Made by a program: the position numbers and the translations under genes
The notes under the pieces: generated by a model
Told to the model about the DNA's origin: nothing
What the model saw: only the letters and a program-made list of their open reading frames with translations
Databases searched by the model: none
Origin: Candidatus Methanoperedens sp.
GTDB taxonomy: Archaea > Halobacteriota > Methanosarcinia > Methanosarcinales > Methanoperedenaceae
Direction: 5' to 3'
NCBI GenBank assembly: GCA_041494705.1
Contig: JBGQBI010000006.1
Coordinates: 60,001-92,000, forward strand
Length of the DNA: 32,000 nucleotides
Shown here: piece by piece, positions 1-32,000 of the stretch
Layout: each line of letters begins with the position of its first letter
Numbering within the stretch: the first letter of the stretch is position 1

Positions 1-63
1 TTAATCAAGCCGTGGTTTTTTCTCCCTGCATTCATAAGCCAGAATATTTTTTTATTAAAAAAT

Positions 64-354
64 CTATTCCTTATTAGTATCTAATAAGAGCAAAATACTT
101 ATAATTTCCGATACAGTTAAAAACAATTCAATGTTCAATCTGAGTTCCTTGAAAACCGGCCATGCCCCCAATTTCAATGAATTCCATGGCATTTTCTTCC
201 GACTATCAAATAAATCTTTTTTACCATTCCAAACATCCAATGGCGGCATCAGAGCAGCTAATATTCGATTTAAATCAGTATTTTTCCTTGAATTTGAGTA
301 AAGGTTATTCAGGCTAAAGAAATATTCGGACACACCGGATAGAACATTTATCAT
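64..354 (-). CDS. hypothetical protein (weak ORF)
   Basis: 96-aa ORF from the track in the AT-rich edge of the window. No motif or family recognised. May be spurious or a gene remnant. Confidence 0.25.
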   Translation of the reverse strand: MINVLSGVSEYFFSLNNLYSNSRKNTDLNRILAALMPPLDVWNGKKDLFDSRKKMPWNSLKLGAWPVFKELRLNIELFLTVSEIISILLLLDTNKE

Positions 355-402
355 TACGGAAACATTGATGATACATAAGCGAGATTTTGAAAAAAGGAAA
401 CT

Positions 403-1152
403 ATGGATATAAGATTTTATAAGAAACCGGAAATGACAAACCCACGAATGCTGGTCGGTCTTCCTGGTATGGGAATGGTTGCAAGGACTACTGTTAACTA
501 TTTTATAGAATTCTTAAAGCCGGAATTGTTTGCGGATATTCCGGTGCCTTATCTCTCGCCTTCAATTGCCTTTTTTGAGAAGGGCCTGGTAGTACCCGTG
601 GACAGGGATAAAAGCCCATTCAAGTTCTACTATTCACAGGAAAACAATCTCATACTGTTCTCTGGCGATATGCAAATTGGATATATCGCAAAGGATAATG
701 AACTCGCCGAAAAAATAATCGAAGCTGCGAAGCTTTGCGGGGTTGATACTGTTTATACGGTAATAGCAACGCAGGTAAAAAAATATGTTGAGGAACCGCA
801 GGTATTCGGGGTCGCAACATCACCTGAACTTCTTGAATTTTTAAAAAGTAAAGATGTGGAGATAGCGGATGGCAGCCTGCAGATAAGCGGGGTTAATGGA
901 CTTGTAATCGAATATGCAAAGCGCAATGGGATTAATGGAATATCCTTACTCAGCGAGACGGTTTTTCCTGATGCGCTGGATATAAAAGCATGTTATGCAG
1001 GGATAAAAAAGGTTTCGGAGCTTCTGGGAATTGAGATTGATATGAGCAGGATTGAGAGTGAAGCGAAGAAATTCGATGAAGGTTTTAAAAGGTATTTGAA
1101 AGAGATACAGGAAAAGAAGAGGAAAGAGGAGGATTTGGGGTATATTGGGTGA
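403..1152 (+). CDS. PAC2-family (proteasome assembly chaperone-like) protein
   Basis: N-terminal RMLVGLPGMGMVARTTVNYFIEFL matches the GLPGxGxVG signature of archaeal PAC2/DUF75 proteins. Size is about 250 aa, with a charged C-terminal tail. Confidence 0.7.
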   Translation: MDIRFYKKPEMTNPRMLVGLPGMGMVARTTVNYFIEFLKPELFADIPVPYLSPSIAFFEKGLVVPVDRDKSPFKFYYSQENNLILFSGDMQIGYIAKDNELAEKIIEAAKLCGVDTVYTVIATQVKKYVEEPQVFGVATSPELLEFLKSKDVEIADGSLQISGVNGLVIEYAKRNGINGISLLSETVFPDALDIKACYAGIKKVSELLGIEIDMSRIESEAKKFDEGFKRYLKEIQEKKRKEEDLGYIG

Positions 1153-1180
1153 GATGACTGAATCCTTCTTGACACGCCCT

Positions 1181-1795
1181 TCACTTTCCCCTCTTATCCG
1201 GACACAGCTCACCAAGCATACACACTCCGCATTTCGGCCCCACAGGTCTGCATATATCCTGCCCGAACCTCACAAGTAGCTCATTGATATTGCGCCAGTG
1301 CTTCTTGGGGAGGATTTCGCGAAGTTTAATTTCTGTCTCTTCTGGTGATTTTGTGCTTACAAGCCCGAGCCTGTTTGAGATCCTGTGGACATGAGTATCC
1401 ACAGCAATCGCATCCTTGCCAAAGCCATAAACGAGAACACAATTTGCAGTCTTTCTGCCAACGCCCGGAAGTGAGAGCAATGTTTCCATATCATCCGGCA
1501 CCTTGCCCTTATAATCATTGCTGATTATCCGGGCTATTTCTTTTACTCGCGGCGCCTTTATGCGATAGAACCCGACTTCGCGTATCAATTCCTCAATGTC
1601 CGAAACATCGGCATGTGCAAGCGCCTCTGGCGTGCCATATTTAGCAAAGAGCTTCTCCGATGCCCTGTCCGTGACCTCATCGCGGGTGCGCTGGGAGAGG
1701 ACTGTGGCTATTAGCTGGAGAAAAGGGTCGCGTGAATTGAATTTGCCTGGAGGATAGCGGTTTTTAAGGCGGGAGATGATGAGGTCGATGGGCAT
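1181..1795 (-). CDS. nth: endonuclease III (DNA glycosylase/AP lyase, HhH-GPD family)
   Basis: Helix-hairpin-helix LPGVGRKTANCVL, catalytic Asp context AVDTHVHRI, and a C-terminal Fe-S loop CRPVGPKCGVCMLGELC (C-x6-C-x2-C-x5-C). Confidence 0.9.
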   Translation of the reverse strand: MPIDLIISRLKNRYPPGKFNSRDPFLQLIATVLSQRTRDEVTDRASEKLFAKYGTPEALAHADVSDIEELIREVGFYRIKAPRVKEIARIISNDYKGKVPDDMETLLSLPGVGRKTANCVLVYGFGKDAIAVDTHVHRISNRLGLVSTKSPEETEIKLREILPKKHWRNINELLVRFGQDICRPVGPKCGVCMLGELCPDKRGK

Positions 1796-1818
1796 AGTTT
1801 GTACTTTCGGCGCAATGG

Positions 1819-2235
1819 TCAGGCTTCAATTAACTTCTCGATTGTCTCTGCGAACTCATACAGGTCATCAATATCCTCTTTCAGGTATTGGTAAGCTCTT
1901 GAATCATCCACCTTGCCATACCTGTGGACAAGGAGATTCCTGAAGCTGACCATATCCTCAAGACTGTTTGAGAGTTTTTTAGGGATTATTTTGTCATCGG
2001 CAATCTTTCGTATAGCATCCCTGTTATCCTTAGGAAGCCCCAGACTTTTTCCGGCGATTATCAGGTTGCATATATCGAGAATGTCCTCACAGGCAAGCTG
2101 GAAAGTTCTCTCGCAGGCTCTCCTCGTGCGGCGCTCCCCGATATATTCATCTTCTGTGTCAGGGATATCCTCATCAAGTTCAGCGATATAAACCAGAAGC
2201 TCACTCAATTTGTCTTTTATTCTCTCAACGTCCAT
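1819..2235 (-). CDS. hepT: HepT (DUF86/HEPN) RNase toxin of a type VII toxin-antitoxin pair
   Basis: 138 aa with the HEPN R-x4-H-x-Y motif (FRNLLVHRYGKVD). Its start is 1 nt after the stop of the upstream MNT gene. Confidence 0.85.
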   Translation of the reverse strand: MDVERIKDKLSELLVYIAELDEDIPDTEDEYIGERRTRRACERTFQLACEDILDICNLIIAGKSLGLPKDNRDAIRKIADDKIIPKKLSNSLEDMVSFRNLLVHRYGKVDDSRAYQYLKEDIDDLYEFAETIEKLIEA

Positions 2236-2236
2236 G

Positions 2237-2641
2237 TTAAATCCTTACTCTCCTGCTCATTTCCCTTAATACCTTGTTGTAATATTCCCTGTGTCGCCTG
2301 TAGCCTGCATATTCCAAGTCGTTTTCTTTGAGAAGAGTGAGCAGATGGTACATGTCCTTTGTGTAAAGCACTTTTCCTTCCTCTGAAATCCTTTTTCTAA
2401 TGTGAATCGGCAGTTCGTGGTACATCGAAATGTCCACACCCGATGGCATGGCGGAATCGATTGATAATCTCTCTCTCAGACTGAGTTCTTTTGAGGGGAT
2501 TATGCAGATATCAATATCTCTTCCGGTTTTTCCTCTTGCGCGCGAGCCGAAAAGCAGTATGCTGTGGATAAAGTCGAAGCTCTTCAGTATCTCGATAATT
2601 TTATCGGTTTTTGGTTCGGTTTTAGCGCCCATTGTTTTCAT
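2237..2641 (-). CDS. mntA: MNT minimal nucleotidyltransferase antitoxin
   Basis: LLFGSRARGKTGRDIDICI is the GS-x(n)-DxD motif of the pol-beta-fold nucleotidyltransferases. 134 aa, tightly coupled to hepT. Confidence 0.85.
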   Translation of the reverse strand: MKTMGAKTEPKTDKIIEILKSFDFIHSILLFGSRARGKTGRDIDICIIPSKELSLRERLSIDSAMPSGVDISMYHELPIHIRKRISEEGKVLYTKDMYHLLTLLKENDLEYAGYRRHREYYNKVLREMSRRVRI

Positions 2642-2828
2642 TTTTATGCTTATTTCCTCAATTAATACTGTTTAATTAACAATTACAATAATTCCTTTAT
2701 TATGTTAATAATCTTGCTCATAGACTTTCTCTGCCATACCGACGCGGTGCGCAGTCGATAAAATTTTAAATGTGCGGGTGTATTGGAGTAAGTGGTGCAA
2801 GTATTTGGTAGATAAAGATGAGATTCAT

Positions 2829-5642
2829 ATGGTGGCGGAGGGAGGAGAGTTCTTTCTTTATAAAAGAGAAATTCAGAAATTAGGAGAAATAATATCAGAG
2901 ATTGAAAAGCAAAAATCATATCGTATCTTTGGATATCTTTTAATACCTATCATACTTGGTTTTTTTGTTTTAAAGAACATAAATGAGAACATATTCATCT
3001 TAACAAAGAGAAGGGATGAATTAACACATAAGGTTATAAGTGAGATTGAAACCTCAAACCAGCAACTTAAAAATAATTTAAAATATCTAAAGGATGCAGA
3101 TACTTTTCTTATATACTCTGTTAGAGCAGATTTGCTGGGTAAACTCGAAGATTACGGAAGTATTCTTCATTATCTGAAACTAAAAAATGAAAACTTTGAA
3201 AAATCTTTCAATGATCTCATAGAAACTTCAATAAACGAAGTGATGTCATATAAAATTACAATAGAGAACTTTAACAAAGAATTGATCGAAACCTCAAACC
3301 AGCAATTTAAGAATAATTTAAAACATCTAAAGGATGCAGATACTTTTCTTATATATTCTGTTAGAGCAGATTTGCTTGGTAAACTCGAAGATTTCAGAAA
3401 TATTCTTCATTATCTGAAATCAAAAAATGAAAATTTTGAAAAATCTTTCAATGATCTCATAGAAACTTCAATAAACGAAGTGATGTCATATAAAATTACA
3501 ATAGAGAACTTTAACAAAGAATTGATCGAAAGACGCAAGAAAGAGTACGAGTTTCTTTTTAATAAATCAACCGTTGGTTTAAATGATGAGCAGAAAACAG
3601 CAATTATAACAGACGATAAGCATAATCTGGTAGTGGCAGGTGCAGGCTCAGGTAAAACAGAAGTTCTAATAACCAGAATCGCCTACCTTGCGCTAAGAAA
3701 ACAAGAAACTATAGCACCTAATAGGATACTTGCCTTAGCCTTTCAAAATAAGGCTGCAAAAGAAATTGAAGAAAGGCTCAACAAGAGGTTTGGAATAGAA
3801 GTTAAAATTAAGACATTTCATTCTTTTGGGCTTGAAGTTCTTACCAATGCTTCCAATGCTTCATCGAATCCAAAATTAAAATTTAATGGAGATAACTTCG
3901 AGTCTGGATACAATGAATTCATAGCAGGGCTCTATAAAAAAGCAGAAAAGGAATCTTCGTTTCAAAACAAACTTTTCGCTTATATGCTGTATTTTGGAGA
4001 TGACGAACTAATTAAACAGGAATCCGATTTTGAAAAGAAAGATGAATGGTATCAGTACATGCGAAATTTAGCATATACTGCTTTGAATGGAACAAAAGTA
4101 AAAAGCGAAGGAGAAAGAACAATACTTAACTTTCTGTTTACTCATAAAATAAATGAAAAATACATCAAAGTGCTTTATGAACATCCCGCAGGCTGGATGA
4201 ACTATAAAAATGAAAAAGGCGAAATAAAAACACCAAAACCAGATTTCTTCTTACCTGAATATAACATCTATATCGAACACTGGGCACTGGATGAGATGGA
4301 TAATGTTCCAAAATGGTTTGATCAAGATTACAAAAAAGGAATGAGCACAAAGATTGAGAGATTCAAACAACAAAAAAGGTATTCTCTTATAGAAACAACT
4401 TATGGGGAATTTAAACGTAAGAATTTTATCGAATATTTTGAGAAAAAATTAATTACGGAAATTAGAAGAAAGCATCCCAAAAAGGACGTTATTTTATCTT
4501 CAATAGGCTATTCCGAATTAGTCGATAGGATTTGGAAAACATGTAAAGAATCGATAGAACGAATTCCTAAAGACATTTCAATTTTTATCGTAAAAGCAAA
4601 AACAAACGGCTTAACACCTCAAAATATACATGAGAGACTTGAAAAAGAAAAGTGGTCCCCGAAACAGAAAGCTTTTGCTGAGTTGGCACTGATAATTTAC
4701 AGGGAGTATGAAAAAGAGCTTCGTCTAACAAACGAAATAGATTTTTCTGATATGATTAATCAAGCTGTAGTGGAATTGGAGAAGAATAAATCATTATATT
4801 CATTCGATCACATATTGATAGATGAGTATCAAGATATAAGTACGCAAAGATATCGACTTATTAAAGCGTTGATGGCTAAGAATCATAATTGTAAACTGTT
4901 TTGTGTGGGGGATGATTGGCAAAGTATTATGGGCTTTACAGGTTCAAATTTAGAGTTCTTTTTAAAATTTCAAGACTATTTTGACCATCCAGCGAGAACT
5001 GACTTATCCATCAATTACAGAAGTAATAAATCTATTGTAGATGCTGGAGCAGAACTTATAAAATATAACGGCGCTGCCCAACTTAAGAAACAAACAATAG
5101 CAAACAACAATGAAGAAAAGAGAATCATCGTTTTTTCATCCTTACACAAAAATATATGGGACTATTATCAACAAACTGCTGTCCATTGTGCAAATATGGT
5201 TATAGAATATCTCAATAATGGATATGCGCCTCAGGACATAATGATTTTGTATAGAATCACAAAACCTCCTTTAATTAACCAGCTTATTGATCATGCAAAA
5301 TTCAATAATGTTCCTATAAAGATAAATGCCCGCAATCCTCAATCAATCCCATTAATGTCGGTTCATAAGAGTAAAGGTTTACAAGCAAAAGTCGTATTTC
5401 TCCTATGTGTTGACAAAGGTTTGTATGGTTTCCCAAGCGAAATTGAAAACCCTTTGATATTTGAGCCTGCTATGGATAAAAGATACAACAATAAAGAAGA
5501 AGAGGAGAGACGACTTTTTTATGTAGCAATTACCAGATCGAAAGAAGATGTCATAATATACACTCAAAAAGAAAACGAAAGTATGTTTTTGAAAGAAATT
5601 CAAAAATATACGGAAATTAAAAATATAACTAATAATTCATGA
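2829..5642 (+). CDS. UvrD/Rep-family SF1 helicase, helicase IV-like, with N-terminal TM helix and duplicated coiled-coil module
   Basis: SF1 motifs: Walker A AGAGSGKT (3636-3659), DEYQD (4821-4835), VGDDWQSI, INYRS, SVHKSKGLQAKVVFL, RLFYVAITRSKEDV. A hydrophobic helix YRIFGYLLIPIILGFFVL lies near the N-terminus. A PDFFLP...IYIEHW segment (4239-4283) sits between motifs Ia and II. The track ORF starts at GTG 2772. I prefer ATG 2829 because a TATA-like TTTTAAAT (2764-2771) overlaps the GTG. Confidence 0.8.
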   Translation: MVAEGGEFFLYKREIQKLGEIISEIEKQKSYRIFGYLLIPIILGFFVLKNINENIFILTKRRDELTHKVISEIETSNQQLKNNLKYLKDADTFLIYSVRADLLGKLEDYGSILHYLKLKNENFEKSFNDLIETSINEVMSYKITIENFNKELIETSNQQFKNNLKHLKDADTFLIYSVRADLLGKLEDFRNILHYLKSKNENFEKSFNDLIETSINEVMSYKITIENFNKELIERRKKEYEFLFNKSTVGLNDEQKTAIITDDKHNLVVAGAGSGKTEVLITRIAYLALRKQETIAPNRILALAFQNKAAKEIEERLNKRFGIEVKIKTFHSFGLEVLTNASNASSNPKLKFNGDNFESGYNEFIAGLYKKAEKESSFQNKLFAYMLYFGDDELIKQESDFEKKDEWYQYMRNLAYTALNGTKVKSEGERTILNFLFTHKINEKYIKVLYEHPAGWMNYKNEKGEIKTPKPDFFLPEYNIYIEHWALDEMDNVPKWFDQDYKKGMSTKIERFKQQKRYSLIETTYGEFKRKNFIEYFEKKLITEIRRKHPKKDVILSSIGYSELVDRIWKTCKESIERIPKDISIFIVKAKTNGLTPQNIHERLEKEKWSPKQKAFAELALIIYREYEKELRLTNEIDFSDMINQAVVELEKNKSLYSFDHILIDEYQDISTQRYRLIKALMAKNHNCKLFCVGDDWQSIMGFTGSNLEFFLKFQDYFDHPARTDLSINYRSNKSIVDAGAELIKYNGAAQLKKQTIANNNEEKRIIVFSSLHKNIWDYYQQTAVHCANMVIEYLNNGYAPQDIMILYRITKPPLINQLIDHAKFNNVPIKINARNPQSIPLMSVHKSKGLQAKVVFLLCVDKGLYGFPSEIENPLIFEPAMDKRYNNKEEEERRLFYVAITRSKEDVIIYTQKENESMFLKEIQKYTEIKNITNNS
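3048..3527 (+). repeat. 2 x 240-bp intragenic tandem direct repeat (80-aa module duplicated)
   Basis: Copy 1 is 3048-3287 and copy 2 is 3288-3527. By eye there are about 11 mismatches in 240 nt, and the last ~100 nt are identical. Each copy encodes ETSNQQ[LF]KNNLK[YH]LKDADTFLIYSVRADLLGKLED...ENFNKELI. Confidence 0.9.
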
Positions 5643-5694
5643 AATACGAACCCACGTAACTTATTTTACCCCACACGGCATCTATCACAAAATA

Positions 5695-7806
5695 ATGACC
5701 ACAGAATGCACCGCCTGCAAAGGAACAGGCACTATCATCCTCAGCGAAAAGGAATGCCCCGACTGCAAGGGCTCAGGCAAGCCAAAAGCCATAAGCCTCG
5801 ATCAACTCTCTGAAAAAGACCTGGGAAAACTCATGGGAGGGGGCATAAAATGCGCAAAATGCCAGGGTACAGGTAGGATATCGGTCACCGAACCATGCAA
5901 GAATTGCGCCGGCAGGGGAAAGTTCTTCACATGCACCGTTTGCGGCAAGGAAACCACGAAAGGAGACCTCTGCGAGAGCTGCGCCAAAAAACCCCTTGTC
6001 CATGTCCTGAGCGCAGAATGCGACACGCGCGAGCTTGAGGTCGGGAAGGTTTACGAAGGAAAAGTGCAGGGGCATGCCAACTTCGGCGTGTTCGTTGACC
6101 TGAATCCACAGATTCGGGGGCTTATCCATTCAAGCAACATCAGTTTCCTCCCTGAAATCGGGGATAAGATATTCGTCGAAGTGAAAAACATAGCCCAGAA
6201 CGGCAACATCGAACTGCTCCCGAAGAGCCTGAAGGAATTCCAGCTAATCGAAGTCGAAAAACAGCTCCCGCGCCGAAAGACCACAGAACTCTCAAAATAT
6301 CTCGGCAAGCTCGTGCATCTCTCAGGCGAGGTAATACAGATAAAACAAACTGGCGGCCCCACGATATTCACAATCTCGGATGAGGATGGCACAGTGCAGT
6401 GCGCCGCTTTTGAGAAAGCAGGCGAGCGGGCATATCCTGAGATAAAGTCCGAGACCATCGTGAAGGTAATCGGTGAGCCCTCGATGAGGAACGGCGCCAT
6501 GCAGGTGGAGATACGCGCCATGAAGCAGCTATGGGGCGGGGATGCGACGGGCATCAAGGAGCAGATTGAATCAGCAATAGACAGGCGCGCAGAACCCCAC
6601 GATATCCAGTTCCTTGTAAAGAGCGAGGTACTGGAAAAGTTAAAACCAAGGATGCGAAACGCAGCCAAAATAATCAGGAAAGCGGTTTTCAAATCACGAC
6701 CTATAATCATAAGGCATCATGCGGACGCAGACGGGATTACCTCGGCAATAGCGATAGAACGTGCGCTCCTGCCGCTTCTTCGCGAAGTCGGAGGCTCTGA
6801 TGCAGACCGCCATTTCTACAGGCGCTCTCCTTCAAAGGCGCCATTCTACGAACTTGAGGACGTAACAAAAGACCTCACATTCGCGCTTGAAGACCAGGAG
6901 CGTTTCTCCCAGAAGATGCCGCTTGTGGTATTGATGGACAACGGCGCAACCGAGGAGGATATGCCTGCCATGAAACAGGCGATAATTTATGGCGTTGAAA
7001 TTTTGGTTATCGACCACCACCATCCCGACGGCACAATAGATTCCATGGTGCTCGAACACGTGAACCCTGCCTACGCTGGCGGGGATTTTGGCATAACTAC
7101 AGGGATGATAGGTACTGAGATAGCCCGAATGATAAATCCCGATATCGCAGAAGAGATTAAGCACCTCCCTGCCGTTTCAGCGGTCGGGGACAGGTCAGCC
7201 GCGCCTGAAGCAGAGCTTTATAAATCACTTGTAGCGGACAAATACAAACTCGAAGACCTCAAAAACATGGCGCTTGCAATTGATTACGAGGCTTTCTGGC
7301 AGAGGTTCAATGATGGACGGGGCATCATGAATGACATTCTCAATCTCGGTTCCAATATCCGGCATCAGCAGATAGTAAAATTATTGTGCGAGCAGGCAAA
7401 CGCCGCTATAACCGAGCAGCTTGAGGCGTCGATGCCAAATGTTAAAACCCAAAAACTGGCTAACGGCGCCATATTGAATGTAATAGATGTTGAAAATTTT
7501 GCCCACAAATTCACATTCCCCCCGCCTGGCAAAACAAGCGGTGAAATTCATGACCGCCTGTGCTCCCAGTACAGCGGGCAGCCCGTGGTCACCATCGGAT
7601 ACGGTCCTGATTTTGCAGTGCTGCGTTCAAAGGGCGTGAAGATGAACATCCCGCAGATTGTGAAAGAATTGCATAGCGAAATCAAAGGCGCTGGGGTGAG
7701 CGGTGGAGGTCATCTCGTGGTGGGCAGCATAAAGTTTGTGGAAGGCATGAGAAAAGAAGTGCTTGCAAAACTGGTTGAGAAAATAGGGGCGGCTGGGACT
7801 CAATGA
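5695..7806 (+). CDS. RecJ-like DHH/DHHA1 phosphoesterase with N-terminal DnaJ-type zinc-finger, S1 and OB-fold domains
   Basis: Four CxxCxGxG motifs (CTACKGTG, CPDCKGSG, CAKCQGTG, CKNCAGRG) plus CTVC...CESC. S1-like GKVYEGKVQGHANFGVFVDL. OB-like LSGEVIQIKQTGGPTIFTISDEDG. DHH motifs RHHADADGITS, LMDNG, VIDHHHP. DHHA1 motif GVSGGGH. Confidence 0.75.
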   Translation: MTTECTACKGTGTIILSEKECPDCKGSGKPKAISLDQLSEKDLGKLMGGGIKCAKCQGTGRISVTEPCKNCAGRGKFFTCTVCGKETTKGDLCESCAKKPLVHVLSAECDTRELEVGKVYEGKVQGHANFGVFVDLNPQIRGLIHSSNISFLPEIGDKIFVEVKNIAQNGNIELLPKSLKEFQLIEVEKQLPRRKTTELSKYLGKLVHLSGEVIQIKQTGGPTIFTISDEDGTVQCAAFEKAGERAYPEIKSETIVKVIGEPSMRNGAMQVEIRAMKQLWGGDATGIKEQIESAIDRRAEPHDIQFLVKSEVLEKLKPRMRNAAKIIRKAVFKSRPIIIRHHADADGITSAIAIERALLPLLREVGGSDADRHFYRRSPSKAPFYELEDVTKDLTFALEDQERFSQKMPLVVLMDNGATEEDMPAMKQAIIYGVEILVIDHHHPDGTIDSMVLEHVNPAYAGGDFGITTGMIGTEIARMINPDIAEEIKHLPAVSAVGDRSAAPEAELYKSLVADKYKLEDLKNMALAIDYEAFWQRFNDGRGIMNDILNLGSNIRHQQIVKLLCEQANAAITEQLEASMPNVKTQKLANGAILNVIDVENFAHKFTFPPPGKTSGEIHDRLCSQYSGQPVVTIGYGPDFAVLRSKGVKMNIPQIVKELHSEIKGAGVSGGGHLVVGSIKFVEGMRKEVLAKLVEKIGAAGTQ

Positions 7807-7961
7807 AGGTTAGTAATGCCTGCGTTGGCTGCGGCCAGTGCGCGGCTTATTGCCCATATGATGCGATAATAGTATTCGGGCGTGCCGGTATGAACGAAAA
7901 TTGTGTTGATTGCGGAACATGCGTCAAATATTGCCCGGTTTGTGCGATAGCGGAGGGGTGA
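7803..7961 (+). CDS. 2x[4Fe-4S] ferredoxin (52 aa), absent from the ORF track
   Basis: My translation: MKVSNACVGCGQCAAYCPYDAIIVFGRAGMNENCVDCGTCVKYCPVCAIAEG. It has two CxxCxxCxxxCP clusters. The ATG overlaps the upstream stop (ATGA at 7803-7806) and the TGA overlaps the downstream ATG (TGATG at 7959-7963). Confidence 0.8.
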   Translation: MKVSNACVGCGQCAAYCPYDAIIVFGRAGMNENCVDCGTCVKYCPVCAIAEG

Positions 7962-9190
7962 TGAAAGCAGCAATCATTGGCGCGGGTCTTGGCGGCTTAC
8001 TTTCCGGGGCAAAGCTCTCAAAAGCGGGATACGAAGTTGAGATTTTCGAGCGGTTACCTTTCATCGGCGGGCGGTTTGCCAATCTTGAATACAAAGGTTT
8101 CAAGCTGAGCACGGGCGCGCTTCACATGATACCTCACGGCTCGCGGGGACCGCTGGCACAGATGCTTAACGAAACTGGCGCCTGTGTAAAAATAATTGAT
8201 TCAAGCCCGATGGCTGTAATCAGGAAGGAAAATGGTGAAACAATCTCTTTTCGCGATTTCAGAAAAGAACTTTCACTCACACAACGCGTGAAACTTGGCA
8301 CGATACTTGCATATTCCCTTAAATTCAAGCCGAAAAGCAATATCTCCTTCAGGGACTGGATATTGAAATACTTTGATGAGGAATTCCTGTTGAAGCTTGC
8401 AGACTCTTTCTGCGGCTGGGCATTGAGCCTCCGGGCAAAGGATGTCCCGGCAAGAGAAATGCTTGAAATCATAAATAACATGTACCTGTATAAGGGTTCT
8501 GGAGTGCCTGCTGGTGGATGCGGTGCTGTAACCGGTGCCCTTGCCGAAATCATAAAGTCAAACAACGGGAAAATACATACCGGCACATGTGTGGATAAAA
8601 TAATCGTTGATAAGGAAAAAGCATGCGGCATAAGAGCAGGCGAAAAAACGATCGATGCAGACATTATTATCAGCGATATCGGGCATCCTGAAACAAGCAG
8701 GATGTATGATTGCAGGGATGAAGTGTATTTGGAGAGGATAAATAAAGCCAGGCCGTCAAAGGGAATCAAGATATGCCTTTCTTCGGATGAACCTCTTATA
8801 GGTCACAGCGGTGTCTTTTTCACGCCTTATACGGAGAGGATAAATGGCATAAACGAAGTGACCAATGCTGACCCGACCCTCGCGCCCCTGGGAAAGCATC
8901 TTATAATGTCGCACCAGGCTGTGATATCCGATGACCTGAACCAGGAAATCAATCTTGGGCTTCTTGACCTGAAAAGACTGTTCCCGGACAAAAAGTACGA
9001 GGTTCTTTTGGTACAGTCCTATTCTAATGGCTGGCCAGTGAATCGGGCATCCTCGGGAAGCGATATCGGAAGCCGGACGCCGGTTCAAAACCTGTATGTT
9101 GTGGGAGACGGAGCAAAGGGAAAGGGAGGGATTGAGGTTGAGGGTGTGGCGCTGGGGGTCAGGAATGTGATGAAGGAAATTGGGGTTTAA
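7961..9190 (+). CDS. FAD-dependent oxidoreductase (phytoene desaturase/amine oxidase-like superfamily)
   Basis: The start is revised to MKAAIIGAGLGGLLSGAKLSKAGYEVEIFERLPFIGGRF, the classic dinucleotide-binding GxGxxG...E...GGR. The track start at 7910 lies inside the ferredoxin ORF. C-terminal LYVVGDGAKGKGG. Confidence 0.75.
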   Translation: MKAAIIGAGLGGLLSGAKLSKAGYEVEIFERLPFIGGRFANLEYKGFKLSTGALHMIPHGSRGPLAQMLNETGACVKIIDSSPMAVIRKENGETISFRDFRKELSLTQRVKLGTILAYSLKFKPKSNISFRDWILKYFDEEFLLKLADSFCGWALSLRAKDVPAREMLEIINNMYLYKGSGVPAGGCGAVTGALAEIIKSNNGKIHTGTCVDKIIVDKEKACGIRAGEKTIDADIIISDIGHPETSRMYDCRDEVYLERINKARPSKGIKICLSSDEPLIGHSGVFFTPYTERINGINEVTNADPTLAPLGKHLIMSHQAVISDDLNQEINLGLLDLKRLFPDKKYEVLLVQSYSNGWPVNRASSGSDIGSRTPVQNLYVVGDGAKGKGGIEVEGVALGVRNVMKEIGV

Positions 9191-9798
9191 TGCTCTAAAA
9201 ATCTCTCACAGACCGCAAGGTCAGCCAGTGTATTAACGTTCAGCGCAAGCTCTTCATCATCCAGTATAAGATTATAATCCTCCTGCTCTTCATGTATCCT
9301 GCCAGCATCAAGGATATTTATCCCACATGGGACTATAAAGATTGAATTCTTATGAAAAACAGTATCGGGGCGAAGACCAAGCCTTGTGAAAACATCGAGG
9401 TTCATATGAACAGACAGCGCAGGCGTGCCGGCCTCGTTGTATTTTTCTATTATCCTGTCTATCAGTCCTGACGTAATAAGGGGGAGGTCTGCCATCATTA
9501 TAAAAACAGGTCCTTTGATTCTTGCTTTTTCAACTGCCATGACCATATCATGGACAAAACCTTCGCCTCCGGTCTCTATTATCCCCACTTTTTCATGTTC
9601 TTTCTTAAAATCACAAATCCAGCCAGTAGTTCTTTTCACCCTCGGCGAAGTCGCAACGAAAATGCGATCGATATTATGCGAGCCAAGGAGAGCATCCAGC
9701 ACATAATGGATAAGGGGTTTGCCAAGAAGAGACGTAAGAGGTTTTTCATCCTTCCCGAGCCGCTTTCCCATCCCGCCGGCCATCACAATAGCATCCAA
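9187..9798 (-). CDS. cobY: adenosylcobinamide-phosphate guanylyltransferase, archaeal type
   Basis: MDAIVMAGGMGKRLG..EKPL...FVATSP closely resembles archaeal CobY nucleotidyltransferases. It overlaps cobS by 16 nt and is last in the cobamide operon. Confidence 0.75.
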   Translation of the reverse strand: MDAIVMAGGMGKRLGKDEKPLTSLLGKPLIHYVLDALLGSHNIDRIFVATSPRVKRTTGWICDFKKEHEKVGIIETGGEGFVHDMVMAVEKARIKGPVFIMMADLPLITSGLIDRIIEKYNEAGTPALSVHMNLDVFTRLGLRPDTVFHKNSIFIVPCGINILDAGRIHEEQEDYNLILDDEELALNVNTLADLAVCERFLEH

Positions 9799-10550
9799 GC
9801 GAATCCTCCCATGAAAAGCAAAGCGGCAAGACGCCCTATCTCATTCGATGCGCCCACGACATCCCCGCTAACGCCCCCGAAATGGCGGTTTGCGGTATTG
9901 AGGACAAGCAGCCCTGCTAATTGGGATATTATTACCGCTTCAATACCAAAGACACCCATAAGAACATAACCAACCGCGCCTGAAAAAACCATTCCAATAA
10001 TAAAATCGGATTTTTTTGTATTATCCACTGTCATTGCACCGAAACCCTCATGCAGCCGCCTGCCAAAAGCTGCGACTGTGACCATGGACTGCTTTGCAGC
10101 AGTTTCTGCAACAATTAATGCAAACGGGAGAAACAGGGGCCGGGAATTTATTTCCGCAATGAAAAAAAGCACGGAGAAGATTCCAAGAATTGCCAGAATG
10201 CAAAACATCAAGCCCCCTGTGCCGATTGCGGTGTCGCGCATGGCAGCTATTTTTTTCTCTTTTGTGCCATGCGCAGCTATGCCGTCACCAAAATCAGCAA
10301 GCCCGTCGATGTGGTTGAATCCTGTAAAGTAGTAAATAGAGATAATAATTACAAATGAGGCAAGAACCGGCGGGAAAATCGCAGCTGATACAAGACCTAT
10401 CACAGCAAAGATAATACCCAGGACTGCGCCGACAAAAGGGAAAAGATAGATATGTTTCATCAGTTTCTCGATGCCTTCCATGGTGATACCTACCGGTATG
10501 GTGGTTAAAAAACCAAAACCATTACGGAGAGCAGATAAGAAATCCCTCAT
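9783..10550 (-). CDS. cobS: adenosylcobinamide-GDP ribazoletransferase (cobalamin synthase)
   Basis: Polytopic membrane protein with the N-terminal FLTTIPV motif and a DGLADFGDG segment typical of CobS. ATGA overlap with the upstream gene. Confidence 0.85.
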   Translation of the reverse strand: MRDFLSALRNGFGFLTTIPVGITMEGIEKLMKHIYLFPFVGAVLGIIFAVIGLVSAAIFPPVLASFVIIISIYYFTGFNHIDGLADFGDGIAAHGTKEKKIAAMRDTAIGTGGLMFCILAILGIFSVLFFIAEINSRPLFLPFALIVAETAAKQSMVTVAAFGRRLHEGFGAMTVDNTKKSDFIIGMVFSGAVGYVLMGVFGIEAVIISQLAGLLVLNTANRHFGGVSGDVVGASNEIGRLAALLFMGGFAWMLL

Positions 10551-11161
10551 CCCGCAAATCCGCCCTGTAATATTTCAGGTTTTTTCTTTATTGCCTTTGT
10601 CTTTGTCGCTTTTGTTTTCCTGCCATTACCTTTTCCTCGTGAATACATATTGGCTGATGCGCCGCCGATGAGTCCTGCAATCACATCGTCCATGAAAGGA
10701 CCGAGTTTGGAGAGGATTCCGGGTTTTAGTTTATCAAACCTCACATATTCGAATATTCCCTTGTCTCCGCTGATGTATTTCGCTATGCTCATCCCGATTA
10801 CCTCATCAACGATGAGGAAAGTCAGGTCTTTTTTAAAGGTTTCTTTGCTCATGCCCGGAAGTTCGCCATTCTCACCGGCTTTTTCAAGAAGCATACCTGC
10901 GTATAACAACATGCACAGGTTGGGATCGGAAAGCGCATGCTTTAATTCCCTCTTGAACACCCGCTCTGCTATTTCCCTGTTCTCAACGCCGGGATGGGGA
11001 ACGTATAGTTTCATGGCTGCTGATACAAGTACCTCTTCAGAAAGTCCTGCCTCTTCAAGGATTTTCATTATGCTTCTTCTGCCTGTGTCATTAACTTCTT
11101 TTGGCTGGTTCTTTTTCTTTTTTTCCCGTTTTATAGTTGATAATTTCATAATACTCTCCAT
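10547..11161 (-). CDS. cobZ: PgpA-like phosphatase, probable alpha-ribazole-5-phosphate phosphatase
   Basis: FMDDVIAGLIGGA resembles the PgpA-family DDxxAG motif. Its position between cbiB and cobS matches the Methanosarcina CobZ context. It has a Lys-rich C-terminal tail. Confidence 0.55.
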   Translation of the reverse strand: MESIMKLSTIKREKKKKNQPKEVNDTGRRSIMKILEEAGLSEEVLVSAAMKLYVPHPGVENREIAERVFKRELKHALSDPNLCMLLYAGMLLEKAGENGELPGMSKETFKKDLTFLIVDEVIGMSIAKYISGDKGIFEYVRFDKLKPGILSKLGPFMDDVIAGLIGGASANMYSRGKGNGRKTKATKTKAIKKKPEILQGGFAG

Positions 11162-11169
11162 TAATGATT

Positions 11170-12093
11170 CTAAAATCGGATTAAGGGTACCTTCCCTATA
11201 AAATAGATTCCTGTAATTACTAAAAGTGATGAGACACTTATGATTTTAACCGTTCTTTTAATCTGAAACGGCTGCGGTTCACTAAATTGCCCCCCCAGCA
11301 CATGAAAACCAACTTTTTCAAGCCTCACATTCAGGGCGCCTGAAACCGCAGCCATCGACCAGCCTGAATTTGGCGATGCTGTCCTGCTATGGTCTTTAAT
11401 GCACGTCCTGATGGCGTCGGCGGGTTTTCCAAAAAAAACCGAGGCAATAAAAATAAACGCAATAGACAACCGCGCTGGCACCCAGTTTACAATATCATCG
11501 AGCCGCGCCGACGCATAACCAAGGTCGATGAAAGGCTCTTTCCTGTATCCGACCATGGAATCAAGCGTATTTATCATGCGGTAAGCCAGGGCGCCGGGCA
11601 GGCCGAAAACCAGAAAATAGAAAAGCGGTGACAGGATACCGTCAACAAAGCTTTCTGCCAGCGATTCTATTACTGCTGAAGCAGACTGTGATTCGTCAAG
11701 CCCGGACGTATCCCTCCCCACGAAAGTTTTTAAATCAGTTCTTGCCTTCCCGATGTTACCCGCTTCAAGGTCTTTTTTTATCCCGAGAGCCGAGACCAGT
11801 AACATGCGAATCGAAAAGCTGGATTTTAAGAAATATGCAGCGATGATTAAACCCAAAAGACCAGTGCCAAATGCGCTTATCAAAAAACCGGTAAGAACCG
11901 CAATCCCGGCGCAGGAAATCACCATGAACAATCCATAAATCTTCCTGTGGTGGAGAGGGGCGCCTCGTGTAAGCACATTTATCATTTTTCCCATCCACAC
12001 CACGGGATGAATAAATGCGGGCGGTTCCCCGAATAAAATATCGAACAATACGGCAAGGAGCAAAACCCGAAGCCAGAAATCAATAATTATCAT
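11170..12093 (-). CDS. cbiB: adenosylcobinamide-phosphate synthase
   Basis: FGEPPAFIHPVVWMGKMI signature, membrane protein. I prefer ATG 12093 (MIIIDFWLRVLLL...) over the track start at 12162, which reads through three GC-rich hairpins. Confidence 0.85.
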   Translation of the reverse strand: MIIIDFWLRVLLLAVLFDILFGEPPAFIHPVVWMGKMINVLTRGAPLHHRKIYGLFMVISCAGIAVLTGFLISAFGTGLLGLIIAAYFLKSSFSIRMLLVSALGIKKDLEAGNIGKARTDLKTFVGRDTSGLDESQSASAVIESLAESFVDGILSPLFYFLVFGLPGALAYRMINTLDSMVGYRKEPFIDLGYASARLDDIVNWVPARLSIAFIFIASVFFGKPADAIRTCIKDHSRTASPNSGWSMAAVSGALNVRLEKVGFHVLGGQFSEPQPFQIKRTVKIISVSSLLVITGIYFIGKVPLIRF

Positions 12094-12170
12094 AAAGGGG
12101 CGCACCCCTTTATGACGTCCCGAGTCACGCCTCGGGAGGGCGTGTTGGGGTATGCTTTGCATACCCCCTC
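12094..12170 (-). promoter_or_regulatory. three consecutive stem-loops in the cobD-cbiB intergenic spacer
   Basis: Stems: AAAGGGG/CCCCTTT (12094-12111, abutting the cbiB ATG), TCCCGAG/CTCGGGA (12118-12137), and GGGGTATGC/GCATACCCC (12147-12167, 9 bp with a 3-nt loop). Confidence 0.4.
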
Positions 12171-12196
12171 GTTTGATAAAACTTTCCTAAAGTTTT

Positions 12197-13606
12197 TCAC
12201 AATTCAGGCTCCATTACAAGTTTCCAGATATCTTTGAGCTTCTTTCCTTCCATCAAAGCCCCAAGCACCTTTTCCGCTATGTCACCTCTGTGGATAAGGT
12301 TGCAGCCGGCGCAGCTCCATACCGTTCCCCCGGTTGATTTTCGGATAAGTTCTCCGCCCGTCCTTACATCTCCGCAGGGATAAAATGGACAGAAACAAAA
12401 AGTGCAGTCCTGTCCTTCAAAGTGGCAGGGATAATATTCGCAGTCAATCCTGCTCCTTGCAGTAACTCCTTTTTCCAGGGCCTTCCCTATCTCTTTTTTT
12501 GCAAGTTCATTTCCCCATTCTGCGATGACCCTTGAAAAAGCTTCAATCAACTTTCTATTTTCGCTTCTTTTCCGAACTGCAATCCTGATATGATTTTCAA
12601 GACCGAAAGAAGCGCAATCCCGGATAATAATACCGCGCTTTAGCATTCTTGCAGTCAGTTCTCTGGAATTGATACCGAAATCCCCTGCATCGATGAGAAT
12701 GAAATTCGTATCGCTTGGGATTGGTTTAAAACCGCGTATCCCGCCCAGGCGGGACGTCAGCCATTTCCGCTCTTTCCTGATTAATCCAAGTGATTTTTCT
12801 ATATAGTCCTGATTTTTTCTAAGAAGCCGTTCACCAACCAGAGATGCGGCAGAGTTCATATTCCAGTGAAGGCGGGCATTATTCAGGAGTCCTGCAAAAC
12901 CGGACGAAGCTACAGCAAAACCAATCCTCAATCCGGCCACGGCATACGTTTTGGTAAGAGAACGCAGTACAAAGATAAAATCGCAAGATGCTGCCATGTC
13001 AGCAATACTCTCACGCGGCTCTGAAAGCTCAATAAATGCTTCATCCACGAATAAAAAAGTTTCAGACAAAGCGCATGTTTTTGCCATCTCGATAACATCC
13101 CTTCGCCTCAGAAGGTTGCCTGTGGGATTATTCGGATTGCAGAGAAAAACAGCTTTGTAACCCCCGGGATTCACTTTTGTTATCTTGCGGTAATCAATGT
13201 ATTCTATTTCTGCCCCGAATAATCTGCACTGGAATTCGTATTCCCCGAAAGTCGGGGATGGTATTATGACTTTATCGCCTGGCTCAATAACGGTTTCTGC
13301 GAAAAGCCTGATCAATTCTGATGAGCCGTTTCCTGGAATGATATTTTCAGGCAGGACATTGAGACTATCTGCTGCCGCCTTTTTAAATGCCGGATATCCG
13401 TTGTCGGGATAATTGCTAATGTGTTGAAAAACGCCGCTCAATAATTTCTTTGATTTTGGCGGACCTAGGGGGTTCAGGTTGACGCTGAAATCCAGCAGGT
13501 CGTCTGCGTTCTTTCCCGACACAAGCGCATTTTCTGATAATCTCGCGCCATGAACGCAGGGCACCAATCCAACAGCGGTTTTTTTAACTCTATTAATAAG
13601 AGGCAC
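12197..13606 (-). CDS. cobD: L-threonine-O-3-phosphate decarboxylase (class I/II aminotransferase fold) with C-terminal Cys-rich metal-binding domain
   Basis: Aminotransferase fold (NPNNPTG, SLTKTY with the PLP lysine). An extra 86 aa at the C-terminus reads CEYYPCHFEGQDCTFCFCPFYPC...CAGC. GTG start at 13606. First gene of the cobamide operon. Confidence 0.8.
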   Translation of the reverse strand: MPLINRVKKTAVGLVPCVHGARLSENALVSGKNADDLLDFSVNLNPLGPPKSKKLLSGVFQHISNYPDNGYPAFKKAAADSLNVLPENIIPGNGSSELIRLFAETVIEPGDKVIIPSPTFGEYEFQCRLFGAEIEYIDYRKITKVNPGGYKAVFLCNPNNPTGNLLRRRDVIEMAKTCALSETFLFVDEAFIELSEPRESIADMAASCDFIFVLRSLTKTYAVAGLRIGFAVASSGFAGLLNNARLHWNMNSAASLVGERLLRKNQDYIEKSLGLIRKERKWLTSRLGGIRGFKPIPSDTNFILIDAGDFGINSRELTARMLKRGIIIRDCASFGLENHIRIAVRKRSENRKLIEAFSRVIAEWGNELAKKEIGKALEKGVTARSRIDCEYYPCHFEGQDCTFCFCPFYPCGDVRTGGELIRKSTGGTVWSCAGCNLIHRGDIAEKVLGALMEGKKLKDIWKLVMEPEL

Positions 13607-13867
13607 AAACCCTGTTTTGTCTGGGAAGAATATTAAAGTGCCGTAAAGAAAAGAGAAGGGTATAAATTAAAAACTTCCCCTATAAATGCCACAGGCATAT
13701 GATTTTAGTTATCATGGGAACATCTGGTAATTCCAAGCATCATGTTTTTAACTCAAACAACTCAAATAATAAGTCTATAGATTTGGTTTTTTCGGATTTT
13801 GAAATACCAATATCGGTAGGCTTATTATTATAAAACGGTATGCTTAGCCACAAATTTCACAAATAGC

Positions 13868-13875
13868 TTTAAATA
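13868..13875 (+). promoter_or_regulatory. TATA-box-like element upstream of the MC1 gene
   Basis: TTTAAATA lies about 47 nt upstream of ATG 13922, consistent with an archaeal promoter and a short leader. Confidence 0.35.
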
Positions 13876-13921
13876 GTATAAGGTGCCATTCTATGGTAAG
13901 ACAACAAATCGTTGTCGGGGC

Positions 13922-14221
13922 ATGAAAAATATGGTAGATATAAGAAATTTTGTATTAAGGGAAAAGAATGGAAACGAGACTGGAGTATTCACAGGTCATC
14001 AGCCGCGCCAGGCAGCATTGAAAGCAGCCAACCGCAGCAAAGGAACAAAATCAAAGCCTGTTGAACTAAGGCTTAGAGAGAGAGGAACTAAGAAGATTCA
14101 TGTATACAAGGGATGGACAGAAACAGTTGCAGCCCCCAAGAACAAACCAAAATGGATGCCTGCAAAAATCAACAAGCCGAATGTAAAGAAAGTAGGCGTT
14201 GAGCTGCTGGGTAAAATTTAA
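13922..14221 (+). CDS. chromosomal (chromatin) protein MC1
   Basis: RNFVLREKNGNETGVFTGHQPRQAALKAANR...LRLRERGTKKIHVYKGW...APKNKPKWMP closely matches the Methanosarcina MC1 sequence as I remember it. The track start at 13883 is a GTG inside the promoter. The true start is ATG 13922 or 13931. Confidence 0.85.
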   Translation: MKNMVDIRNFVLREKNGNETGVFTGHQPRQAALKAANRSKGTKSKPVELRLRERGTKKIHVYKGWTETVAAPKNKPKWMPAKINKPNVKKVGVELLGKI

Positions 14222-14228
14222 ATTTTAC

Positions 14229-14246
14229 CTTTTTTCATTTTTTTGG
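14229..14246 (+). terminator. oligo-T archaeal terminator candidate after MC1
   Basis: CTTTTTTCATTTTTTTGG lies immediately 3' of the MC1 stop codon. Confidence 0.4.
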
Positions 14247-14359
14247 AAACTCATGAAGGTTTCTAAGTTATTTTTGGGTTATTTTTACTGGGCATGTGCA
14301 GTGGCTGCTGGTATATTCTTAACACTTGTCCTCATACCCGAGTTCATAAAAACATTAGT

Positions 14360-15187
14360 TTAACGGGACTGCATCCACCAGAACACTACAATAAAAGCCA
14401 GAATCACAACAACTAGTCCAAGCAAACCTGCTTCCGGGCCGAAAGACCCGCCGGTTATGAGCTGGTTATCCGAGGTTATTTTTAATATTCCGCCAAAATC
14501 CTGCCTCAATGAATATACATGGTACTGGAAAAAGTTCCATGTGAAATGAAACCCGATAGACATTGAAAGCCCGTCATAAAGGTAACAAAGAGCAAGGAGT
14601 ATTTCGGCTATTGCTATGGTCAAAAGCATGATTATAATATTTTCTTTGCTAAGATTCAGCGTCAGGATTGAGGGTACATGAAGGACTGAAAAGAACGCGG
14701 AGGATAAAAATACGGCCTTCCATGACCCATATCTTTTCGCCATGTCCGGGAGTATGTATCCCCTGAATGGCAATTCTTCACCGATAGCCACGATTCCCTG
14801 CAATATAATCCCGCCTATTAATGCATCCCGGTAACCCGGGGTTAACTCCTCGATATGGATAAAACCCGATGCAAGCTCTATCAAAAATATCATCGTCATC
14901 AGGAGAAACCCAAGATATGCGCCCTTAAAAAAACGGTGCCCCCAGATGAATGACTCTTTTTCCTGTTTTTTATAAATAATTGGAAGCAATATCATTACAA
15001 TATAAGCAATGAAAGGAAGAAATGCAATTAATGGCGGGGTTTTGGCTGAATCCGCCGTGCTTTTAGAAACAGAATTTTCCTGGGGAAGCCAGATGACGGA
15101 TATGCTTGAGACTACAATAACGAGGGTTATCACTAAATAAAAAATTAAAGTCCTTTTCGTTGCTGGATTGTGATTCATGCTTATCAA
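14360..15187 (-). CDS. CPBP-family intramembrane glutamic endopeptidase (CAAX protease-like)
   Basis: Motifs EELPFRGY (EExxxR), FSVLH (FxxxH) and HFTWN (HxxxN) in a polytopic protein. The track start is TTG 15187. ATG 15178 is an alternative. Confidence 0.8.
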   Translation of the reverse strand: MISMNHNPATKRTLIFYLVITLVIVVSSISVIWLPQENSVSKSTADSAKTPPLIAFLPFIAYIVMILLPIIYKKQEKESFIWGHRFFKGAYLGFLLMTMIFLIELASGFIHIEELTPGYRDALIGGIILQGIVAIGEELPFRGYILPDMAKRYGSWKAVFLSSAFFSVLHVPSILTLNLSKENIIIMLLTIAIAEILLALCYLYDGLSMSIGFHFTWNFFQYHVYSLRQDFGGILKITSDNQLITGGSFGPEAGLLGLVVVILAFIVVFWWMQSR

Positions 15188-15195
15188 TTATATTA

Positions 15196-15269
15196 CGGGC
15201 TCGCTGGGATTTGAACCCAGGTCATAGGCTCCGGAGGCCCATGTACTATCCGGACTATACTACGAGCCC
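15196..15269 (-). tRNA. tRNA-Arg (anticodon CCG)
   Basis: Hand-folded cloverleaf. Acceptor GGGCTCG/CGAGCCC with discriminator G. D stem GTAT/GTAC. Anticodon stem TGGGC/GCCTA with loop CTCCGGA. T arm CTGGG-TTCAAAT-CCCAG. 74 nt, no encoded CCA. Confidence 0.9.
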
Positions 15270-16615
15270 ATTAAATAATAAAGTATCCCGGCAATTATCG
15301 CCCCGGAAATAGTTGCGAAAAGATTGACCCCGTTGTTTGAAAGGTAACCTTTCTGCTGGAGCGTGGCGCCAAGTACACTATCGATATTAGTACCGATAAA
15401 TCCTCCTGCTATAACGGCAATCATGAGGATAATATCCTTTTGTATGAGGAGGAATGCAAGAATCGCAATAGCAAATGCCCCGAAAAATGCCGCCGCTTCT
15501 CCAAGATGCGAAATTGCGCCGTCTGTACCCGGCCTGGTTTTTTTGAACGTGGTAATCATGCGCGGCTCTCCTTTGTATGTTTCCCCGATTTCGCTTGCCA
15601 GCGTGTCGCCGCAGGCTGTGGCGACCGAACCGAGATACCCGGCCAATAAGATTTGTCCGTGCGCAGGAAAAATTCCATAAGCCACTGCAAGGGAAAGGGC
15701 AGCCAATGAATTACTGAAAACATTTTTATATCCGCGAACACCCCCTTTTCCCTCGGCTATCCCTCTAACCAATTTATAATCGTATTTGTAACGTGTAAAG
15801 AGACTTCCCAGTAAAAAAAAAGCGAGAAGAATAAATAACCACGTAATATTGCTGGATATGATAATAACAACCCCGAGCAGTGTTGCACTCAGCATGGCCG
15901 AGATATCGGCGATACGTGCCCTGTAGGCAAGATACCCGAGAACAAAAGAAAAAACAAGCACCTGCAAAAGATACACGGTGTCGACATTGTAACCAAACAT
16001 ATAGAAAAGCCACATTACCATCGCCGAGCCGAAAGGTATGACGATATTATCATCGGTCGTTATCATGGATTCAAGAAGCGCACCGGTAATAGCGCCGATA
16101 ACTGCAAGAAAAAAAATCATACCATAGGGGACTTTCAAAGTAAAGCCCGATATCCAGGCTCCTGCAACAAATGCATAAAGGCTTCCTGAAATTAAGAAAA
16201 TAATACTTGATTTTGCAGAATCGTACTTTTCATTTATGGCATGCCCCGTCTGTTTTGTTTTCTCAAGAATATTAACTGCATCTGCGACGCCATCACCGAA
16301 AGTGGTAATGGCAAAAGCCGCCCCGATAATAAATAAAGGGAATTTATTTTGTCCTATGGCCAGACTTATTATACAAAGGAAGGCTATGGTAAAAAAGAGT
16401 TGAATCAGGCTGATAAGTTTACCGGCTTTGATATCCGATTCACGGGCAAAAAAACGGAAAGCATACGAGCTCGGGGAAAGGACAGAAAAAAGCATGGCTA
16501 CACCAAGAAAAGCTGCTGCCAAATATGATGTCTTAAAGAAGGGAAATAGCAGCACGATCAGGCCGATAAGAATAAAAATGCCCTGTTTCTCACAGCACTG
16601 TATCAACTTCATCAT
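15260..16615 (-). CDS. polytopic membrane protein: N-terminal polyprenol/dolichol-kinase-like half fused to C-terminal DUF92 (TMEM19-like) domain
   Basis: The N-terminal half has FGDGVADAVN and LLESMITTDDNIVIP, resembling the SEC59/VTE5 CTP-dependent kinase family. The C-terminal half has GVRGYKNVFSN...CGDTLASEIG...TDGAISHLGE, typical of DUF92. The stop codon lies inside the tRNA-Arg 5' acceptor stem. Confidence 0.65.
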   Translation of the reverse strand: MMKLIQCCEKQGIFILIGLIVLLFPFFKTSYLAAAFLGVAMLFSVLSPSSYAFRFFARESDIKAGKLISLIQLFFTIAFLCIISLAIGQNKFPLFIIGAAFAITTFGDGVADAVNILEKTKQTGHAINEKYDSAKSSIIFLISGSLYAFVAGAWISGFTLKVPYGMIFFLAVIGAITGALLESMITTDDNIVIPFGSAMVMWLFYMFGYNVDTVYLLQVLVFSFVLGYLAYRARIADISAMLSATLLGVVIIISSNITWLFILLAFFLLGSLFTRYKYDYKLVRGIAEGKGGVRGYKNVFSNSLAALSLAVAYGIFPAHGQILLAGYLGSVATACGDTLASEIGETYKGEPRMITTFKKTRPGTDGAISHLGEAAAFFGAFAIAILAFLLIQKDIILMIAVIAGGFIGTNIDSVLGATLQQKGYLSNNGVNLFATISGAIIAGILYYLMGS

Positions 16616-16672
16616 TCACCGAGATGGATTTCATAGGCAAATACTTTATCCTTACATCCCAATAAAAGAACG

Positions 16673-17326
16673 ATGGGATTCATTTCGAAAGCATATGAAT
16701 GGAAACTCAAAAATGCAATAAAAAAACAGGATGTTCCGAAACATATCGTCCTTGCGCTTTTTGAAAATGATCTGCTCACAGATGATAATTATAGCAAATT
16801 GAATTCTTTTGTCACCTGGTGCAAAGAGACGGGAATAGGTACAGTCACTATTTTTATAAGTATTATCGAGGTGGATGCAAAGCTTGGCAGAAAAATCTGC
16901 AATAAATTGTCATTAGAAATCCCATCCGCGCTTTATGACATCACTCCGAATATAACTGTAATAACAAGAGGGGACAAGGAGATAAAAAAACACGACTCAA
17001 CAGGAATGAATCTTGAGATTTCTCTCGGATACAGCGGGAAGTATGAATTGACGCGGGCAATCAAGGAAATAATGACACAGGTGAAGAATGGAAAACTGGC
17101 ACCCGATGAAATCAATGAAAACGTGATTGAATCCCATTTATTATTTAAATCCGAGCCTGATATTGTAATCCGGGCCGGGGGTAAGAGATTGACTGATTTC
17201 CTTATCTGGCAATCAGTTTATTCAGAGCTGTATTTTACGGATGTTAACTGGCTTGATTTCAGGAAGGTTGATTTTTTAAGGGTAATAAGAGATTTCCAGA
17301 AGCGACAGCGCAGGTTCGGGAAATAA
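16673..17326 (+). CDS. cis-prenyltransferase (UppS) paralogue lacking catalytic N-terminal motifs but retaining C-terminal RxG (NgBR/Nus1-like accessory subunit candidate)
   Basis: LALFENDLL replaces IIMDGNRRW, and IFISIIEVD replaces YAFSxEN. It retains IRAGGKRLTDFLIWQSVYSELYFTDVNWLDF and the terminal QRRFGK. Confidence 0.7.
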   Translation: MGFISKAYEWKLKNAIKKQDVPKHIVLALFENDLLTDDNYSKLNSFVTWCKETGIGTVTIFISIIEVDAKLGRKICNKLSLEIPSALYDITPNITVITRGDKEIKKHDSTGMNLEISLGYSGKYELTRAIKEIMTQVKNGKLAPDEINENVIESHLLFKSEPDIVIRAGGKRLTDFLIWQSVYSELYFTDVNWLDFRKVDFLRVIRDFQKRQRRFGK

Positions 17327-17334
17327 TCCAAAGA

Positions 17335-18279
17335 CTACCACTTAATCATGTTATGCATCACAGCATTATGGTACGTAAGTTCATGAAGTATCTTTATGAC
17401 TTCTTCTTTTGGGATTTTAATAAATCTCCTGGAGATGGAAATAACATCTTCAACTTCCACAAGGCCATAGTAGCTTAACAATTTGACAATCCGCATAACC
17501 GTGTTTTTTTGTCTTTCATGCTCTCGTGTCTGGTATGTGCGTATAGCCCGCAGGAAGTCTATCCTTCGGAACTCAGGCCAGAAAGGAGCGCAGAAATAGG
17601 CGGCGCATTCATTCCCGTTGGCCTGCCAGGGGAGGAAATTGGATATCCTTTCATCGCCGCCAGTCCTGATAATAAGATCAACACAGGGCATAGAACCGCT
17701 TGCGGGATACAGGTTATTCGATATCGTATCTTCGTCAATGTCTTTTAAGGATAATTCACCGGTTCTGATTTTCCATGCCATTTTCCGCGCAGCGTCAATA
17801 AGCTCCTGCCTCCCGCCATAAGCAAGCGCAACGTTGAGGTATACGCCATCGTAATTCTTTGTGATTTCTTCTGCATGTTTTGCCGATGTTCTGAGGGATG
17901 AGGGAAGGAGATCAATATTTCCAACTACCCTCACTCTCATACGCCGTTTATGAGTGCGTTCATCGATGCATATTTTATCAAATTTTATACCAATGAGTTC
18001 AAAAATCCTGTTTTTCTCTTCATCCGTTCTTTCAAAATTCTCTGTTGAAAAAGCGTAAACCGTGAGCTGTTTAATACCAAGGTCGAAACTCCAGTCAAGA
18101 ACTTTTTCAGTCGTGTCCGCGCCTTTAAAATGACCGTAATAATAAGCAAACCCGTTCTTTTTGGCAAATCGCCTGTTCCCGTCCATTATAATGGCAACAT
18201 GGGATGGAACTGGTTTATCTTTTATTTCATTGGCAAGTAAAGCCTCATAACCACCGTATAAAATTCCCGCTAAACTCAA
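17335..18279 (-). CDS. uppS: cis-prenyltransferase (di-trans,poly-cis polyprenyl diphosphate synthase), catalytic subunit lacking the RxG tail
   Basis: HVAIIMDGNRRFAKK, TVYAFSTENFERT and LIIRTGGDERISNFLPWQ are present. The C-terminal RRFG is replaced by TREHERQKN plus a ~60-aa extension. Apparent TTG start. Confidence 0.85.
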   Translation of the reverse strand: MSLAGILYGGYEALLANEIKDKPVPSHVAIIMDGNRRFAKKNGFAYYYGHFKGADTTEKVLDWSFDLGIKQLTVYAFSTENFERTDEEKNRIFELIGIKFDKICIDERTHKRRMRVRVVGNIDLLPSSLRTSAKHAEEITKNYDGVYLNVALAYGGRQELIDAARKMAWKIRTGELSLKDIDEDTISNNLYPASGSMPCVDLIIRTGGDERISNFLPWQANGNECAAYFCAPFWPEFRRIDFLRAIRTYQTREHERQKNTVMRIVKLLSYYGLVEVEDVISISRRFIKIPKEEVIKILHELTYHNAVMHNMIKW

Positions 18280-18320
18280 TATATCACTCGCTTCATTTAC
18301 AGTTTAAGAAGTATTAAAGT

Positions 18321-20516
18321 TTAACTAAAATCTCCGAGGCTTCGCTGTTCTTCGGTTCGTTCTTCCATAATCACGGAAGTCCCGATTTGTTTCAGGATTT
18401 TCACGGCAACTTTCAGCCCGATTATCTTAGAAATAGTCTGGAGGTCAGAAACCCGAAGCGTCTGCATATCCCGGATTCCGGCATTAAAGAGCTTCCGGGC
18501 GCGGACACGCCCTATCCCGCGTATCTGGATAAGGTCAAGAAGCTCAGGGCTTGCCCCGTATTCCACGCGTTTTTCAAGTTCGGCTGCCGCTCTTGAACAA
18601 GAGCGTTTCTCATGCCTTCCAAGTTCAGCCATCGAATGAACAAGCCAGAGCGCGGTTTCAGAAAGCGCCCTTATATCGCCTTCACCTATTCCGAATTTCT
18701 TGACTATATCTTCTTCTTTTTTCTCGTTTATCCAGTCAAGCATCACGCATGCGGTTTTTACCTCAGACAGGAACCACTCGTAATCCACCTTGAACTGCGC
18801 GGGTATGTGGACAAATTCGGCATGGTGCTCCATGACGAGGTCGCTTAACCATTCATAATCGTTTGAGCGCAGGTACAATTGCCGCATATCCGGCGTCCTG
18901 CATGCAAGATGAAGAAGCGTCAAATCCGTGTACTGGATGCCTTTTTCTTCTATCATCTCCATTCCGTCAAGAATCATCGAGGCAGAAAGCGGGTCGATAT
19001 ACAACCGTGATACCAGTTCCCCGAGGCGCGTTGCAAAAAGACCATCTTTTTCCACAATCATCTTTTTATCAACCAGGAATTCTATTATTTTATCTATTAC
19101 AACCTTCAGGCTCCACGGTTCCTGCTGCGTAGAATAAAATGTGGAACCCATGAATTCAAGCAATTCATCCATGTTCCTTGCAAATCCTGTTACAATCGTG
19201 GAAAGGATGTGTGTGCGCAGTGCATTCTCAGAGCCAAGTTTTGACCATATATTCTCAGCGCCCGCAAGCACATACTGCTGCATTAGCTCCTCTGACTCAT
19301 CATAGGTTTTTGCAACAAGAACGGCTTCCCCGTAAGGGTCAAGCCTCGGGCGCCCTGCTCTTCCCGCCATCTGTTTGTATTCAAGCACGGGTATGGGCGT
19401 CTGCCCGAAATTGACATCGTAGCGCCTGTAGCCCTTGATTATGACCCGCCGCGCCGGGAGATTGAGACCTGCCGCAAGTGTGGGCGTAGCCACAATTACT
19501 TTTATTGTGCCTGCCCTGAACCCGTCCTCGATTAACTTCCGCTGCTCAGAAATAAGACCCGCGTGGTGGAATGCGCTTCCATTCTCGATGCAGAGAGCAA
19601 GCTTTCTTGCAGTTTCCACCTCGCTTGAATCCCGGATTTCCTGGGCGAGAACCCCCAGTTTTTCTTTCGTGCCAAAGGCGACCAGGGGTGATATTGACGT
19701 TCCGATGCGCGCTGCCAGACCTTCGCTGTTTTTCCTGCTGCTCTCAAATACAAGGCACTGCCCGCCTTCGATAAGGGTATCAGCCGCAAGCGATATGGCG
19801 CTGTCTTTATGGAATTCTTTAATATCGCGCCGGCTCCTGTCTGCAAAAACTATGACGCCTTCGAAAAAGACCCCTTCTTTTAATACTATGGGACGCCAGT
19901 CGCTCACTACAAGTTCGGCATCAAGCCATTTTGCGATTTCATTTGCATTGCCAATGGTAGCGGAAAGCGCTATTATCTGCGGGTTTAGCTGCATCAGTTT
20001 AGCGAGCACGATTTCAAGCGTTGGCCCACGGTCGGGAGAATCGATGAGGTGAATCTCGTCTGCGATTACGACTGTTATCTCTTCCATCCAGTGTGACCTG
20101 TTCCGCAGGAGTGAGTCCACTTTTTCAGACGTGGCGACGATGATGTCGAAATTCCCGAGCCACTCATCGCGGGAATCAAGATCGCCTGTCGCGATACCTG
20201 TTGATATGCCCCTTCCATTGCTTTTCCTGATACTTTCAAAACTCCGGAACCTGTCGTATTTCTCGCTTGCAAGAGCCCGCAAGGGCACGATGTAAAGGGC
20301 TTTTCCCCGTTTGTTCTCATCCAGTATTGATTTCAGCATGGCAAATTCTGCAAGCAATGTTTTGCCCGAGGCTGTGGGTATTGCGGCTACGATGTTTTTG
20401 CTTTCGAGGAGACCTGCTTTGATGGCATCGGCTTGAGGGGGATAGAGTTGGGTTATGCCCGAATCCTGATATAATTGAATGACAGCATCGGGAAGGTCAA
20501 GGTCTTTGATTTTCAT
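18321..20516 (-). CDS. hel308: Hel308 (Ski2-like SF2 DNA helicase)
   Basis: PPQADAI, Walker A PTASGKT, DEIH box (VIADEIHLI), QMAGRAGRP, and a C-terminal HhH domain (IRGIGRVRARKLFNAGI). 731 aa. Confidence 0.9.
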   Translation of the reverse strand: MKIKDLDLPDAVIQLYQDSGITQLYPPQADAIKAGLLESKNIVAAIPTASGKTLLAEFAMLKSILDENKRGKALYIVPLRALASEKYDRFRSFESIRKSNGRGISTGIATGDLDSRDEWLGNFDIIVATSEKVDSLLRNRSHWMEEITVVIADEIHLIDSPDRGPTLEIVLAKLMQLNPQIIALSATIGNANEIAKWLDAELVVSDWRPIVLKEGVFFEGVIVFADRSRRDIKEFHKDSAISLAADTLIEGGQCLVFESSRKNSEGLAARIGTSISPLVAFGTKEKLGVLAQEIRDSSEVETARKLALCIENGSAFHHAGLISEQRKLIEDGFRAGTIKVIVATPTLAAGLNLPARRVIIKGYRRYDVNFGQTPIPVLEYKQMAGRAGRPRLDPYGEAVLVAKTYDESEELMQQYVLAGAENIWSKLGSENALRTHILSTIVTGFARNMDELLEFMGSTFYSTQQEPWSLKVVIDKIIEFLVDKKMIVEKDGLFATRLGELVSRLYIDPLSASMILDGMEMIEEKGIQYTDLTLLHLACRTPDMRQLYLRSNDYEWLSDLVMEHHAEFVHIPAQFKVDYEWFLSEVKTACVMLDWINEKKEEDIVKKFGIGEGDIRALSETALWLVHSMAELGRHEKRSCSRAAAELEKRVEYGASPELLDLIQIRGIGRVRARKLFNAGIRDMQTLRVSDLQTISKIIGLKVAVKILKQIGTSVIMEERTEEQRSLGDFS

Positions 20517-20653
20517 TTCAGGGCTAAAATGCGGGGATGCTTAAAAAGAATTTCTCAATACCCGCATAAAATCTGCCAGTGTGAGCGAAATATGCGTCAA
20601 TCGCCAATCGACAGTTTTATATCAGAGCAGGTTATTTAAATTTCTGTGGTGTT

Positions 20654-21199
20654 ATGATAAAATTTAATAATGTTATACTTATAACAGTTATAGGACTGGC
20701 AGTTCTCTTTTCGGGATGTGCCGGCACTCAGGAGACCAAAGTATCGGAAACAGCCAAACCGACTTCAATCCAGGCCACTGCAACTCAACCTCCCGTCTCT
20801 CAGACCCCTGTCGGCCCCTATCAGGTTCAGGTCACTGAAGTTAAAAATCTTCAGGATTGTATTGTATATGCCGGAACAAAACAGTCCTGTTCTATTGTAA
20901 ATCTCGAAATAAAAAATAACAATATAAATAGCCTCGATGTCAGCATACTTAAAAATGCAATCGCTTTAAATGGTGGAAAAACACTTGAAAAATACGAAAG
21001 TGAGGCAGGATTAAATAATCTATGTGTACGGCAGTCAGGATTGCAATTTAAGCTAAATGCTAATGCGGCTCAGAATGTAGGCTTGTGTTACCCTTCACTC
21101 CACAAAACCGATAATCCGACGTTGAATGTCGAAGTTATGATTAATGGAGAACGAAAGGAGTCTACGTTTGATTTAACCAAATACGGACTCACGAATTAG
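20654..21199 (+). CDS. putative secreted lipoprotein
   Basis: Signal peptide with lipobox LFSGC, a Thr/Pro/Gln-rich linker, then a ~110-aa beta-rich domain. Relatively AT-rich gene. Confidence 0.55.
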   Translation: MIKFNNVILITVIGLAVLFSGCAGTQETKVSETAKPTSIQATATQPPVSQTPVGPYQVQVTEVKNLQDCIVYAGTKQSCSIVNLEIKNNNINSLDVSILKNAIALNGGKTLEKYESEAGLNNLCVRQSGLQFKLNANAAQNVGLCYPSLHKTDNPTLNVEVMINGERKESTFDLTKYGLTN

Positions 21200-21240
21200 G
21201 GAACTGATTACAAAAAAGGTTCGGTAGTCGCTTGCGCAAC

Positions 21241-23988
21241 CTACCCCACCTTCTCCCTCACCATCTCCACCCCTCTGGTGAGCGCCTCCTCGATCCTCGT
21301 AACATCCGTTCCCCCGCCCTGCGCTATCCCCGGCTTTCCCCCTCCTCCCCCGCCCACGAGCTTTGACATCTCGCGCACGATTGCGCCTGAGTTCACGCCC
21401 ATCTTCTGCGCCCGCTCTCCCGCAGCCACCACGAACTTCACGCCTCCGACGTCGCTTGCGAGGAGCGCCACCACATCGTCATTCTTGCTGAATTCGGTTG
21501 CTGCCTTGATAAGCTCTTCAACGTCTGCATGAAGAATCTTCTTTGAAAGCACCTTCAATCCGTTTATTTCCACGGCATCACCCATCATCGCCTTCACCCT
21601 TGCCTCTGCCAGTTCAGCCTTCAGGCGCTCGTTCTCCTTCTTCAACTCTTTCCATTCCTCAAAAAACCTGTTCACCGTATCAGGAAGCTGCTCAGGCGAG
21701 ACACGAAGCGCTTCCGAGGACTTATTCAGCAGTTCATCCCTCTCCTCCCAGCGTTTTACAGCCGCTTCGCCTGCCGAGAACTCGATGCGCTCAACCCCGT
21801 CCTGTATCCTTTCGGTCTTGATGAGCTTGATAGGTCCGATAAGCCCCGTATTTGAAACATGTGTACCGCCGCAGGCTTCCACGTCATTTCCCACCCGCAG
21901 GATGCGTATCTCCTTTCCCGGTGGCACACCGCCCTGGTACAGCACAAATCCGTATTGTTTTTCAGCCTCGACCCTGTCCATCCAGTCGATGAATACAGGC
22001 TGGTTTTTCATAACCGCTTTGTTCGCAAGCAGCTCGATTTCTTTGAACTCGGCGTCGGAAATGCGCTTATAATGCGTGAGGTCAAGCCTTGCTCTATCCG
22101 TTGATTTCTGTGCGCCGGTCTGCCAGATATGCTTCCCCAGCACGGTTTTTGCTGAGTCGTTCACGATATGCGTGGCTGTGTGGTGGCGCATGTGCGCAAG
22201 GCGCCGCTCCCAATCGATTTTTCCTTTTACCGAATCCCCTTTCTTAAACCCGAAATCAGAGTCGGTCTCATGGACAATAACGCCATTTATGTTCTGTGCA
22301 TCCACCACGTTCGCAACATAATCATTCACGGACAACGTGCCGTGGTCAGCGGGCTGGCCGCCGCCTTCAGGATAGAATATTGTTTTATCAAGGATTATAT
22401 TATTTTCAATAACATCAAGAACTTTTGCCTCAAATTCCGTCTGTTCGGGATATTCATAATACAACTTTCGTGTTGGCGGCAATTCAAGCGGAAGCGCCTC
22501 TAATTCCTCTTCTTCTGCCTTGCTGTGTTTTTTCGCCACGAGCGAATAGAATGTATCAGGCAGGTCAACCTCAACGCCCGCTTCTTTTGCAACCTCGCGT
22601 GTAATCTCGGGCGGGATGCCGTGGGTATCATATAATTGGATGAGTTCACCAAGCGGTATTGCCTGTTTTTTCTCCCTGAAATGCTGCGCCGTCTTCCTGA
22701 CAAGTTTGGTTCCCCGCTCGATAGTATCTGCGTATTTTTCCTCTTCCAGCGCCACGATTTCACGAATTGTATCAAGGCGTTCCCTGAATTCGGGATATTC
22801 GGGGAAGTTCCGTATCTGCATCTCGATAATTTCAATAAGAGGTTCCCTGATATCCAGTTCTTTCATAAGGCGAAGCGTCCGGCGAAGGACAAGCCTTGCG
22901 AGATAGCCTGCCTTCACGTTGGAAGGGATAATTCCATCCCCGAACATGAATGCCAGGCATCTTGAATGGTCGGTGATAGAATAGACCGTCTCCACTGGCA
23001 CCATGAGCTTCTGGAGTTTCTCGACCGTAGTGCCGATGCTGTCTGCAACCTTCTTTCTTAACTGCAGGAGATTTGCCTGCCCGCTGATATCCATCACGCC
23101 TGCGAACTTTGCATTCTGCGAGAATATCTCTGCATATTCCGGATTTTCAATAGAGTGCTCAATACCAGCCAGGCCCATGAGTTCATTAACTATCTTGGGG
23201 AACACGGCATCGTATATCGTGGGCGAACCTTTTGATGCCCACACGAACCTCTCAAGACCGTAACCGGTATCAACAATGTAATTATCCATCTTCTCGTAGG
23301 TATCGCCCTTGATTTCAATCGAACCGCCCTTTGTTTGTTTCAAGTCCATGAACACTAGGGTTGCAAGTTCAAGCCCGCCCACAAGCACTTCCACACTGGG
23401 ACCGGCGTTTCCCCCGCCTGCCCACGGTGATTCCTTATAGGTTACGGCATTCAGGTCAAGGCCCAGGCTTGCAAGCAAAGAATCACACAGCTCCACTGTC
23501 CTGTCCTTCCAGTATATTTCCTGCCCGCGTTTGTTAAAGCAGTGATGCGCCATCATCTCAAAGGTGGTCAGGTGGCGTCCGCTTCGCCCCACGGCATCAA
23601 GGTCATCGAGGCGGATGCATGGCTGCGAAATAGTGAGGGGGTTCGCAGGCGGAGGTACAAGCCCCGAGGTTACAAAGGGCTGGAAATCCGCAATTGAGGC
23701 TATCGTAAGATAAATATCATCACGCCAGCGTGCGATTACAGGATATCTTTTAACACGGGTATGCCCATGCTTTTCAAAAAAAGATAAATATGCTTCACGC
23801 ATGGAAGATATGTCGTATTCTTTCTTGAAAACCGGGGCGCCGATGAATGAATAGGATACACAGGGCGGGTCCCCGCAAAATTCGGTTTCAGAATCCCGCG
23901 TCCAGAAGTTCTTGCCACATTTCGGACACTGTTTACGCACAAATCCATTCTCTTTGAAATAATCCAGCTGGTACTCGTCATTAAGCAT
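21241..23988 (-). CDS. alaS: alanine--tRNA ligase (archaeal type)
   Basis: 915 aa. N-terminal zinc-ribbon-like CPKCGKNFW, editing-domain HxxxH (HHTATH) and CGGTH, and a C-terminal GGGGGKPxxAQGGG DHHA1-like motif. Confidence 0.95.
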   Translation of the reverse strand: MLNDEYQLDYFKENGFVRKQCPKCGKNFWTRDSETEFCGDPPCVSYSFIGAPVFKKEYDISSMREAYLSFFEKHGHTRVKRYPVIARWRDDIYLTIASIADFQPFVTSGLVPPPANPLTISQPCIRLDDLDAVGRSGRHLTTFEMMAHHCFNKRGQEIYWKDRTVELCDSLLASLGLDLNAVTYKESPWAGGGNAGPSVEVLVGGLELATLVFMDLKQTKGGSIEIKGDTYEKMDNYIVDTGYGLERFVWASKGSPTIYDAVFPKIVNELMGLAGIEHSIENPEYAEIFSQNAKFAGVMDISGQANLLQLRKKVADSIGTTVEKLQKLMVPVETVYSITDHSRCLAFMFGDGIIPSNVKAGYLARLVLRRTLRLMKELDIREPLIEIIEMQIRNFPEYPEFRERLDTIREIVALEEEKYADTIERGTKLVRKTAQHFREKKQAIPLGELIQLYDTHGIPPEITREVAKEAGVEVDLPDTFYSLVAKKHSKAEEEELEALPLELPPTRKLYYEYPEQTEFEAKVLDVIENNIILDKTIFYPEGGGQPADHGTLSVNDYVANVVDAQNINGVIVHETDSDFGFKKGDSVKGKIDWERRLAHMRHHTATHIVNDSAKTVLGKHIWQTGAQKSTDRARLDLTHYKRISDAEFKEIELLANKAVMKNQPVFIDWMDRVEAEKQYGFVLYQGGVPPGKEIRILRVGNDVEACGGTHVSNTGLIGPIKLIKTERIQDGVERIEFSAGEAAVKRWEERDELLNKSSEALRVSPEQLPDTVNRFFEEWKELKKENERLKAELAEARVKAMMGDAVEINGLKVLSKKILHADVEELIKAATEFSKNDDVVALLASDVGGVKFVVAAGERAQKMGVNSGAIVREMSKLVGGGGGGKPGIAQGGGTDVTRIEEALTRGVEMVREKVG

Positions 23989-24069
23989 ATTATCTGGGGT
24001 AGTAATTGTAAAGGGAATAGATAATTATATCTGGAAAATATCCCTCAAAAATTAAACAATTTTAACAAT

Positions 24070-24133
24070 CTTTGCGACCTTTGCGGCTCTGCGGTGAATA
24101 AAATCGCACCGCAAAGGCGCCAAGAACGCAAAG
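24070..24133. repeat. reiterated TTTGCG(G)/CCGCAAA motif cluster forming an imperfect palindrome; contains one copy of a ~25-nt element
   Basis: CTTTGCG(24070-76)...CCTTTGCGG(24078-86)...CTCTGCGGTG(24087-96)...GCACCGCAAAGG(24106-17)...CGCAAAG(24127-33). Positions 24093-24117 match the reverse complement of 25749-25773 at 23 of 25 positions. Confidence 0.6.
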
Positions 24134-24177
24134 TATCACAAAAATATGTTTAAAAAATTATAAAAACCATTTCATCT

Positions 24178-25404
24178 TTAACCCGGCTCTTTCTGTATTC
24201 CTACAACTGAAAGGAATCTTTTTACCACTGCTTCTTCAGCAAGTTTCAGGAGCGTCTGTTTATCCTTTGTGCCGCTGAACACTCCCAGGGGAATCTGCGC
24301 ACCTGCGAGCATTGCATGCCCCCCGGCTTTATCCTCCCCGAAGGCATCCTTCATCACGTTGCCTATATTAACCCGGTCATCCCGGCTTCTCCCTGAAATA
24401 TATATCGTGTCTTCGCCGAGCCCGAATATAAGCGTGGTGGTTATTCCCTCAAGGGTCAACAAATAATCAGCCGCCTGTGCAAGAGTATCCCTGTCCCGGA
24501 TAGTACCCACGTTTGAAATAAGATAACTGCCTTTTATCTGCCTGTTCTTGATGGCCTCGCCGAGAATATCAATCGACTCTGTGGACTTGGAAGGAGTTTC
24601 GATTCTGCCCAATATGTCGTGGTTCGCAAGCGGGAAGAGATACGCTGCTGCAATGAAATCAGCAGGGTCGGTGTTCCTTCGGAAATCATCCGTATCGACT
24701 TTAATCCCATACAAAAGAGCGGTTGCAAGCTCCATTTTTATCGGTATTTCAAGATCCTGCAGGTATTTTGTCATTATGGTGGCGGTTGCGCCGATATTCG
24801 GCCTGATATCCACATATTCCGCTTTTACCTCTTCGATATCTGCCTGGTGGTGATCTATCACAACGTTGATTTCAGTATTCCGGGGTAACATATTATTCAC
24901 CCCGGGCACAGAACATTCCAGCATCGCGATTTTCTTATATTCGGATGCTTTAAAGTCCTTTGGCTGGTCCAGTTCTATAAGTTCTATATCAAGAAGGTTG
25001 ATAAACGCCTTGTTTTCATGATGCCCTATCTTTCCTTTATAGAGTATTTCCGCTTTAACACCCACGCTGTTAGCTATCTCTTTCAAGCCCATTGCGCTTG
25101 AAATTGCATCGGGGTCGGGATTGTCGTGGACTACAATCGCTAATCTCCCCTCTCCTACAGAACTTATCAATTTTTTTAATTCCTGCGCCAGTTTTACTGA
25201 TGTAATTCTCTCGATATACTGGACAATAGCTGAGGCAATGGCTTTGAGGGGAAGGTTTGATGGCAGGACAACAAGGTCCGCGCCGGCAGTTTCCATTTCT
25301 TCCTTTTGCTGATAATTATGCGCTCTTGCTACAATATGGACATCAGGAGCTGATTTTTTTATATGAGCCAGAGCCTTTTTATTTGACTCTATATTGGAAC
25401 TCAT
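24178..25404 (-). CDS. DHH/DHHA1 phosphoesterase with N-terminal TrkA-N (NAD-binding) domain; true N-terminus lies upstream (open frame to 25665)
   Basis: DHH motifs VVHDNPDPDAISS and VIDHHQ, DHHA1 motif KAGGHAMLAG. The first 50 aa from ATG 25404 are the back half of a TrkA-N Rossmann fold. The front half (VLGSGGIGLAIAKEL) is encoded in-frame upstream without any ATG, GTG or TTG. Confidence 0.75.
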   Translation of the reverse strand: MSSNIESNKKALAHIKKSAPDVHIVARAHNYQQKEEMETAGADLVVLPSNLPLKAIASAIVQYIERITSVKLAQELKKLISSVGEGRLAIVVHDNPDPDAISSAMGLKEIANSVGVKAEILYKGKIGHHENKAFINLLDIELIELDQPKDFKASEYKKIAMLECSVPGVNNMLPRNTEINVVIDHHQADIEEVKAEYVDIRPNIGATATIMTKYLQDLEIPIKMELATALLYGIKVDTDDFRRNTDPADFIAAAYLFPLANHDILGRIETPSKSTESIDILGEAIKNRQIKGSYLISNVGTIRDRDTLAQAADYLLTLEGITTTLIFGLGEDTIYISGRSRDDRVNIGNVMKDAFGEDKAGGHAMLAGAQIPLGVFSGTKDKQTLLKLAEEAVVKRFLSVVGIQKEPG

Positions 25405-25748
25405 TATGAAAACAGATTCGATATTCTTAATATCGAGTTTAGAAAGAACTTCGGCATCGCCGATATCTCCCAGAAGGGCATTCAGGTTTTGCTCATTTAA
25501 TGTTTCTATTTTTGCGGAATCATTATCTATCAGGATAATATTTTTATTCCGTGTTTCAAGTTCCTTTGCTATTGCAAGCCCGATGCCGCCGCTTCCCAGG
25601 ACAGCATAGGTGACCCTGATTGGCTTTGATTCATCGTACTTCTCCTCTATAGTTAAGCCTCCTGTTTATCTTATCCCACTTTATTGATTTACTGCGTTTT
25701 ATATTTATGGTCGTGCATATTCTTGTGAATACTTAGCGTACTTGACGT

Positions 25749-25773
25749 CTTTGCGGTGTGAATTTTATTCACC
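25749..25773. repeat. second copy (inverted) of the ~25-nt intergenic element
   Basis: CTTTGCGGTGTGAATTTTATTCACC. Its reverse complement differs from 24093-24117 by one mismatch and one indel. Confidence 0.55.
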
Positions 25774-25805
25774 AGAAAGAGAAAGCGGATTATGAAGTTC
25801 GATAC

Positions 25806-26420
25806 TTAAAATCCAAGCTTCTCGTTCACGAAAATAAGAGTTATTTTCCTGTTCTCGTTAATTTCCCTTTCAAAGAGTAAAATTTTCCCGACGGTAGTGC
25901 CGGCGTACCCGACACTTTTCATTCTTTTGTCTTCCAGGGGAACACAATATTCATAGAGGCGCTTCCACCCATCTTCGAGGGTCGGCACGATCTTTTGTGT
26001 ACCGACAACCCAGATAACATTATCCGAAGAAAATGAATTGGATGGGAACGCGCTACCGGTAGCATTGGCGATTAGTATTTCGCCATTCTCTACAACAGCA
26101 TGCACACTGCCGAGGAAGTATTCTGATAATACACTTTTTTTGCGAAGCTCCATCTGTTTTGCTGTGTCCTTTTCTGCCAGGATTTCATCTTTAAGATTTT
26201 TCCACGGATGTTTCCCCGACTTGAGCATACCAGTAAAACCTACCTGGTCAAGGGTTGTTGAACCCCCTGTCATGACCTCTTTTCCGGCGGGGATTAATTT
26301 ATTTATTCTCTTGAGAGCATCTTCTTTCGTATTTACAAATTCAGCATTAATACCGCGTGGTTTCAGGGCTTTCATTGTTTTTTCAACAATTTCTTTTGAT
26401 GCTAATGTATCGAATTTCAT
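25806..26420 (-). CDS. LUD-domain (lactate-utilisation LutC-like, DUF162) protein
   Basis: 204 aa. The overall pattern resembles archaeal LUD-domain proteins: N-terminal ...TMKALKPRGINAEFVNTKEDALKRINKLIP, GGSTTL, GSVHAVVENGEI. Confidence 0.7.
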   Translation of the reverse strand: MKFDTLASKEIVEKTMKALKPRGINAEFVNTKEDALKRINKLIPAGKEVMTGGSTTLDQVGFTGMLKSGKHPWKNLKDEILAEKDTAKQMELRKKSVLSEYFLGSVHAVVENGEILIANATGSAFPSNSFSSDNVIWVVGTQKIVPTLEDGWKRLYEYCVPLEDKRMKSVGYAGTTVGKILLFEREINENRKITLIFVNEKLGF

Positions 26421-26573
26421 AATCTAATCTCCCGAATAAATAAGGGATTTACCGTATATAAGCATATGGCAAAGGGCATGAATAATCATAGTAATATAAT
26501 CCGGCATAATTCAAAAACCTTATAAGTCTGTTTTGCCTACTAACTCTACTATAAACACTGGTGGTGAATTATT

Positions 26574-27524
26574 TTGGTAAGTGTTAACGAAAAAGCGATG
26601 GAAATTGCAGAAGATATGATGGATTGGTCGGATGAGTTAAAAGTAAAAGCTCTTGAACTCAAAAACGGCGGCAAGGTAATAGATTGCGGGATAAACGTTG
26701 ACGGAGGATATGAAGCGGGTCTTTTATTTACAGAGATCTGCATGGGTGGATTTGGCGCATGTTCTATATCGGTGCACAAGGTAAATGAAATACCGCTTGC
26801 ATTCATAGATGTTACTACCGACCATCCTGCGATTTCATGTCTTGGCGCCCAGAAAGCCGGATGGAGGATAAGCGTGGACAAGTACTTCGCCATGGGGTCT
26901 GGTCCGGCAAGAGCGCTTGCTCTTAAACCCAAGAAAACCTATGAGCGAATTAAATATGAAGATGATTACGATCATGCTATAATTGCTCTTGAATCGAATC
27001 AGTTGCCAGATGAAAAGGTAATCGGGGTTATTGCGGAGGCATGCCACGTAGAACCTGAAAACGTGATAGCTCTTGTTGCCCCAACAGCGAGCATCGTGGG
27101 CTCTGTGCAGGTTTCAGGACGTGTGGTTGAGACTGCGATATTCAAGCTTAACGAACTGGGATATGATACAACCAAAATAGTCAGCGGCACAGGGAGCGCC
27201 CCGATTGCGCCGGTGGTCAAGGATGACCTGAAAGCAATGGGCAGCACCAATGACAGCGTGATTTACTATGGCTCAGTTTTTCTGACAATCAGGGGATTTG
27301 AAGAGGATAAATTTAAACAGGTTCCGTCCAGCACATCCAAAGATTACGGCAAACCGTTCTACAAGACATTCAAGGATGCAGGCTATGACTTCTTCAAGAT
27401 TGATGCAAATGTGTTTGCGCCTGCGGAGATTACGGTTAACGACCTTGAGACAGGGAAGACATATCATACGGGGCATCTGAACGGCGAGGTTATCCTGGAG
27501 TCTTACGGGATAAGCGGGATTTAG
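26574..27524 (+). CDS. mch: methenyltetrahydromethanopterin cyclohydrolase
   Basis: [14 protein letters not shown]...[15 protein letters not shown]...GSGPARA is a strong match to Mch. Apparent TTG start at 26574. Confidence 0.92.
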
Positions 27525-27562
27525 TTAAAAGGTAAGAAATCCAGGATGCTGCTCTGCGGCGG

Positions 27563-27590
27563 GATGCGCCGTCGGCGCATCATTTTCCAA
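27563..27590. terminator. palindrome plus T-tract between convergent mch and deoA
   Basis: GATGCGCCG-T-CGGCGCATC (27563-27581) followed by ATTTTCC. Confidence 0.3.
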
Positions 27591-27685
27591 ATCTGTTCGG
27601 TTAAGCCGGCAATCCAAGCGCCGCCCTTTAAAATCTTCCTATAACTAATTGTCATTCCACACGTTCTATAGAAAAAAAAGGTCTA

Positions 27686-29203
27686 TTAAATAACCTTGAA
27701 CGTCTGTACCCGCTCAAGAAGCATGCCTTCGACTATCAGGGGGTAGTCTTTTTCAGCGCTTTTTAAAGCATTGGTAAGCTTCCAGTCCTTATCTGCAAAA
27801 ATAGTGATAAGCGGCTCACCTTTCTTGACAAGCTCACCCTTTTTCCTGTGAATCCAGACACCTGCTCCTTTATCGATTGGAGCCCCTGCAATCCTTGCAA
27901 TCTCAACTATTCGCTTGTTATCGAATTCAATAACATACCCATCAGCAGGGGAAGCAAGCTCTGCCTTGTGTTCTCCGGGTTTGATATCGGTATGAACAAT
28001 TTTCGGATTTCCACCCTGTGCTTCAATGATTTCCTTGAGCTTATTATGGGCTTTCCCGGAACGCAGCGTTTCCATTGCAAGCTCCTTGCCACGTCCTTTT
28101 ACAGCGGCTCCTCCCATCTCAAGCAAAATTCCAGCCAGTGCCGTGCTCTTTTCAATAAGGCTGTTCGGCCCCTGCATTGTTTCAAGTACCTTAAGCGCTT
28201 CCCGTACTTCAAGAGCAGGCCCGATGGTTCTTCCTACAGGCGATGCCCCGTACGTCATGGCGCATTCCACATTCATCCCGAGCCGCTCACCCAGTTCGAT
28301 TAGTTCCCTGGCAAGTTTTTTCCCATCTTCCATAGTCGGGACTTTCGTCCCGCTTCCTACCGGGATATCAATAACAACACAATCTGCGCCGACAGCACCT
28401 TTTTTTGCCATGATGGATGCCAGGAGCTGGTTATGCGGGTCTATACTTAGCGGATATTCCGATTGTATCAGCTTATCATCGGCAGGGGCGATATTGGTGG
28501 CACCACCCCATGCTATTACGCCGCCAACTCTCTCGGTAATGGATTTTATCTCTTCTGCAGAGAATTCCACAGGCGCAAGCACCTCCATCAAATCCGCAGT
28601 ACCTGCAGCGCCCGTTATCGCCCTCGAGCTTGTCTTGGGTATAAGAAGACCGTTTGCTGCAATTATAGGAACCACAAGCAGCGAGATTTTATTGCCGGGA
28701 ACGCCCCCGATGCTGTGCTTGTCCATTATCGGATGCGTCTGGAATTCGATTTTTTCACCGGTATCTATCATTGCCCTTGTCAGCCATTCAATCTCATCCG
28801 TGCTCATCCCATGGATATAAGAAGTGGTAACGAATGCGGACATCTCGATTTCAGTAAGATTATCCTTTACGATGTCCTGGACTATCTGGTATATTTCTTC
28901 CTGCGTCAGCTTCTGTTTATCCATCATTTTCTTAATGAAACCGATGGAGGTCGGTCTTGAGGTCGGGATTATATTTACGGTAAGGGGACACACCGCCCCC
29001 AGCTTTTCACAGCATTCCTGGTACACTCCCACAGTGCCTTTTGGTATCATTTCGCCCGTTTCCACGATGGCTGTTAAGTAGCTGTGGTCTTTTAACTGGA
29101 CCCGGTCTCCGCCCCTGACACCCAGTTCTTTAGCGTCCTGGGTGTTAAGTACGACTTTATACTTGCCTGCTTTAATCTGTAATTGCTGGACTTTAAGTTC
29201 CAT
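27686..29203 (-). CDS. deoA: AMP phosphorylase (thymidine phosphorylase family, archaeal type)
   Basis: 505 aa. It has the extra N-terminal beta domain (MELKVQQLQIKAGKYKVVLN) characteristic of archaeal AMPpase, the glycosyl-transferase core HSIGGVPGNK, and TSSRAITGAAGTAD. Confidence 0.85.
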   Translation of the reverse strand: MELKVQQLQIKAGKYKVVLNTQDAKELGVRGGDRVQLKDHSYLTAIVETGEMIPKGTVGVYQECCEKLGAVCPLTVNIIPTSRPTSIGFIKKMMDKQKLTQEEIYQIVQDIVKDNLTEIEMSAFVTTSYIHGMSTDEIEWLTRAMIDTGEKIEFQTHPIMDKHSIGGVPGNKISLLVVPIIAANGLLIPKTSSRAITGAAGTADLMEVLAPVEFSAEEIKSITERVGGVIAWGGATNIAPADDKLIQSEYPLSIDPHNQLLASIMAKKGAVGADCVVIDIPVGSGTKVPTMEDGKKLARELIELGERLGMNVECAMTYGASPVGRTIGPALEVREALKVLETMQGPNSLIEKSTALAGILLEMGGAAVKGRGKELAMETLRSGKAHNKLKEIIEAQGGNPKIVHTDIKPGEHKAELASPADGYVIEFDNKRIVEIARIAGAPIDKGAGVWIHRKKGELVKKGEPLITIFADKDWKLTNALKSAEKDYPLIVEGMLLERVQTFKVI

Positions 29204-29408
29204 TTTATAGTACCCTCTTTATTATAACAAGTATTTAATTTAGCGTTAACAATACTTAGCATTATCGATTGCGTAAAATTTTCCAATATCTGGCACACAA
29301 GGATGACAAGATAAGCTTATGTAAGCATAAACAATTAACTACGTTCAAAGTTTGCTAGATAAAGAGGTAGAGAGATTTTGATGTTCGTTATGCTGCTGAG
29401 GCAATAGC

Positions 29409-30884
29409 ATGAGTAAGCTACAACCAATAGCCTTCATGAGTTATGCTCGATTTAACGATGAACATGACTATGGACGCCTTACCTTATTTCGCGAACGTCT
29501 GAGCGCCGAGATAGAGGTGCAGACGGGAGAAGAATTTCCGATATTCTATGACCGTAAAGATATTCTGTGGGGCCAGAATTGGAAGGAACGAATTGAGGAC
29601 TCTATTGATGAGGTCACTTTCCTAATCCCAATTCTTACTCCCAGTTTCTTTAAAAGCAGTCAATGCCGAGAGGAAGTTGAGCGTTTTATTGAACGTGAAA
29701 AGAAACTCGGACGCACTGACCTCATACTTCCAGTCTATTATGTCGGCTGCCCCATTCTCGACGATGAAGCACAACGTACGACTGATGAACTTGCTCAGGT
29801 AATTGCTGGCCGCCAGTATGCAGATTGGCGCGAGCTTAGATTTGAGCCCTTCACTTCTCCAGAAGTTGGCAAGACATTAGCAAAACTTGCAATTCAAATC
29901 CGTGATGCATTGGAGCGCACACGTCCACCTAAGAAACCGTCAAAGCCCTCTACAAGCAAGAGACGAGCGCACATGGGCATTCTGGCTACAGAATCCCTGC
30001 CAGTTACGCAAGAGATTGCATTAGGCGGAGAGGAGACCGGGATTGCAAGCCGTCCATCCGCAAAAACTCAACCTGCAATACTTGTTGTGGACCCCATGCA
30101 CCGCGGCGACTATCCAACCATTAACGAAGCTATCAAAGCAGCAAAACCGGGAACCAGAATTCTTGTCAAGCCGGGTTTATATGAGGAAGGGCTTGTCATC
30201 GACAAACCACTTGAGATCATAGGCGAAGGCGCCCCCGGTGAAGTTGTAGTACAGGCTCTCGGAAAGGACGCACTACTTTTTAAGACAACTATGGGGCGGG
30301 TGGTTAATCTGAACATGCAACAGTTGGGCGGTGGTGATTGGTATTGTATAGACATCGCTCAGGGGCGGCTGGAAGTGGAAGGATGCGACATCACAAGCCA
30401 GAGTCTTGCCTGTGTCGCTATTCATGGCGGTGCCGACCCACGCCTGCGCCGCAACCACATACACGAAGGCAAGCAAGGTGGCGTCTTCGTTTATGAAAAT
30501 GGCCAGGGGACGCTGGAGGACAATGACATTTTCGGCAATGCAACCGCTGGGGTGTCGATAATGAGGGGTGGAAATCCTACGCTGCGCCGCAACCGCATAC
30601 ACGAAGGCAAGCAAGGTGGCGTCTTCGTTTACGAAAATGGGCAGGGAACGCTGGAAGACAACGATATTTTTGGCAATGCATACACTGGGGTTGAAATCAA
30701 AACAGGCGGAAATACTATGCTGCGCCGCAACCGCATCAACAAGAACAGCCACGAAGCTGTACTGGTCTACGATGGAGGCGGCGGCACAATTGAGGACAAC
30801 GACCTTCGCGACAATGCTAAAGGTGCATGGAACGTATCAGTCGATAGCGAGCCAAAACTCAAACGCGCACGAAACATAGAATGA
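29409..30884 (+). CDS. TIR-domain protein fused to right-handed parallel beta-helix (PbH1/CASH-type) repeats
   Basis: N-terminal ~140 aa: IAFMSYARFND...FPIFYDRKDILWGQNW...FLIPILTPSFFKSSQCREEVERF (TIR-like beta-A, BB-loop region and SxxCxxE). Then a Pro/Lys-rich linker (RTRPPKKPSKPSTSKRR). Then reiterated ~23-aa units such as NRIHEGKQGGVFVYENGQGTLEDNDIFGNA. Confidence 0.8.
   Translation: MSKLQPIAFMSYARFNDEHDYGRLTLFRERLSAEIEVQTGEEFPIFYDRKDILWGQNWKERIEDSIDEVTFLIPILTPSFFKSSQCREEVERFIEREKKLGRTDLILPVYYVGCPILDDEAQRTTDELAQVIAGRQYADWRELRFEPFTSPEVGKTLAKLAIQIRDALERTRPPKKPSKPSTSKRRAHMGILATESLPVTQEIALGGEETGIASRPSAKTQPAILVVDPMHRGDYPTINEAIKAAKPGTRILVKPGLYEEGLVIDKPLEIIGEGAPGEVVVQALGKDALLFKTTMGRVVNLNMQQLGGGDWYCIDIAQGRLEVEGCDITSQSLACVAIHGGADPRLRRNHIHEGKQGGVFVYENGQGTLEDNDIFGNATAGVSIMRGGNPTLRRNRIHEGKQGGVFVYENGQGTLEDNDIFGNAYTGVEIKTGGNTMLRRNRINKNSHEAVLVYDGGGGTIEDNDLRDNAKGAWNVSVDSEPKLKRARNIE
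30444..30760 (+). repeat. 138-bp (46-aa) intragenic tandem repeat, about 2.3 copies, in the beta-helix domain
   Basis: CTGCGCCGCAACC starts at 30444, 30582 and 30720. The first ~102 nt of copies 1 and 2 differ at 8 positions, 7 of them synonymous. Confidence 0.85.
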
Positions 30885-30930
30885 TTCTAATGAACTATAC
30901 CTGTGTCCTTTCTTTTGGATATGCACTGCC

Positions 30931-32000
30931 TCAACTCCCCTCCACGCTGTAATAATACTCCCCTTCTGCCTTCTGCGTCCTGTCAAGCTGCGAACCCAGC
31001 TTATTCACCCTTGGTCTCTTGGTCTCCTCGTCCCGCCTGAATGTAATCCCAATCCCTTTAAGGAACCTGTTCATGCCCTGTCGCATGTCAAAAGGCCCGT
31101 GAACCTCGCCCCTCTTCATAGGCTCGCCCTCGAACACGAGAAGCCTGTCGCTAAGCATATCTATCATGTAAATATCATGGTCAACCACCATCGCCGTCAC
31201 TTTATTGTTCTCGGCAAAGCGCCTTATGACCTTCGTCGCAAGCACCCTCTGCTCAACATCAAGATGCGCCGATGGCTCATCCAGAAGATATAGGTCTGCC
31301 GTTCGCGAGAGGCAGGCTGCAATCGCAACCCTCTGGAGCTCCCCGCCGCTTAAATCGTCAAGCTTCTGCTTCATGAGTCTCTCAAGCTGAAGCGGTCGTA
31401 ATATCTCTGTCTGGTAATAACTTGTATCGACTTCCTTGCTTAAAGAGCGAAGATAATCAGAGACCGGAACCGGGTCCTCGGCTTTGATATACTGGGGTTT
31501 GTAAGACACCTTGATATTAATATCAATTTTTCCGCTCGTTGGTTCTATTTCGCCAGCCAGTATCTTTACGAAAGTAGATTTGCCAATCCCGTTCGGACCT
31601 ACAATCCCGGTGACTTCGCCTTTCCTTATCTCGCCGCCCTGCGCCATGAGTTCAAATCCCTCCTCATATTTTTTAGAGAATTGTTCAAACTTCAACAGGG
31701 AAGGCACATCCTTCGCTGCCTGCGGCGCATGAATGTCAAACTTAATGGCTTCGGTGCGAATCCTGACATTCTCCTCGCGCAGGAACCCTTTCAGGTATTC
31801 GTTAATTCCTATCCTGACCCCTTTCGGATGGGTAATAACGCCGAAACCGCCGGGCGTGCCGTATGCGATATGAACAACATCCGCAAGCAAATCCAGGATT
31901 GCAAGGTCATGTTCTACCACCATTACGGCTTTATTCTCAGCTAGTTCCCTGATAATCCGGGCGGCTTTTATCCTCTGGTAAATATCAAGATAAGGACTTA
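30931..32000 (-). CDS. ABCE1 / RNase L inhibitor-type ribosome-recycling ATPase (C-terminal part; continues past window end)
   Basis: Twin-ABC features: Walker A GPNGIGKST, signature LSGGELQRV, Walker B LYLLDEPSAHLD. The frame stays open upstream of the track start (SPYLDIYQRIKAARIIRELAENKAV-MVVEHD) to position 32000. Confidence 0.9.
   Translation of the reverse strand, partial: SPYLDIYQRIKAARIIRELAENKAVMVVEHDLAILDLLADVVHIAYGTPGGFGVITHPKGVRIGINEYLKGFLREENVRIRTEAIKFDIHAPQAAKDVPSLLKFEQFSKKYEEGFELMAQGGEIRKGEVTGIVGPNGIGKSTFVKILAGEIEPTSGKIDINIKVSYKPQYIKAEDPVPVSDYLRSLSKEVDTSYYQTEILRPLQLERLMKQKLDDLSGGELQRVAIAACLSRTADLYLLDEPSAHLDVEQRVLATKVIRRFAENNKVTAMVVDHDIYMIDMLSDRLLVFEGEPMKRGEVHGPFDMRQGMNRFLKGIGITFRRDEETKRPRVNKLGSQLDRTQKAEGEYYYSVEGS

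Follow-up and report, generated by a model that had tools for sequence, protein, structure and literature searches.

The window, a stretch of 32,000 nucleotides from a Candidatus Methanoperedens contig, contains a variable interval bounded by two core genes, nth and the gene for the archaeal RecJ-like nuclease HAN, in which a HepT/MNT toxin-antitoxin pair and a large helicase gene are found (Table 1). The positions of these five genes given in an earlier note on this DNA were recovered, and the RecJ-like gene was identified as HAN. That note had also described an AT-rich islet between the core genes. It was verified that the 500-nt bins covering 2751-5750 have a G+C content of 0.27-0.35, against 0.44-0.53 in both flanks, and that the helicase gene has 31.4% G+C and a GC3 of 28%, against 46% G+C in the rest of the window. 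The low-G+C tract was thus borne out over the helicase, but the islet does not extend to the HepT and MNT genes, which have a host-like G+C content; the AT-rich tract consists of one accessory gene only. The region immediately upstream of the helicase gene is nearly identical in the window and in the related loci L002 and L003, whereas farther to the left the sequence is different or has been replaced, and a promoter role for this region is suggested by its sequence.

Table 1. Features in and around the interval between nth and HAN (window coordinates)
Feature	Position	Strand	Details
nth (endonuclease III), core gene, left border of the variable interval	1181..1795	-	PF00730 2.2e-29; 50% G+C
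HepT toxin, 138 aa	1819..2235	-	PF01934 1.9e-28; NF047751 108.9 bits (cutoff 60); 44% G+C
MNT (MntA-like) nucleotidyltransferase antitoxin, 134 aa	2237..2641	-	PF18765 1.7e-14, 54.2 bits (cutoff 26.9); 42.5% G+C
Upstream region of helicase gene	2744..2804	+	AT box GATAAAATTTTAAAT at 2757-2771, candidate archaeal TATA element
Helicase IV-like SF1A (UvrD/Rep-type) helicase	2805..5642	+	PF00580 1.1e-49; 31% G+C
Hydrophobic helix YRIFGYLLIPIILGFFVL, putative single-pass membrane anchor	2919..2975	+	Kyte-Doolittle 2.06, 19 residues
Tandem duplication of a 240-bp (80-aa) helical-hairpin module, stalk between anchor and motor	3044..3531	+	TRF: period 240, 2.0 copies, 95% match
Walker A (motif I), AGAGSGKT	3636..3659	+	Invariant in 63-sequence alignment
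Predicted Vsr / endonuclease I-like PD-(D/E)XK-fold domain in subdomain 1B	4029..4418	+	Residues ~401-530, 937-aa form
Motif II (Walker B), DEYQD	4821..4835	+	Invariant or near-invariant in 63 homologues
HAN (Hef-associated nuclease, archaeal RecJ-like), core gene, right border of the variable interval	5695..7806	+	NF053577 747 bits; 51% G+C

Three start codons are available to the helicase gene, namely GTG 2772 (956 aa), TTG 2805 (945 aa) and ATG 2829 (937 aa), and TTG 2805 is the likely one since it is aligned with the MVDQDE... start of the orthologues. The best NCBIfam model for the protein is helicase IV (PRK11054; 297.5 bits, under the cutoff of 543), PcrA and UvrD are its best matches among solved structures, and its full-length AF2 model reached a pLDDT of 87.4 and a pTM of 0.78. 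The full set of SF1 motifs reported earlier was found to be present and invariant across 63 homologues, motif II being invariant or near-invariant, and the motor is complete and ATP-driven. The E. coli helicase IV, HelD, resembles it in the SF1A motor, in a motif III of the helicase IV type (GDDWQSI) and in the C-terminal half, with identities of 33% for residues 642-941 and 30% for 248-431, but HelD lacks the ~180-aa nuclease-fold insert, the hydrophobic N-terminal helix and the stalk, and the Helicase_IV_N domain was not detected in the window helicase. The UvrD-like helicase GajB of Gabija provided the top PADLOC matches (1.3e-56), but these are restricted to the generic motor; GajA (OLD/TOPRIM) is not encoded by an adjacent gene in the window, nor is it recurrent among the listed neighbour families at related loci. 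The protein falls in a branch of the helicase IV-like UvrD/Rep (SF1A) helicases that is widespread but uncharacterised, and a literature search found no paper on any member of this family.

Its domain order comprises an N-terminal tail, a hydrophobic helix, a variable stalk and a motor with a PD-(D/E)XK domain placed within subdomain 1B. The tail preceding the hydrophobic helix is short. The stalk, modelled by AF2 as helices 94-170 and 176-239, is poorly conserved and variable in length, and it is longer here owing to the 80-aa tandem duplication that had already been noticed and that TRF recovered. This duplication is present in L002 and L003 and absent in L180, whose protein is 93% identical, and in L181.

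The N-terminal hydrophobic segment described near position 2919 was also confirmed. The segment IFGYLLIPIILGFFVLKNI has a Kyte-Doolittle value of 2.06 over 19 residues, while the rest of the helicase never rises above about 1.1, and 74 of 111 full-length homologues have a segment of at least 1.6 at the same position, which stays hydrophobic although its sequence drifts. Since lysine and arginine are richer on the C-side flank than on the N-side one (4.2 versus 2.9 in the homologues), an N-out/C-in topology fits the positive-inside bias, and the sequence indicates that the helicase is probably membrane-tethered through this helix. Alternatively, the helix could be a buried oligomerisation element of a soluble oligomeric helicase, with no membrane span. 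This would agree with a conserved G-x-x-x-P-x-x-x-G-like pattern within the segment, which could mark a protein-protein contact, with a marginal additive Hessa-type insertion estimate (median about +0.45 kcal/mol), and with the lack of the segment, all else being kept, in about one third of the close homologues and in most distant ones; in the wider family that bears the insert, such a helix is present in only 20 of 91 full-length representatives. However, values of 2.0-3.6 over 19 residues lie well over the classical threshold of 1.6, hydrophobicity is conserved without sequence conservation, and the flanking charges are biased as in a membrane protein, which makes a soluble oligomer rather unlikely.

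The insert had been estimated at ~300 residues, but comparison with PcrA gave ~210 extra residues and comparison with E. coli helicase IV ~180, with a nuclease-fold core of ~130 residues. Likewise, its occurrence in helicase IV relatives was true of many helicase IV-like proteins but not of E. coli helicase IV itself. The proposed restriction-endonuclease-like fold was upheld by several comparisons: the AF2 model of the domain (pLDDT 93) has an alpha-beta-beta-beta-alpha-beta topology, PADLOC profiles matched it (HEAT_CxxC_PD-DEXK 1.2e-9; PDC-S69 1.5e-6), 29 BFVD matches at E<=1e-3 were to EndoI, DUF559, VSR, TnsA and DUF2726 proteins, and hhalign against a canonical ExK phage nuclease gave 85.5% probability. 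Foldseek returned no match at E<=1e-3 among solved structures, and the weak PDB matches were nearly all PD-(D/E)XK folds. As modelled, the insert belongs to the PD-(D/E)XK folds, within the Vsr / endonuclease I type. Only two regions of the helicase are better conserved than the insert, whose mean identity across the family is 58% and whose conserved residues in 937-aa numbering are K425, S426, E429, Y450-E451, P471-D472-F473, E483-H484-W485, P494, W496, K508 and E522. The acidic residues are invariant, the canonical lysine is absent, and E-H-W is found in 104 of 150 representatives; WIE(I/V)K is retained in the stand-alone phage relatives, which match resolvase/endonuclease families of PHROG.

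The canonical lysine is missing, no solved structure was matched at this threshold, and the domain may only bind DNA. Vsr-type enzymes, however, cut without the motif lysine, a histidine being proposed as general base, and carry an aromatic wedge that enters the DNA, while AbaSI uses instead a lysine placed before the first helix (PMC4081097). Judged by its residues, the insert keeps a set of this Vsr/AbaSI-like kind. It has the fold and motif order of Vsr, DUF559, AbaSI-PvuRts1I-type and T7 endonuclease I-type nucleases (an acidic position in helix 1, PD in strand 2, then a second acidic position in strand 3 with histidine and aromatic residues after it), but, unlike them, it is embedded in a helicase subdomain and its catalysis is putative, and the sequence likeness is detectable by profile or structure comparison only. 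RecB and AddA, too, are single polypeptides with both an SF1 motor and a PD-(D/E)XK nuclease, but their nuclease is C-terminal and they work in multi-subunit complexes. Another such combination, encoded by a lone defence gene, is Hhe, a single-gene defence protein of the PADLOC and DefenseFinder catalogues in which a Vsr-like endonuclease is joined to the end of an SF1B/Upf1-like helicase; searched against PADLOC, the insert did not match Hhe at E<=1.

The synteny comparison anticipated for the nth/RecJ-like junction showed the helicase in this slot in five related Methanoperedens genomes (the window, L002, L003, L180 and L181) and a slot without it in three more distant ones, including M. nitroreducens. 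In L185, one of these three, the place of the helicase is taken by VapBC, a CxxC protein, HEAT-repeat proteins and an R-M system. Since the helicase is missing in distant genomes and other accessory genes occupy the slot, nth|HAN is a variable hotspot. Two further Methanoperedens genomes, L004 and L182, carry the helicase at unrelated loci, and every Methanoperedens copy examined has 31% G+C. Horizontal acquisition, as previously suggested, is consistent with a foreign-looking gene in a variable slot, but the acquisition was not recent, because the helicase and the genes flanking it show about the same dS in comparisons of orthologues. Set between core genes and foreign in composition, the helicase is an accessory gene that entered the ancestor of a single Methanoperedens sub-clade. 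Beyond this slot, the 362 proteins neighbouring helicase loci spread over 293 clusters, so that the family has no fixed partner; the helicase is a lone gene at most loci, many neighbours are housekeeping genes, and the recurrent ones include PLD nucleases, Fic, DpdF, DruE, mad2 and HNH.

It could be argued that the protein is a housekeeping repair or recombination helicase, the archaeal counterpart of E. coli helicase IV, acting with nth and HAN at stalled forks or breaks, its nuclease-fold domain being a structure-specific DNA-binding or nicking module. Such a role would explain a position between two DNA-repair genes that is kept in five genomes and stably inherited in the clade, and is consistent with helicase IV as the best NCBIfam match, with an L182 copy surrounded by housekeeping genes, and with purifying selection (dN/dS 0.18-0.26). 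However, M. nitroreducens and two other Methanoperedens genomes lack the gene at nth|HAN, its composition looks foreign in both G+C and GC3, it is patchily distributed among taxa and also found on plasmids, and outside the clade it does not lie next to nth or HAN. In addition, its non-synonymous rate is 2-10 times that of the flanks, whose dN/dS is 0.02-0.12 (nth about 0.10, HAN 0.02-0.03) at similar dS. A housekeeping function is therefore unlikely.

Still less probable is that the gene is remnant cargo of a plasmid, virus or other low-G+C Methanoperedens extrachromosomal element, serving the replication or maintenance of that element rather than the host. The uniformly low G+C of the Methanoperedens copies and the other low-G+C cargo of this hotspot in L185 would fit such an origin, as would relatives carried by viral-classed contigs and by plasmids of haloarchaea and Acinetobacter, where IS elements, integrases and toxin-antitoxin genes lie nearby. 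Helicase IV-like proteins of such plasmids and contigs (for example WP_329777040.1 of Acinetobacter pittii pAR3676_2; L088-L095) have the same insert at the same motor position, with the motif PDF...IE(H/Y)(W/F/Y), but their identity is about 30%, their N-terminus is different and without the hydrophobic helix, and they often carry C-terminal topoisomerase-type zinc ribbons. Against such an origin, its flanks in the window hold neither an integrase, repeats or a tRNA target nor any other gene of an element, the helicase mostly occurs alone, and purifying selection has kept it over some 0.4 synonymous substitutions per site.

The HepT/MNT pair is an ordinary type VII toxin-antitoxin module, showing the motifs, the gene order and the close spacing typical of HepT/MntA modules. 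The tight coupling first described was confirmed by the family matches, a 1-nt gap and the motifs, RNLLVHRY (Rx4HxY) in HepT and GSRARG...DIDIC (GS...DxD) in MNT, the latter scoring 39.8 bits against NF047752, under the cutoff of 60. By contrast, coupling of the pair to the helicase was not supported, nor was a general co-occurrence of the two elsewhere: a single co-regulated defence islet with a shared divergent promoter, although compatible with the divergent arrangement at a spacing of 130-190 bp, its repetition in L180 and a HepT-like plus nucleotidyltransferase neighbour at two other helicase loci, is largely refuted and highly improbable, as L002 and L181 lack the pair and L003 has only an orphan MNT, although all three retain the helicase with its conserved upstream box, an MNT 86% identical to that of the window occurs in L185 without HepT in a genome interval without the helicase, the G+C contents differ (43-44% versus 31%), and HepT-like proteins are only 2 of 147 neighbours of homologous helicases at other loci. 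The pair is an independent, strain-variable neighbour that happens to share the hotspot, outside the helicase unit.

We therefore favour, with a probability of roughly one half, a stand-alone helicase-nuclease, probably membrane-tethered, whose predicted function is to act on foreign or broken DNA, the genomic context suggesting a possible role in defence. The hydrophobic helix would tether the protein to the cytoplasmic face of the membrane, with its N-terminus outside and its C-terminus inside, and the motor would load onto DNA ends or 3' tails and translocate 3'->5' like its relatives. The nuclease-fold domain, at the 1B position that contacts the duplex or fork, could then nick or cleave the DNA under unwinding, using a putative Vsr/AbaSI-type active site formed by K425 and E429 at the first helix, D472 on strand 2 and E483-H484 on strand 3, with W485 as a possible wedge. 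As a result, linear or entering foreign DNA, such as that of a virus or plasmid, would be degraded, or broken DNA would be processed near the envelope, by one protein that may need no partner.

The AT-rich gene between nth (endonuclease III) and HAN (Hef-associated nuclease) encodes a helicase of the UvrD/Rep-type SF1A class, whose motor is intact as judged from its motifs. The protein matched PF00580 at 170 bits (cutoff 23, E 1.1e-49) and PF13361 at 63.6 bits (cutoff 25.6), and the complete SF1 motif set described in the earlier note was recovered, with AGAGSGKT, DEYQD, GDDWQSI, NYRS, HKSKGLQ and VAxTR, which lie within motifs I, Ia and II-VI, invariant or near-invariant in an alignment of 63 homologues. 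An AlphaFold2 model of the whole protein (pLDDT 87.4, pTM 0.78) retrieved by Foldseek, as expected, only UvrD, PcrA and RecB, with UvrD/PcrA at E 6e-21. Of the named families, DNA helicase IV (HelD, PRK11054) is the nearest, yet the score of 297.5 bits falls below the equivalog cutoff of 543, no helicase IV N-terminal domain was detected, with only sub-threshold noise returned by Pfam over residues 1-250, and the BLASTP alignment with E. coli HelD begins at residue 248. Homologues are named in databases just 'UvrD-helicase domain-containing protein' or 'DNA helicase IV', and a scan of the genome collection with the full-length alignment settled on generic motifs (DDWQSIM, ILxDEYQD), most of the genes retrieved being distant ones of helicase IV-like type. 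Translation likely starts at a TTG codon, since the start annotated in the orthologues (MVDQDE...) falls at this position in the alignment and a conserved AT box lies upstream of it; residue numbers below follow the 937-aa form that begins at ATG 2829.

The earlier note had placed a nuclease-like insert of about 300 residues between motifs Ia and II. The nuclease fold was upheld and the size was not, as this region is about 210 residues longer than that of PcrA and about 180 residues longer than that of E. coli helicase IV, from which the insert is wholly absent. The insert core (residues ~401-530) ranks third in conservation among the regions of the helicase, with 58% mean identity; in the 63-sequence alignment, S426, E429, E451, D472, F473, E483, H484, P494, W496 and K508 do not vary, and K425, Y450 and W485 are at least 90% conserved. 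Sequence searches of Pfam and the PDB with the insert returned nothing significant, and PADLOC gave matches to 'HEAT_CxxC_PD-DEXK' (1.2e-9) and PDC-S69 (1.5e-6). The AF2 model of the domain alone (pLDDT 93) has an alpha-beta-beta-beta-alpha-beta topology. A Foldseek search of solved structures gave no match at E<=1e-3, and the sub-significant list consisted almost wholly of PD-(D/E)XK enzymes (R2 RLE, AbaSI/PvuRts1I, RecE, Vsr and cap-snatching endonucleases). Among predicted viral structures (BFVD), 29 matches at E<=1e-3 were obtained, the named ones including Endonuclease I, DUF559, VSR endonuclease, the TnsA N-terminal domain, and homing and restriction endonucleases, with a DUF2726 protein just above E 1e-3. 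As modelled, therefore, the insert is a PD-(D/E)XK fold of the Vsr/EndoI-like branch. Stand-alone phage relatives found with the insert profile (L096, L097) match PHROG resolvase/endonuclease families and keep the canonical WIE(I/V)K; hhalign of the insert with a canonical ExK phage nuclease gave 85.5% probability.

The metal-binding acid positions of the PD-(D/E)XK fold (helix-1 E, strand-2 D, strand-3 D/E) correspond to E429, D472 and E483, which are invariant in the 63 sequences. However, the ExK lysine, two residues after the strand-3 acid, is missing and is replaced by Trp or Phe in the helicases, E-H-W being found in 104 and E-H-F in 16 of the best 150 representative clusters. Vsr-type nucleases likewise dispense with this lysine, have His64/His69 placed as general base and drive a Phe67-Trp68-His69 wedge into DNA, and AbaSI draws its essential Lys from the loop preceding the first helix (PMC4081097). 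In the alignment, the conserved K425...E429, D472 and E483-H484-W485 would map onto this Vsr/AbaSI pattern, and the absent lysine does not exclude activity, since Vsr-type members share its absence. The view of the insert as a dead nuclease remnant, prompted by the missing lysine, was thus rejected as the default reading on the grounds of high conservation and of the Vsr/AbaSI precedent. Across 1.84 billion representatives (clusters at 50% identity), the insert profile matched 1,806 clusters at E<=1e-3 and 782 at E<=1e-10, mostly within helicases of 750-1,600 aa; relatives on Acinetobacter plasmids and viral-classed contigs differ in their N-terminus and carry C-terminal zinc ribbons.

The N-terminal part of the protein (residues 1-245) is wholly helical and begins with the hydrophobic segment IFGYLLIPIILGFFVLKNI, which had been noticed previously and was confirmed here by a Kyte-Doolittle value of 2.06, against a maximum of about 1.1 in the rest of the helicase. 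A segment of at least 1.6 occurs at the equivalent position in 74 of 111 full-length homologues, with drifting sequence, and the K+R content of its flanks is higher on the C side (4.2) than on the N side (2.9), as would be expected if the motor were cytoplasmic. This helix is likely a single-pass membrane anchor, a prediction from hydropathy and charge; in the wider insert-bearing family it is found in only 20 of 91 full-length representatives. The stalk that follows shows the lowest conservation in the helicase (30% mean identity) and contains a 240-bp unit duplicated in tandem in exact register, which bears out the 80-aa helical module proposed earlier. The duplication is shared with two related Methanoperedens genomes (L002, L003) and lacking in two others, L181 and the closest relative L180 (93% identical protein), indicating that stalk length is polymorphic. 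The copies within the window are 95% identical, compared with ~87-91% for most orthologous regions between genomes, and two copies are present in L002 and L003, which are more distant than the single-copy closest relative. Such a pattern suggests either that the unit was repeatedly duplicated and lost or that its copies underwent gene conversion.

The favoured reading of these features is that the helix would tether the protein to the membrane, the motor would load on DNA ends and the embedded Vsr-like domain would cleave the DNA being unwound, so that a lone protein would degrade entering or linear foreign DNA. A more far-reaching and tentative proposal, to which we assign a probability of roughly 0.2, is that the helicase is the prototype of a membrane-tethered helicase-nuclease that confers immunity as a single gene. 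Held at the inner face of the membrane by a stalk of variable length, it would seize free ends of viral or plasmid DNA during entry, then unwind and cleave this DNA, self and non-self being told apart by location and DNA ends and not by sequence or modification. An alternative reading of the same hydrophobic helix is that it serves as a protein-protein contact in a soluble oligomer, its K/R-richer C-terminal flank being a feature that instead fits a membrane protein with a cytoplasmic motor.

The gene neighbourhoods of related helicases were inspected at 80 metagenome loci retrieved with the insert profile, comprising 362 neighbours in 293 clusters, among which no conserved partner gene was found. 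Pfam and PADLOC scans of the 147 neighbours lying at most two genes from the helicase identified PLDc_2/DrmC-like proteins (5/147, always directly adjacent), Fic/SoFic and DpdF (3/147 each), and HepT-like, nucleotidyltransferase, DruE, mad2 and HNH proteins (2/147 each), as well as many housekeeping enzymes. Gabija (GajAB) requires an adjacent GajA, an OLD-family ATPase/TOPRIM nuclease, and the window helicase has none beside it, its neighbours being MNT/HepT, nth and HAN; GajA was also absent from the 25 commonest of the 251 PADLOC families matched among the 147 neighbours. By these raw neighbour counts, the pattern is that of a solitary accessory gene, often though not always found in defence or mobile neighbourhoods. 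Plasmid-borne relatives adjoin IS elements, integrases and TA genes, a setting relevant to a further rival, in which the window gene would be leftover cargo of a mobile element; its maintenance by selection, considered below, counts against this rival.

Two kinds of adjacent nuclease were also observed. At five loci (L085, L114, L116, L125, L149), the helicase has as its immediate neighbour a nuclease of the PLD family (PLDc_2, DrmC-like) with a zinc ribbon at the C terminus, in L085 20 nt upstream and co-directional; this may represent an optional two-gene variant reminiscent of helicase and PLD defence pairs. At three others (L130, L154, L169), a zinc-ribbon protein of about 200 aa beside the helicase bears a stand-alone copy of the insert-type domain with the lysine-less E-F-W (WIEFWG); PDC-S69 was matched at 3e-44 by two scanned neighbours, which are probably proteins of this group.

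The gene positions given in the earlier note were reproduced by ORF calling (see table). The AT-rich block that it had placed at 2683-5650 is genuine in 500-nt bins and is confined to the helicase gene, HepT and MNT lying outside it; beyond the helicase tract, every 1-kb bin of the window has at least 38% G+C.

Coordinates of features in the window and at related loci
Locus	Feature	Position	Strand	G+C	Evidence or remark
Window	Low-G+C stretch			34%	1-500, upstream of PAC2
Window	96-aa ORF	64-354	-		within low-G+C stretch
Window	PAC2	403-1152	+		ORF
Window	nth, endonuclease III	1181-1795	-		ORF
Window	HepT	1819-2235	-	44%	ORF; PF01934 1.9e-28; NF047751
Window	MNT	2237-2641	-	42.5%	ORF; PF18765 54.2 bits
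Window	78-aa ORF	2683-2919	-		probably spurious
Window	Helicase tract	2751-5750		27-35%	44-53% either side
Window	AT box	2757-2771			conserved
Window	Helicase	2805 (TTG, likely start)-5642	+	31.4% (GC3 28%)	ORF; PF00580
Window	Stalk repeat	3044-3531			240-bp unit
Window	HAN, RecJ-like	5695-7806	+		NCBIfam, 747 bits
Window	112-aa ORF	13883-14221	+	40% (stretch)	small, very basic
Window	tRNA	15196-15269	-		RF00005, 62.4 bits
Window	Rest of window			46%	
L002	194-bp segment	7746-7939			in place of HepT/MNT
L002	Stalk repeat	8231-8718			
L003	Orphan MNT	7375-7812			
L003	Stalk repeat	8205-8691			
L085	PLD nuclease	7270-7980			
L130	Zinc-ribbon protein	1744-2388			
L154	Zinc-ribbon protein	3165-3794			
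L185	nth-HAN cargo	1999-5949			CxxCxxCC protein
L185	Orphan MNT	3586-3993			
L185	R-M system	8186-10059			N6/N4 methyltransferase, RE_MjaI

Some minor features of the window may be mentioned. The low-G+C stretch at its beginning is a second one, only 77% identical to L002 where neighbouring genes are ~90% identical; the 78-aa ORF is antisense over the helicase start and the intergenic region; the 112-aa ORF resembles by eye the archaeal chromatin protein MC1; and Rfam matched nothing in the window except the tRNA gene, which does not adjoin the helicase locus.

The order nth, helicase, HAN is common to five Methanoperedens genomes (the window, L002, L003, L180 and L181), of which L002 and L003 are collinear with the window at ~90% nucleotide identity (helicase 87-89%). 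At synonymous sites, the helicase (dS 0.17-0.46) has diverged to a similar degree as the flanking genes (0.23-0.61), indicating that it was inherited together with them and did not arrive recently, whereas its dN/dS is 0.18-0.26 versus 0.02-0.12 in the flanks. The junction is not conserved in all relatives: in the more distant M. nitroreducens (L183) and L184, nth and the helicase are both missing from beside HAN, and in L185 the order is nth, VapBC, a CxxC protein (32% G+C), an orphan MNT, two HEAT-repeat proteins and HAN, followed by an R-M system (33% G+C). Helicases 74-75% identical to that of the window occur at unrelated loci in L004 and L182, the L004 copy having 30.5% G+C. The differing contents of the nth-HAN interval therefore mark it as an accessory-gene hotspot, in which the helicase is one alternative cargo. 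Thus, horizontal acquisition between core genes, as suggested earlier, holds as regards foreign composition and a variable slot and fails as regards recency, and these comparisons show the helicase to be a compositionally foreign, faster-evolving and selectively maintained accessory gene. The neighbouring nth and HAN would favour a housekeeping repair helicase, a reading that the patchy presence, foreign composition and evolutionary rate do not fit. The L185 contents are a second low-G+C cargo set in this hotspot; the insert domain, sought in its HEAT-repeat proteins on account of the model name HEAT_CxxC_PD-DEXK, gave no match there.

The HepT/MNT pair itself is as had been described, with tightly coupled genes separated by a 1-nt gap. 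HepT carries RNLLVHRY (Rx4HxY) and exceeds the cutoff of the type VII toxin model NF047751 (108.9 bits, cutoff 60); MNT carries GS...DxD and exceeds that of PF18765 (Polbeta, cutoff 26.9), scoring below the MntA equivalog NF047752 (39.8 bits, cutoff 60). The pair is complete in the window and L180, reduced to MNT in L003 and in L185, which lacks the helicase (86% identical MNT), and absent from L002 and L181; it thus varies independently of the helicase. Additionally, BLASTP of both proteins against the metagenome-locus neighbours found none, and HepT-like proteins were as rare there as counted above. The coupled HepT/MNT-helicase unit proposed in the earlier note is therefore largely refuted. 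The orphan MNT genes of L003 and L185 are 83-86% identical to that of the window, and it seems that the antitoxin-type nucleotidyltransferase can be retained alone once the toxin is lost. In L002, the segment replacing the pair contains an inverted repeat of CACAGAG-type units (CACAGAGCGCACAGAGGACACAGAGC ... CTCTGTGCTCTCTGTG) and may be a small element, either mobile or terminator-like.

Fusions of a helicase with a nuclease, such as RecB, AddA and the defence protein Hhe, are well known and play a central part in the processing of DNA ends and in several anti-virus systems, and the defence repertoire of archaeal methane oxidisers is poorly known. Literature searches returned nothing on this helicase family, on helicase IV-like proteins in virus or phage defence or on PDC-S69, and no description of a membrane-anchored or tethered SF1 helicase was found in the literature searched. 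What makes the family interesting is the possible membrane tether, together with the unusual position, within subdomain 1B, of a nuclease fold that lacks the lysine. The locus also documents the nth-HAN interval of Methanoperedens as a variable hotspot and carries a caution, that proximity to an odd gene does not by itself turn a TA pair into part of a system. If anchor and nuclease are functional, this family, whose insert domain defines ~1,800 clusters, with the anchor in a minority of the representatives examined, would add location-based recognition of incoming DNA and would provide a testable defence candidate for archaeal methane oxidisers.

Follow-up and report, generated by a model that had tools for sequence, protein, structure and literature searches.

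The 32,000-nucleotide stretch of Methanoperedens DNA analysed here (the window) carries an open reading frame (ORF) that begins with ATG, ends with TGA and encodes a protein of 491 amino acids (Table 1). An identical protein is recorded in five contigs. The gene lies divergently to a gene for AMP phosphorylase, with a 205-bp spacer between them that presumably accommodates both promoters, and convergently to the gene for ABCE1, from which it is separated by 46 bp. Because of these two orientations the gene is necessarily monocistronic, as had been proposed in a first-pass annotation made from the sequence alone. That annotation read the product as a TIR domain followed by a linker and a beta-helix, and the same three-part arrangement emerges from Pfam profiles, AF2 models and Foldseek comparisons. 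It also listed SIR2/ThsA, Argonaute, CD-NTase and STING as partners missing from the window; none of these genes is present in the 32 kb, and SAVED is likewise absent. The GC content inside the gene (0.47-0.53) is not distinctive relative to its flanks (0.40-0.51), and recent transfer was therefore rejected as a reading of base composition. No signal peptide or TM segment is predicted for the protein, which is expected to be cytoplasmic.

Table 1. Features of the TIR-beta-helix locus, with positions numbered along the window.
Feature	Position	Strand	Basis and remarks
Spacer between AMP-phosphorylase (deoA-like) gene and TIR-beta-helix gene, divergent	29204..29408	.	205 bp, AT-rich, GC ~0.40
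Complete TIR-linker-beta-helix gene	29409..30884	+	TGA at 30882-30884; Pfam, ORF list
TIR domain, aa 1-170	29409..29918	+	Pfam TIR_2 and TIR above cut-off; AF2; Foldseek
BB-loop region, aa 48-58 (D48 ... W54 G55 .. W58)	29550..29582	+	Conservation; low-confidence model
E89 codon GAA, putative catalytic Glu, S83-x-x-C86-x-x-E89 motif	29673..29675	+	Codon check, conservation, alignment
Disordered Pro/Ser/Lys/Thr-rich linker, about aa 171-222	29919..30074	+	pLDDT 30-40
Beta-helix N-terminal cap and first non-canonical turns, aa 223-345	30075..30443	+	pLDDT above 93
Canonical 46-aa double-turn unit 1, aa 346-391	30444..30581	+	TRF period 138; unit HMM match 346-391
Canonical 46-aa double-turn unit 2, aa 392-437	30582..30719	+	TRF; unit HMM
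Degenerate last unit and C-terminal cap, aa 438-491	30720..30881	+	Family consensus; pLDDT 95-98

The N-terminal domain exceeds the Pfam gathering scores of both TIR_2 (PF13676; 2.7e-12, 47.7 bits against a cut-off of 28) and TIR (PF01582; 1.8e-6, 28.3 bits against 21.3) and is modelled with a flavodoxin-like alpha/beta fold, which places it in the TIR superfamily. An AF2 model of this domain alone (pLDDT 86.5, pTM 0.83) gave 48 Foldseek matches in the PDB at E <= 1e-3, and the 50 top matches listed are all TIR domains or TIR-containing proteins. Among them are TLR1/2/10, SARM1, AbTir (7uxu, TMt 0.72), SPARTA, L6, RPS4 and RPP1, of which AbTir, SARM1, SPARTA, L6 and RPP1 are active NADases. 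The TIR call of the first-pass annotation is thus upheld, and the motifs on which it relied, IAFMSYAR, FYDRKDILWGQNW and FFKSSQCREEVERF, are all present in the translation.

Enzymatic TIRs carry a catalytic glutamate at a conserved alphaC position. The residue previously proposed for this role, E89, occupies that position: it aligns with the glutamates of AbTir ('TEYEL') and L6 ('WCLMEL'), and both E89 and C86 are invariant in 119 of 120 homologs. Across 50 homologs, 18 TIR columns are invariant, and all 18 residues are kept in the 491-aa protein. The C-terminal helical extension of the domain is specific to this family and includes the invariant residues W140, R141 and R144. The BB loops of known TIR enzymes are flexible and mediate TIR-TIR assembly; here the corresponding region is strongly conserved in the family, with residues 53-56 modelled at pLDDT < 50. 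Residue 47 is a tyrosine, as in the active AbTir, versus glutamine in 115 of the 120 homologs. Judged from alignment and modelled fold, the TIR domain looks catalytically competent and is a probable NAD-destroying enzyme.

The linker that follows was described at first as of low complexity, which its composition and predicted disorder bear out. It evolves near neutrality (dN/dS 0.66 against the Methanoperedens ortholog in the related locus L002), and a family-wide alignment of it is not possible. No NTPase family, including the STAND types NACHT, NB-ARC and AP-ATPase, was matched in Pfam at E <= 1.

The C-terminal domain matches Beta_helix (PF13229; 3.1e-40, 137.8 bits against a cut-off of 25.9) and the NosD profile (2e-15). 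It opens with an N-cap motif (Y-P-TINEAI-x-AA-x-PG-x-x-I-x-V-x-PG-x-Y-x-E), in a region with weak Pfam matches to the DUF1565 and Pectinesterase caps, and closes with a C-terminal cap conserved throughout the family (NRINKN...GGGGTIEDNDLR.N..GAW.IS.DS.P.VKRARN.E). Between the caps, Tandem Repeats Finder detects a DNA repeat at 30444-30736 that has a 138-nt period and runs to 2.1 copies with 85% matches. This period corresponds to a 46-aa double turn, or two PbH1 turns of ~23 aa, and, together with the Pfam result and the identity to an FBXO11-type protein described below, it substantiates the repeat type named in the first-pass annotation.

Homologs carry one to eight of the 46-aa units, as counted with a unit HMM, and the 491-aa protein has the fewest among 120. 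The number differs even between two close Methanoperedens genomes, unit 1 being absent from the L002 ortholog. Variation within the units is concentrated at positions 11, 12, 15 and 17 and at 34, 38, 40 and 41, which point outward from a single strand in each turn and form one face. Unit 2 and the L002 unit differ at positions 11, 15, 35, 38 and 41 of the variable-face set and, outside it, at 8, 9 and 46. Codons of the variable face have an omega of 0.93-1.21 versus 0.18-0.33 in the scaffold, although values near 1 do not imply positive selection because the sites were preselected for variability and the comparison is circular. The invariant faces carry conserved ladders of His, Asp, Lys and Glu. 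With its variable unit number and a variable surface stripe on one face, the beta-helix appears to behave like an LRR domain.

By alignment, the closest characterised relative of this beta-helix is the substrate-recognition domain of FBXO11. Identity to the FBXO11-type protein P0151, which has F-box and zf-UBR domains, reaches 41-44% over 160-aa stretches, the N-cap motif is found in P0151 as well, and F-box plus zf-UBR proteins are among the top beta-helix matches (E 1e-132 to 1e-100). The repeats of the 491-aa protein are therefore assigned to the FBXO11-type CASH/PbH1 class. FBXO11 is a regulatory protein with a cytoplasmic/nuclear substrate-recognition domain, its CASH domains being the part that recognises substrates (PMC8825234). 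The first-pass annotation had considered the beta-helix to be of a carbohydrate- or virion-binding type, a view that is not sustained given the FBXO11 relative, the lack of a predicted signal peptide or TM segment, and an identity of only 9-18% to enzymes and tailspikes. Matches to tailspike and carbohydrate-enzyme beta-helices in the PDB and BFVD are at the level of the generic fold, and those in PHROGs are weak and limited to tailspike and unknown families, so the FBXO11-type link is preferred. A role as NosD in nitrous-oxide reductase maturation was also rejected: TIGR04247 scores 50.5 bits, short of its cut-off of 300, the protein lacks a predicted signal peptide or TM segment, and no nos genes lie near the gene.

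When the beta-helix alone was used as the query, 1,324 clusters (50% identity) were retrieved at E <= 1e-30. Only about 30-37 of the top 150 carry the same TIR. Other heads in this top set are Pkinase (cluster of 30), the caspase domain Peptidase_C14 (13), a different TIR_2/ThsB-like TIR or SEFIR (9) and an Hsp70-like ATPase (4), and SIR2_2, CHAT, TPR and WD40 domains also occur on the beta-helix there. TIR, SIR2 (a second NADase), caspase, CHAT and SEFIR domains are the usual effectors of prokaryotic immune and suicide systems. The tail can be exchanged as well, since at locus L140 the same TIR subtype (48% identity) is joined to a vWA-like domain. On this domain evidence, the FBXO11-type beta-helix appears to carry interchangeable effector heads in a widespread, undescribed prokaryotic family. 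Our search of the openly accessible full-text literature found no published account of a TIR with an FBXO11-type beta-helix or of the sibling architectures, and the combination is absent from two conflict-system papers of the Aravind laboratory.

The protein was initially called an orphan, a label that has to be withdrawn. Full-length homologs number in the hundreds, at 50-70% identity and with a patchy spread over Archaea and Bacteria; the best 120 matches, all within this range of identity, are full-length TIR_2 plus Beta_helix proteins, and a relative is encoded by no fewer than 140 of 185,579 species genomes. Homologs are 446-760 aa long, and their hosts include Streptomyces, cable bacteria and Methanothrix. 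The TIR tree mixes archaea with bacteria and is incongruent with the organismal tree, a pattern that indicates probable inter-domain transfer. Paralogs occur: one Streptomyces genome contains three copies, and in a Methanothrix genome two lie in tandem. Against the L002 ortholog, dN/dS is 0.17 for the whole gene and 0.10-0.18 in both folded domains (purifying selection), and dN is 4-7 times that of the adjacent core genes. Because of the low dN/dS in both folded domains, decay to a pseudogene is rejected despite the small number of units, and Y47 is shared with AbTir.

All-against-all clustering of 6,415 ORFs from 80 homolog loci gave no conserved partner gene: no neighbour is common to more than 11 of the 80 loci, and the commonest is a generic ABC ATPase (11 loci). 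The larger clusters in this ORF set consist of shadow ORFs inside the TIR-beta-helix gene itself. Housekeeping genes surround the gene in the window, at L002 and at three annotated homolog loci, with no consistent defence island evident at the loci examined. Among 150 immediate neighbours at 38 loci, no PADLOC family is matched by more than three (mad3 and mad8; bSEFIR has two), in raw counts uncorrected for background. In five Methanothrix-type loci and in Methanoperedens, argB adjoins or lies near the gene, a fixed position more suggestive of long residence than of rapid turnover. The first-pass annotation had proposed to compare the deoA-ABCE1 junction among related genomes. This comparison, made on 58 deoA-anchored metagenome loci, showed that in relatives with a deoA of 84-91% identity the 7 kb around it contain none of the other genes of the window. 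The junction, which only L002 shares, is confined to a narrow clade and therefore offers no order-wide test of presence or absence. Carriage by phages or plasmids was rejected, as no full-length copy occurs in 72,556 plasmids or in a collection of 50,697 phage genomes, and 2.9 million viral contigs contain one match, to the TIR only.

We consider it roughly an even chance that the protein is a self-contained sensor-effector, in which ligand binding to the beta-helix gathers the TIR domains into clusters and so sets off NAD+ cleavage. The protein would be a cytoplasmic, partner-independent device of two modules. The FBXO11-type beta-helix would serve as the recognition module, with variable exposed residues on one of its three faces, whereas the TIR would be an NAD+-cleaving effector that is inactive as a monomer on its flexible linker. 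TIR domains would be brought together when a ligand that is multivalent or repetitive binds along the variable face; the likeliest candidates are proteins from an invading virus or mobile element and host proteins that infection or stress has altered. The resulting TIR-TIR assembly would complete the active site around E89, and NAD+ hydrolysis would lead to growth arrest or cell death (abortive infection or programmed cell death). The NADase activity, its dependence on oligomerisation, the kind of ligand bound and the role in cell death are all predicted, as is the immune function.

A sensor-effector role had been suggested from the start, and it gains support from the fusion of the same beta-helix to SIR2, caspase, CHAT, SEFIR and kinase heads and from the variable surface stripe. 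The invariance of E89, the swapping of both head and tail, the recognition role of FBXO11 and the LRR-like repeats support it, as do the absence of a conserved neighbour at 80 loci and the accessory-gene behaviour (sparse occurrence, mixed tree, paralogs). Against it stand the housekeeping surroundings, the few defence matches nearby, the absence of plasmid and phage copies, a PADLOC match that is only partial, the stable argB-side position in some archaea, and an archaea-bacteria identity of 50-70%, which is high for an arms-race sensor.

Several of the same observations would suit a non-immune regulator, which we regard as an unlikely though serious alternative. Its beta-helix would bind an endogenous protein or polymer, and its TIR would tune NAD+ or NAD-capped RNA or trigger dormancy under physiological stress; for organisms of filamentous or complex habit, this would be ordinary cell biology. 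Many hosts are indeed filamentous or multicellular (Streptomyces, cable bacteria, Methanothrix), the surroundings are housekeeping at every locus examined, and the argB-side position is kept in both Methanothrix and Methanoperedens. Strong purifying selection on both folded domains, very high cross-domain identity and the lack of a full-length plasmid or phage copy point the same way. The eukaryotic relative FBXO11 is regulatory (PMC8825234), and TIR proteins are reported to be able to decap NAD-RNA (PMC10937652). However, a very sparse, patchy spread and an HGT-like tree are hard to square with core physiology, and the gene is absent near deoA in relatives whose deoA is 84-91% identical. The numbers of copies and of units vary, as does the surface stripe, and the sibling caspase, CHAT, SIR2 and SEFIR heads are typical of suicide or immune effectors.

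An improbable second alternative is Thoeris-like signalling, in which a ThsB-type sensor TIR makes a cyclic ADPR-type signal for an effector encoded elsewhere in the genome. Bacterial TIR sensors are reported to produce cADPR isomers commonly (PMC10022894). The 491-aa protein has a weak NCBIfam match to ThcB4 of Thoeris type III (E = 0.0014, 17.5 bits against a cut-off of 220), and the sibling TIR head P0160 weakly matches ThsB_TIR; the 491-aa protein itself, however, has no Pfam match to ThsB_TIR (PF08937) at E <= 1. Known signalling systems encode their sensor and effector together in a single operon, whereas neither the 32-kb window nor the 21-kb extended locus contains a ThsA-like gene (SIR2/SLOG or Macro), and no neighbour is conserved across 80 loci. 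In addition, the TIR is interchangeable on the beta-helix with the direct-acting SIR2, caspase and CHAT heads.

It is very improbable that the beta-helix is a carbohydrate- or polymer-modifying enzyme (a CASH-type lyase, epimerase or esterase) with the TIR as a non-catalytic oligomerisation or scaffold domain, even though many animal TIRs are adaptors, alginate C5-epimerases, pectin methylesterases and pectate lyases come out best in structure and profile comparisons, and the invariant faces carry conserved charged ladders. These matches are at generic fold level (9-18% identity), the protein is predicted to be cytoplasmic and to lack a signal peptide, the charged residues recur every turn like structural ladders rather than forming one active site, the invariant TIR glutamate and its surrounding motif are not needed by an adaptor, and the CASH domains of the specific relative FBXO11 recognise protein substrates (PMC8825234).

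If the sensor-effector mechanism holds, TIR immunity would gain a new sensor fold, a beta-helix with an LRR-like stripe and no NTPase switch, in a compact single-gene system of 446-760 aa. The system is directly testable because close homologs occur in culturable Streptomyces, Pseudomonas and Bradyrhizobium. TIR proteins have rarely been studied in archaea, and this protein would therefore be among the few archaeal TIR effectors of defined architecture. The swappable heads on one module point to a whole class missing from current defence catalogues. More tentatively, the FBXO11-type beta-helix might be an unrecognised, NTPase-independent pattern-recognition module and the hallmark of a large class of prokaryotic single-chain proteins that serve death or immunity and are headed by TIR, SIR2, caspase, CHAT, SEFIR or kinase domains. 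The 491-aa protein would then be an archaeal TIR member of it, and eukaryotic FBXO11 would have inherited its substrate receptor from this prokaryotic module. The beta-helix of FBXO11 may then be another eukaryotic regulatory module of prokaryotic conflict-system origin, and the 41-44% identity offers a prokaryotic model for target binding by a medically relevant beta-helix.

Among known eukaryotic proteins, FBXO11, which has three CASH beta-helix domains and acts as an SCF substrate receptor, is homologous over the whole beta-helix module and shares the 46-aa double-turn unit (…NPTLRRNRIH-GKQ-GV-VY-NG-G-LE-N-I--N…). The 491-aa protein differs in being prokaryotic, in having far fewer units and in carrying a TIR head in place of the F-box and zf-UBR domains, neither of which has a Pfam match in it at E <= 1. 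It is thus not an FBXO11 ortholog, and its JGI label 'F-box protein 11' is an over-annotation.

The sole PADLOC match is to the TIR segment of PDC-S66 (3.2e-9, residues 41-111). It covers 69 of the 282 model positions (174-242), and assignment to PDC-S66 is rejected for want of a full-length match; no PADLOC model, which the first-pass annotation had suggested consulting, covers the TIR-beta-helix architecture. The N-terminal TIR-like domain of FxsC is also matched (FxsC_Nterm, 1.7e-11), at 44 bits, far below its 130-bit cut-off. Similarity to both systems is local to the TIR, and both lack a beta-helix. The Thoeris protein ThsB is likewise a TIR protein thought to sense infection directly, and the 491-aa protein has weak similarity to Thoeris-type TIR models; it differs in its large C-terminal repeat domain, and membership of Thoeris (ThsB plus ThsA) is rejected on the missing ThsA and the unmatched ThsB_TIR.

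TIR-STING, TIR-SAVED, SPARTA TIR-APAZ and the TIR-NLR proteins of plants and bacteria similarly combine an N-terminal TIR bearing the catalytic glutamate with a sensing module, and the 491-aa TIR is structurally like those of SPARTA, SARM1 and plant TNLs. In such fused-sensor effectors, published accounts lead one to expect that the ligand makes the TIR domains oligomerise and that NAD+ cleavage follows. They sense through a cyclic-nucleotide receptor, an Argonaute partner or a STAND NTPase that carries LRR, TPR or WD40 repeats, whereas the putative sensor here is a right-handed beta-helix, with no NTPase domain, upstream cyclase or Ago. Classification as an NLR-like or STAND TIR protein (bacterial TIR-NLR or Avs-like) is rejected, since a disordered linker of ~50 aa takes the place of an NTPase.

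NLR repeat sensors show high internal repeat conservation in fungi and bacteria. The 491-aa protein departs from them in its beta-helix fold and its lack of a central NTPase switch. It resembles their WD40, ANK, TPR and LRR arrays in its near-identical tandem units (here 85% at the DNA level), in a unit number that shifts between close relatives, and in variability confined to a few periodic surface positions.

The ORF for the 491-aa protein lies between a divergent AMP-phosphorylase (deoA-like) gene, across a 205-bp spacer, and a convergent gene for ABCE1, across 46 bp. These orientations preclude co-transcription with either neighbour, in agreement with the first-pass annotation, which had described the gene as monocistronic. 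The profile searches proposed there gave Pfam matches to Beta_helix (3.1e-40), NosD (2e-15), TIR_2 (2.7e-12; 47.7 bits, cut-off 28) and TIR (1.8e-6; 28.3 bits, cut-off 21.3). A full-length AlphaFold2 model built with 40 homologs in the input (mean pLDDT 83.6) contains a beta-helix at residues 223-491 (pLDDT > 93), preceded by a linker at residues 172-220 that is predicted to be disordered (pLDDT 30-40). Neither a hydrophobic segment nor a signal peptide was found in the protein (maximum KD(19) = 0.86), which is therefore predicted to be cytoplasmic. An identical protein is encoded in GCA_041480985.1, and the same locus occurs in a named Methanoperedens MAG (L002), where the flanking proteins are 90-98% identical. 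Shadow ORFs of 81-159 aa, in another frame or on the opposite strand, overlie the beta-helix repeats, and their equivalents recur in 51-74 of 80 homolog loci; these are by-products of repetitive codon structure and not genes.

Coordinates of the TIR-beta-helix gene and of related features in the window and at other loci
Feature	Location	Strand	Remark
TIR-beta-helix ORF	window 29409-30884	+	ATG to TGA, 491 aa
E89 codon	window 29673-29675		GAA
Shadow ORF	window 30273-30752	-	
Shadow ORF	window 30110-30355	-	
Shadow ORF	window 30568-30879	+	
UvrD-type helicase, 956 aa	window 2772-5642	+	~270-aa N-terminal extension without Pfam match
OB-fold + S1 + DHH (RecJ/GAN-like) protein	window 5695-7806	+	adjoins UvrD-type helicase gene
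argB, Methanoperedens	L001:13655-14539		
CooS/hybrid-cluster-like protein, 634 aa	L002:4992-6896		between MCH and deoA
Secreted protein, 312 aa	L002:8742-9680		CxxCH haem motif and Ig-like repeats; between deoA and TIR gene
TIR-vWA-like protein	L140:8001-9626		viral contig
Tandem paralogs, Methanothrix MAG	L053:6359-8461; L053:9353-11434		both full-length
TIR-only match, Agrobacterium	plasmid NZ_CP116698.1, 33356-33847		46%

When the TIR domain was modelled alone (pLDDT 86.5, pTM 0.83), all 50 Foldseek matches listed were TIR domains or TIR-containing proteins, including the active NADases AbTir (7uxu, TMt 0.72), SARM1, SPARTA TIR-APAZ, L6, RPS4 and RPP1. These matches and the above-cut-off Pfam scores bear out the ~140-aa TIR-like N-terminal domain initially proposed, and they provide the comparison with AbTir and SARM1 that had been suggested for it. 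In sequence alignments, E89 coincides with the Glu in 'TEYEL' of AbTir and 'WCLMEL' of L6, as expected from its original placement at the NADase catalytic position, and C86 aligns with the Cys of plant TIRs. Both residues are invariant in 119 of 120 homologs, as are five residues near the BB loop (F43, F46, D48, G55, W58). Only Y47 stands out within the TIR domain: 115 of the 120 homologs have Gln at this position, but AbTir has Tyr there, so the residue should not be disabling. Judged from alignment and model, the domain looks like an enzyme, a putative NADase.

The gene had been called an orphan, a label that does not hold. A search of 5.8 billion proteins returned 1,879 matches, of which the top 120 are without exception full-length TIR_2+Beta_helix proteins (50-70% identity, 96-100% of the query covered). 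A scan of one genome per species (185,579 species) found 140 relatives, a lower bound since only two peptide patterns were used. Bacterial hosts include Acidobacteriota (many Pyrinomonadaceae), Dehalococcoidia/SAR202, Streptomyces, Alphaproteobacteria, Bradyrhizobium, Pseudomonas botevensis, cable bacteria, Cyanobacteria and Verrucomicrobia, and archaeal hosts include Methanoperedens, Methanothrix, Methanogaster and Hadesarchaea. When the TIR domains were placed in a neighbour-joining tree (no bootstrap), the branching disagreed with organismal phylogeny: the Methanoperedens pair is nested with Dehalococcoidia and Acidobacteria, Methanothrix copies are spread over several clades, and Streptomyces copies form one coherent clade with several paralogs per genome. 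Because of this disagreement, our reading is that the gene crossed repeatedly between Bacteria and Archaea and was then kept within lineages. Tandem paralogs occur in one Methanothrix MAG, and Streptomyces sp. NPDC002889 has three copies on different contigs (L039, L043, L050).

The strongest indirect argument for a division of labour between the two domains comes from the beta-helix itself. When residues 221-491 served as the query against 1.84 billion representatives of clusters at 50% identity, 13,993 proteins matched (E <= 1e-3), 1,324 of them with E <= 1e-30, the match starting anywhere from residue 1 to beyond residue 3,000 of the target. Only about 30-37 of the best 150 matches carry the TIR subtype of the window protein. 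The remainder have other N-terminal modules: Ser/Thr kinases (a cluster of 30), caspases (Peptidase_C14; 13), a different TIR_2/ThsB-like TIR or SEFIR (9), Hsp70/MreB-like ATPases (4), F-box-like plus zf-UBR modules of eukaryotic FBXO11 (4), a CHAT protease (P0158, a cluster of 2), SIR2_2 (P0121, the top-scoring match of all), singletons with TPR or with kinase plus WD40, and several clusters without a Pfam head. TIR, SIR2, caspase, CHAT and SEFIR domains are the standard effectors of prokaryotic immune and suicide systems. Their interchange on one module suggests that sensing lies with the beta-helix and execution with the TIR domain. The same TIR subtype (48% identity over residues 1-172, including the 'DWRELRF' helix) is also found on a provirus-like IMG/VR contig (L140, IMGVR_UViG_2770939490_000001), where a Pro-rich linker and a vWA-like domain with a 'DNSGSM' MIDAS-type motif replace the beta-helix, and where an adjacent ORF resembles a DNA methyltransferase. 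A similar TIR-only match lies on an Agrobacterium plasmid.

Among these proteins, the F-box plus zf-UBR protein P0151 is 41-44% identical to the window beta-helix over ~160-aa stretches in every register of the repeat unit, and shares its N-terminal cap motif. The beta-helix had been assigned to an 'FBXO11/NosD repeat type', which is right and can be narrowed to the FBXO11 type; the NosD family model gives 50.5 bits, where its cut-off is 300. In FBXO11, substrate recognition has been ascribed to the CASH domains (PMC8825234). Prokaryotic diversity of the module far exceeds the four FBXO11-type representatives in the top 150, which suggests that the module may have passed from prokaryotes to eukaryotes. 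A reading as a carbohydrate enzyme or phage tailspike was rejected, as fold-search matches were generic (9-18% identity).

The repeat unit spans 138 nt and gives a double turn of 46 aa. Homologs carry 2 to 8 canonical units (120 proteins), each adding ~45 aa; the window protein is at the minimum of two, which are 85% identical at the DNA level, and the L002 ortholog has one. Across 556 units, most positions are nearly invariant, including Arg/His/Lys and Glu/Asp ladders, and eight exceed 2.5 bits of entropy (11, 12, 15 and 17, with next-turn counterparts 34, 38, 40 and 41). In the secondary structure of the model, these correspond to outward residues of the third, longest strand of each turn and its entry loop, and together they are predicted to make one continuous face. 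Within genes, omega for this face is 0.93 between adjacent units and 1.21 between recently homogenised ones, versus 0.18 and 0.33 for the scaffold; since the face codons were picked for their variability, these values support, and do not prove, diversifying or relaxed selection. In the canonical unit shared by the window and L002 genes, five of eight differences fall on the face. The repeat thus appears to behave like a recognition surface.

Between the same two genes, dN/dS is 0.10 for the TIR domain, 0.66 for the linker and 0.18 for the beta-helix. Whole-gene dN is 0.077, versus 0.010-0.019 for the core neighbours DHH, MCH, deoA and ABCE1 and for argB, and up to 0.045 for other neighbours. 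These values indicate a functional gene, yet one evolving 4-7x faster than adjacent core genes. Two extra genes in L002 show that the region gains and loses genes despite its 90-98% identical flanks. Comparing the deoA-ABCE1 junction among relatives, as initially advised, revealed that no other window gene (MCH, ABCE1, argB etc.) lies within 7 kb of 84-91%-identical deoA (metagenome loci L082-L139), so gene order around deoA is poorly conserved even in this group. At five Methanothrix-type loci (Methanothrix/Methanotrichaceae; L023, L055, L059, L064, L077), the family gene is convergent with argB (AA_kinase) at 35-80 bp; in Methanoperedens, ABCE1 and EMC6 separate the two. The argB-linked copies of the two genera are not mutual closest relatives in the TIR tree, and the linkage may reflect either an ancient presence combined with rapid divergence or a hotspot at which copies are replaced.

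When all ORFs from the 80 family loci were clustered, no conserved neighbour emerged; the commonest real one is a generic ABC ATPase (11/80, at variable distance), and the larger clusters consist of shadow ORFs that lie within the family gene. In Streptomyces and two other bacteria, the annotated genes around it have housekeeping functions (RNase III, Fpg, SMC, RecR, DnaX), and the same is true of the window and L002. No PADLOC family has more than three members among 150 immediate neighbours at 38 loci, a weak negative without a matched background. Neither 72,556 plasmids nor 50,697 phage genomes contained a full-length copy, and the single match in 2.9 million viral contigs covers the TIR part only. 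By the usual guilt-by-association criterion, the gene does not count as a defence gene. Its housekeeping contexts, its high conservation and the absence of full-length copies from those mobile elements speak for a regulatory role outside immunity, in response to an endogenous ligand, a reading to which we would give perhaps one chance in four. A Thoeris-like signal generator acting on an unlinked effector is improbable given the complete lack of a conserved partner across the 80 loci, and an enzymatic beta-helix with the TIR domain serving as scaffold is the least probable reading. As the first-pass annotation had stated, the window holds no SIR2/SLOG/Macro, STING, SAVED, CD-NTase or Argonaute gene.

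Strong defence-model matches do occur among a few immediate neighbours of family genes (L002-L063). Two match bSEFIR (2e-60) and three each match mad3 and mad8; further matches are to PDC-S21 (2e-121) and to a CBASS-type TIR effector (2.9e-92). A minority of the family may therefore be located in defence-rich regions. Within the window, helicase-type PADLOC matches come from a UvrD-type and a Hel308-type helicase, and strong GajB-type matches come from one ORF, most likely the 956-aa UvrD-type helicase. This gene and that for the DHH protein are probably housekeeping repair genes, about 20 kb from the TIR-beta-helix gene.

We favour, at roughly even odds, a self-contained sensor-effector with a putative immune function. 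Ligand binding along the variable face would cluster TIR domains on their flexible linkers, TIR-TIR assembly would then permit E89-dependent NAD+ cleavage, and arrest or death of the cell would follow. Assembly-dependent activation is established for the TIR domains of SARM1, AbTir, SPARTA, TIR-STING and plant TNLs, and by analogy may apply here. No PADLOC, NCBIfam or PHROG model covers the TIR-beta-helix architecture, consistent with its initial reading as absent from described defence families, and searches of the open full-text literature found neither this architecture nor its siblings described. Fusion of a TIR effector to a sensor is itself known; what would be new is a fusion that employs a new sensor fold and dispenses with an NTPase.
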